A DNA stretch of 64,000 bases. It comes from Eledone cirrhosa (lineage: Eukaryota). The position numbers were made by a program, and so were the translations under genes. Under the pieces are notes generated by a model. That model was not told where the DNA came from. It ran no database searches and saw only the letters and a list, made by a program, of their open reading frames with translations. The DNA lies in NCBI GenBank assembly GCA_964016885.1, contig OZ024747.1, forward strand, positions 88,164,001 to 88,228,000, given 5' to 3'. Positions 1 through 64,000 of the stretch are shown piece by piece; position 1 is the first letter of the stretch; every line of letters starts with the position of its first letter.

Positions 1-1711
1 GACTTTTGAAGTTTGGCACATTGACAGGCATGTTCTCCCAGTGGAGCAAATAATAAATGTGCAAAACTAGACTGTTAGCCCATGGGGAATGATATTTCTT
101 TGCGTGCTGGAATGTGTAAACATTGAAGGCATCTATATAGGCTTGAATACGACTCATCTGTGAAGTCACCCATATAATTAATATGTTGGCTTTTGTTTAA
201 AAATATTGATCAAGCCAAGTTTGTTCAATATTTGTATATAATATCCATATCACAATTTATGATATTGTGTATGTGCGGTAAATAAATATATACATATACA
301 CCAGGTCTGAACACAAAAGAACCAAACTCCCACTGTCACTGCTTCTGTCTTTCCTGTTCTCCCCATCTCTCACTATTATGAGCAAATGAGGGGCCTATGA
401 CTGGCTACCCCCACAGCCCCAGTGGACAGAATAGAGAAAGTGTTTTCCTGGAGGATTAAAAATATAACAAAATACAAATTTCTTAAGAACTTTTTTTCAT
501 TTAGATGATTTCTAATTTATATTTTTATTGCTATGAACAGAACTCTTTCAAGTGAACTTATTCCAATTCTAGTCTGTTTTATGTTCTTTTCATTAAAAGT
601 TAGATGGATTCAAAACTATATTTGTAAAGAAATAGTATTTGTGAAAATAGTTGATAATAGCCAACTGTTTTGTTTATAAGTTTTGTAAGTCTTTTGATTC
701 CATCCAAGTGAAAACCAGATCTGGTTCTCTGAAATAAATCCACTCATTTTAAAGAGTTCCTATTTAAATTAGAATCTTCCAACATAATTTCATATAAAGG
801 CCATATGTTAATTTTCTATCTTAGAAGTGATATAATTAATAATTTTAGTAAATCCCTCAAAACTGTTCATTAATTAATTGAAGTAAAGTGTATTTCATTA
901 GAAATGCAGTCACAAAATGGTTTGAAAAAGCAAGTGTATAAAAATCTTTAAAAGTGATTTCACTGATGCTATGTATAAACATTCATCACCAAACTGTAAA
1001 CCGAATGCTGTCAATGTATCAAATGGACAAGGATGTAAGGCCATACACATTCGCATGCATACACAAACATACATGAATGAATTTTGAGTGGGGTATTGTT
1101 TATACAGATTTTAAAAGTTAATCTAACAAAGCTATGTATACATAAGTAAATGTTTGATCTATTTCAGTTTCATCTCAGTTATTTTATGTCAAAATATCTC
1201 CTGATATATCTTTAGGTTTCTCATATCACCAGGCCAGACCAGTCTATAATCAAGCTAAAAACTACCATGTGATAGTAAACTGTACAAGTGGACACTATAC
1301 TTATCTTTCATTATTTCATTACTGCCAAAGGCAATATATATATATAACTGTTTACTTACTATATTAACACCGTAGAGAGAAATGGAAAGCTACAATTTCA
1401 CTAGTTGAATTAGCAAACATGTATTGTTTCATCCTTGTTATTATTGGCAATAGTAAATAATGGAGTTGAGATTAAAGAAATTGATTGATTATCTTTTTAT
1501 CTCTTCCTAAAACGATAAGCAATCAATAATCATCACTCATATTATTTTACAATTTATGCAAACTATATGTAAAACAGCGATGATGCTGCTGCTGATGATG
1601 ATGCTTTCATATTATTGATTCTATTACTAAAGCAACATTTACCTTTCAAAATCGGTCTCAGTATGCTATAAATCATTAAACCCATATAGTTTAAGCTGGA
1701 AAATAATTTAA

Positions 1712-1932
1712 CCCTTTAGCATTTAAACCAACCTTCTCCAGCCAGAATCCTCTCACCTCTTTCTGTTCAAACCAGCTGTAACTGGCCACTCATAGTGATG
1801 ATAAGGTATTGTTCTCAAAATAAATAATATCAACATCTCATAGATTCAATATTATGTGAGATAATTTTGTGAGGTAATGCCTTTACCATGACAATATAAT
1901 AGTATATATAGAGTAAAGTAAATGGTAAAGGG
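1712..1932. mobile_element. piggyBac-like MITE family A, full copy
   Basis: TTAA|CCCTTT...AAAGGG|TTAA termini; internal sequence shared with six other copies in the window. Confidence 0.75.
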
Positions 1933-4441
1933 TTAAGAAACAAATAAAAGATAAATAATAACAAAAATTACAAAAAGAGGGTAAAATTAATTAAAATCTG
2001 TAGGGTAGTATTCTCAAGGTACTGCTCTATATTCTTCAATAAAGCATGGCTATATAATTAAGTTTGTTTCATAATCCAGTGTTTCTGGGTTCAATCTTAC
2101 CTACTTCATGTCACTATCTTGGGCAAGTATATTCTACCATCACTTGGAGTCAACCAAAGTCTTGTAAGAACAGCAGCTGATCAGGTGTGTGTGTGTTAGT
2201 CTGTGTGAAAACTATTAATTTCTTCCTTGGAGTATTGCTGATTTTTATGTGCTGTCTATTTATTGGTTACATGTTATCGAGGAAAGACAAAGTCAACCCT
2301 GACTGGATTTGAACTCAGACTGTTAAGGAATTGAAATATTCTAAGCTTCATACTTGACAATTTCTTTCACCCCAAACCCCCATTTTTTAATTTTTTTTAT
2401 TTTACAATAAAATCAATACTTTATTAAGTAATATGAATAGCAACACTTCAAATTGCAAATTATTATTAGAAAGCTTTCTATAAAACTGAATCATAGACTG
2501 CTTCATCAAGTCTCTTCCTATGAATTATGCTCAGAATAGGTGACAATAATAGAGACAATATTACCAGCCATATTGTATTGTTGAATTGATAATGTCTTTC
2601 CGATTCTCTGCTATGTCAACCATGGTGTTCCTAAGAATCCATTTCCCCCTGATGTTTATCTACATCACTGACTGCTCTCAATTACTTTTAACCACACATA
2701 CTCCCACACAGATATCAATTTTTTCACATTTTCCTATATTCTTTACTTTTCTTTCCTTTGTTATTAAGAGCTGTTTTCTCTGTTATCTATATATTCTATC
2801 AATGTAAACCTTTACTATATTCTTTAATAGTAATCTGATAAACAATGAAACACAAACATGATTTGTTTCCAGGAAGAAGAACCTTAACAAAACTTCAATT
2901 CACCTGAACAAAGCTCTACCTATATAATCATTCATTTGGTATTTAACATAACAAGCAACTTATGAGAGCTTCTATGTTGTTGCTTGAATTGTCTTAGCAC
3001 CTTCACAACCATATTTCTAATGAAAGACATTACTTATTATATGAAAAAAAAAAAAAAAAAATTTAATAATCAAGAATTTAGAAGAACTTAATAATATAAC
3101 TAATTTTTGTTGTTGTTACGTTTGGAGTATAACTTAACAAACGTTCAAACATAACATTATAATGAAAGGTTTTTTTTAGATAAATATAAACACTAAAATA
3201 AACAGCTTAGTTTCATAGTAACAGGCACTGTTGCAGGTGGGTTGATATCATAAAAAAGGAAGTGCATATTGGATAATATATTCTCAGTTAAACACTCCCT
3301 GAAAACAAAAATGCCATGGCTTGAACACTGTTGATCATAGGTTTGCTTGATCAGGACTGACACATGGCTAAACACTGACAACAATTTTTTTATATTCTCA
3401 ACATTGCCTAAACTTCTGTAAAATGACTTAGGATTTTTTTTTCATTTTTTTTTTTTTAGAAAGAAGTATTTCAACCCCAGCAGTTGATAACTATTTTCAG
3501 ATCCCAAACTATTTCACTATGATACACTTTTCTCACACTGGGGAAAGTGCACTTCCTCCAAGCATTGGCATTCTGATCAATAAACCAAATCAATAAACTG
3601 TTCTATATTAAAACACTTCATTCCTTCTTTCATTATATTCTTCATTATATTCTACTGTTGCTATAATGGACTTTGACTTTCAAAACATTCTAGCTTCTAT
3701 ACAGGCCAAAAATAAACAATCTGTTCTACCCATATGTATTCTATTCTTTTCATTCATATCATGTTTTTCTCTTTAAAACTTGGAGCAGATATTTTATCAT
3801 TTCTAAAATTCGAGGACCACTCCCATGACTCTCCTCTTCTCTTCAGTGTTTCCACAGTATACAGACATCTGACTCTTTAATCAGAACATTAACTGTTCAA
3901 TTCTTATTAATATACAGGCACAAACATTGTTGTGTCACTAAGAAGTTCACTTCACTACAACATGATTTAGGATTTACTTCCACTACTATAGCTTCAAGTT
4001 GAAATGCCTTGTCAGTGGGATTTGGTAAACAGACTCTACAGAATATTGTTATTTATATCATCATCATGTAATGTCCACATTTCTGTGCTGGCTTGAGGTA
4101 ATGAAAAAACGTTTCATTCCTCCAAATTTAGGTACTTAATGTTAAAAAAAAATCAACCTTAATGTTTCAATGTTACTTCTTCCTTTTCAGAGTTTTAGAT
4201 AGAAATGGAAGGGAATTTACCTAAATATTTCTAGGAAAAAACACAAACTTTCAATGAGATCTTAATTTATAATGAGAAAAGAATGATATGTTGTGTATTA
4301 TATTAATGATGTGGCTTTGTTTGAATTTTTTCTTCAGATTTAAGGAGTAGGATTTTTTTTAGAATTCAGTTTTGATTTATTACTAATGAAATAATGTATA
4401 ATTTAATGAATTTTTAAAAATGATTTATTTATATTCATCAG

Positions 4442-4678
4442 GATGACAGTGATGAAAGTAACTCCTTATCTGGATCCCACATTGATGTTAATACAGTCTC
4501 AGGAAACCTTATCCAACATCCCAAGCCAAGTCCCAAAAACCTTAAAAAGATCAAAGCTATACAAGAATGGGAAATAATTAATGGATTAAAAGAAGGAGAG
4601 AAATGTGAAGAAAAACCAGAAAAATATCAGGGATATTTACTTAAAAAACGAAAATGGCCCCTAAAAGGTTGGCATAAG
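4442..4678 (+). CDS. OSBPL6: OSBPL3/6/7-family gene, coding exon (start of PH domain); first coding exon I can identify in the window
   Basis: ttcatcag| acceptor and |gtaggt donor; 79 open codons ending ...EWEIINGLKEGEKCEEKPEKYQGYLLKKRKWPLKGWHK. KKRKWPLKGWHK is the ORP3/6/7 PH-domain signature. Confidence 0.93.
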
Positions 4679-6074
4679 GTAGGTTAATATTTTATTTTGT
4701 ACTTTGTTTAGTTTTATTTTGACATTGTACTGTTTGATTTCTGTTTGTAATTTGTTCATCATCATCATGGTTTTTACATTCAAGTTCAATACTACTACAT
4801 GACACTTTGGGCAAGTATCTTCTATTATAGCTTCGGGTTGACCAATACATTATGAACGAAATTTGTTTGATGGAAGCCCATTATAATGAGAGAATAGTCT
4901 CTGCAGGGTAATATAGAAACCACAAAATACAAAGGCTACAGTCTGATGACGTCCATAGCCTTCATAGCAGTAATTGGAGTAAGCTGGTTGTTATTTTACT
5001 GAGAGGATTGGGGTATGGTTTTGAAGGTTGTGTTTGAATTTAATTTATAGCTGGTGTGGTATGATATGATGGATAAGGTTCATTGTTGGATTATGATCTG
5101 TGTTTGCTTGAGTTCATGGATAGCATGGATTTGGTTAAGATTTGTGATGATAGCAGCAAATGGTGTGTCAGGATTTTGGAGGTGAGTGTTATGATGTGAA
5201 AGATTACTACTATGGAGTAATAATGGAGGGGGCTTGAATGGCATGGAGTGTACACTGATAGCTAGGATAGCTGATAAGGAGTGCTAATGGAGGGGGAGCC
5301 TTTTGGACAGGTCGGGTTACATTTTATGCTCATAGGTAGGTCATCTCTACTAGTCAGCATATTGCCAGTTCTTGTTCTCCTTTCTCTTCTCCGTTGTGAG
5401 GTTCAGTTATATATATGTGATCAACTAAAGGCCTTCAAAGCAGTGTCTTCATGACCACAATATAATGATTGGAGCCAGTATAAGATTATTCATAAGAAAG
5501 CCCCAAAAGCTGTAAAACATTACCAAAGAATAGATGAAACTCTCAAGTGTTGTTACATGTGATATAATGAGGGGAACAGTATCTATTGCTGTTGGTAGTA
5601 GGAAAAAGAGAATTTACTGCTTTTTCTAGCACACAGGTACTGTCTGTTCATCAGTCCTGCTATTTATATATAGAGAGCAAAATACTACTCCACCTGTCAC
5701 TCAGTCAACCTCCCCCACTCTCTCTAACTAACTAAAACTTTTCTAGGTGTTTTTGTTTGTTGTCAACCAATCTGACATCTATTTCCGAAACAAAGGCAGA
5801 TTAGAGGGGTCTCTTGGAGTTACAGATAACGACATCTCAGCCATTTAAATTTATAGAAAAGCATCTGCTGGGGATCGCAAAGAAGTTTTTATTTCCTGGG
5901 GTTTTTCATGTTTTCAACTAATCTGACTTCCGACATCCTCACAATCACCTTCTTTTCTGATAACGGAATTGGAGGGGGACCCTTGGCGTTACAGATAAGC
6001 ACCTCTCAAAAATTTATAGAAAAGCAATCCGTTGATATTGAAGGATGTTTTGATCCTTCATCATTTTCACCTTT

Positions 6075-6495
6075 TGTAAACTTAATTAATCAAGTGTTCC
6101 CTAATTTCAAAATCCATCATTCCACCAATGAGTGATTGTGTGAAAGAGCAATCCTTGCCCCCCAAAACATCACAATAAATGCCATCAACAAAAATCTCTC
6201 AAATGATCCCTGGATGGAACCAGATCTATAAATATACCGACAAAGTTGTTGATGAAGCTGTTCATTATCCTGGTGAATTTGTCAACAGTCTGGAACCATC
6301 CAGTATGCTGCCACACAACTTTGATTTGAAGAAGGGCACAGTCATTATGCTTCTCAGAAATGTAGATCAGCCATGATTGTGCAATGGAACGCATATGTTG
6401 GTGTCTGAGCCTCACATTATCAAAACCAAAATCTTCACTGGATGTGGTAATGGAGACATCTTATTTATACCTAGAATACTGCTAATATCAACAAA
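6075..6495 (+). pseudogene. Helitron PIF1-like helicase C-terminal fragment, decayed
   Basis: CERAILAPKN...YPGEFVNSLEPSSMLPHNFDLKKGTVIMLLRNVDQP*LCNGT...IFTGCGNGDILFIPRILL matches the Helitron helicase motif YPxEFLNSL..SGMPPHxLxLKxG..IMLLRN....LCNGT; stops and frameshifts present. Confidence 0.88.
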
Positions 6496-6496
6496 T

Positions 6497-6745
6497 GTTG
6501 TACATAGAAGGAGGGTGAGATTTGCTGGCCATTATCATCAGGCCTCAAATGAAGCTGTCTTCTTTGGTGCTTTGGAAATCTGCATCTGTCTCGAGAATGT
6601 GGTCGCAGCAAGCTTTCATATCCAGATGTCATAACTAAGGATGTTGGTGTTCGCATTCAGGACCTAGCTACTTCCATGAACAACATACCCACATGGAGAT
6701 CTATCATTGAGTCTATTTCAGTCAAGGCTGCAAGATGATGATGAA
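6497..6745 (+). mobile_element. 3' end of an RTE-like non-LTR retrotransposon
   Basis: RRRVRFAGHY...SYPDVITKDVG...W.SI; ends in a GATGATGATGA tail. Confidence 0.6.
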
Positions 6746-7542
6746 GACTGGCAATTTTGTTTCATAAAATCAGGGGCAGTTCCAGGTGGGTTGGTATCAA
6801 AAGAATTAAATATTTCTTTAGCCATTTTACCAAACATTAGTAGATGCATAAATAGTTTTTAAATATGTTAAAAAAAACAGAACAGCTAAATATAACCATT
6901 AAATGCCCCCAAAAGACTACTAGATGAAAATTAAAAGACCATTGTAGTATGAAATTTTACAGTAAATTATTTCATTTTTAAAAAAAATTCTGTTGCATTG
7001 TAATTAAAGGAAGTTAATTTAAGCAGTAGTAGTGAAATTAATTTTAATGAAATGTCTTTTTTTTTTCTTTTAAGATTCAATATAATTCATCATATCTTTT
7101 TAAATATCTTTCTCTTTTAATCTTAGCCTACTAATTTCGATTAGCTATTTTAGTGCCATAATTATAACACTTATTATTATCAAAATAATATAGTTTTTTT
7201 TTATTCGTTCAAACTATTTTATCAAATAATCTTTAATTAAAGGTATTTTATAAAATAACCATTAATTAAATACTTCAACTATCTTTGCTATTTTTTATTG
7301 AGATGTTTATACTAGCTGTTGCGTTATTTGATATAAAGATGTACTTTAAGAAATGGTTAGCAGTTGAACAAAGGCAATATAGGTTAGGGAAGACTCTTTA
7401 ATACTGTCAAGGATGTGACTTCTCTAGTGATAGTACCATGATAAAATGCACCCAGTAAACTCTCTTTAGTGGTTGATGTTAGGAAGGTTTACCAGTCATA
7501 AAAACCATGCCAAAATTCAGAATGTGTAAGCGAAATGTTGTC

Positions 7543-8817
7543 CTAAACGTGGAAGCATGGCCTAGAATCAAAAGGTCTTAAAATTAACTTGTCTAAGACT
7601 AAAGTTCTACTTTGTAGGAAGGAAAATAGGGCACCAGTCCCATCTGGGAAATGGCCATACTCAGTGTGTAGGAAAGGAGTAGGCAGAAACTCCATTTTAT
7701 GTCCCAAATGCAAAGTATGGGTACATAAAAGATGTAGAGGGATCACAGGTAAACTATCTAAGAACGTAGATTTTATATGTGGCCGGTGCTCAGGTGCAAT
7801 AAGTAGCAAGTGTCCAAAGGATACTAGCTCCTTCCATTGCCCAGATGGTTCTATAGAAATAGTAGACACTTTCCGTTACCTGGGTGACAAAATCAGCAGT
7901 GGTGGAGGGTGTTCTGAAAGTACAGTAGCCAGTCAGAACAGGATGGAAAAAGTTCAGAGAGCTTATACCGCTGTTGGCCACAAAAGGTTTCTCTCTAAAA
8001 ATGAAAGGCAGATTGTATGATGCCTGTATACGAACAGCAATGCTACATGGCAGGGAGATATGGGCATTACGTGCAGAGGACCTGCGTAGACTGGAAAGGA
8101 ACGAAGCATTCATGCTCCGTTGGATGTGTAATAGTAATATACGTGAACGGCAAAGCATAAATGAACTAAGTGAGAAATTAGTAATAAGAAGGATCAGATG
8201 CTGTTTACTTGAGAGGAGACTACGTTGGTATGGTTACGTGATGCGCATGAAAGACGACAGCTGCATAAAAAAGTGCAGGGCGATCAAAATTGATGGTAGT
8301 TACGAAGTAGGTAGACCCAGAAAAACCTGGGATGATCTGATAAATTCCGACCTCACACACTTACATATCTCTCAGACAATGTCTCTGGACTGAGACTTTT
8401 TGGCGCTACGCAGTAATACAGAAGACCCGCCTTGCCTATGTACAAAGCGAAACCTACAGTCAGTAGGCACCTCTTAACCAAATATACACCCCAATCCATT
8501 ACCCCTACCCTATCCTCCCACTCCCACCAACAGCACAAGAAAATGAGATCGAGTTCGTGTAGGTGTCACGACAAAAAACACACACAGTCCACGCTGTAAT
8601 GTGGCCGTGCAGGTAACATGGTAAAAAGTTTCCAGTTCCACACTGTAAATGTGGTTGGTGTTAGGAAGGGCATCCAGCCGTAGAAAACCTGCCAGATAGT
8701 CCTATATGAGCGAGATACGGTCACCCGACCAGCCTTGCCTCAAGTCGGACAACTCCCGTCTAACCCATGCTAGCATGGAAAACGGACGTTAAGCGAAGAT
8801 GATGATGATGATGATGA
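7543..8817 (+). mobile_element. 5'-truncated RTE-clade LINE: RT C-terminus with PHD finger, 3'UTR, (GAT)n tail
   Basis: GLKINLSKTK...FRYLGD...ERRLRWYGYVMR...GRPRKTWDD; one frameshift near 7930; tail CATGCTAGCATGGAAAACGGACGTTAA(GAT)n. Confidence 0.9.
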
Positions 8818-9360
8818 TTTCTTCAATTTACAGTGTCGTTTGCTTTGTTATTTCTTTTACCTTATATATGTGTGTGTGTTTGTGCGTGTGTGCTTTTCCA
8901 TTCAGCTCTTTTCACTTTCTCCTCAATTAAGTAAACCATTTTATTTACTTAGCTATATCTCACAAGAACTATGTATTTGAGCCAATCATATCATTAGAAA
9001 ATAAATCTCAGGTTTAATTTTCAATCTACTATTAACAAGAATCAATTGATGACAAACTGACAATCCTTCAATCTTCTCCTCTCACACTTTAGAAGCCATC
9101 ACACATATAGGACTCAAACAATGTTCTCATGTTCGTATCTATTGAAATCAATAGTTCTTATCTTAGCTAACAAGCCTTAAGCAACTTTCTATTACTTTCT
9201 ATTTAGCTAAAAGAATTTAAGTTGTATCATAGTACATTTATGTCTGTTTCAAGTAACTGTAAAGTCTGTGAAGTAATTATATTTCATTCTGTTCATTTTG
9301 TCACAAAATTGCTGTCAGTATAATTTTGTGACTTATCCTCAAGATAAGCTACACAAATAT

Positions 9361-10080
9361 CATCACTATCACCATCATCATCATTTTACGTCCGCTTTTC
9401 CCTGCTTGCAAGGGTTGGATGGGTCCTATTCAGCACATCATCACTCCACTTGTCACGGTCCTTTGTCATCTCCTCCATGAGTTTCAGGGATCAGAGGTCT
9501 GCTCTCACCACCTCTGCCCATGTTTTTCGTGGTCTTCCTCTACTGTATCTTCCTTCTACTGGGATTTCTTGGCACTTCTTTATCCAGCAGTCATCTTCCA
9601 TGCACATCACAACTTATCCCTATTATACAGTTTCTCTCTCAACTCATCTATGCTTGGTCATTCACGCACATTGACATTGCACATCCAATGGAGCATGCTT
9701 GCTTCATTTTTCTCCTGCCATCGCATATCCTCTACAGTTGCTGCTGATGTCTCACTACCATGCAGCATCGTGCAACTCACACATGCAGGGAGAAACTCTT
9801 CTTTGTCAACAGAGGAAGCAGATCCCTAAACTTCTTCCAACCCGTCCTTATTTTAGATACTATGGCCTCGGAACACCCCCCCCCCCCTACCATGCTAATC
9901 TGATCACCTAGATACCGGAAGCTATCAACCACTTCTACCCATCTGCATTTGAAAAATGTGTCTATCACTGCGATTACTACTGCCAACTTTCCCTGTACAT
10001 CTACTGCATACGTAGTTTTCCCTACCTGTTAGTTTGTTTGCTATCCCATTACATCTCTTGTGTACCCAAGATCTGCATGT
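9361..10080 (-). mobile_element. Older RTE LINE fragment, related subfamily that also has the PHD finger
   Basis: (CAT)n tail at 9361; VVDSFRYLGD...RTGWKKFRDLLPLL; CRSWVHKRCNGI...YVCSRC on the minus strand. Confidence 0.8.
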
Positions 10081-11059
10081 TAACATGAGTTAGATAGGTC
10101 ATCATGGTCCATGACAAGACAGGCTGGATAATAACGTTTTGCTCTTACTTTTCATATTTTAGTATGCTTTTGACGGCTGGATGCCCTTCTTAATGCCAAC
10201 CACATAACAGTGTGTACTGCATGCATTTTATCGTGGTACCAGTACTAGAGAAATTGTCATGAGTTTGACATGACTGAAAAGTTCTCTATACTGCCTCTGT
10301 TCACTTGCCTAATACCACAGGGGGTTCTGAGTGCATTTTATCATGGTGCCAACACTAGAGAATTTATAATGTCCACAACAAGACCACAGGGTCTTCTCTA
10401 CCCTATGTTGTCAGCCACAACCAAATACTTTGTCAATTTTTAAATAAGAATCCAGGATAGAATATTATCCTTTAACTTTCCAAATACTTATGCCTTTTAT
10501 TTCTAATTGTTCCAAACAATTTAAATCAAAGATTAATGAATTCAATTTTATTTAATTAATTCCAATCTAAATCTCCCCAACTTATGACTTATTTAATGCT
10601 CTGTTTTTCCAGCATTTCACCACTTGTTGCATTTTTTGATCATGTACTCTGTAAGATTAAGCATCCTAAAATCAGCTATCATTACTTTTCTTTGATCCTC
10701 CTTTTGCACTGCTTCCTTCCATTTGAAACTCTTGGCACTCCTTTATTCAACTATTATCATACTATGTTCATATCAGTGCATTCTTCATTCTTGCACACAT
10801 CTGATTCCTCTTATACCCAGTTTTATTTTTTCAATTCATGTTTCATTGTCCAAGAATGCTATGTCAGAGTAATAAAAATTATTTACTCAACCAAAAATGT
10901 TGTAGAGCTTGATTTTATAAATTAGTCTATAAACATAAAAAGAAAATAAATGAGATTATTGAAAGGACTAAATTTTCATTTTATAAAAATCATCAGTAAT
11001 TTCTTTACAATTTTCTTTTAAATATAAGCATACATTTTCATAGAACATTAATATTTTAA

Positions 11060-11280
11060 CCCTTTAGTCTTTAAAATGGCCGTGTTCGGCCAGAACTCTC
11101 TCACCGCTTTCTGTTCAAACTGGCTGTAACTGGCTGCTCATACTGACGTTAAGGTATTGTTCTCAAAATAAATAATATCAAACTATCAGAGATTTGATAT
11201 TATGTGAGATAATTATGTAAGCTAAAGCTTTTTCCGTGAAAATATAATAGTAAATATAGAGTAATGGAAATACTAAAGAA
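11060..11280. mobile_element. piggyBac-like MITE family A copy, right end decayed
   Basis: TTAACCCTTTAG start; internal match to 1712-1932. Confidence 0.7.
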
Positions 11281-11689
11281 TGAAAGAAATTTTAACTTTT
11301 GACCAACCGATCAATAAAATAAAAAATTTTATTCCATGATATTTTAAAATTTCTAATCAATAAAGAGGGTAGAAATATTTTTAGTTAAATTATCATGTGA
11401 ATTGTAAACAATAATAATGAAAGTTTTGCACTCGACTTTGTTTAATTATTTGGAATAAATGTTTTGAAAGAATTGCTGGCAAGATTAAGAAACATATAGA
11501 AAAAGAAAAGGTATTATTTACAATGCAACAATAATATACCAAAATTTAATCTGTTTTATTCTAACCCTTTCATTACTATATTTCTAATAAAATACACTGT
11601 CCTTGATTTTCATATTACTTTGAAAATAATCGAGAATTTGAGGGATTTAGTAATATAACTAACTTATTATTATGATGGTGTTTGGAACA

Positions 11690-12080
11690 TGGACAGTAAG
11701 GGTGGAGGATGTGTGAAGGCTGAAGAAAAACAAATTGAACATGCTCCATTGGATGTATAATGTTAATGAGATAAAAATAAAAAACTGACCTTAAGAGGAA
11801 TGTAACGTGTAGGAGAGAAGATTGTGTTGGAATGGACATACAATGCATATGGATGATAATTATTTGGTGAAGAAGTTGTAGGAGTTTCAAGTGGAAGGTA
11901 AATGTAGAAGAGGAAGACTAGGACAGTCGTTAGTAGAAGTGTTGAAAGCTGATGTCAAGAAACTACACCTCACAAAGGAGATAAAAAAAGAAAGAAACAA
12001 CTGGAGGAAGACTATACAGAAAAGACTCATCTAAACCATGCTAGCATGTAAAAACGGATGTAAAAACAATGATGATGATT
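11690..12080 (+). mobile_element. Decayed RTE LINE 3' end
   Basis: Degenerate MLxWM, CWNGH and GRxRRGR motifs; CATGCTAGCATG..CGGATGTAAA and (GAT)n tail. Confidence 0.65.
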
Positions 12081-14934
12081 TTTTATACTCTTACAGCCAT
12101 ACAATATTGTTTTAAGTAGTTAAAAAAACTTGTTATAAAAAAAAAAAGAACTATTTCACGAATGTCCATTAATGTCCATTTTCCATGCTAGCATGGGTTA
12201 GATGTGTTGTCCCATTAGAGGCAAGTTAGGTCAGGCGATTGTGTCTTGCTCATATAGAACTGATTCTGGGTAGGTTTCTATGGCTGGATACCCTTCCTAA
12301 AGCCAACCACATTTAGAGTGTGTGTGCTGGGTGCTTTTGTTGTGACATCTACATGACCACCTTACAGTGTGGGCTGGGTGCTTTTTATCGTGACACTTAC
12401 ACAACCATATCTCTTAGAAATTGTTGATGAAATTAATGAAACACGATTTGCTGCATCATTCTGTTGTATTGATTCCTCTGCAGTGTTTCTATACTTATAA
12501 ATCTACATCACTAGTAACTAGCTGACTGATGGTCAACTAATTGAAAGTGCTTTTTGTTGCATTACTTTCAAATATTCATAAAAGGTTGAATACATATAAA
12601 AGTGAGAAAACTCATTGCTAGAACAGCCGTTAAAACAGCTAAATGCTGTCAAAGACAGCGATGGGCAAAAATTCCTCGGAGGACAGAGACCAGCGGCCAG
12701 TGGTCAACAGAGAGACAATCCACAAGGTGGGTGTGTTAATTTTGGAAAAAATTCTTAAAACATTGAGTTTAATTGTTCTTTTGGTTTTATCTATCATCAT
12801 TATCATCATCATCATCACTGTTTAATGTCTATTTTCCATGCTTGCATAGGTTAGATGGTCATGAGTTAGCTGTCATGAGTTAGCTGTGCCATACCTTGCT
12901 CAGATGGAACTGTAAATTTGGTCATGATTTTTACAGCTGGATGCCCTTCTTACCACAGAGGTGTATTCTTGCTTTGTATGACTGTGTTCTGTGAGACCTG
13001 CTCTGGAAAATGCTGCAGGCATATGGGATCAATGTCTGTCTTATCTCACATAAAATCAAATCTATGAAATTTTTATATTTATTTTGAGAACAATACTTAA
13101 CATCAGTGTGAGTGGCTGGTTACAACTGGTTTTAACAGAAAGAGGTGAGAGAATTCTGGCTGGATACAGCTGACTAGTTATGGTTTTGAGTTTGATTACC
13201 AAACCAGGTGGTGCTTGAACAAAATACGGTATTTCTCATTACTCCAGTCTACTCAACTTGAAAAAATGAGTACCAGCATTAGCAACAGCAGCTGGCAATT
13301 ACTCCTCTGATAGAATGTCATCCTTTCTAAGGAAATGTCTGTTCTCTAATTCACTTAACACCAATGAAAGCAGGATAGTCTATGGCTTGATGGGATTTTG
13401 GACGGATTTTAGCCATAACTTAATGTGAGGTTAAGGTGCTTGCTGACCTATCACATAAAGAGTTTGTTGTGCCCTTCAACATGCCTCTATAATGCCTTGA
13501 TAATGGATGGTAAATCCAAAAGTGTTTGGGATCAATAAAATTGCTACTATTCTCACCATTCTCACTCTTTTCTTAGTCCTTTTATCCTATTTTCTATAAT
13601 TCCTATTACCTTGATACTTATAATCTCCTATGTATTGTTGGGCTTCCACATATTTTAACTTATTTCCTAGTTAAATTTGTATTTCTTATTCCATAATGCT
13701 GCAAGCAAACTACAACACTTTATCATGCCTTTATGTGTTTGAATGCCATGAGGATCTTCCACTCTTAATTTATTGTTGCATAGCTTCTGCTAGGAAGGTG
13801 ATCCAGCTGTAAATGCAATTATTCCAGCAATATATGAATAACCATACTTGCAAAATCCATCCTACACATGGCAGTCAGGAAAAATGGAAGTAAAACAGAA
13901 ATAAAACAAAACAATATCTAAAGTTTGCATATGAATTGTAAAAGATACATTGAAAATACTGTATGATGAAAGATATAAATATAGCTTTTAAACATTTGAG
14001 AAACAAGTAAATAAACACCCTTTAAGCATTGATCTCAGTTATGAAAGCTAGAAATGTATCAGTGATATTACATTTAGTGCAGATTCTTTTGTGTTTTAGC
14101 TCATAGCAAGTGTTTTTATTTTATTTTATATTTTTTGCTGTAAACATTTACCAGTTGATAATCTTGCTGTGTAAAGCTACATCCTGACACACTATATTTG
14201 ACTTTAAAGTAGTTATTGTATTACCATGATATTTTTATAATTTCTAAGCTGGCTATAAGATGTTATTGATATGTATTGATTTTTTTTTGAAAATCTAAGC
14301 GATATTTTCTGGAATCTGGTCTCTTTCCCGCTCCCCCCTCTCTCTCTCAGTTCTGTAGGAATTTATTAGGCATAGTTTCAATAATGTATATAATCTGACA
14401 AAACAGATGCACTGTCTTTGAGCTGGATCTGCATCAAGAATTCACTATCTTTTTAAAAGCAACTGTTAAAAATATCCCACTCACTCTCTACAACTTTACC
14501 ATGCTTAACAGAAATTTCATCTTTGTTGACAAGTGGCCAATTTTTATTGATATATGTGATTAAACGAAGCAAAAACATTTTATGATAAACATATTAAAGT
14601 GCTTCAGAGGCCACTCAAATTGAATATATTTGGTTATTTATTTATTTATTTGTTTATGGTCTTAAAAATTTGTTGCATTTAATACCAGGTTATTATAGTA
14701 TTACAACAGTTACACAGGAAGGAGACCATGTTTTCATAAATTTTAATCTCTTAATTTTACTGCAGGTAATTTGTTTAGATTTTATTAGCATAATTCAATG
14801 TGTAGGCATGGTTAATTTTCTCTTTTATTTCTCTGAATGATTTTCTGGAAAACTTAATATACAGAATCAATACATCATGGAAGAGTCATTTTAGCCATTC
14901 CAAAAATACACAAAATCTGTTAACTTCAATAGAA

Positions 14935-16980
14935 TGTTGTAGTTTGCTTGAAGCATTGTATATATAATATATAATGTGGAAAATGATATATGTAAGAAAG
15001 CCAAAACATTGCAAAATGGATGGTAAGATGAAGATAATGAAAAAGTCAGTTACCTGGTAATCTTTTTGTTGTTATTTTTCTTTTTCATCCTAATATTTCG
15101 GGACTTAAAATTCTTTTTTGTCAGGGTATAGGGAACTCTGTGAAAAATGTTCCCATCTATTCACTTTGAAATTAGATCTATTCCCATCTATTCCCATCTA
15201 TTCACTTTGAAATTAGATTTGAATTCAAAATTTATAAACCACTTGCAAGTGTTGTTTGATATTTGCTATAGTATCCACAAGAAACAGGAGGATGCCATCA
15301 ATTGCCATATGTATTATTTCATGAAATCAAATTTCTTATGTAAATTGTTATTGAGGTTGCATGTGTGTGCATGTAGGTATGTCAAGTATTGTATGCTGAG
15401 TTCCATTCTGTTATTTATTTGTGGGTTGAGTCTACATATAAGCAAGGCTTCCTTTATTCTTGAATTGACCACATTTCTCTCTCTGACTTCAATATTGACT
15501 GTTACATTTTTGTTGTTTCTGCATTTGTCAATGTGTTTTTTAAATGAGGATGCATGTGTGTTGAGGTGCTCTTTAATGCAAGTGTTGAGTGCTCAAGTCA
15601 TGCTACCAACGTACAACTTCTTACGTTTGTTGCATTCAATCCGGTACATCACATGTGTCCGCTCATATAATACTGTTGAAGGACATTAAATTTTATTGTA
15701 GCTTTAGAGAATAAATGGTATTGGATGGATATGCCTAAACTTTGCTCCTATAATATATTCAAGTCAAAATATGCGTGCTGAATATACTAAACTAACTGCT
15801 AGATAATTTGTACAGTTAAAATAATTCCCTAAATAAATAAATAAAATACTTGTTTACATTTTTCAAGTCTTTGTAGCTGGATACATGAGAACATGGTAAA
15901 TAAACATTGGTAAATAAACATCTTTTCTATATCATATGTGAAGCTTTTTCGTAGATTTTTAGATCATGGTATTCCATGACTAAGTTGGCATATGTTGGCA
16001 CTACTTTGGTACCCATGGCTGTTCCTGATTTCTGTCAGTAGTGTGTTTCATTGTATATAAAGTGATTGTTTTTTAGGATGAATTCAAGACTTCCTATGAT
16101 GAAGTTTCTGTTAATACAGTCTGGTAACTCATTTCAGATGTGTCTGATGAGGGGTTTTAATAAGATGTCAAGGAAATTACTTAGGCGATGTATCTCACAA
16201 ATTAGGCCTGTTATGATGGGTCTTAGTTTTAAGTCGATTGGTGTGGGTATAATTACACAGCTTGTTTTCATCATATTGCATGTCTCATTAATTAGTTTGT
16301 TTTTATGCACTTTAGGTAATCCAAACAGATTGCTTGTTTTACCTCTAGCATTTGTGAGATAGTTGAAATGGTGAAGGTTGTCTTGAAAAATCTCCTGATT
16401 AACCTTTCTTAAAATTTTTTGTGTGAGTCTCATCTATATTGGAGTTTTCTTTGATAAGGTGAATATTGGAGTTGTGTTGTGGGGGTGATGACAGTATGGG
16501 GTTTCGTGTTGTTGATTTTTGCTTTATTCAAAAAAGGATTTTTTTTTTGCTGTATTCTTTTTAAAATTCTTCTCCATAATTTGAGAACCAGTTGTTATTT
16601 TTCTCCCATCGACATAGGGAGGTTTGCTCTTCATTCTCACATTCTTGTTTCCATTGTTTTTTAAAGTGATCAAGTAGTTCTCCATCATATTTTTTAGGGA
16701 TTTCAGTTTCCATTTGTTCATTAATGCCCTTGTATTTTTGTTCATTTGTGTTCACCCTTAATTTCATGAGTTCAATTTTATTCTGCATTTTTTCAAGAGA
16801 CAGCTTTTGTGGTTCTGGTTCCTCATAGATTGGTTTAATTTGTAATTTTCTTGGCAATGTCAGAAGGGTTGAGGTCATCCAGTGCTCGTAAATCTCTGCT
16901 TTGTTATTGTTTTGTAGCATGTTCCAGAATATGAACTTTCTTAGATTGAGGTTCTTTATATATCCTCTATTCTGTTTTTT
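14935..16980 (-). mobile_element. Penelope-like element (PLE) remnant: N-terminal region, RT, GIY-YIG C-terminus and 3' repeat
   Basis: LFGLPKVHK...LRPIITG...LSNFLDILLKPL (16134-16433); GTAMGTKVVPTYANLVM near 15980-16030; KEALLICRLNPQINNRMEL near 15395-15455; many deletions and stops. Confidence 0.85.
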
Positions 16981-17650
16981 TTTATAGATTTGCTTAGCTA
17001 GGTTAAGTGGAATGTTGGTACGTATATGAGTTGGATGAGCGGATGTGAAGAGGAGGTACTGTTGGGAGTCAGTGGGTTTGAAAAATGTCTCTTTGTTGTT
17101 ATTAGTACGTCTAAGAAAGGGAATCTGCACAATAGTTTCAAACACAACAACAGACTAGAGGAGATGAACGATATACTCAAGAGAAAATACCTTCTAAATA
17201 TAATCAATGCTAGCATTTAAAAAGCAAAAAATATTAATATTCAAGTCCTCTGAGAAACGAAACCAAAAAAGAAAAAAAAAACATCATACAATACATCTCA
17301 ACCTTCAACCCCCAAAATGCAGAAATATATACACACATACAATTAAACCTACTTATACTTCAAAAAAGGCAAAAAAAAAAGAGAAACCTCTTACAAAAAT
17401 ATCTTATCATTAAGAATAAACAACAACTGAAATCATAAAAATAAACTACTGACAAGGGCAGAGCTACAAACCATAATTACAGAACCCCATGTGTAAAGAT
17501 TCAACCAACCCCATTGCAGAATGTGCAACTACCAAAGACGGACCCATATATATTAAAATTCATTTTAGGAAACATTTTAACACAAATGACACCATTTTTT
17601 AACTATAAACCTCAATTCACTTGAAGAAGCACAACTAACACTATATTTTT

Positions 17651-18372
17651 CTGGGACGAGCTGATAAATTCCGACCTCACACACTTACACCTCTCCAAGA
17701 CAATGTCACTGGACCGAGACCTTTGGCGGTACTCAGTAATAGAGAAGACCCGCCTTACCTAAATACAAAGTAAAACCTACTACAGTCAGTAGGCATCTCT
17801 AACAAAATACACCCCCCCGTCCCACCACCCCCACCCCATCCACACCGCCCCTTTCAATGTAAAGTTATGTTGGTGCCACAACATCCAGGCCGAAACAAAT
17901 GAGATCGTGTAGGTGTCACGACAAAAAAACACACAGTCCACGCTGTAATGTGGCCGTGTAGGTAACACGGTAAAAACCTCCCAGCCCCACACTAAATGTG
18001 GTTGGTGTTAGGAAGGGCATCCAGCTGTAGAAAACCCGCCAGACAGTCCACGCTGTAATGTGGCCGTGTAGGCAACACGGTAAAAACCTCCCAGCCCCAC
18101 ACTGTAAATGTGGTTGGTGTTAGGAAGGGCATCCAGCTGTAGAAAACCCGCCAGACAGTTCACGCTGTAATGTGGCCGTGTAGGCAACACAGTAAAAACC
18201 TCCCAGCCCCACACTGTAAATGTGGTTGGTGTTAGGAAGGGCATCCAACTGTAGAAAACCCGCCAGACAGTCCTATGTGAGCAAGACAATCACTCTTGCC
18301 TCAAGTGGGAAAACCCCCGTCCAAACCCATGCAAGCGTGGAACACGGACGTTAAACGTTGATGATGATGATG
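17651..18372 (+). mobile_element. Young RTE LINE 3' end with triplicated 3'UTR unit
   Basis: WDELINSDLTHLHLSKTMSLDRDLWRYSVIEKTRLT*, then the 3'UTR and (GAT)n tail; near-identical to 41508-42600 and 62536-63636. Confidence 0.9.
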
Positions 18373-18490
18373 TGTTTTTAACTGTATTTCTAACTATAAA
18401 CCTTTCTCGTGATACTTTGATGAGTGATATGTATATATTATCTGTCCTAATTTTTTTTTCCTGAGTGACTTTGTATCGGTATTTTAATTA

Positions 18491-18587
18491 AACTCTGATG
18501 GCCCCCCACGGTCTATACTCACTATTAGCAAATTGTTAAATAAAATGATTTGCTGTAACATAACCTGGGTAGAAACAATTGTCAGTT
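18491..18587 (+). ncRNA. Degenerate minimal type I hammerhead-like motif at a PLE end
   Basis: AACT-CTGATG(G)CCCCCC...GGGT-A-GAAAC-AATT-GTC-AGTT: stem I AACT/AGTT, palindromic stem III, GUC triplet; core A9 altered. Confidence 0.5.
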
Positions 18588-21132
18588 ATTAAATGTCTTA
18601 AACTCTTAAATTCTTTGGTTTGTAAACAAACTGTATATTTATTGTCGTTAGAAGTATATTATTATCACTGCTGCTACAGTGGTGGTTGACTATGTAGTCA
18701 GTGTTGTTGTTGTCTTGACTGTAGCTGTCATCAGTGGTTATATCACCCACCCTCAAAGTCTATTTTATTACTCTCACTATATAACAAAATTTAGTTACAC
18801 ATAGACTAGTGTCTTTCAGAAGTCCCCCCCCCCCTCCCTGTATTTTGGGGAAAGATATTCCTTTGATAATTTACGACCACAAACCTGTGGTAGGGACATG
18901 AGACCAGATTCACTAATTGACGCACAGATAACGCCTCGTTCCACAAATTGTAAACACAACGGCTGAGAAGACCGTTTAAGAACTTATATGTCAGCTGGAT
19001 GCACGAGAAAAAGGATTGGTTTTCTGCTTGCGATATATCACAAAATCAGATTTTCACACACACACATTCAATGACACACGTGCAAGTGCCAAATCTTTCT
19101 ATAGTTGATTTCCATGATATCATATTGCTTTCAGCAGAAAAAAGTGTTTTTATAAAATGTTTCCAAACTAGATGAAGCATGTTTGAAAGTCATTCATTAT
19201 TAAATAAGTCCCTGTTGTTTTAGAGACACTGAACTAAAGCAAAATTGTATTTGATGTAATCTGTAATATTTATTTATTAAGATAAGAGTTTGGAATAGGT
19301 TTTTTTTTTAGGAATGCTCTTTGGGATAGACAATATCTACAGTAAATAAAAATGGAATTTTCATCAATCTTGTTTGGCAATTTATTTAGCCTGATGTCAT
19401 GTTACGATTATATCAGTTGCATCTTTGTAGAGTTTTTATAACTGTTAATACACACAGATACTTATTATATTCAATTTTACTTTATTTGTGTTGTAATAAT
19501 ATTTATATGTTATAAGGCACCTTAGTCTCTGATACACTACTTCACTATATCTGTTCAACGATATTGAACTTCACAGCATCTAAAGCGAAGACACACAATC
19601 TTGTGGTTAGAGTGTTGGACTCAGTCTTAAAATTGTGGGTTCAATTTCTGGATCATATATGTTGTCCTAGAACAAGTTACTTCATTTCACATTTTTCCAA
19701 CCCACTTAGCTGAAAAAAGAAACCAGCATCAGCAGCTGCTGGAGGTTAATTCTTGTAATGGATAAGGGTTATTATTTAAAAATAACATCCCCCAAAACAT
19801 TCTACGAGTTGTAAGGAAACCAGCTAAACCTATATATGTGTGAGCTGTAACAACATCTAAAGTAGAGTATCAGTGATCATGTCATAGATGTGACTTTCAT
19901 ACTGTATCATCATCAGCAGCATTGTCATCGTTTTTACATCCATTTTTCTATGCTTGCATTGGTCAGACAAGTTTCCTCCAAGTAGAGCTTTCTTCCACTT
20001 GTCACATTCTTTCTTCATCATCTCTGTGAGATCAGCTCTCACCATTTCTGCCCAGGTTTTCCTCCTTTCGTTTCCTTGCAACTTCCTTCCACTTGGAGCT
20101 CCTGGTCGTTTTTCACCCATTATATAATGTTATTACCATAAAATAGTAAACTAAGTTACTGTCTTAGTAAAAACTTGATTGTGTTTTATTAGAAACATAG
20201 TCATGAAAGGGTTAATGTCCATTTTTCCAGTGAACAAGGTTTGGATGATTCATCACAGACCAAGTGATTACTTAATCAGAGCTATTCGGTTCTCAAATGG
20301 GCTGGCAGCTGCATTTCACTTACATATATTCCTGCACTTTACAGAGTGCGCTGGGTGTATTTCATCATAGCACCATCACTAGGGAGGCTGTCATGTCTTA
20401 GGCACAACTGAAGAGTCCTCTTAACTCTTTGTTTGACAAGTTTTCTATAGCAAAATGTCCTTATCACCAACAAGAAATAAATGATAAATATTCAGTGAGA
20501 TTAACAGATTTTTTTAATCGCTAAAACGACACTTCCATGATGTAATTGCTTTAGTTTCAACACAGTCTTAGAATCAAGTCACTTGCCAAACAAGTACAAC
20601 TCCAAACTTAATTTGTTATTTACTTATATATATATATATATATATATGTATCTGTATATAACTTTATATACAGTAAAATGCATATGTAATCTATAGTTTT
20701 TTTTTAATTATTATTTTCATTTCTATTGTTAGAATGAAGTTATGAATTAATTATTTTCATTTTCTCGAAATGTAAATAAATATAATGCACAAGAATATTG
20801 TATATTTTCATTTCTCTCAAAATTATTTTCATGCTGTTTATGTATAAAATTATATACCAGATCGTTTTTTGCTTCCATTTATCATTGATGAAATATTAAT
20901 GTTTATAGAGTATTTAACAAATATATAATATTACTTATCATTTGAAACTAACCCTTTTCATACCAAAGTGCCCGAAATCATTCCTGGTTCTATGGTACAA
21001 AAAAGGTTTATTTTAAAGAGTTTATATTTATCTAAATCCCTATTATAAAAACAAAATTTGTTTTTGCTCTTAACATGGTGGATGCCTAAATGTATTCGTC
21101 AGTGAATAATAATATTATATTATTATTAATAT

Positions 21133-21325
21133 ACGGTGAATTGGCATTATCAGTAGAGGGTTGGACGCCATGCTTTCTAGCATAGTTACATCCTTTTACG
21201 GTCTGAGTTTAAATCCCGTCAAGGTTAACTTTGCCTTTCATCCTTACGGGGTCGATAAAATAAAGTACCAGTAATGTACTGGGTAATTGCTGGCCTTGTG
21301 CCTAAAGTAGAAACAATTATTATTA
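21133..21325 (+). mobile_element. tRNA-like SINE (octopus-type)
   Basis: GGTGAATTGGCA head, B-box-like GAGTTTAAATCCC, core TTTGCCTTTCATCCTTACGGGGTCGATAAAAT, (ATT)n tail. Confidence 0.75.
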
Positions 21326-21614
21326 TATTATCATCATTCACTCCTGAATACACCTACTATAATAATTTCATGTAAGAACCTTCGTTAATTTATGCTCCAA
21401 TAATAATCAAAGTATTTTTAGAGATTCTAAAAATACTTTGATTATTATTTTGAAACTTATCCAAAAATCATTAGAAATATAGTAACAAAAGGGTAAATTT
21501 ATTATTTTTACAATGTTTTTGTCATTACTTTTACAATATTTGAAAGTTATTGCAAACCATAGTTTTAGTTCACTTTTTTTTAATGTAATTTTCTTCTTTT
21601 CTTTTTATTTTTAG

Positions 21615-21668
21615 AGATATTTCTTTTTAGACAAAGGAATTTTAGTTTATGCCAAATCCCCAAATGAA
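21615..21668 (+). CDS. OSBPL6: OSBPL3/6/7-family exon (PH domain, 54 nt)
   Basis: Polypyrimidine tract plus ttag| acceptor, |gtaagt donor; RYFFLDKGILVYAKSPNE continues the PH motif (RFFxLDKGILxYAKS) in phase 0. Confidence 0.92.
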
Positions 21669-21844
21669 GTAAGTATCGTATATTTTATCTCTTATTTTTA
21701 TACTTGCATTAAGTAAAATTCGAAAGAAATTTCATAAATATTGAATAAAAGAAATTGATCAATATATTTGCTCTTTCCATAACAATCTCTATACAAAAAA
21801 CAGGTTTTATTGTAAAAAAATGCAAGTGTATTTTGTGGTTATGA

Positions 21845-22030
21845 AAGCGGAAAGGAAAGGCAAGGGCGCTAGGGTCACAGAAGAATGGCACATTCCCGTG
21901 GACAATGGCCAGCAACACCCGCTTCCCCTCGCAGGGCTTCCTCCTCAGACAGGCTGCTGACGCTCTGATCTTATGGAGGAGCTCAGCAGTAGGGGGTCCA
22001 AGTATGCTTGATGGTGGCCAGTACAAAGAA
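21845..22030 (-). repeat. Unclassified GC-richer dispersed repeat, homologous to 54085-54340 (+)
   Basis: Shared GCATACTTGGACCC...GAGCTCC...CGTCAGCAG..TCTGAGGA.GAAGCCC...CTGGCCATTGTCCAC...GCCCTTGCCTTT. Confidence 0.6.
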
Positions 22031-23044
22031 GTGGCTGGATAATCTCCGGTTTTTGTTTATCTTCCTTTCTTCTGCATTGCGGGTCACAGTATCCGGGTTT
22101 GTGGCCAAAGCAACTAATCTGACTAATGGTAACAGCATAAATCAATAAATGAAAGGTTGTCCAATTTTTTATTTAACCATTCTCTGTTTGAAGTGCAAAA
22201 GCTCAGGTGGACATTCTCTCATGATCCCAGAGTAAAAAGAATTATAAACACTGCTCAAATTGGGGTATAGAACCTTTTGCTCCTTTCCCTCTCCTTTTCT
22301 TTCATTGCTTAATTCTTTTTTTCTTTTTCTCCTTTTTTGTTTCCTTATTGCCATGTATATTGTAAAGTTTTTATCACATTTTTCATTTAGTTTAATTAAA
22401 ATGAACCTCTTTTTCTAATGCAAATTTCATTGAAGATATTTGCAATTCCTCATTACATTCGTGTACTGTTTTATTATAATTTTAGATAACATTCAATTTC
22501 AAATTATAATAATTATTAAATGTTTGGTATTGAAACATAGCAAATTAAAATATACCAAGATATAACATTTTAAATTTATTCCATTTCATCTTTAAGTTAC
22601 AATAGTTGTTAGGTTAGCCATAAATAAATTTTGGTTATTAATATATGTTAATATATTGATTTCTAACATTGGCACAAGTTCAAAAGTTTGAGAAGAGGAT
22701 TCAAATGATTAAATCAACCCCAGTACTTTATCTCACTTCTCCCGGAGGATGAATGGTAACGTCGATCTTAGCAAGAATTTGAATTCAAAATGTGAAGGGC
22801 TGCAACTAAATACTATAAGGCATGTTATCTGATACTCTGCTGATCTGCCATCCACTGTCCATCTAATACATTAAAAAAATACAGACACTCTTTAAATGTA
22901 ACCTACACATCTTATGGCATCTTGAAGTTATAACCATTTATATTTCCACTGATACAAACATTCTCTTGGAATTTATGCTTCAGCAGTTAACTTCAAATAT
23001 TCGTATGTCTGAACAATTATACATAAATAGGCAAAAGCCATGCC

Positions 23045-23412
23045 TGGTAAATATGTATAATAATTGTTTCTACATTTGGCACAAGGCCAGTAATTATCTC
23101 AATACATTACTGGTACTCTATTTTATCGACCCCGTAAGGATGAAAGGCAAAGTTAACCTTAACGGGATTTGAACTCAGAAGGTTAACTTTGCCTTTCATC
23201 CTTACGGGGTCGATATGTATAATAATTGTTTCTACTTTTTGACACAAGGCCAGCAATTATCTCAGTACATTACTGGTACTTTATTTTATCGACCCCGTAA
23301 GGATGAAAGGCAAAGTTAGCCTTGGCGGGAATTGAACTCAGATCGTAAAGAGACGTAACTATGCTGGAAAGCATAATCCAACCCTCTACCGATACTGCCA
23401 ATTCACCGCCCT
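23045..23412 (-). mobile_element. Tandem SINE copies (one full, one partial) of the same family as 21133-21325, with a snap-back junction
   Basis: Reverse complement closely matches 21133-21325; B-box GAGTTCAATTCCC. Confidence 0.75.
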
Positions 23413-25220
23413 TCGATATGTATAATAATGCATAAAAAACATAAGATATATTAGTTGTGTAGTACCTGACATATAAGTTATGCATATAAAATAGCTTCCT
23501 TCCCAAAGTCATACATATAGATCTTCAAGTGAATCCATATCAACTTGCAACCAGTTGGTTTGAACAGAATATGGTTGTGAGTCAGGGGAGCACCTGTACT
23601 TTTGTTAACAATTTAAAATTCCAATGTTAACCATTTCTGATAAAATAATTTTACAAAGAATAACAGATAATGAAATAAATTATCTTATTAATACATATTC
23701 ACAACTATGCACAAACCATAATATTGTGTTTAACAAAGTACAGTTCATGCTTGCTACTAGGAGACTTCTTTTTAGTTTGCTATTCTGTTAGTTTATTTTT
23801 TTTCTGTAAATGTTGGTGGCAGCTGTAACAAAAATGAGTGAAGTGGATCCATTGAGTGTAGCACTCTAGTAGAGAAATTTTATTCCAATTAAATTTATAA
23901 TGTTTATATAAAAAAAAGTTGGTTTTCATATTACACTATGATTCAAGCAAAATGTTACACTCTGTTTAATTGTTTATGATTTGCACATGCAACAAATAAA
24001 AAATAAAGAGAAGAGAAATGGAAGATAATTTAAATGTTTGATATGATATTCAATATAAAAAATATCTAATAAAATACTTCAGTCATGGGTTTCCAGGCCC
24101 AGTCCCACTGCAGGGCATCTTGGGCATGTGTCTGTTAGCATAGCCTTGGGTCAACTCAAGCTTTTGAGATTGACTGTATCTCTAATTTAAAGGGCTAAAC
24201 TTGTTATACACTATGTTATATTTAATCTCCCTGTACACTAAGAGTGCATGTGTTTGTAGAATATCCAGCCACTTAAATTTTGATTCAATATTGATCAAAC
24301 AAGTGGAACACTCATCATTTTTAGGTATTTGCCATTATGTTGAATAGTGTTTCACTTAATCTAGGATCCCCTTCATCACAAATGACCATGGAATTTGCAC
24401 CTAGAAAGTTTCCCTCCTAGGCACAAACCTGGGCAAGGTTGTTTTTGTGGAAGACCAGCAGTCACCCATGAATACCAGTCGCCCCTTGCCATGCCACCAA
24501 GGTTGTCCTAGGGAAAGTCAAAGGCTTTGCACCAGTGACATCGAAACTCATTTCTATAGCTGCGTGAACTGGAGCAATGTGATATAAAGTGTCTTGATCT
24601 AAGAGGCAATGTATCACCCAATCTGGGAATCAAACTCACCACCTCATGAGTTGAATCCAGCTCTCTAATCACTATTTTTGCTATTATATTATACCAGTTT
24701 TGTTAACAACCTAAAGCATTATTCTAGTCTCTATTACATTTCATACAATGTTCTGTGTTTCCCAGTTTTTAGAATAGGTACACAGTATGCCTGCATATTG
24801 TTAAAGGTGATGAAGAGTTAGCATTTGGAAGGGCATCTGACTATAGAACATTGCTTCCAGAAGGATCCAATGATGAGCATGAAGCCTTTTAGTTTAGTTC
24901 TTCCTTTAACAGTGGAAAATGGCCTTAAAATTGTCTCACATTTTATGCAATACAAAAAAAGACAAAAATAAAAAACAGTTTTATTATGGTAAACTGTTAA
25001 ATAATTTTTCTACAGCTTCAATTTTACCATGTGCAGCTAGCAGAACAGATCAATAATTTCAATAATTTTTTTTATTATATAAAAATTTAATGGAATTCTT
25101 GGAGCAATTCAACCAACCTTACTTGTTTGTTTTTTTAAATCGTTGTGAATGCTGTTCTTCAGACATTGTTCTATTTTTATTGAGAGTTTAAATTTGTTTT
25201 GTTTTCTACTACACTTTCAG

Positions 25221-25334
25221 ATTCAAAAAGGTAAATACCATGGAGTTATTGACATTGGATTATCAGTACTCTGTTTTAAAAGATGCCAGCGTAGGATAGA
25301 TATAGATGCAGAAGAATTGGTACATCATGTAAAA
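25221..25334 (+). CDS. OSBPL6: OSBPL3/6/7-family exon (PH domain)
   Basis: tttcag| ... |gtaagt; IQKGKYHGVIDIGLSVLCFKRCQRRIDIDAEELVHHVK matches ORP3/6 HGxIDVGLSV...IDLDTEE..YHLK. Confidence 0.93.
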
Positions 25335-26318
25335 GTAAGTATCACCTGAGATGTTTGTCTAAGTAGTACTATATTTTCACTAAACCCACTCCAAGCTATA
25401 ATTATATTACCAAAGTTCTAGAACTTACCTTCTGCTTCACTTGCAGTGAACTATTCACATGATCTACATTCCTCATTACTTGGTTGATCTCCCTACCAGC
25501 TTTTTCCTAATATTTTTTAATCCCCAATATATCTTACAGTAATCTATAATAATAAATTTTAAAACACTGTCATAGTCTACATACTATCAACACACGCACA
25601 CACGCATGCACACACACACACACACTCTCTCTCTCTAAACCCTTTTGAAAGCAATCTGTCTGAAACCATACTTGGTTCTACAATACTAAGCTATTTATTT
25701 TAAAATGTTTCAATTTATCTGAAACCGTCTCATCATAATTTTATGTAATAAACTTTAAGTAAGAATACATGATATTAAATATACAGTTAATGTGTTGTGG
25801 TAAATAAATATATACATATATACCATAATAAATATATACACATATACACATATATTATTAAGCATCAGCTTCATAATGCCAACATTAGTTTTATTATTAA
25901 ATCCTTTCAAATTTGTTATTTTCAAAATGATTAGAAAATTATAGTCAGGTCATTCATTAGAAATATATTAATGAAAGGGTTAATAGCCACATAGATTTCT
26001 AGTTCTCTGATGGCTTGTCAGCAGAGAATTTGTATCTTGCCCCACATACAAATCACACATGCACACACTCTAAAATACCTGATATATTAACAGCTACATA
26101 GGGTTCAAATTCTCTGATGTGTTGCCAACCACAACTATTAAATTCCAAGGAAGTTGAACTGTTGGTCTCTAACAGAGTTCACTTTGTTTATTTTTACTGT
26201 AGCCATAAGCTGAATAGCAAAAATAGCAAAGCTCTAATTATAAAGCTTCAGTTTACCTAGCTAACTACTCTACAGCTTTTGAACTGTGTACGCAGCATGT
26301 ATAGACTGAACTATTTAA

Positions 26319-26495
26319 CCCTTTAGCATTTACATTACTCTATATTTACTATTGTATTTTCACGCTAAAGGCTTTATCACACATAATTATCTTACATAAT
26401 ATCTAATCTATGAGATTTTGATATTAGTTATTTTGAGAACAATATCTTAATGTCAGTATGACCAGCCATTTATGGCTGATTTAAATGCTAAAGGG
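26319..26495. mobile_element. piggyBac-like MITE family A copy, opposite orientation, internally deleted
   Basis: TTAA|CCCTTTAGCATTTA...TAAATGCTAAAGGG|TTAA perfect terminal inverted repeats with TTAA target duplication. Confidence 0.8.
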
Positions 26496-26877
26496 TTAAG
26501 GGGTAATATCTAATGTGTATTCATTTGCAACAGAAAACCTAAGAGGCCAACTTGCCTTTTTGCTGCTATTTATCAGTCTATATTTATTTTATATATATTC
26601 TAATCAGTATTAGATTTACATATGGTCCTAGTGGGCTTCAACCCAGGGCTTCATAGTTCATTATAAATATATACTAAAATAAAGCTATGAAACACAACAT
26701 TTCTTTTGTCAAAATTTAGTATATTATAGTTGTTATTGAATACATTTTTTTCTTTAGGTGTCACTTCTGTTTTAGAGGTCCACATTGATCAATGCTGGAA
26801 TCTCCACTTTATTCTATGTAGGCCTATGTACATGTACTTTAAATTTTCATTGAGTTTATTGTGAGCTGGTGTTGAAG

Positions 26878-27032
26878 ATCCTAAACGCTCTCTCCCCCAA
26901 GGTCCCTAGTTGCTTTAATCCATCCTAAATATTCTCTCCCCCAGGGTCCCTAGTTGCTTTAATCCATCCTAAATATTCTTTCCCCCAGGATCCCTAGTTG
27001 CTTTAATCCATCCTAAATATTCTCTCCCCCAG
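26878..27032 (+). repeat. Minisatellite, about 3.5 x 44 bp
   Basis: Unit CCCTAGTTGCTTTAATCCATCCTAAATATTCTCTCCCCCAGGGT starts at 26904, 26948 and 26992. Confidence 0.9.
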
Positions 27033-27763
27033 CCCTGATTGCAATTGGTGAACAACTTAATTGGTTGCTGGTTTCCCACTGAATTTTTGGTGGTGAGAAT
27101 GACAAGGGAATATCTGTAACAAATATTAGTTCAGAACAAATATTACAAGGGACTTTGTTAAGTTGAAGTTTTCTGGTTTCCTTGCTGATATTTGCATCCT
27201 ACATTGTTATATATTGAAAGACAGGCACACATATACACACAATAGTCTTCTGCACAGTTTTTATCTATGAAATTCCAGTCCCAAGGTATTTGTCAACCTG
27301 TGGCTATTGCAGTTGACACTTACCCAAGGTGCCACACAGTAAGATTGAACCTAGAGCCTCTAGATGGTATAGCGAATTTCCCTTTACTGCACAGACAATC
27401 ACAAGTTTCTTTTATCATTACATTATCTCTATTCCATTTGAGGATATGGAAATTCAATAACTGCCATAGCCTAGGGATTATAATTATATAATTCCTGTCT
27501 GTATAGTATTGTATAGCAACACTTCCAGAGGGTATGTGTATGTGTGTGCACCTTTCTTGTGATGCATCACCTTTTCATTTAATACATACAACACGTATCA
27601 AGTTGCTTATACTTGAATGTTTCCTCCAACCCTCTATTGTACTTATATTAAACTGACAAACAAAATATATTGTTAGTGTAATATAGATTGATTTATATCA
27701 ATCTCACTCATACCTAGCATTATTCATATAATTTACAATATTATAGTTGATAGTGTATTTTAA

Positions 27764-27984
27764 CCCTTTAGCATTTAAACTGGCCGTATCTGGCCAGAGT
27801 TCTCTCACCACTTTCTTTTCAATTTGGCTGTCACTGGCCACTCATGCTGATGTAAGGTATTGTTCTCAAAATGAATAATATCAAAATCTCATAGATTTGA
27901 TATTATGTGACATAATTATGTAAAGTAAAGCCTTTACCATGAAAATATAGTAGTAAATATAGAGTAATGTAAATGACAAAAGGG
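27764..27984. mobile_element. piggyBac-like MITE family A, full copy
   Basis: TTAA|CCCTTTAGCATTT...AAAGGG|TTAA. Confidence 0.8.
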
Positions 27985-29263
27985 TTAAACAATTAAAAGA
28001 TTTTACATTTAACAAATTTGTTTGATATTAATTTAAAATGAACATTGCTTGAAATGTACTTAAGAGTGCATACTCAAAAATGATTTACTCCAATTTTCAA
28101 AATCTATCCTTGATAGTTGGTAATGACTAGATTCCTTACTACTTCTTTTGTTTTATTATTAAAGTTTCATCTGTAGCATTTTATTGTTATCACATGGTAT
28201 AGATATTGACTTGGAATTTTCTTCTTCAAATTGAACAAGATTTTGTGGGTCAAAAGACGCTACTAAAAGGTGTGCCATCTTGTTAGCTATGTCTGATTCT
28301 GCATTTAGTTCTGTGAAGGGTCTAAAGTTGAGGAATTATATCTACCATGTTTGTATACTGTTTTCCATACAGTTGGTATGCCCTAATCTAGTTCAGTAAA
28401 GTGTACCAAATGACTTCCCACATCACCATTTGATCACACTGTATGCCATCATTCCAGTTCAACAAAAATTATATCATGTTGCTAACTTGTTTTCACCAGT
28501 AACCAGGTTTTAAGCTATTATTTTAATGTATTCGCCTTAGCTTGAACACAATATTTATTTGATTTCAAAGAAATTTTCATTGGTCAGTCTTGTTGCTACC
28601 ATGTTACTAGTGTTGTCCTTTCCAAAGCTTCTTATTCCTGTTTATCGCTTATTGGTAACTCCTTGGTCATACCTTATTGATTCTTGCCTAGAAAAAACAC
28701 TGGAGTCCAAGGAAACCATTGTCGGTCTCTTTAGGTAAAAATGAGTTAGGAGAATTCACATCTCATGACATATAATGATGGTGAGGATGATATGAACATA
28801 TTAGATTTTGTGAATTTTACCAGGTTTCCCTGTTGGCTTTTCCTGCAGAAATAAGATTTAAAATCTGGTCTCTGTCATATAGCATAGTTGCTTCTGAAAA
28901 ATAGTAAAATATGGGTTTGATTCAGTGCAAATAATAATGTATGAAATTCAGGATTAAATTAATGAATTGAATCAACATTTTTAATTCTTATTTTATTTAA
29001 TGCCTGATGGGAGCAAAATTTTCCCCCATTTACAGGAAGTTCTTTCGAGTTTAAGACTTTCCCAGGATGGCCTCAGCCGGATGGTTGGAACAGGTAAAAG
29101 AGTAAATAAATTACCTTTAACCCATCTGTTACCATATTTAGAAGAATTTAGTAAAATAACTAAGTTTTTCAAAACTAAACTGGTGTTTCAAACATAACTT
29201 GAGGTTTTTAAATAGAGTTTAATATGTTATAGTTCTTATGTGCTATTACTTGTATTTTTGGTG

Positions 29264-29462
29264 ATTTAAACCGGTCGTATCCGGCCAGAATTCTCTCACC
29301 TCTTTCTTTTCAAAACGGCTGTAACTGGCTGCTCATACTGATGTTAAGGTATTGTTCTGAAAATAAATAATATCAAAATCCTATAGATTCGATATTATGT
29401 GAGATACAGCCTTTATTGTGAAAATACAATACTAAATATAGAGTAATGTAAATGCAAAAGGG
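29264..29462. mobile_element. piggyBac-like MITE family A copy, left end lost
   Basis: Internal match to family A; ends AAAAGGG|TTAA. Confidence 0.7.
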
Positions 29463-31375
29463 TTAAACAATAAACTTTTACATCCTTCAATCCTAAACCT
29501 ATAATTATTTCCCATCACACAATATATTTTTACTCTAATGCTTCTGTGTTGGAATTTCATTTTACTATAATCATTCACTAAAGGTTAACTTGTACAATGT
29601 TCAGATTAATGTACAAAGACTTTTGTTGTTGTTGTTTTGGTAAACCTAATCAACTAAACTTTATATGCTGCTTCTTTTTTTAATTACTTATGTGTATATA
29701 GTACAGTTAGTCAATAAACTGTACTAATACCTTTATAAGATTACACATCGATGAACTCTTTCCATGATATAAATAAATGAATTAAAAATAAATCATACCT
29801 TTTATTCTTACTGTATTACATATGCAATTGGATTAATTCATAATTTAAGGATAATACAATGGTGTATTTTATTCGTCATGTTGAATTATTTTTATGATTG
29901 AGATGTTTAGTATACTCGTTTTTGTTTTTTGTCTAGATATCTATTTGTTTAAATCTTGTTTTAGTTATTATTTAGAAAAAACAAAACAAAACACCAGACA
30001 ATCACTCAATCATTTATGACAAATATGACGTCTGCAAAACAATATTTACCATTGATCTCATAAACATCACACATAAAAAAAATATAGCCCAGGGATTCTG
30101 AAAATAGAGGCACTTAGCTCTTGGGAAAATAATTTCAAATTCTAGGGGAGGAATTTTAATGAAGGGAAGAATTGGGGAGGAATGATAGTCAGAGGAAGAA
30201 TCAAAACTATAAAAGAATAGTGTACATTGTGCATATATCAAAGGGAATAACAATATAACCAGCTATAAGGGCGATAATGAATTAACAGTTCATAAAAAAC
30301 TGTTGCTTCAGACATGATCCTATTGAGGTTTAAAAAGCTTACTCATGTTAAATTGGTGCTCAAGTAAAAAAAAAAATATGTGTAGACAATTCTATATGGG
30401 AGAGAAACCTGGAATTGCAAGAGGAAGAACGTAACCTGGGTTTCTGAGAACTACTGATTTAACCAAAGAAAACTTTGTAAACAGTTTCTCTTAATATTAA
30501 CAAAGCTTTAACCTTTTTATTACCATATCTCTAATGAAACACACTGACAATGAATTTCACTTAATTTTGAAAATATTAAAAATGTGGAGAAAACAAAATG
30601 TTCTAATATATAATTATGCTGGAAGGTTTAATACAGGTATGAACTCTTTAAAATGGACAGTTTTGTATCATAGAATATAGGTTAGTTTCAAGCAGGTTGT
30701 TATCGAAAGAGTTAATAATGTTGAGCTTAGGGATTTCCATAAACAATTTTTTTCTTATGTGGGCACTTCTCATAATTTCTTTTCCTGAGGTTAATGTAGT
30801 TAATATTGTTGAGATATTTAAATTCTTCACATATCAACAAATGCAAAATTTTGGACCCCTGGAGTCACTGGGTATTTTAAGTCTTATAGCATTTACCCCC
30901 ATCCAAATCACCCAATCAAAGGTGATCCAACCTCAAACTATATCCAAGTGGCATACATACTACTGATCACCTCCAGTCACTTCTTTTCAGTCGTAGCCAT
31001 CTGGATGCCCTTTCTACTGCTTCCACATTGTTTTCAATGGCTCTCATTTAGCTTTCCCCCTAAAATACTATGTATAAACATAATTTTAAAAAAAAATATA
31101 ATAATTTCTAACATGGATTGAACATATAATCTCCTGATAACTAAGACATCACAAATATTGTTTTTTCTTTCTTTTTTTCGTTATGTATTTTTTAGTCTGC
31201 AAATTGTCTACAAATTCTAGAAATTTGCATCAAGAATCCTTCACTTTGGATATATCCAGGACCCACTACTTTCCTCATAAAGTTATGCATTAAAAGATGT
31301 CTAATCTTCTGTATGAAAATCTATGTTTAATATATAACTAGTTATAACACTTCTGGTTTTTTTTTATTATGCCAG

Positions 31376-31526
31376 GTGAAAGACCCCCAGCTATTTGAAG
31401 AATGGCTCTCAAAGTTAACGCATCACAGACTATATCGCCAACATGAAATTACTTATGGGACTAAAGATCAACCTAGGTTGACTGAATTAGCTTCTCCAAC
31501 TGAAGAAATAGCACCACTTCCTACAA
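31376..31526 (+). CDS. OSBPL6: OSBPL3/6/7-family exon (PH C-terminal helix and linker)
   Basis: gccag| acceptor; VKDPQLFEEWLSKLTHHRLYRQHEI matches ORP3/6 FDEWVSKLRHHRxYRQNEI; donor |gtaaag at phase 1, compatible with the next exon. Confidence 0.9.
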
Positions 31527-32419
31527 GTAAAGAAACTATTCCTAAAATCGTTTTTCTTTATTTTGATAACTATTCATTAATGCTACTTTTACGAGTTTTT
31601 TTTTATTGGAACACGGACGTTAAACGTTGATGATGATATATACATATAAAAATGAGAAAATTCATCACTAGAAGAGCTGTTAAAACAGCTAAATGTTGTC
31701 AAAGACAGCAATTTGCAAAAATTCCTCACAGGACAAAGACCAGCGGCCAGTAGAGAGACAATCCACAATTGTTTTAACAGCTGTTCTAGCAATGAGTTTT
31801 CTCATTTTTATATGTATTCAAATACACTCTCGCTTCGTCTTGATCAGAGATAACATTGTTTTTTCATTTATTTTTTAAAAAATTTGCTTCCAATATATTA
31901 CATCTTTTTGTACTAAACATTTTGCCAATCTGCTTGTAATATGGTTAAAAAATTCAATCATAGCATCTTGCAATGATTTAGCAGAAAATATCTAAAAATG
32001 GGTTTTTTAAATTTAAATGATTTTAGTATCTTTATTAGTGAACAGGGCATTGCAACACTTTGAAGTATAAGAGTAGAGAGTTTAATTTTTAATGTAGATC
32101 TGCCAGCCTCTAAAAACCCAAACAGGGAGTACCAAGAAAAAAAGTGCCCCAAAATAGGGAAAAATGAGGCAAAATGGGGAAGACTTCTCTCACGCACCCT
32201 AAATTGGGTGGGAGATCTCCTCATCCGACGGGGAGAGTCGACAGGTCTGTCTAATGTGATGCAGTGATAGTGCTGATTTTTTTTTAAAGAATGTCTTGAT
32301 TATTTGTAACACTTTATATATAACTCATCAAACTCCAAAGCACAGGAAGTAGATTAATTCGCAATTTCATCAGTCACAAAATTGCTGAAGGCTATCCCAC
32401 TGAATTATTGATTATTTGA

Positions 32420-32895
32420 TGATTTCAAATAAAGTGTTTTGGCAGACCATCCACCAACTTCGTAATAAAAAGCCTTCCTCCACACCTGGTATCAAGAACG
32501 TGTCTGGGGTTCTCCTCTCTTCAGAGAGGTGCATCCTCGTGAGGCAGAGAGAATATTTTGCTGATCTCTTAAATCTGATCACAATAGCATCTTTGGATGT
32601 ACACAAGGTGCATCTGGGAGTGGTGATTAATATCTGAGGCTGGAGTTACAAAAACAGTTAAAGAGCTCAAATGTGGTAAGGCTGCTGGGGAAGATGAAAT
32701 CCGGCCTGATATGTTAAAAGCCTTAAATAGAAAAGGTATTCTCTGGTTGACTCATGTGTATGGTGGCCTGGATCTTTGGAAAGGCATCTAAGCAATGGCA
32801 CTCACAAGTAATAATCCCAGTTTTCAAAAAGGGAGTCAAGAGGGATTGTTCCAATTACAGAGAGATCTCCTTGCTAAGTATCCCTGGTAAAGTTT
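32420..32895 (+). mobile_element. RTE LINE fragment (pre-RT and RT N-terminus), second RTE family
   Basis: KVFWQTI...EYFADLLN...LKCGKAAGEDEIRPDMLK...IIPVFKKG..RDCSNYREISLLSIPGKV. Confidence 0.85.
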
Positions 32896-33752
32896 TGTTA
32901 TTTAAATAGACCATATGGTTAAACCTCAGTGTTCTCTCTTCAAGACAGACTCATGAACAGCCTGACTAATTTTGACTGGTTATTGTCATTTATCAGGAGT
33001 TGGTGTTCATCCTATAGAAAGTATTTTACAGCTTATTTACAAAGAGTACGATGTGTAAAACATTAATGTTATTCATTCATATATCAGTACATTAACTAGC
33101 ACTGTTTGCTAAATGTTAGTCATTGCATTCTTTATCAGGAAGCTGATTGCTCTCTCTGTAGGACAAACATCTGTAGACATTTCGGATAAGATAGCAATAA
33201 CCAGTTAAAACTGTTCTTTTGTTGTTGTGTAAATCAACCCTGTGGTGTTACCACAAGGCTAATTTACACTGCAAAGACGAATGTACAGCTATTAAGCATA
33301 TGAATTCATTTATTCCTTTACTAGTTTCAGTAATTAGACAGTGGTCATGTTTCTCAGCAACGTCAAGCATTTTAGTTGATCATATTAACTCCAGTACTTA
33401 TTTCTTCATGTCTGGTACTTATTAAATCTCTTTGTTAAATTGTTAAGTTGTGGGATATAAACATTAAACATACACACACTCATATATATCAAGATATCAT
33501 ATGAAAGGCTTCTGCACAGTTTCCATCAACCAAATTTCACCCACAAGTCATTAGTCAGCCCAAGGCTATAGTAGAAGGCACCCAAGGTACCATGCAGTAA
33601 ATTTGAGCCTGAAACCATGTGGTTGAAATCAACTCCTTAACCACACAGCCATGCCTGCACCTATGTGAACTTATTCACAATTCATGCACACACTGCTCTT
33701 ACTTTACTTTAGTTATCTTATAAACATTTGTTAAATATTAATTTTATTACAG

Positions 33753-33914
33753 GTGCAAATTTACCTGAAAAAGCACGTACTCTCAGTATGGGGAAAGAAA
33801 GTGTACGGCAAGCAAGTTTAAAAGGCCGGCCAAATCAAGCTACCCTATTAACTGGGTGTAGTAAAGTAGCTGCCTGGCTATTAGATTCAGAAGGAATTCA
33901 CCAGTGCAATAAAG
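33753..33914 (+). CDS. OSBPL6: OSBPL3/6/7-family exon (linker, KVAAWL motif)
   Basis: ttacag| ... |gtaaac, phase 1-1; SANLPEK...SKVAAWLLDSEGIHQCNK resembles ORP6 KVAAWLQDSEEMDRC. Confidence 0.88.
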
Positions 33915-33957
33915 GTAAACCATAAAAATCAATTCCTGAAAGGATCTGAAGTGTTTC

Positions 33958-34197
33958 TTAACTCTTTTGTTACCATATTTCTAATGAAAAACACTGCCTA
34001 TAATTTTCAAATCATTTTGAAAATAATCAAGAATTTAGAGGTATTTAGTAATATAACTAAATTTCTCATTATTAAGGTGGTTCTTGCATTAAACAAAATT
34101 ATGGAAGGTTTTTAGATAAATATAAACATTTAAAAATAAACAGTTTTGTATTGTAGAACCTGGGATGGTTCCAGGGGGTTTGGTATCAAAAGGGTTG
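33958..34197. mobile_element. piggyBac-like MITE family B, representative copy (relatives near 3010-3260, 11560-11690, 20950-21495, 25637-25982, 30508-30640, 52365-52440, 57150-57260, 58820-58925)
   Basis: TTAAC(C/T)CTTTTG...CAAAAGGGTT termini; shared core CCATATTTCTAATGAAA...GAAAATAATCAAGAATTTAG. Confidence 0.6.
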
Positions 34198-34590
34198 AGT
34201 TTTTAGTTTCTTACAATGAAAGGATTCTTGCATTAAAAAAATAAATTGAAAAAGTTCTGTTTATTTTATACAGACCGAAATTAATGATTGATTTTTTAGT
34301 TAGTAATTCTTTGTAGAAAACAGTTTTTAAAAAGGCCATGATTTAATTGTAAAATCTATATTTGTTACAGATAATTATAAAATAAACATTTCTCTGGAAT
34401 TTGTTTTTATTATTATAAATGCTTGCAAGAGTCTCTAAATGTCAGTATGACAGAAATACCTAGGTTTATTTATTTAGAGGCTACCACTAAATCTTTTTTT
34501 TATCTATTTCTTTTTTTTATCTCTTATCTAAAGATTTTTGTCTTATTGATTTTCCTCATATTATAGCATTAAAAAAAAATCTGTTTTCAG

Positions 34591-34682
34591 AAATGAGCCA
34601 AGCACAAAATCATTTATATGAATTAAAAATTATTCTGGAAAAGATGAAAAACCTTCCTTTGGCCACAGATTCGGTGCTTGGG
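34591..34682 (+). CDS. OSBPL6: OSBPL3/6/7-family exon (helical/coiled-coil segment)
   Basis: ttttcag| ... |gtaggt, phase 1-0; EMSQAQNHLYELKIILEKMKNLPLATDSVLG resembles the LxELxxLL helix of ORP3/6. Confidence 0.85.
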
Positions 34683-34999
34683 GTAGGTTGTTATATTTTC
34701 TATGTGTTTATTCTTTTAATTCTCAAATTGGTAACACTGATGGATATTTTATTTTCAGATAGTGACATTTATGATGTTTATAAAATGTCTGAGAATTTTG
34801 AAAAATTTCTTCTTTTCAGTTAAAAATATTACATTCATTATAATAATTTAAAACAAAAACAAATGCCAATTTTAAATAACTTTTGAAACTACTTGTATGT
34901 ATGTGCTATCTTAAAAATAGCAGAATTGGTAGTGACAGTGGCCTTTTGTTTATGTGGATTATGTAGTGTGTTTATATATTATGATAATCTGTGTTCCGA

Positions 35000-35710
35000 A
35001 TAATAATGACCCACTTGCTCTTACTGACACCAAAAAGAAAGAACCAAGACAGTACTATTATGAGGGACTGTTGAATGTGGAGAATGCATAAGAGAGAGGT
35101 TCTGCCCCAAATAGGAGAGGCTCTGCCCCAAATAGACCCAACAGAAGGACCAACCATTAAAGTTGACTGCAGTATGGTCCTCCGCTCATTTAAGGATATG
35201 AAGACAGGGAAGTCAGCTCGTCCATCTGGAATAATGAGTTGCTTAAACCATATAGTGGAATTGTACATTTGTTAGTCACTTGTATAGTCAATTAGGTAAT
35301 AGAGGGAGGTGCCATACTCACTACATGTGATATAGTAAACTTGGTATATAACACATGTAGATTTGAAATAATTTTGATGTTACTAGCATGAACATGCTAT
35401 CTTTAAAATTGTATCTTTGGCAGTGATGTTAGCTACATGGACAAAGGTAATGAACTTGTAAGATGCAACTACAGATACAGCAGATTAATAGACCTGGTTA
35501 TAAAAGTTGTGGAAAGAGTTATAACAAAACTAATTGGGGAAGAATTAGCCTAGATGAAATGTACTATTGATGCCATCTTTCTAGTGAGATAACTGTAGGA
35601 GTACTTAGTTAAAAATAAGCTCCTTATACTTAGTATTTGTTGATCTGGAAAAGGTGTTTGACACAATCCCATGCCCTATGATCTGGTGGTCACTTAGGAA
35701 GCTAAGTGAC
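35000..35710 (+). mobile_element. Decayed RTE RT fragment
   Basis: MKTGKSARPSGI...DAIFLVR...FVDLEKVFD...IWWSLRKL motifs with many lesions. Confidence 0.65.
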
Positions 35711-36990
35711 TTGTTAGTATGTGTTTTGTTTACATGCATTGTATGGTGTTTGATTTCTGTCAAGAGTTACTGTATTTATATGACTATCTACCCAGTTTGG
35801 GCTCTGCACTGACTCCCTTTCTTTTGTACAACAGTACAAAAAAAAAAGGAAATTAGAACAGAACATTTTAGAGGTTGAAAAATACTTTAAAAAACAACAA
35901 AATCTTAGAGTTCAAATAAAACTTGGACAAAATAAATGATTCTGTGAATTACCAAATAACATTTACAGATTTGCAAGGAATCATTTCAGGATATTTTAAA
36001 ATACTTTTGATGGAAGAATTATAATTATAAGATTTTGTTTTATTTTCAGTTTTTATTAGGTAACCAATAATTCAATAAAAATATGTTTTCATGCACCAGT
36101 ATTGTAGGTAGAACTTTTAGGTGTTTTATTCTGTTGGTGAAATAATTGATTAGATGTGACTGCATCAATTTTAGTATTAAAAACAAATATATTTTTAAAG
36201 GCTCTTGCCATTATGTTGAAAAGATTTATAAGAACTATGCTGCAAAATTATGGAGAACAAAATATATATTCTTTTAATGTATTTTTGGACACTTACGATT
36301 TTACATCTATTGACATAAAGTGTAAATTAGAGTTAAAGATGTTGATAACAGTTCCCATTTATAATTAACAAAACAGTTTAATGTCTAGTTGTCGTGGCAG
36401 ATGTTTTATAGTTTAACTTTAAATGCAATTTATCTTTAGGAATTTAAATTTTTAGCATCAGTCTTTCTTGATTATCCAGAAGCATTTTAATGCCATTTTC
36501 CCTACTAAATCAGGAGGTAGCCTTGCAGGCCCCATGACAAGCTTCATGCTCATTATGGGATCCTTTCTAAAGCAATGTTTTATGGTCAACTGCCCTTTTT
36601 GGATCCAACTCTTTTAATCAGTTCTTTTTACTATCTCTCAGACAATCCCTTCCACAATTTTCAATCAAGACAAAGTAGCTGGTCAACAAACTGGATTAAA
36701 TATGCTCAGAGTGTATAACATAGTCTTTGATTAGCCTCATATATTTATTATGATGTAGTTACTAGTTACACCCAAGAATGTGATCAATTAACATAGGGGT
36801 TCTCAAACATTTTGGTATCACTGTTCACTTTCACATGAAAATCTTTTCCACTGCTTATCTGTGGTAAATATTGAAAAATATAAAGATACCAACAAAATGT
36901 TCACTCTTACAAAATAATAAAAATGTACAGCTTTTATCACTGCAAGATTCTATGATGAATGCAATGTAAAAAGTAATAATGTCAAATGTT

Positions 36991-37026
<36 letters not shown>

Positions 37027-37751
37027 ACACACACTGTTTTTAGATATCACCAATGCAATCTCTGTGGTTGGTGTGATGCAGCAGCTAGTGCAGATATATT
37101 GGTTTTAAAATTATTCATATTTAACTACAAGTTGGCTATATCCAGGATATTCTTACTTTCAGGCAAGGTACTGGCATGGCTGAAATCAAAATCATCAAAA
37201 GCCTATACTGCCCACCAAAATTTTCTGCATATTTGCAGACCACCCAACTAAGAGTGAGTCATGTCCCTCAAAATGAGGCACACTGAACTAACACCATGTC
37301 ATGGATCAAACCAGAGCTGATTTGGAGTTATATAAATTCTGCACTTTTATATGAGATGTGTTAGATATTTTATATAGCTGCACAATTTTTATATAAGTAA
37401 TAATATATTATATACTGTTGAATTCTTAAGATGTTTTTATGAAAGTAAGACATGTTTCTGTTCTGGTATTATTTAATGTATCAGACCTCCAATTGAGTGT
37501 TTCAGTAAGACCTGTCACTGGCAAGTATATTTTTATGTTTGATTGAAAGGAAATAACTGTCAAGTACACGGGTTAAGTGCAAGAGCATAAAAGTATATGA
37601 GTTTTAGTAACGCACCATGAAGACAAAAGGACTAAAAGCTTCGACTAAGTTAACATTGTTTTGATTGCTGTCTGTCATTGCTTCTTGTTTATGAAATTGG
37701 AAGAGAAACATTGATAAATATTGACTATATGTATATACATATATTTGTGTA

Positions 37752-37800
<49 letters not shown>

Positions 37801-38489
37801 GTATATATATATATATATATATAAATGAATTAGAAGGCAGTATGTTACAATTTCATCATTCTATTTATTACATAATCCTGTATGTATTGAGATGGCATCT
37901 GTTATGTAATAAGCAGACATGATCTCATCAGACAATACATTACTTAGATAATAATTAGTGATATGGTTATCCATTTGATATATCAGTTAGCTAGTATATG
38001 GAATTACCCAGAGATGTATTTCCTTGTTCACATCACTTAGGGTGTAATATTTCATTGGTCTATATTTGCAGGTGGTTCATATTAGCACAATTTTTTTTCC
38101 TTGACCCCTTCAGGATATTCTTTTCTTGATTTATTGTTTTGTTGATTCTCATATGGTACATTTTGTCATTTGCTGGCATCAGGCTAGTGAACTGGGCATT
38201 CATTTCGGTATTTGGTCAGTCTGGTCAGTCATCAAAATAGCAATAAAGATATAGAATAAAACTAAAACTAACAGCAACAACAACAATTATGTCTTTGTAA
38301 ATTCCAGTCCCGGTATTCAGCATCCCCTACAAAGGCAAAAAGGAAACATAACAACTGAGATAGTATAAGGATGGAGATAATGAATTCAAAATTGTGATTA
38401 TTCTGTTAGGATTCCCAGTGATGGTGCTGGAATCTTGCATATGTTCAGTTTACTTGGGGCAAACTATCTTCTTTCCATGCATTCTCCTC

Positions 38490-39110
38490 ATTCAGTAGTC
38501 TTTCATAGTAGCACTTCTATGCTACCTTCTTTTCAGCGCTAGTGAGTGCAAGGACAACATTATAATCTCTGACACACTTCTCTCCATCAACATCACAATT
38601 TTTCCTGACACACTATCTTGCAATCCTGAAAACCTCATGCCTTTGGTCCTTGCATTGCAGAACATGTTTAAATTTCTTATTTTATGCTTCCCTTCTTGCA
38701 AAGTATACCTGTTGTCTAACTTCTCTCCTAGTAGTCTGGTAATGCTCTCTACTTCCCCCATTCTGCCATTCTTTCCATGCCTATCTTTTGGCCTTAATTG
38801 TCTCCGCCACCCTGCTGTTCCACCTCTAACTCTAAGTCCTTCTCCTCCCTAGAGACCTTCTCCAACCACAGATTTCGTTTGTTGCCTTCAGTAGGTTATC
38901 TTTCAGGAATTCCCACTGCGCTTCTATATTGTATGTCTCTATTTGCTCTTCCTTACTGTCAACATCATCAACCAACATACCTCTAAATTTGTTACTCGCT
39001 GTGGGGGCTTTTAACATCCATATTCTTCTCCTCCAGGCTGTTCCCTGTTACCAAGTTGATTTAGCGTTAACTATAAGATCACTAACTACTAGATTATGTT
39101 GGGAGGTGCG
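38490..39110 (-). mobile_element. Decayed RTE fragment (endonuclease-RT linker)
   Basis: QHNLVVSD...QWEFLKDNLLKATNEICGW... on the minus strand. Confidence 0.6.
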
Positions 39111-39366
39111 TTCTTCATCAGGGAAGGACTTAGTGTTTACAAATATATATATATATATATATATATATTCATTAGTTAAGCAAAACAAGACCACAAATTT
39201 CACAAGGAAGACATTATTAAAAGATTGTCAACATAGTTTTAGTTTAATGTAAGGAATGTAGATAATAATAATTGTTTCTACTTTAGGCACAAGGCCAGCA
39301 ATTACCCAGTGCATTACTGGTACTTTACTTTATCAACCCCGATACATGAATATATATATATACATA

Positions 39367-39900
39367 AAAGTATATACTTTCCTTATGAAAATTAACGGCT
39401 GAGCAGCCTAATTTGCATATCGAGTGAGTTCAGTCGGCCAGGCGTACCGAAAACAATAAGTTGTAATATAATGAAACGAAATTTCATTTCTCACTCTTAG
39501 TACGGCACTTACTTAAATGTAAGTATGTATGTATACGTACATACATATATGTATACAGACGTACAGTAGCATGCATATATATATATATATATATATACAT
39601 ATATACATACAGGTATACATATATATATGTACGTATCAGTTTAGCGAACATTTATTATAACGCCCGCTTTGTCCGTTTGTAAACAAGCGAACAGCCTGAT
39701 TTATGCCATACGGTGTTCAACACTGACACAGGAACGATGTACTAGTTTCAAGCTTGTTAGCTATCATCAGCACCGTATACCCTTCTACCAGATAGTTGAA
39801 CGTTCGAAAGTATATACTTTCCTTATGAAAATTAACGGCTGAGCAGCCTAATTTGCATATCGAGTGAGTTCAGTCGGCCAGGCGTACCGAAAACGATAAG

Positions 39901-39903
<3 letters not shown>
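39367..39903 (-). mobile_element. Short non-coding element with 97-bp direct terminal repeats and an internal hammerhead (retrozyme-like or non-autonomous PLE)
   Basis: 39367-39463 equals 39807-39903 with 1 mismatch, period 440 bp; flanked by (TA)n; contains the hammerhead fold at 39734-39776. Confidence 0.7.
39734..39776 (-). ncRNA. Minimal type I hammerhead ribozyme
   Basis: Minus strand reads ACGGUG-CUGAUGA-U-AGCU(AACA)AGCU-U-GAAA-CUAG-UA-CAUCGU: 6-bp stem I, complete core boxes, palindromic ACUAGU stem III, GUA triplet. Confidence 0.78.
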
Positions 39904-39935
<32 letters not shown>

Positions 39936-39936
39936 C

Positions 39937-39994
<58 letters not shown>

Positions 39995-40017
39995 ATGAAT
40001 ATATATATATATATATT

Positions 40018-40048
<31 letters not shown>

Positions 40049-40235
40049 ATAATGGAGCTGTGGCATTGCAAATGGGTTACATATGAAAAAGTAAGTCCTT
40101 CATCAGTGGCCTTCTAACTGTCCTACGTGGCCTTTAAAGCGATGAAATGCCTAGGACGGTTGGAAGGCCACTGATGAAGGACTTACTTTTTCATATATAT
40201 ATATATACATGAATATATATATATATATATATACA

Positions 40236-40285
<50 letters not shown>

Positions 40286-40438
40286 GGACGTTATATTAAT
40301 TCTCTCTCTCTCTCTATATATATATATATGTATGAATATATATATATATATGTATGAATATATATATATATATGTATGAATATATATATATATATATATG
40401 AATATATATATATACATGAATATATATATATATATGTA

Positions 40439-40479
<41 letters not shown>

Positions 40480-40520
40480 GAATATATATATATATATATA
40501 TATATGTATGAATATATGTA
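39904..40520. repeat. Compound (TA)n microsatellite with periodic ATGA interruptions, containing a short embedded element
   Basis: Long (TA)n with recurring CATGAA/TATGAA interruptions; explains the IYIY ORFs. Confidence 0.95.
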
Positions 40521-40842
40521 CAAATGTTGAGATTAATACTTATAGATAATGACAGGAAATAATTAATATATTTGAATATATGGAATGATCTGAAATAGAT
40601 AAGACAAGATGCATTAATATGCTTAACACACCTTGCTTGATTTTTTTTGTAGAGAGTTTTTATTATGAAGATATATATATTTAAAATTTAAACCTGAAAC
40701 TGCTTCACTTCAATTCAATTATATTATTAGCAAACCAGGTTTCTCTCATTCTCTTATTCCACCATTAAAAACGCCTGGCTTTATGTTTTTCTCCATATTT
40801 CATTTGAAATTCAAGCAATATGCAAGCAATATGCAAAAATGG

Positions 40843-41044
40843 CTTTAAACCGGCTTGTATCCAGCCAGAATTCTCTCACCTCTTTGTGTTCAAACAGGCT
40901 GTAACCGGCTGCTCATTTTAATGTTATGTATTGTTCTCAAAATAAATAACATCATCATCAAAATCTCGTAGATTCAATATTATGTGAGATAAAGCCTTTA
41001 CCACAAAAATACAATAGTAAATATAATGTAAATACAAAAAAGGG
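40843..41044. mobile_element. piggyBac-like MITE family A copy, left end lost
   Basis: Internal match to family A; ends AAAGGG|TTAA. Confidence 0.7.
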
Positions 41045-41507
41045 TTAAAACATAAGATTGGAGTTTCATTGTTTAACCCCTTTGAAACCAAAACCACATG
41101 ACCAATTTTAAATGGTTTCTATTTAAATTAAAACATAATTTTGTATAAGAACCTTTTGTTACTTTGTTATGAGAACCATCTAAATAATGAAGCAATAATT
41201 TATTATAACTCTGTCTAAACTCACTATGGTTAGATTATCGTTTTATACTAAATCTTCAGTGATAAAATTTAGTAAATGGGTGCAATGAAATGAAAAAAAC
41301 TGCTAGTAAAAGCTTATATATAAAAAAACAAAAAAGAACTTAGTTATTTCAAAATATCATTTATTTTCAAGAGTTTTGAAAAAGATATATTCTTTGGTGA
41401 ACTACAAGTTTCATGTTTCTCATTTTAATTCCTCAATTTGTATTTTGCATTCAGCAGATTGAATATATATACGCATGTATGATATATATGTATGGACATA
41501 TATATAT

Positions 41508-42600
41508 CATCATCATCATCATCATCGTTTAACATCCATATTCCACGCTTGCATGGGTTTGGACGGGAGTTTTCCCACTTGAGGCAAGAGTAGTTGTCTT
41601 GCTTGCATAGGATTGTCTGGCGGGTTTTCTACGGCTGGATGCCCTTCCTAACACCAACCACATTTACAGTGTGGAACTGGGAGGTTTTCACCGTGTTACC
41701 TACACAGCCACATTACAGCGTGGACTGTGTGTTTTTTTGTCGTGACACCTACACGACCTCATTTGTTTCGGCCTGGATGTTGTGGTACCAACATAACATA
41801 ACTTTACATTGAAAGGGGTGGTGTGGATGGGGTGGGGGTAGTGGGACGGGGGTGTATTTTGTCAGAGGTGCCTACTGACTGTAGTAGGATTTACTTTGTA
41901 TTTAGGTAAGGCGGGTCTTCTCTATTACTGTGTAGCGCCAAAGATCTCAGTCCAGTGACATTGTCTTGGAGAGGTGTAAGTGTGTGAGGTCGGAATTTAT
42001 CAAGTCGTCCCAGGTTTTTCTGGGTCTGCCTACTCCGTGGCTACCGTCTATTTTTATTGCCCTACACTTTTTTATACAGCTGTCGTCTTTCATGCGCATC
42101 ACGTGACCATACCAACGTAGCCTTCTCTCGAGTAAACAACATCTGATCCCTCTTATTTCTAATTTTTCCCTTAGTTCGTTTATGCTTTGCCGTTCACGTA
42201 TATTACTATTACACATCCAGCGGAGCATGCAAGCTTCGTTTCTCTCCAGTCTATGTATATCCTCTGCACACAATGCCCAGGTCTCACTGCCATGCAACAT
42301 TGCTGTTCGTATGCAGGCATCATACAGCCTGCCTTTCATTTTTAGGGAGAACCCTTTAGCGGCTAATAGTGGTATAAGCTCCCTGAACTTTTTCTATCAA
42401 GTTCTGACTCTAGCTACTGTACTTTCAGAGCACCCTCCCCCACTGCTGATTTTGTCACCCAGGTAACGGAAGCTGTCCACTATTTCTATAGAACCATCTG
42501 TGCAATGGAATGAGCTAGTATTCTGTGGGCACTTGCTGCTACTTATTGCACCAGAGCACCGGCCACATATAAAATCTATGTTCTTAGTTAGCTTACCTGT
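41508..42600 (-). mobile_element. Young 5'-truncated RTE LINE
   Basis: ORFs 42397-42678 and 41947-42339 (VDSFRYLGD, RRLRWYGHVMR, GRPRKTW); (CAT)n tail; both junctions in (TA)n. Confidence 0.92.
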
Positions 42601-42869
42601 ATATATATATATATATATGTTAACATATATAGTCCTGAGTAACCAGTTATTTACTAAAGGACTTCTTTCAAGAATCATTAGGATGTTAAATGTTGAACAA
42701 TATACCTTGTGCTATTTGTTCTCGCTCTTGATCAGCTTTACCTTCCATCCTTCCAAAGTCAATAAATTAAATCACCAGTCATGTTCTGGTCTCCATTTAT
42801 TTGAATAACTCCTCTCCTCAAATTTCTTACTTTATGCCTGTGTGAGAAATGATTACTACTTTCTTAACT

Positions 42870-43075
42870 GGTGGTAAATTGTCAGTTGTTAGGCATTGGA
42901 TTAAATGCTTCAGTATTTGTTCCAGCTCTTTGTGCTGTGAGTTCAAATCTTGACACTGAAAAAGCAATGACACTTCTTCCAGGCAGGAGTTGCAACTCAC
43001 AGAAAGTATCAGCAATGGAAAGACCAATGGAAAACAACTTCCTTGTTCTGATTTGATGATCAGCTCCTTTTTTAT
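42870..43075 (+). mobile_element. tRNA-like SINE variant ending in oligo-T (relatives clustered at 59805-61210)
   Basis: TGGTGGTAAATTG head, GAGTTCAAATC B-box, body GTATCAGCAATGGAAAGA, ends CTCCTTTTTT. Confidence 0.55.
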
Positions 43076-43147
43076 TTTTCAGCTGTGTAACATTAATTTG
43101 GAAAATGCCTTTTTAAATACACCTAAACATTTGTGTTACTGAATGTA

Positions 43148-43362
43148 CAGAGTGAGCATAAAGTCTTTCCCTGATTATAAACCTTTATTAAGCAAAACAT
43201 AAACAAGATAGAAAAATTACAACTACTTCCTGTAGAATAGAAAATGTAAAAAATGTTCAGAAAAATGTAAATTTATAAATTAAAACATGGAAAAAGTAAA
43301 ATCTCAAATAGTATCCTAAATATGGTACTTTATAATCAGGGAAAGACTTTATGCTCACCCTG
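43148..43362. mobile_element. Tc1/mariner-type MITE
   Basis: TA|CAG(A/G)GTGAGCATAAAGTCTTTCCCTGATTATAAA terminal inverted repeats with TA target duplication on both sides. Confidence 0.85.
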
Positions 43363-44859
43363 TATTTTTCTGAAATATTACAGATGTTATATTAAATAAT
43401 TGCATGTGTTGTTCCTATGTTATTCAATCATATAACTGTATTTCGTCATGCATTTAACTGCGTTGTTTTGTTTTCTTAACTGCTTCCCCATCTAGCATGC
43501 TTTTGTTTTACCCCCTTGATGCATGGAAATAAAACTTCAATGCTTTCAATTGATATATTAATTTCATTAATATATGTATAAAATGTTTATATTTTTTTCA
43601 AATTACAAAGATTTATAGTTAGCTAGCATATTATATAATAAATATTTATTAAGTGTATAGAATAGAATGAATCTCTATCAGTTTCAAAGATGAATGATCC
43701 AGTTGTTTGATAAATGGAACAGCCTGCTCATGAGATTAATGTGCAAGTGGCTGAGCATTCCACAGGCATGTATAACCATCATGTAATTCTCAAGGTGGCA
43801 GTGAAATGCCTGGCTCTTTTTGAATTACAGATACAGTCTCCCTGTCAGGCTTCTAAACAGTTTGTCTACCCTATTTCACTCACATGACTTGGGTTGACCT
43901 GAGGCTATGGTAAATGGTTCTTGCCCAAGTTGCCATGCACTGGGTTAAACCTGGGACTTCATAACCATCTAGCTGTACTGCAGTATATAGCAATCTCAAT
44001 GATAAAGACCATTTATCCTCCCTAAATAAATTCTAATTATCAACTGTAGATAAATAAATTTCTATCTCACTTGATGAAGCGTTGAGCAAATGTCCTAAAA
44101 AAGCCTGGTGCTACTGCTTTTTTTTCTCTGACTAACCCAATAATAGGAGAAAAAAAATTGTAAGTTTTTCAATATAAACTCTAGTGGTAGTTTTATCTCT
44201 GATTTTATAATATAATATATAAGAAGAAATTGAAAACAAAATGTTTGAAATAACCTCTTATACTGAACTTTGAATTAGTTAAAAGCATGATTATGTTAGT
44301 TGAAAAAATAAAAAAAGTTCAACTGAAAGCTAGTTGCTGTTGTTTGAGGCCAACTCTGATTGAGTAGACCCATGATCAACAAAAGATTAAGTTATGCCAG
44401 GTAAAAACTGTATAGTGAAACTATAGGCATTAAATTGCACAAACATTTAGGTAACCATAAGAAATGTCAATTCTTGTAATTATTTATACAATTCATTTAT
44501 GTTGTTATCACTCTGTAATCTCAGGTTAGTTGACATCAAGCAGATAGTTAGCCACTTGAATGATTAGGTGTGACCCTTAGATCTATTCTAGATTTAGCTT
44601 ACCTTCACATAACTGAAGACTATATTGTATGTACACTGGTTAATTTACTTGGTTAATCATGTGGGTTTCAGTGTTATTGTCTGGACATGTACTCTCTTCA
44701 TTTAAGTTTTAATTTAAGGTTACTACTTAAGCATTGCATAAATCTAATGGCTTTTAACACCACTTAATTCCTGCATTTGCCATTATCTTCCATTTGTTGT
44801 GTTGCCTCTTCTAACACTAACCTCAGTCTGTGCTTATTTTCTTCCCATTTCTTAAACAG

Positions 44860-44976
44860 TGGGATGATTTAAATTTGTCTGATAAAAAGAAATCTCGCCG
44901 TGCTGTGAGCTCCCGATTTAACAAACTGAAAGAAAAAGGAAGTGCAGCATCTAGTCCTCAGCATAATAGAAGTTAT
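44860..44976 (+). CDS. OSBPL6: Probable OSBPL3/6/7-family exon (basic, low-complexity linker)
   Basis: Pyrimidine tract plus aaacag| acceptor, |gtaagt donor, 117 nt, phase 0-0; WDDLNLSDKKKSRRAVSSRFNKLKEKGSAASSPQHNRSY falls at the position of the basic linker of ORP6. Confidence 0.75.
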
Positions 44977-45959
44977 GTAAGTGTCTCCATGGTGCTTTCA
45001 TTCTCCATCTATTATTATGCTCCACCTTTGCTTACCACCATTGCAAATTATATTTTCCATATATTTTATCATTCACCTGTCCAATACAGTTAATTCACTA
45101 TAATTCATGCTACTTTACTCGTTTTGCTGCAAATATTTTCCCACAAAAATGCTTTTGGGTAATCCATACTTTTACACTTTAAAAACTTCTTTAGTAGTAT
45201 TTTGATATGATTGGTTATTTAAAGAGAGCTGTTGGAAAATCAGATTATCCATATATTTTGCCTCGTAAATATTTTCATTTTGATAGTGCATCCTACAGCA
45301 TTCTTGGAATATTCTGTCATAAAACTCAAAAGATTAACAATTTGCAGAAAGAAATCAGATAAAAAAAAAGGAAAGAAAATGTGCAAACAAAAAGTAATGA
45401 ACAAAAGGTGAGAAGACAACCTCACTGAATTACATGCCCTAGTTTGGGGTATAGATGGGGCTCCCTGTAATATCTGAATATTGAATCTGACTTCATCAAT
45501 AGTACCAAACCAGAATTGTATAAAATGAGAAAAATGTTGCTGTTTAGTCACCAGTGTTTATATCTGATTCTATTTTTCTGTTTTCTTTTTGTTTTGCATT
45601 ACTTATGAGTAATTATATAAAAGAGTTAAAATAAGACACATTATGGTCTACACACGAATCTAGCAAAACAAAGAAATATTTTTTTTTTTATTACAATTAA
45701 AAAACTCCTGTAAAGGCATCTGATATTTATCATCTCGGTCGTTTTACATTTAATTAATGACAAACACAAAAAGAAGCTTCACTTCTCAACTGATGCCAAC
45801 CAAGACAGATAACAATTGATTACATCTACATTCAGAGCTGTAGCAGTCCCCATCAAAGAATTAAAACCTACTGCCAAAATCTAAAAGCTCTATTATGTCA
45901 AAGATGTTTTAAAATATATCTACACACACACACATATACACACATATATATATATATAT

Positions 45960-46534
45960 AAAACATGAGAAGAATGAATACTGCGTGGTTGCACATGGGT
46001 TACATATGATAAAAATAGTCCTTCATCAATGATTTTCCAACCTTCATTGGTATTTCATCACTTTAAAAATCATATACCTCCAGTTGGTGCGAGCAATAGC
46101 TAAATAAAGCTATTGGGACAAGTAAATCGCATAAAGCGAGCGAGACATGTAAACAAACAGAAGGATAACAACGCAAAGATAGGAAAAAACAAGCACATGG
46201 GAGTCTGATCAGCTTAAGCTGTGTGGATTTCATGAGTGAGAAACAACAGACCGTGCGACGCGAGTGAGGTGTGGACCCACTTCAGGCCAAACGGGAGGAA
46301 GTGAGAAGGGGAGAAGCAGAGAGTGAGTGAATGGAAGTGCGAGGAAGAGGCCAGTCGAGAGAAAGTGTAACTGACAGAGGGGGCGAAAGAAGGTGAGAGA
46401 AACAGAGAGAGGGGGGAAGCAGTAAGAGAGAAACAGACAAATGCAGCTGGGGAAAATATATATAAAAAACATGAGAAGAATGAATACTGCGTGGTTGCAC
46501 ATGGGTTACATATGATAAAAATAGTCCTTCATCA
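45960..46534. mobile_element. Short element with identical 69-bp direct terminal repeats (PLE-type partial tandem)
   Basis: 45960-46028 equals 46466-46534, period 506 bp; preceded by (TA)n; related to 40050-40196. Confidence 0.65.
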
Positions 46535-47680
46535 CACATACACTCAATAACTTTTCAATATTATCAAACTACTTACAGTTATTCCAATATATTTCATCAC
46601 ACCATATAACCAAAGCAGTGAAAATCACTGCTGCTCAGGCCTTATCTCCTTCACACTCAGATCTAATCAACTCCAAATTGCCTTGTGTTCCCTACAATAT
46701 TATTTCTTCATTTGTTGATAGAACCAACACCAATCTCTGTAATTGTTAAATGCCATAATATGTTGGTTAATAATACTGCCTCTGTAGCATCCACTTTACT
46801 AATCTGTCTTAACATTTGTTGAAACGACCAACTTTATGGCTTCAGGGTTTATCTCAGGTTTCAAATACAAAATCATCAACAACTAGAAGTAATTTGAACT
46901 TAATGATTCTACCAGTTAACCAAACATCACACACTCTAACAATTAGTTCATTTTATTCATTTCATTTTGTTTGTTTGTTTATTTATCTATCTGTCTATCT
47001 ATTTGTTTATTCATTTAACTGTTTTTATTTGCTTTTGACTTCTTACTTCCATAGGGTTGTTTCTGACAAATATTCCTCTTATACACCCCCTTTCCTCATC
47101 AGCAACATACTGGCCTGGTTCAATTAAATATTGTCAGACACCATTTAAATAATTTAAATTTATGGCAATAGTGACATGTGCCTAGTGACAATGGTCACAC
47201 CTGTCTGATTAGACGATTTTCTCCACAGCATGTGTCTAGTTCATTTTATGTGTCTCAGGAGTCCAACAAGGTGACCTGTTCAACTAGCCCTATTTCCAAT
47301 GTGTATTAAGATGGGGGCTAACTTGGATTTGAATATTTGGTATCTTGAAGATGCTTGTTTGGGGGACCTCAAAATAAGGTTCTTACCACTGCGAAGACAA
47401 TGATTGAGAAGTTTGATCAAAGGGGCCTTCAGGTTAACCCCTAAAAATATGAACTTTGGATTCTCAATCACCTGGCTTCACAAAATCAGCCAACAGTGGA
47501 TCAGTTCATCAAATCCTTCCCCTCTATTGTGGTCGCTCCCCCATCAGCAAGGGGTTCTCTGGGAGCCCCAATTACTGACCCACCTTTCAAGCTTAGTTTT
47601 CTCTTCAAGCTGGTAAACCCCCAAAACATTGATGTAATTCAACTCTATCAAGGCTTTTTCATACTTAAGAATTACCTTTG

Positions 47681-47960
47681 TATGAGGCTCAGCTGAAAAG
47701 TTCATAGGCTGACCAAAATACATACTCTCATGGAATGGACCAAATAAGTTTATTTTTCAACATAGTCTCCCTTGCGGTCCATACCCTTCTTCCATTGGTA
47801 TTGCAATGCTTGGATCCCATTGGCAAAGACACGTTCATCCTGTTGGTAAAAAAAAGTCAACAGCAGATATGACATCATCATCACTGCGATACTGGTTGCC
47901 AACGAAGTATTTTTTCAATTTGGGGAACTGATGTTAGCCAGATGGGGCCAAATCAGGAGA
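47681..47960 (-). mobile_element. Mariner end fragment
   Basis: TIR-like TATGAGG...CTGAAAAGTTC; minus strand WKKGMDRKGDYVEK* matches the mariner transposase C-terminal GDYVE motif. Confidence 0.65.
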
Positions 47961-49836
47961 ATAGGAAAGGTTCAAAGCCACAGCCATGTTTTTCCACACT
48001 TGGATGGGTTGAATGGGTCCTTCTCAGCACAGCATCTCTCCACTTGTCACGTTCCTTTGTTATCTCCTCTGCCAGTCTTAGCGATTTGAGGTCAGCCCTC
48101 ACAACCTCTGCCCAGGTCTTTCTTGGTCATTCTCAACTGCAGTTTTCTTCCACTGGCATTTCTTCACCCATCGGTCATTGTCCATTTGCATCACATGTCC
48201 ATAATATATATATTCTTATACTTTGGGAAAGTCATGCTACCAATAAAAACACATGTACCTGTTGGGTTTCACTTCAATTTATTATTATAATTTCCCAGTC
48301 AAGTGATTTAATAATCAGATGGTTGTTTAGTTGTTGATTGTCATCAAAGCTCTTTTATCACACATTCTGTGACCTCCACAGTGACTACTTTTGTTGTTAT
48401 TTCATGTCTCTCCTTTGTTCTATTCTACACCATCTTGTTTATGTGAGCTGTGTACTTGGTCTGCGCATGCATTATATCCTGGTTTGAGTTTGTGTGTGTG
48501 TGTTTTAAAATATATTTATTTGTTTATTTATACATATATTTATTTTTTTTTATCTTTTCCATTTGTTACTAGTTTGTTACTTGTTTTTATTGGCAGCATG
48601 ACCATCCATCACAAAGTATAACACTACCTGTTTCAACACATGTTTTCAGATAATAATAATGAAATATATATTCATACATGTGTGTGTGTATGTCTATTTA
48701 TATTCCAAGATGATAAAATAACCAAATCTTAATCTACAGGACTATTGTATATTAAGTTTGATATAGGTCAGCGCCTATAAAACCTGTTAGATGTTTCATA
48801 AATCATGTTTTATAAATCATGTTTTATAGCAACTGCACTGATCATTAAAACCTGAGGTAATGTTTCAGTCTGTCTAGATTGCTGCCTTTAGTATAGTAGA
48901 AATATTCTTTCAGATGATGATTAAATGAAGTCTATTTGTAAATTAAGTTATCTGAACAGAAATTACAGATAAAATATATATATATGTTTTTTATACATGT
49001 GTTTCAATTTGTCTCTGGTATGACAATTGTTCTAAACCTGTCTTACATATTAAAATTCTATGTGATATTCATTAACTAATAAATGTCAGTATAGATATTG
49101 CTAAAATATTTTCTTAATTAAAATGTTGTAGTTTGCTTGAAGCATTGTATATATGTGGAAAGTGCTATAAGGCTAAACAATGCAAAATGGATGGTAAGAT
49201 GAAGGTAACAAAAAAGTAAGCTACCTGATAATCTGTTTTTTTTCCGTTGCTGTTGTTTCTTTCATCCTTTTAGGATGAAAGAAACACCAGCAACAACAAA
49301 AAAAAAAAAAGATAACCAGGTAACTTACTTTTTTGTTACCTTCATCTTACCGTCCATTTTGCATTGTTTAGCCTTATAGCACTTTCCATATTATATTTTC
49401 TTAATTGTTTTATTTACCATTTTGCAGTTAATGACCATGAAATTAAATATATTTTCCATTGCATGGTTTATATTTTATCACAATTTACATTGTTGTTTCT
49501 AGAATATTGGTGTATATATTCACTTAACAGCACACTGCTTACTTTTTCTAATCCTTAATCTCTTTTTTTTATTTTTAATATTTTGATCAAAGTTTGTTTC
49601 ATTAAATAAATGTGAAGTGTCACCAGAAATAATGTTAACTTCATTTAGCATTCCAAACTAAAGCATTTGGTAAACTATATATATATATATATATATAGTT
49701 TATAATTGAAAAGGGGCTAAGTTCTATACAAATCAAAGGTTATAGAAAAAAGGCAAGAATGGAAACAGTAAGGAAGTATAAAGGGTTATTCTTAAAAAAA
49801 AAAACATTAAAAAAAGGGGTCTTATAAAATATATAG

Positions 49837-49876
49837 AATATTACTGGTTTCGATGTACTTCATCTTATTAAATATT
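49837..49876 (-). ncRNA. Decayed minimal hammerhead ribozyme, probably inactive
   Basis: AAUAU-UUAAUAA-GAUG(AAGUA)CAUC-GAAA-CCAG-UA-AUAUU: perfect stems I and II and GAAA; the CUGAUGA box carries three transitions. Confidence 0.55.
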
Positions 49877-50087
49877 AAAATCGAAATTTAGAAATAAAAA
49901 ATTAAGGATTGAAGAAGGTCTGCTCATATTTCGTGTTGTGAGAATGACTGAATCACTTTAGAGAAATACTTTATATATATATATATTTACACTATGTAGG
50001 TGGTAGTAGTGGTGTTTAACAGGTCAATGTTGTTATAGGAAGATTTCTATATGTGTGTGTATTGTGTTAAAAAAGATGTGGGGGGCT

Positions 50088-50130
<43 letters not shown>

Positions 50131-50332
50131 CGAAGGAAAAGTGGTAAGGAACCAGGTGGACCATAACGCACCAAAGTACTCAATACTTAGGGTAGTAGAG
50201 TGGGTAATAGGAACAAGTAGGACCCCGACGGCTGAGCTCAAGCCGTTTCGACGGCTAATTCTGTACTAGAATTAGCCGTACAGAATTAGCCGTCGAAACG
50301 GCTTGAGCTCAGCCGTTGGGGTCTTACTTACT

Positions 50333-50372
<40 letters not shown>

Positions 50373-52696
50373 GAACATAGGACATAATCAGTTGATTCAG
50401 GCTTATTTAAAACTCTGTTATGTACTGGGGGACCGCTGAATGTGTAGGATTGTTTCTTCACCAGCTGGCTCCTGTATGACCGTAAGTATTATGGTGGAAG
50501 TACTGGTCAGTCCAGGTCTCATGTCACTATCACCGGATGTTTAGTCTAGCAAGTTATCGGGTGTAGCAATGAAACCAGCTTGTAGTCCATTCCCCCCTCC
50601 TCCCTGGCAGTCAGTAGTAGTTGTTATAATAGTAGTGTCAGCCATCTCTTCCCAACCCCACTTTGTCTGCAGATCTGCAACAACTGTGAATATTATAGCC
50701 AATACCAAGAAGTAAATATATAATAAATAAATTAAAAGGTATAAATATGTGGGAAAGAGATAATTATAATGAAAAAATAGATGCCTGTAGAAAATAACAT
50801 TAAGATAAGGATTTGAGATAGTGTTCATAGTGTTTATAGAGAGACTTCCATTGGTCTGTCAGTTTGTGTGCAGCAGGGGTGAGGAGGGTGGGTTGCTTCC
50901 ATAAGTTTTCTTACTCCCATGTATAGCTGTTGGTTAAATTTCATAAAGTTGTCTGTGGTCAGGGAATGTTGTTATCCTGAGTGTTCCACTAGTCTATAGG
51001 AATGAGTTGGGTCCTCTGGTAAGATCTGGTAATCTAAATGAAGTGGATGTCTAAGTCCAGTCCATTGCTATGTGCCATGTGATCCGGGCAGAACATATGA
51101 ATCCATTGCCTGTTTATTGCTTCAGCAAAGTGCTCAACTTGATAGGAGCATTTAATTAGAATCTTTTAATAATATGTAATGCTCTGGCTCGCACCATTTA
51201 TACAGGTCGTTGAGCACTTCTTTTTAACTGCTTTACAACTGACCGGCCATAATGTGGTCTGCACATCCCTGGTCAGTTAACCCCATATTCTAATATATAT
51301 ATATATATATATATAATCTAAACCCCTGCTCTGATTAAATATTTTAAAAATAATAATGTTCACATCAATTAAACATTATTTTTATAAATTTGTTAGAACA
51401 ATGTAGATTTAATTATTCTTATTTTATATAAATTATTGAAAAAAAAGAGGACATATTGGATAATGTGATCCTGGCTACACTGTGTCTGAAAAAAAGATAG
51501 GATGTTACTGGCTAGGACAGCTTCGACCATAAATCTGCTCAATCATGGCTGACACAAGGCTAAATAAACAGCTACATGTAGAACACTCAGAATAGATCTC
51601 CCAGTTATCATAAACAATATCAACAAATAGTTGAGTAATTGTGGCCTCAAACTAAGCCTAACAAAATCAGAAATTATGGTTTATTTTTCTAACAAATATT
51701 TCATAATTGAAACCATTTGTTTTGGTAACAGAAATATATGTATACTAAAAAGTAAAAAAATCTTTATGTTGTATCAAATAACTACATAACTAAGTCAGCA
51801 AAATGGCAGTCATTAAAGCATTACATAGCATAGCTCACTATATTCATTCTGGCTCACTGCACTTTGAGTTCAAATCCAGGCAATGCTACATTTGTCTGTC
51901 ATCGTTTCTGGGAGTCAAGAAATGAAACACCAGTCAAGCACTAGTGCTGACTTTCTTTTTTTTTCTCTCTCTCTCTGAATCATCCATGTGAAAGGGCAAA
52001 AGAGTGTTAACATCACAGTCCTAGTACTCTATTCACCATCATACAGTGAACACAAAAAGAAAGAGATATATATACATGATTGTCAGCCAACATAACACCT
52101 AACTGACCTTCTACTCTGCCTGAGTGTAATATATTATGAAAATGTTTGACATCGATTCTCTACCATTGATTAGTCTACAGATCTTATTAATACTATTGTG
52201 GTTTGCTATTTACAATTGTATTTCCCAATTTCTATTTAGCACTAGAAAAAAAATAATAAAAGCTATTACGCTCATACAATTGTTAAGATTTCCTTCAATT
52301 CTATTAAATCTTCCACATTGGTCAGCGTAACATTGATTACCAATAAAAAAAAAAAAGCAAACTTTAACTCATTTATTACCATATTTCTATTGAAAAGCAG
52401 TGCATATAATTTTCAAATAATTTTGAAAATAATCAAAGATTTTAACAAGTAGGCTATGTACCATCTCCTGGTGATAAAGACGTAATATGACTGAAATAAT
52501 TTTATTTTAGTCTATTCTTATATATATATATATATATATAATAATAAAAAGACAATTTATACCTTCATTACATTTATTGAGTAGTAACACATGTTTTGCT
52601 ATTGATCAGCTCAAGGTTCAATCAGTATCGATCTGGCCTAACTCCGAAATCAAAAGCTCGTCGGACCTCTGCGGTAATGACAGATATATATATATT

Positions 52697-53780
52697 ATCA
52701 TCATCACCACCACCACCACCATTTAACGTCCATTTTCTATGCTTGCATGGGTTAGACAGGGCGTTCACATCATGAGACAAGTCTGGCCTGTTTCACAGCG
52801 GAACCATGGTTTGGGAGCCAGGTGGTCCCACTATGAGGGAGGAGGTCAGGCCAATGGGCCACACCAAGCCTTACACATATTGGAGCCATGTTACTGATAG
52901 TCTGGCCAGATGGCTACTCCAAGCCTTACTTGTAGTGGAGCCCTAAGTGGAACCATTATGAGGAGGATCTGGCCAATTGGCCACCCCGTACCCTGCTCTC
53001 ATTGTAACCATAGTTTGAGGGAGGTTGAGCTAGTTGGCCACACCAAGCCTTACTCATAAAGGAGCCGTGTTACCGAGTGGTCCCGATATGAGCCAAGTCT
53101 GACCTGATGGCCACGCTGTACCTTGCACATATCAGGACTGTTACTGTATCTGTGTGGTTACAGTATGAGAGAGGTCTGGTCAGTTGGCCACACTAATCCT
53201 TAATCATAGTGTGGCTCTGGGTGAAGCTATTATAAGGAGGATCTGGCCAGATGGCCGTGCTGTATCCTGCCCACATCAGAACCATAATTTTGAAGCTAGG
53301 TGATTCTACTATGAAGGAGGCTGGGCTTGTTGGCCATGCCAAGCCTTACTCATAAAGGAACCATGTTACCGGGTGGTCCTACTGTCAACCACATTGACAG
53401 TTTGGAGCTGGGTGGCACTATTATCTGCAATGTCCCAGGCTGAGTTGTCGACACAGGTCTTTTGTCATACATTGTAGCACCAGAGGTCTCTGTCCTGTCT
53501 CATTTCAGTTGAGCCAGATCAGCCTGTATCATTTCATCCCACATCTTCCTGGATCTTCCTCTTTCGGGGCATCCTACAACCTCTAGTGCCCTGCACTTTT
53601 TTTTAAACAGCTCTCATCCTTCATACATATCCCATGTCCATACCACTGCAGTTGTCTCTCATGCATACAGCATTTGATCCCCCTTATGCCCAGTTTCGCT
53701 CTCTATTCATTTACACTTTGCCGTTCATGCACACTATTGTTAGATATCCATATGAGCATGCAGGCTTCATTTTTTTTCCA
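52697..53780 (-). mobile_element. RTE LINE 3' end with a degenerate tandem array in its 3'UTR
   Basis: (CAT/CAC)n tail and TTTAACGTCCATTTTC..TGCTTGCATGGGTTAGAC end; minus strand ERQLQWYGHG..KDESC.KK..GRSRKMWDE. Confidence 0.75.
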
Positions 53781-54574
53781 ATCTCCATAGATCATCAACA
53801 CACAGATCCCATGTTTCCCTTCCATATAGCATTGCTGTAAGAAGAAGAAGGAGGTGTGTTTGTACAGTCAAACCAACTCCCACAATTGCAGCACAGCTAT
53901 CACTTTTTGATATAAGAGATAATACATGGTTTAGTCAGACCTTTTTTTTTTTTTTCGTAATCCTGGTTTTATTAAGTTCAGAAATATCTGTTTTAACTAA
54001 ATTTATTTCATAGCTGTTTTAGAACAATGTACCCTGCTCAACCTCACATTAATCTCTTCAGTAGTTATATATTTTCCCTCTTCGCACTGGTTGCCATTGA
54101 GACCTCAGGCATACTTGGACCCTCTACTGTCAAGCTCCATCGCAAGATGGGAACGTCAGCAGTCCATCTGAGGAAGAAGCCCCATGAGGTGGGGTGGCTG
54201 TTGCAGGGGTTCTGCTGGCCATTGTCCACAGTCCCATCACTGCCATGCCCAAGGTCCAGAGCCCATCACTCTCTCCCTTCCTTCCCTCTCCCATTCTTCT
54301 GTCACATTAGAGCCCTTGCCTTTCTCTTCCTTTTCCGTTTTTTATATTTTCTTATTTTACATTCCATTCTTACTTCTCAATCTATTTTTTTTCTTTTTCT
54401 ATTAAATTGTTTTCCCACTACTCTAATTACATACTCTACTTAGCTACCATACACTACTTATCTACAATTCTGCATTATAAATAAATATTTTTGTTACTAT
54501 CAAACCTATACTTTCTAATTTACATTGACAAGTTCTCAGGGTTTAGAAATTATTTCAAATGTAGATAAATAGTT

Positions 54575-56160
54575 CATCTTCTTTTTTTTGAGAGGGCCAT
54601 GGGGGCAGAATCATCAAACACTCCTTCCAGTGGGTTCTCTCAGTACTTTCCTGAGACATTCTAACCACATGCTCATAGTATCAGATCTGTGAACTCTCAA
54701 TTTAGAGATGTAGTGGCTCTACCTGGAGTGACTCTCTGATCTCCAAGCTAGGCACACTATCGAGTAATATTATTCCAAGATCCTTCGGAGGAACCATATT
54801 TTGGTCACTTGTATTCGCAATTATATTCTTTCGGTCATTACCCAAGATTAATGACCATAGGTAAGGGTTGGCACAAAAACTGAATTGAAGGTAGCGATTT
54901 TGGCTTTTATGCCTACCTACCTTTTTCTAATTAACAAATGCTGAAGCTGTCACATTACTGCACTAGTTCTTGCAATTCTTGCACTTAATTCAGCCTCCTG
55001 ACTTCCATCACTCATGAACACAGCCCTGAGACACTTGAACTTCTCTACCTGCTTCAGTGGAATTCTATTCACATGTAGAGTGTACTGCGCAGGCTTCCTT
55101 GGGAGGACGAGTATCTCAGTTTTTGCAGCACTGATTTTCATTCCAGCTATATATCTCGTGTACATCAGAAGATACTATTGTGATCGGGTTTATGAGATCG
55201 GCAAAATATTCTCTCCACCTTGCGAGGATGCACCTCTCAGAAGAGAGGAGAACCACAGACACATTCTTGATAGCAGGTGTGGAGGAGGACTTTATATTAC
55301 AAAGTTGGCAGATGGTCTGCCAGAACACTTTATTTGCTGATCTGAAGTTGGATTCCAACTTAACCCCAAAGTTCTCCCATGTTTTAACTTTGGACGCCTT
55401 TACTGTCTCTCTACCACCCAAATGACTGAACAGGTGGGAGTGGGGATATTCACAAGACCCTGGCTGTCAGAATGTGTTATGGACTGGATCTCATTAGGAG
55501 GGAGGATTTGCTTCTTGAAGCTGAAGCTGAAAGATAGGTCTCTGTGGGTGGTGCAAGTTTATGCATCAAGCAAGGTGTCCAAATACAGGTTCTTCCTTGA
55601 TGATGTCACTGCAGCATTCGATGTAGTTATGATTGTGTCATATATCCTGATAGGAGACTTCAATGCACATGTTGGCACTGACCACCTGACATGGAAAGGA
55701 GTGATTGGAAGGAATGGCAACCCTGATCTAAATAAGAATGGAGAGACCTTATTAGACTTCTATTCTAGCAATGAATACTCCATTATGAACATCTTCTTCC
55801 ATCACAGTGACATCGATAAATGTACATAGTATTAGGGGAATCAGGGACAGAAATCAATAATTGATTTTGTTATTGTTTCTGATCTCTTTGATTCTGTGCT
55901 GGATGTTCGTGTTAAGAGGGGGGCTGAGCTGTCAACTGATCACCATCTTGTTATCTGCAACTTGAGACTACCTAAAGCCAAAGAAGCCCACAAAACTGGC
56001 AGGTCCAGAGCGACCTACAGGATAAAATGGGAAGCATTGGTGGATTAGGAAGTCAGTACCAGGTATGCAGATACTATTGCATCCAAATTCCAAGAACTCG
56101 CTAAGCAAACTGAGAATGTTGAGACAGAGTGGAGATTGTTCAAGCTCAACAGTTTCTGCT
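54575..56160. mobile_element. Rearranged RTE LINE: 3' and pre-RT parts on minus (54575-55420), APE endonuclease on plus (55420-56160)
   Basis: ORF 55422-55829 VVQVYA..ILIGDFNAHVG..VIGRNG..LN.NGE.LLDF, then SIIDFVIV...STDHHLV (APE); minus strand KVFWQTI, AGMKISAAKTE, VEKFKCL. Confidence 0.85.
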
Positions 56161-56882
56161 TCAGCGAGATAAATAGATGCTTACATAAGTTAATAGAAAT
56201 AAAATAATTACTTTAAAACAAGATGTGGTCATATGTATGAATATTTATTCCCAAAGTAGCAAATATTAACTGCTACCACTGCCTTTGATGAGATGAAACG
56301 TTGTTTATAAATTCCTATAGTTTGTACTATTTGGTTAATATTATATGCCCCAATAGCCTGACATGATGCATATGAATTTTAAATAATTACATTTAAAGTT
56401 GTAAACATTGCATAGTCTTATTTCATCATGTCTTTAATTATATTGTTTTTATATCCATTCACTGTAAAACCTGAAAATCTAATTTCTTCAACTAATACAA
56501 CAATATATATGTCAATATATATTTAAAATGTAAGATCTGAAATGTTTGTTGACAATAATGATTGAGACTTCATTAAGCTTTATATACTAATCATCATAGA
56601 AGGTTGTTGGGGTAAAACTTTATAGACTGAATGATGGTTTCACACAGGACGTTTTACCTGCATTCATTTTTTTTCTTCCCAAGTGCATCTTAGGACAATG
56701 TTATCCTTGCTCTCTCTGGAAGGTAGGTGGAAGCCAAATTAGGAATCTGAAGTTCCAACTTATCAGCTCCACTAACTTGAATTTGGCCACAAATACATTA
56801 CTCTTGTGTTTAATCACAGAAGTCTTGCCACACTTAAATTTATAAATGCTAAGATGTTTTTGCTCTTAAAACACGGATACAT

Positions 56883-58928
56883 TTTTATCCTATTCAGGGA
56901 ACACAGCAAATATATTTCTTGTCTATATTTGAATTTATCAAAAATATATTCAGCTGTCTTTCATTTGAAGTTAATATTTACTGAATTTCTTAAACCTTGG
57001 GCCAGCCTAATGTTGTAATTTTCCTAGTTTGTTCTTTCCAAATTATTAAATAAAGAATATTTATAGAAAACTGATAGACCAATTGACTTAGCATAAAATA
57101 AAAATTCAAGCTAACCTGGAGTAAACTATTCAATTATACCTTAGCTCTTCTTAACCCATATACCATATTTCTAATGAAAGAGACTGTCTATGCTTTCAAA
57201 TTTTGCAAATAATCAAGAATTTAGAGGATAGATTTAGTGATATAACCAATTTTCATCATTAATTAGCTGTTGACAAATGTGCAAGGAATTATGTCCAGTA
57301 TTTCTAAGCAATGTCTGTTTCTTCTTTGAAAGTAAACATGCCATGTAATAATAACTACATACACATACACTTACATACACTGTATATTTGTTGTCGGTAA
57401 TATTGTTTTAAATTTTTGTTACCATTTATATAAGCAAACTTAAATCTCTTAAATAGCTATTAAGGTTAAATTATGCTGATAATAAAACTTAGTATTATTT
57501 AATTTATAAAGACCATAAAGTTGTACTTGAAATAAGTGTTAATATCTTCATCTTGATTGCACCCAAGTAGAAGTATTGATTGGTAAAGCTCTACTCCATC
57601 TATGATTTATACGATGCAGCAGTTTTTGTAGTTGACTGGCCTTTTATCTTTAACCATTTAAAACAAAGCTGGTAGAATATAAGTTAAAAATGCAACAGAG
57701 AAAACCAGAGCAAAATAAGACACACAAAACATGAGTTTACTCTTTTACTATATATTTCATAATATTTCAGGGTTAGAATCCCTTTTTTAAGAGAAAGGAA
57801 ACAGAGTGTGATAGTAATGATGAGCAATGTATGTATTGTCTCCACCAATGATGATTTATTGTTAATTTATTCTTAGTTAAAATTTCTTCTTCTTTGCCCA
57901 CTTATTCCTGAGAGGATCATGGGATCAGAGTCCTCAAACACTCCTTCTAACAGGTCTTGTCAGAAGTAACCATCTTCAACTGATCCAGCTGGATCTCCAA
58001 GAAAGACTAGCCAAGCTCATGGATGTTATCCAACCATCTTGCTCAAGGTCTACCCCTGGATCTCCTGCCGGTTGGTTTTTCCCGAAAAATCTGTCAAGCA
58101 ATTCTTTCCTGAGACATTCTAACCACATGCCCATAGTATTCTCAATTTGGAGAAGTAGCAGCTCTACATGGAGTAATTCTCTGAGCTACAAACTCTATTG
58201 AGTAATGTTTCGCAAGTAGTTAAAATTTCCAATTTCAAAATATTTACAATGAATTTTTTTTGTGGTAAATTTTTCTTGCTTTCTCCTAATGGTTTGAAAT
58301 AATTCTAAATGGCCTAAAAATAAATTAGTAGTTTCTAATATGTATGCAGTTTTAGTTTGAATTACAATAAATATAGTACTCAGTTATCAATTTATGTATT
58401 GAGTTTATTCAGTATATTATGCATATATTCTGTATAATATTTATGATTTGCAAAAGCAACAAATCAATAAAAAAAAAGTCAGAAAAAGGGAGAAGACATG
58501 CACATTTAATTACACACTATAACAGGGAATGCTGGTGTTTCTCTTTAAAAATGTTTATCCTATTCAAGGAACACAGCAAATATATTTCTTCTATATATTT
58601 AGATTTATCAAAAATATATTCAGCTGTCTTTCATTTGAAGTTAATATTTACTGAATTTCTTAAATCTTGAGCCAGCCTAATGTTGTAATTTTCCTAGTTT
58701 GTTCTTTCCAAATTATTAAATAAAGAATATTTATAGAAAACTGATAAACCAATTGACTTAACATAAAATACAAATTCAAGCTAATCTGGAGTAAACTATT
58801 CAATTATATCTTAGCTCTTCTTAACCCTTTTTATGTCATATTTCTAATGAAAGAGACTGTCTATGCTTTCAAATTTTGCAAATAATCAAGAATTTAGAGG
58901 GATTTAGTAATATAACTAATTTTCATCA
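56883..58928 (+). repeat. Local duplication: about 375 bp at 56883-57257 repeated at 58554-58928
   Basis: Near-identical sequence at offset about 1670, including a MITE family B left end. Confidence 0.9.
57885..58215 (-). mobile_element. RTE 3' end fragment, family of 54575-54800
   Basis: (TTC)n tail, CAAACACTCCTTC motif, minus strand PGVDLEQDGWITS. Confidence 0.55.
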
Positions 58929-61900
58929 CAGAATTACAATGGATGATAGTAAAACCAAAGTCAAAGAAATAACCAAGCAACCTCATGAATATCACATGAT
59001 GCTTTAGCAAGGCGACACTTATAAGTGAATATTTTATGGGCTCTTACAGAAGTGTGCCTATGGTAACAATAATAGAATCATAAATCTGATAATCTGTTCA
59101 GTTGATAAAAAACTAAAAACTCAAGTGTTTGCTGAATAAAGAACTCCTACAGCACATGTTGCTTTTAATAATTTTTTATTTTCAGTTTCACATATTCAGC
59201 TACTTCAGGAATATGAAGTAAAAAGCTATTAGAGTAAAATGCTGTTAGCATGTGTAATTTGGAGGATGAATAATGATATATTCTATTGGAAACCCTAGCT
59301 ATAAAAATCCTCAAACTAAATGTACTTTGATAAAGCAAGAAAAATAGTGCTTCAAGGTGTCCTACAGAACAAGAGCATATTGGAATATGTCTGAAAAAGA
59401 AATAAATACTCTTGCAAATAAAATAGTACTTTTAGCTATGTAGAGTACCAGCAACATATATATATATATACACACACTCATGCTCACACACACATATATC
59501 TTGGTGATTGCTTGACGCGTTCTTGTTTGTTTACTTGGGAATAACTTATATTCTCTGGTTCCAAAGCATTGTTATTTTTCATAACCTAAGATATTGTTAT
59601 ATTAATTTTTTTATGTTAATAGGGGTTGAATGGTTGTAATAATTCCAATATTTCCATATATTAATTAATGAAAACTTACAGCTACTTTTTAGTTAGGTCG
59701 ACTGCAGTCTTAGAGAATAAATGTATTGTTTAAAGTAAATATGCAAAAGTAGCTGCTCTCTGAGTGCAAATCTTTTGGGGGTCAATAAATAAAGTATTAA
59801 TCCAAGGGTGGTGATTTGGTTGAATCTCTAAAGAGTTGCACCGGAGGCTTTATGGTATCTGTTCCAACTCTGTGTGTTCTGAGTTCAAATCCTACTTCTT
59901 GTCACAGGAAAAGTGATGCTGCTTCTACCAGGAGTTACAACCAATGGAAACATAATTTCCTTGGTACAATCTGACAATCAACTCCTTTTTCTTTCCTTTA
60001 TATTTATAGTATTATACTTAAACTGTTCATAGTAAGTGTACATGTGGAAATGAATGAAAATAATATAGAGTAATACAGAAAATGTGTTCTTTCCTTAGAT
60101 TAGGTATTTGTATTATCAAACCACAGTCAGTTAGTCAAAATGATCATGTACTCAAGGCTTAAGGCAGCAAATTGGCAGTCATTACTAAGTTTGATTAAGT
60201 GCCTCAGTATTTTTTTCAGCTTTCTGTGGTCTAACCTCAAACCCTGCCATGGTCAGCTTTGACTTTCATTCTTTTAGTGCTAGTAAACACAGTACCATTC
60301 CAAGGATAGTGGATTTGCAGAATTGTTAGTGTTCCAACTTTGTGCATTCTAAGCTCAAATCTTACCTCCTGTTGCTAGAAAGGCAGTGATACTTCTGACA
60401 GGAATAGTAACTAACAGAGAGTATCAGCAATGGAAAGAAAAACCGATTGAGACAATAAACAACAAGATCACTATTGCCTGTTTCCTATTTACTTTTTCTT
60501 AAATAGTTTACCCTCCTTCAAGACAGCTACAGATAAACCAACTGAAATATAAAAATAACACTGACATTAATAATAAATACTTTAAGAAATCTGAATGAAA
60601 TGAATTTACACTAAAAAATAGTAGCTGGTTTAAAATAGATAGCTTTGATTTTACAAGTTATAGATTTTTTTATTATGCATATTTTTGTACCCTTGTGGTC
60701 AATTAAAGGGGTATTAATATTCATATAATTTGCAAATGCAAAGAAAATTAGAATCCAACTCCCAAATTATTTTTCCTTATAGGAAAGGCAGCTATCAGAA
60801 ATGTCCAATCTTGTTTCTTACTATGCAGACAATCAGTAAAGTATCAATTTTAACTACTATACTTATTGGAAATATTGTAGCTTATTTCATGTTCTTGCAA
60901 GAAATTTAAGCATCAAAACATGTTTAATAGCTTTTTTATTTTCAATTGGCAAGGTAGTTTGAGCATTGGATTAAATGCTTTGGTATTTATTTCGGCTCTA
61001 TGTACTCTAAGTTCAAGTCCTGCCCAGGTCAACTTAACCATTAATCCTTTTAGGGTTGATAAAATACCAATTTAGGGGCAGTGGATTGGCAGATTTATTA
61101 AGAGTCATACAGATTGTTTTCTGGTATCTGTTCTGTTTCCATGCACTTTTTGTCATCAAAAAGCAGTAATGCTTCTGCTAGGAGCTACAACAGGCGGATA
61201 GTATACCCCATCCCCAGAAGGTTGGCCTCATACTAGATAATTGGCTTAAAAAAGAGATTATGAATATTCTCAAAATACCAAATAAAAAATGTTCATGCTG
61301 TTTGGTAGTCATCTGTAAGCAGAAATAAAAAGAAAAGGATTTTCAATAGATAATAATGATGAAAATTATTGTGTTCAGTGCTCAGGTGCACTACAACAGA
61401 AAAAATGAATGCACGAGCCAGCGGCAGTAGTCGACAGGTTTGAAACATCAGCTTTGATATTCGGTATAAATGAAGTAACCACATAGCTAAGCTCTCACAT
61501 GATATCATTTCAATTAGTGTTTCTTTCAATATAAAGAGAAGTGGGAGTTAGACAAAATGTTCTTTTTCTTTTTAAGATTAAAGAATTATAAATATAAATT
61601 ATAATTAATAAGTATGGTGAAGGGACTGACTTGTGAAAATTATAGCATCGCCATTAATTTATGAGATTGTTGGCTGAATTAAAAATCAAGTTTATTACAA
61701 TCCATTAAAGTGTATTTCATCCCTAAAATAGAATAATAATATTTGTTGATATGTCTAATGGTAATTTGGAAAAAAGATTAAATCTAATTTTAATGTAGTG
61801 CAGCTAAAATTATCCATAATCTTGCCTTAGAATTGTGTTGGCTGTAATAGTTTCTAATGTTCACTGTGTGAATTTAAAATGTGTTTTGTTTGAACACCAA

Positions 61901-62535
61901 GTTGGCCTTTGCAGTTAATAACAAAAAAAAAAAAAAATACACATTGTCTAGCTGGTAGAAATATGCTGCATGTATCTAGTAAACTTTGCATGTTGTCTAT
62001 GCTTTCTGCTTGTGAAAGATGTCCATGCTTTCTTCAACACACTTTTAATCCTCTCTCAGTATCAACCAAAATAGTTTTCATAAAGTCTTCTTTGTATGTA
62101 AACATATAAAGAAGAGTTGTTTCTTTTATGTATACATTTTTAAACAATTGAATATTTCATTATCAATGAAATCGATAGTAATTTAGAGTTTTGAGCGATA
62201 TATAGATGAAAGAAAGTCTAAAATAATTTTTCAATGTGGCTTCTTTTATCCTTTTATTTAGTATGCTTAGTGCTTATAGGGATGAGTAACTATTTATACA
62301 TACATATTTTTGTTCTTATATATACATTTGGAAAATATTTTTGATTTGAAATATGTTGTAATTTGGAAGATTTTTCCCAATATGATTTAGAACAATGTTT
62401 TATAGTTTTATACAATATATCATAAATAGTTTTAATACAACAGACGTAATGAAAAAATAAACCTTGATCATTTTCTATTATTCTATCTTCCAATATCCCA
62501 GATGTATGCATTACATTTCTACAGTTCTTTATATA

Positions 62536-63632
62536 TCATCATCATCATCAGGTTTAGCGTCCGTGTTCCACGCTTGCATGGGTTTGGACGGGGGTTTTCC
62601 CACTTGAGGCAAGAGTGGTTGTCTTGCTCGCATAGGACTGTCTGGCGGGTTTTCTACAGTTGGATGCCCTTCCTAACACCAACCACATTTACAGTGTGGG
62701 GCTGGGAGGTTTTTACCGTGTTGCCTACACGGCCACATTACAGCGTGGACTGTCTGGCGGGTTTTCTACAGCTGGATGCCCTTCCTAACACCAACCACAT
62801 TTACAGTGTGGGGCTGGGAGGTTTTTACCGTGTTGCCTACACGGCCACATTTACAGCGTGGACTGTGTGTTTTTTGTCGTGACACCTACACGATCTCATT
62901 TGTTTCGGCCTGGATGTTGTGGGACCAACATAACTGTACATTGAAAGGGGCGGTGTGGATGGGGTGGAGGTGGTGGGACGGGGGGGTGTTTTGATAGAGA
63001 TGCCTACTGACTGTAGTAGGTTTTTACTTTGTATTTACGTAAGGCGGGTCTTCTCTATTACTGAGTACCGCCGAAGGTCTCGGTCCAGTGACATTGTCTT
63101 GGAGAGGTGTAAGCGTGTGAGGTCGGAATTTATCAGGTCGTCCCATGTTTTTCTGGGTCTGCCTACTCCGTGGCTACCGTCTATCTTTATTGCCCTGCAC
63201 TTTGTTATACAGCTGTCGTCTTTCATGCGCATCACGTGACCGTACCAACGTAGCCTTCTCTCGAGTAAACAACATCTGATCCCTCTTATTTCTAATTTTT
63301 TCCTTAGTTCGTTTATGCTTTGCCGTTCACATATATTACTATTGCACATCCAGCGGAGCATGCAAGCTTCGTTCCTCTCTAGTCTGCGTATATCCTCTGC
63401 ACACAATGCCCAGGTCTCACTGCCATGCAGCATTGCTGTTCGTATGCAGGCATCGTATAACCTGCCTTTCATTTTTAGGGAGAACCCTCTAGCGGCTAAT
63501 AGTGGTATAAGCTCTCTGAACTTTTTCCATCCAGTTCTGACTCTAGCTACTGTACTTTCAGAGCACCCTCCCCCACTGCTGATTTTGTCACCCAGGTAAC
63601 GGAAGCTGTCCACTATTTCTATAGAACCCTCT

Positions 63633-63636
<4 letters not shown>
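62536..63636 (-). mobile_element. Young 5'-truncated RTE LINE with an intact ORF end
   Basis: Uninterrupted 192-aa ORF at 63035-63613; partly duplicated 3'UTR unit; (CAT)n tail; 5' junction in (TA)n. Confidence 0.93.
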
Positions 63637-63680
<44 letters not shown>

Positions 63681-64000
63681 TATTTGTACAGATTAAAGTT
63701 TAAGCAAAGAATTGCTGCTTTCACCCTTTAACAAGATCCTCAGAAGATCTCATTAAAGGGTGAAAGCAGCAATTCTTTGCTTAAACTTTAATCTGTACAA
63801 ATAATAAATATTTGCTGTACAGGTTTTATATATACAATCCTTATCGATTCCTCTTCAGATTTTAGTCTTCATAATTATTATTATATATACAGGGTGTGAA
63901 CAATATTTGTTCGCAAGATTACTTTCTATGAAAAAATAACACAGTAGTTTTATTTTTTAAGATTTATTTATCAAACTTGGGTCAGTTTGTCTTCATGACT

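Follow-up and report, generated by a model that had tools for sequence, protein, structure and literature searches.

A tandem hammerhead family in Eledone cirrhosa, probably a non-LTR retrozyme copied by a Penelope-like enzyme

The 64,000 nucleotides of the Eledone cirrhosa genome analysed here (the window; contig OZ024747.1, positions 88,164,001 to 88,228,000) contain at 39367-39903, on the minus strand, about 1.2 units of a non-coding tandem family that bears a type I hammerhead and whose insertions end at two fixed sites in (TA)n. In our assessment this family is probably a non-LTR retrozyme, the predicted RNA circles of which would be copied by the reverse transcriptase and endonuclease of a Penelope-like element (PLE), probably one of the Hydra clade. 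Mobilisation of the Penelope type, proposed by a first sequence-only reading of the window, gained support from paired long and short ends, inverted arms and (TA)n targets.

The window copy and its family

A DNA search of the organism's own genome (3.0 Gb) gave 380 matches in the best 40 of 3,157 candidates, and 108 stretches out of an estimated several thousand loci were examined: 40 best-hit stretches, an unbiased set of 48 stretches with the first 100 core matches on contig 1, and 20 loci from end lists. The family takes the form of head-to-tail tandem arrays inside (TA)n, dispersed over many contigs, with a typical unit of 465 nt (L021) and a range of about 420-500 nt (422-500 in 20 diverse units) that stems mainly from an internal (TA)n tract. 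Two or more hammerheads are present in 52 of 181 arms, and arrays run for up to 17 units head to tail without an ORF; the longest ATG frame in the unit measures 54 aa, in agreement with the initial description of the element as non-coding. The family also occurs on contigs of two other organisms (2 and 28 contigs, respectively), obtained from four assembled sequencing runs of which the other two gave none. Of the 24 runs compared, 18 had a share of 5% of the family's words, too low to count as evidence of its presence, and the only run recorded as RNA, likewise at 5%, yielded no contig.

The window copy consists of one arm that starts near unit position 300 and ends at unit position 398. As originally noticed, its extremities are direct repeats of 97 nt (99% identical, one mismatch, offset 440), the first copy (unit ~302-398) lying at 39807-39903, where its 5' end meets the (TA)n target through TATAT-like microhomology, and the second, which is the start of the next unit, at 39367-39463. 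A monomer of 440 nt had been deduced from this offset; the family unit is instead about 465 nt long, and the shorter value results from a private 25-nt deletion between two AACA words (39713-39717), matched by none of 275 junctions in 107 other loci. The internal (TA)n-rich tract, of variable length and at the tip of a long predicted hairpin, lies at 39576-39632 and serves at other loci as an insertion target of other elements. Two sites at which family members typically end are read through in this copy, namely the "short" 3'-end site (39514-39519, unit ~246-251), located in a small hairpin loop, and the "long" site (unit ~309, at 39456), which closes a "tail" of ~58 nt (39456-39513). Its own 3' end, at 39367, is off both sites, as in roughly 4 of 95 sampled arms, possibly through aberrant priming or later deletion. 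The flanks are (TA)n/CATGAA satellite in which no target-site duplication is recognisable. That the copy is recent, as had been supposed, is borne out by the nearest units, which differ from it at 1 of 208 and 1 of 277 bases. With a single hammerhead, this copy is unable to release a monomer by itself, and is likely a young, one-armed dead end.

The exons downstream and upstream of the insertion agree with its earlier placement antisense within an OSBP-family gene. Oxysterol_BP exons were found on the plus strand 46-54 kb past the window end, and plus-strand exons in the window at 4424-4684, 21615 and ~31400 are PH-like and, we presume, belong to an OSBPL3/6/7-like gene; a Pfam scan of the first putative PH exon (4424-4684) gave no match. 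As it lies between these two groups of exons, the copy is probably intronic and antisense. Close to it, at 40046-40195, a separate multicopy element in (TA)n has two short unequal inverted arms and a CTGATGA word inside, and matches in 8 other sampled stretches; it has the appearance of a minimal PLE-type insertion with two arms, from another family.

Three related tandem families are present in the sampled loci: A2 (422 nt), B (with G-C at stem II of the hammerhead) and C (310 nt, with U-U at this position), the family of the window copy being referred to as A. Members of B (L028:4950-5650, L023:1500-2100 and L021:5624-5738) have a canonical G-C stem II and GUU or GUC sites, and a tail hairpin is common to A and B. 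Family C (L096:6200-8600, L119:4400-5620 and L045) is made of identical 310-nt units with a U-U stem II and an ACGCGU palindrome; both of its insertions that were viewed have the long/short two-end anatomy described below, and in L119 it is nested in the internal microsatellite of family A. Besides these, 88 sampled stretches and the window yielded over 50 other distinct motifs that resemble hammerheads, mostly PLE types with a long stem II, and the genome is thus very rich in ribozyme-bearing elements. An octamer-like word was considered as an snRNA-type promoter, an idea that comes from newt satellite 2; it occurs in A and B, is changed in A2 by what is a compensatory hairpin change, and is absent in C, which leaves the promoter unsupported, and a literature search on this idea brought up nothing pertinent. 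Long older arrays of at least 17 units at 25.07-25.35 Mb of contig 14 (L036, L045-L047, L059) lie in segmental duplications of ~7.9 kb, and represent secondary amplification at the DNA level.

The hammerhead motif

On the minus strand, positions 39734-39776 can be arranged into a type I hammerhead core with the complete set of elements reported from the sequence at the outset. Stem I is formed by 6 bp between ACGGUG (39776-39771) and CAUCGU (39739-39734), CUGAUGA (39770-39764) and GAAA supply the two boxes, stem II begins with U-U followed by 4 bp and an AACA loop, and stem III is a palindromic ACUAGU of 2 bp; the site is GUA, with a predicted cut between 39740 and 39739. Beyond the core, stem I continues past a UA(U) bulge (39779-39777) into further helices (39715-39801), which would place the ends of a cleaved monomer next to each other.

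The covariance-model check that had been suggested came out negative: an Rfam scan of the window element returned no hammerhead model match and 55 weak microsatellite or hairpin rows, none over the gathering score. The isolated 71-nt hammerhead stretch is likewise not unusually stable compared with shuffles (z 0.62). The reality of the motif therefore rests on the copies. The element had been predicted to be multicopy, and an exact 31-nt core has 13,960 matches in the genome against 0 for the reversed control. Conservation of the core in other copies, also predicted, was seen in 210 segments from 77 loci, where none of 12 core columns shows more than 10% variation, compared with 86 of 364 other columns, and the stems covary across families; the freely varying hammerhead positions are N7 (32%) and one base of loop II (18%). 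With a core mean of 1.7% and a median of 2.1% for the other columns, the two values are close, and the conservation signal is thus the absence of subfamily-level change. The U-U pair of stem II (U10.1/U11.1), initially taken for a defect, is a family-wide feature that varies in at most 1% of the 210 segments, and it has an active precedent in the axolotl HHR_Amex2, which shares it and cleaves 22% as a monomer and better as a dimer according to PMC7229834.

Covariation was assessed on 11 rows from related families, representing three or four lineages only. In this set 94.9% of helix cells pair and double-sided changes affect 10 of 16 hammerhead pairs across three families, far above slid controls. 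In all rows the UA bulge of stem I is kept, with three further pairs beyond it. As stem I extends past this conserved bulge, the motif is canonical by the definition given in PMC4209133, and the minimal PLE type (long stem II, short stem I and no tertiary-contact loops), to which it does not conform, is ruled out; the earlier term "minimal" is thus replaced by canonical or extended. Taken from the alignments, these patterns support the view that the hammerhead is kept under selection.

Two observations speak against activity. In thermodynamic folding of family A, stem III has values near 0 and the inner pairs of stem I reach 0.13-0.20, as mispairing between the core and the palindrome of stem III is possible, and an inactive alternative structure is predicted; in the vertebrate retrozyme study (bioRxiv 10.64898/2026.07.22.740005), 8 of 9 Xenopus dimers are given as not cleaving in vitro. 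Folded as a circle, the monomer is 70% paired (z -7.6 against 30 shuffles), and the units are 58-71% paired (z -4.5 to -13.5, again 30 shuffles); the consensus circle fold has double changes in 10 of 108 pairs, with a covariation term near zero.

Two 3'-end sites and the template that was copied

The two sites read through in the window copy are where most insertions stop. Once pieces <50 bases, three segmental duplicates and arms that reach the edge of a stretch are set aside, the unbiased set comprises 95 arms. The long site (unit 287-311) is the end of 44 of them and the short site (unit 238-256) that of 39, so that 83 arms stop at one or the other of two fixed positions ~58 nt apart; a further 8, some of them interrupted by nested insertions, end within the internal microsatellite, and 4 end elsewhere. 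Across the whole genome, search patterns of unequal stringency count 2,074 junctions of the short site with (TA)n and 1,877 of the long site, and 139 of 149 ends run into (TA)n. The expectation that copies would be circular permutations with variable starts was not borne out, as variation is confined to the 5' ends, the 3' ends lying at two fixed sites.

Where two arms lie head to head, they almost invariably combine one end of each kind. The unbiased set contains 33 such pairs, 25 of them classifiable at both ends, and all 25 join one long and one short end (24 without a local duplicate; binomial p about 1e-7); in the best-hit set the same holds for 17 of 19 classifiable among 29 pairs. At the 20 loci from end lists, apparent same-site pairs mostly split by eye into separate long/short insertions, which left one old short/short case and two off-site ends, and the exceptions to the rule are old or broken copies (L044, L052, L164). 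Arm-to-arm junctions overlap by 1-29 nt in 24 of 34 cases, mostly by 1-4 nt, and the insertions have inverted, 5'-truncated arms with a tail at one end only; any target-site duplications >4 bp would be hidden by the (TA)n targets. At L103:4357-4400 and L138:4520-4590, the head-to-head partner of the unit arm is a short arm from a different palindromic repeat family, which is very common.

By analogy with the PLE anatomy described in PMC8557442 (inverted truncated arms, tail at one end), this two-end, inverted-arm pattern is a PLE integration footprint. In the in vitro work on the anole PLE reported in PMC11167929, reverse transcription starts at two internal sites of the RNA, which delimit the tail, and the protein, a predicted dimer, cuts and extends both strands and uses uncleaved RNA. 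We infer from this comparison that the two DNA ends would have been primed at different sites, one at each.

As to the template, the arms pass through the cut site intact. In 9 of 53 multi-unit insertions all units are identical (L023, for instance, with 8 units over both arms), fully identical arrays reaching 8-9 units, and in 29 of the 53 rare variants are fixed in every unit. In older arrays the variants are mostly singletons. Variants common to subsets of units exist as well (L021, L024, L036, L128), for which a pure monomer circle would need later duplication or conversion. When units of the two arms that lie equally far from their start sites are compared with other units, they are closer to each other in 6 insertions, further apart in 8 and equal in 6 (n=20), and hence no closer overall.

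The 5' ends were compared with the cut site. Only 5 of 114 clear ends fall there, against 4.4 expected (67 of 181 ends are ambiguous), in an overall spread that is non-uniform (p 0.005). Genome-wide, 20 (TA)n junctions lie exactly at the cut, compared with 5 and 17 at control positions with less and more microhomology, respectively, which gives no clear excess, and no 3' end at the cut followed by (TA)n was found, as at the control (0). An initial impression that 5' ends accumulate at the cut was an artefact of the query boundary and was gone with a rotated query. One arm (L168:2575-2849, a single case) ends one base before the hammerhead cut site; it may stem from priming on a cleaved linear RNA, at its 3' end.

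The identity of units across both arms of young insertions, together with the lack of a 5' pile-up at the cut, favours a circular monomer template, and a monomer circle would most simply explain this identity, as far as the inserted DNA can tell; a young homogeneous linear donor is a possible alternative. More generally, the family might be a non-autonomous PLE copied from long uncleaved linear transcripts of arrays, with a weak or protein-dependent hammerhead and circles that are irrelevant to transposition. We regard this as unlikely, even though the anole PLE of PMC11167929 uses unprocessed RNA with a hammerhead that is dispensable in vitro, misfolding is predicted for the core and some arrays have variants restricted to subsets of units. 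Against it stand the rare variants found in all units of both arms in more than half of the multi-unit insertions, the long identical arrays, the lack of positional correspondence between the arms of the 20 insertions compared, and the covariation and conservation of the tertiary-contact features of the hammerhead.

In the circular reading that we prefer, arrays would be transcribed, self-cleaved to monomers of ~465 nt and ligated into the predicted circles. A two-subunit PLE protein would then, to judge from PLE biochemistry, nick both strands of a (TA)n tract, and reverse transcription would be primed by the DNA ends, with the short site (unit ~250) used by one of them and the long site (~309) by the other; both ends and their pairing are seen in the insertions, while priming at them is our interpretation. 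Each reverse transcriptase would pass the intact hammerhead junction for 0.2 to at least 9 units, lengths observed in the arrays, and rolling round a circle would best explain the multi-unit arms. Finally, two cDNAs would join head to head, mostly through the small overlaps seen at the junctions, or one cDNA would join the target directly.

The mobilising enzyme and known systems

The sequence-only reading had reasoned that copies with fixed ends attached to a PLE ORF would simply be PLE pseudo-LTRs. The fixed ends were found; an ORF at a fixed place was not, since the sequences upstream of 53 unpaired arms have nothing in common at any fixed position of the unit, and matches to PLE proteins precede 4 of these arms only, at differing positions or orientations. 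Pfam gave a weak RVT_1 match for 3 of 9 flanking ORFs, and the anatomy of an autonomous PLE, an RT and GIY-YIG ORF between pseudo-LTRs, was not recovered. That the unit is nevertheless the pseudo-LTR or 3' UTR of an ORF-bearing PLE outside the sampled copies is very improbable: the PLE-type tail and inverted arms would suit such an origin, as would the small share of the loci covered by the 108 stretches, but the whole unit repeats head to tail up to 17 times without an ORF, no fixed upstream sequence accompanies the arms, and the PLE-linked hammerheads in the sampled loci have a long stem II, unlike the short one of the retrozyme. Amplification of a satellite at the DNA level (by slippage, unequal crossing-over or DNA rolling circle), with a vestigial or chance hammerhead, would fit the large tandem blocks and segmental duplicates on contig 14, some unit-level shared variants and the missing Rfam match, but it is strongly disfavoured, and the least credible of these readings, in view of the strand-specific and fixed 3' ends, the long/short pairing, the dispersal in (TA)n over many contigs and the compensatory changes in the RNA helices.

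A candidate source of the enzyme for the non-LTR retrozyme is present in the same genome. A young PLE at L140:1-3400, which has an open frame of 805 aa and a 3' UTR of 1.1 kb, shows 97-100% identity in 40 scored copies of 3,003 candidates; it has the motifs DKT, CxCx5C, and CxxC and CxH around E and N, and no CCHH, and by inspection of these motifs it would belong to the Hydra clade. Hydra elements seem abundant in the genome. The family of this PLE (L115 family, with the open frame in L140) has its own two ends in (TA)n. One chimera, at L115, has a fragment of the PLE endonuclease fused directly to the unit, and the 3' end of the same PLE as its second arm; the long/short rule is kept, with the PLE arm ending at the PLE long site and the retrozyme arm at the short site. 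In another, at L034, a PLE frame truncated at its 5' end stands head to head against an arm of the unit. Both chimeras could be deletions or nested insertions. No significant sequence similarity was detected between the unit and the one Hydra element compared (L115 family). With (TA)n targeting and an intact Hydra-type ORF both present in the genome, the mobilising enzyme is, by analogy, likely of the Hydra clade.

More tentatively, both subunits of a Hydra-clade PLE dimer may read one circular ribozyme RNA at once from two dedicated internal start sites, each rolling independently, with the ~58-nt tail region as a cis signal that would let any RNA circle hijack a PLE. We give this bolder version somewhat less than even weight.

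The closest known systems are the metazoan non-LTR retrozymes described from coral, mussel and axolotl (Cervera and de la Pena 2020, PMC7229834), with HHR_Amex2 of axolotl as the nearest motif. Shared with these are tandem non-coding units with one canonical type I hammerhead, a GC content <50%, a highly self-paired predicted circle, a 2-bp stem III and U-U at the base of stem II. The Eledone unit is longer (~465 nt compared with 170-400 nt), and is inserted into (TA)n without visible target-site duplication; two-armed inverted insertions, two fixed 3' ends and (TA)n targeting do not figure in the description given there. The family resembles Poseidon PAc (PMC11167929) and the Hydra clade (PMC8557442) in that insertions are truncated at the 5' end, have inverted arms head to head with a tail on one side only, and lie in AT-rich or (TA)n targets, and in that the hammerhead is read through intact. 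It differs from these PLEs in its lack of an ORF, in a tail of ~58 nt compared with 30-40 (PMC11167929, PMC8557442) and in a canonical hammerhead with short stem II instead of the long-stem-II PLE type. Non-autonomous Chlamys elements such as MRC1 are similarly presented in PMC8557442 as non-coding PLE dependants with multicopy head-to-tail insertions. By that account these generally resemble their autonomous partner at the 3' end, which the retrozyme does not in comparison with one Hydra element, and most Chlamys lack a hammerhead, whereas the retrozyme unit has one.

The vertebrate study (bioRxiv 10.64898/2026.07.22.740005) likewise reads retrozymes as non-autonomous PLE sequences; the evidence it presents is co-occurrence and pLTR similarity in Xenopus, while ours is the integration footprint. 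A review of 2020 (PMC7761336) states that metazoan retrozyme repeats show no conserved motif that reveals a mobilising partner, and hammerhead loci of the giant squid appear in the text of its genome paper as a count (235). Our literature search, which excluded subscription papers and the supplement of PMC7229834, returned no report of this family or of a two-start-site retrozyme footprint. The kind of element, a non-LTR retrozyme, is therefore known, and the family and its footprint appear to be new.

That another mollusc-like genome has a retrozyme is unsurprising in itself. The mobilising enzyme of retrozymes is left open in the literature, and here thousands of young insertions carry the PLE footprint itself, in a genome that also has an intact Hydra-type ORF, and pinpoint two exact candidates for the start sites of the RT on the RNA. 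The published in vitro PLE assay can thus be applied directly to the question of the enzyme, and the strictness with which long and short ends pair sets a quantitative constraint on the unknown second-strand step of PLEs. If true, the simultaneous reading of one circle from two start sites would answer how metazoan retrozymes are primed and by which enzyme.
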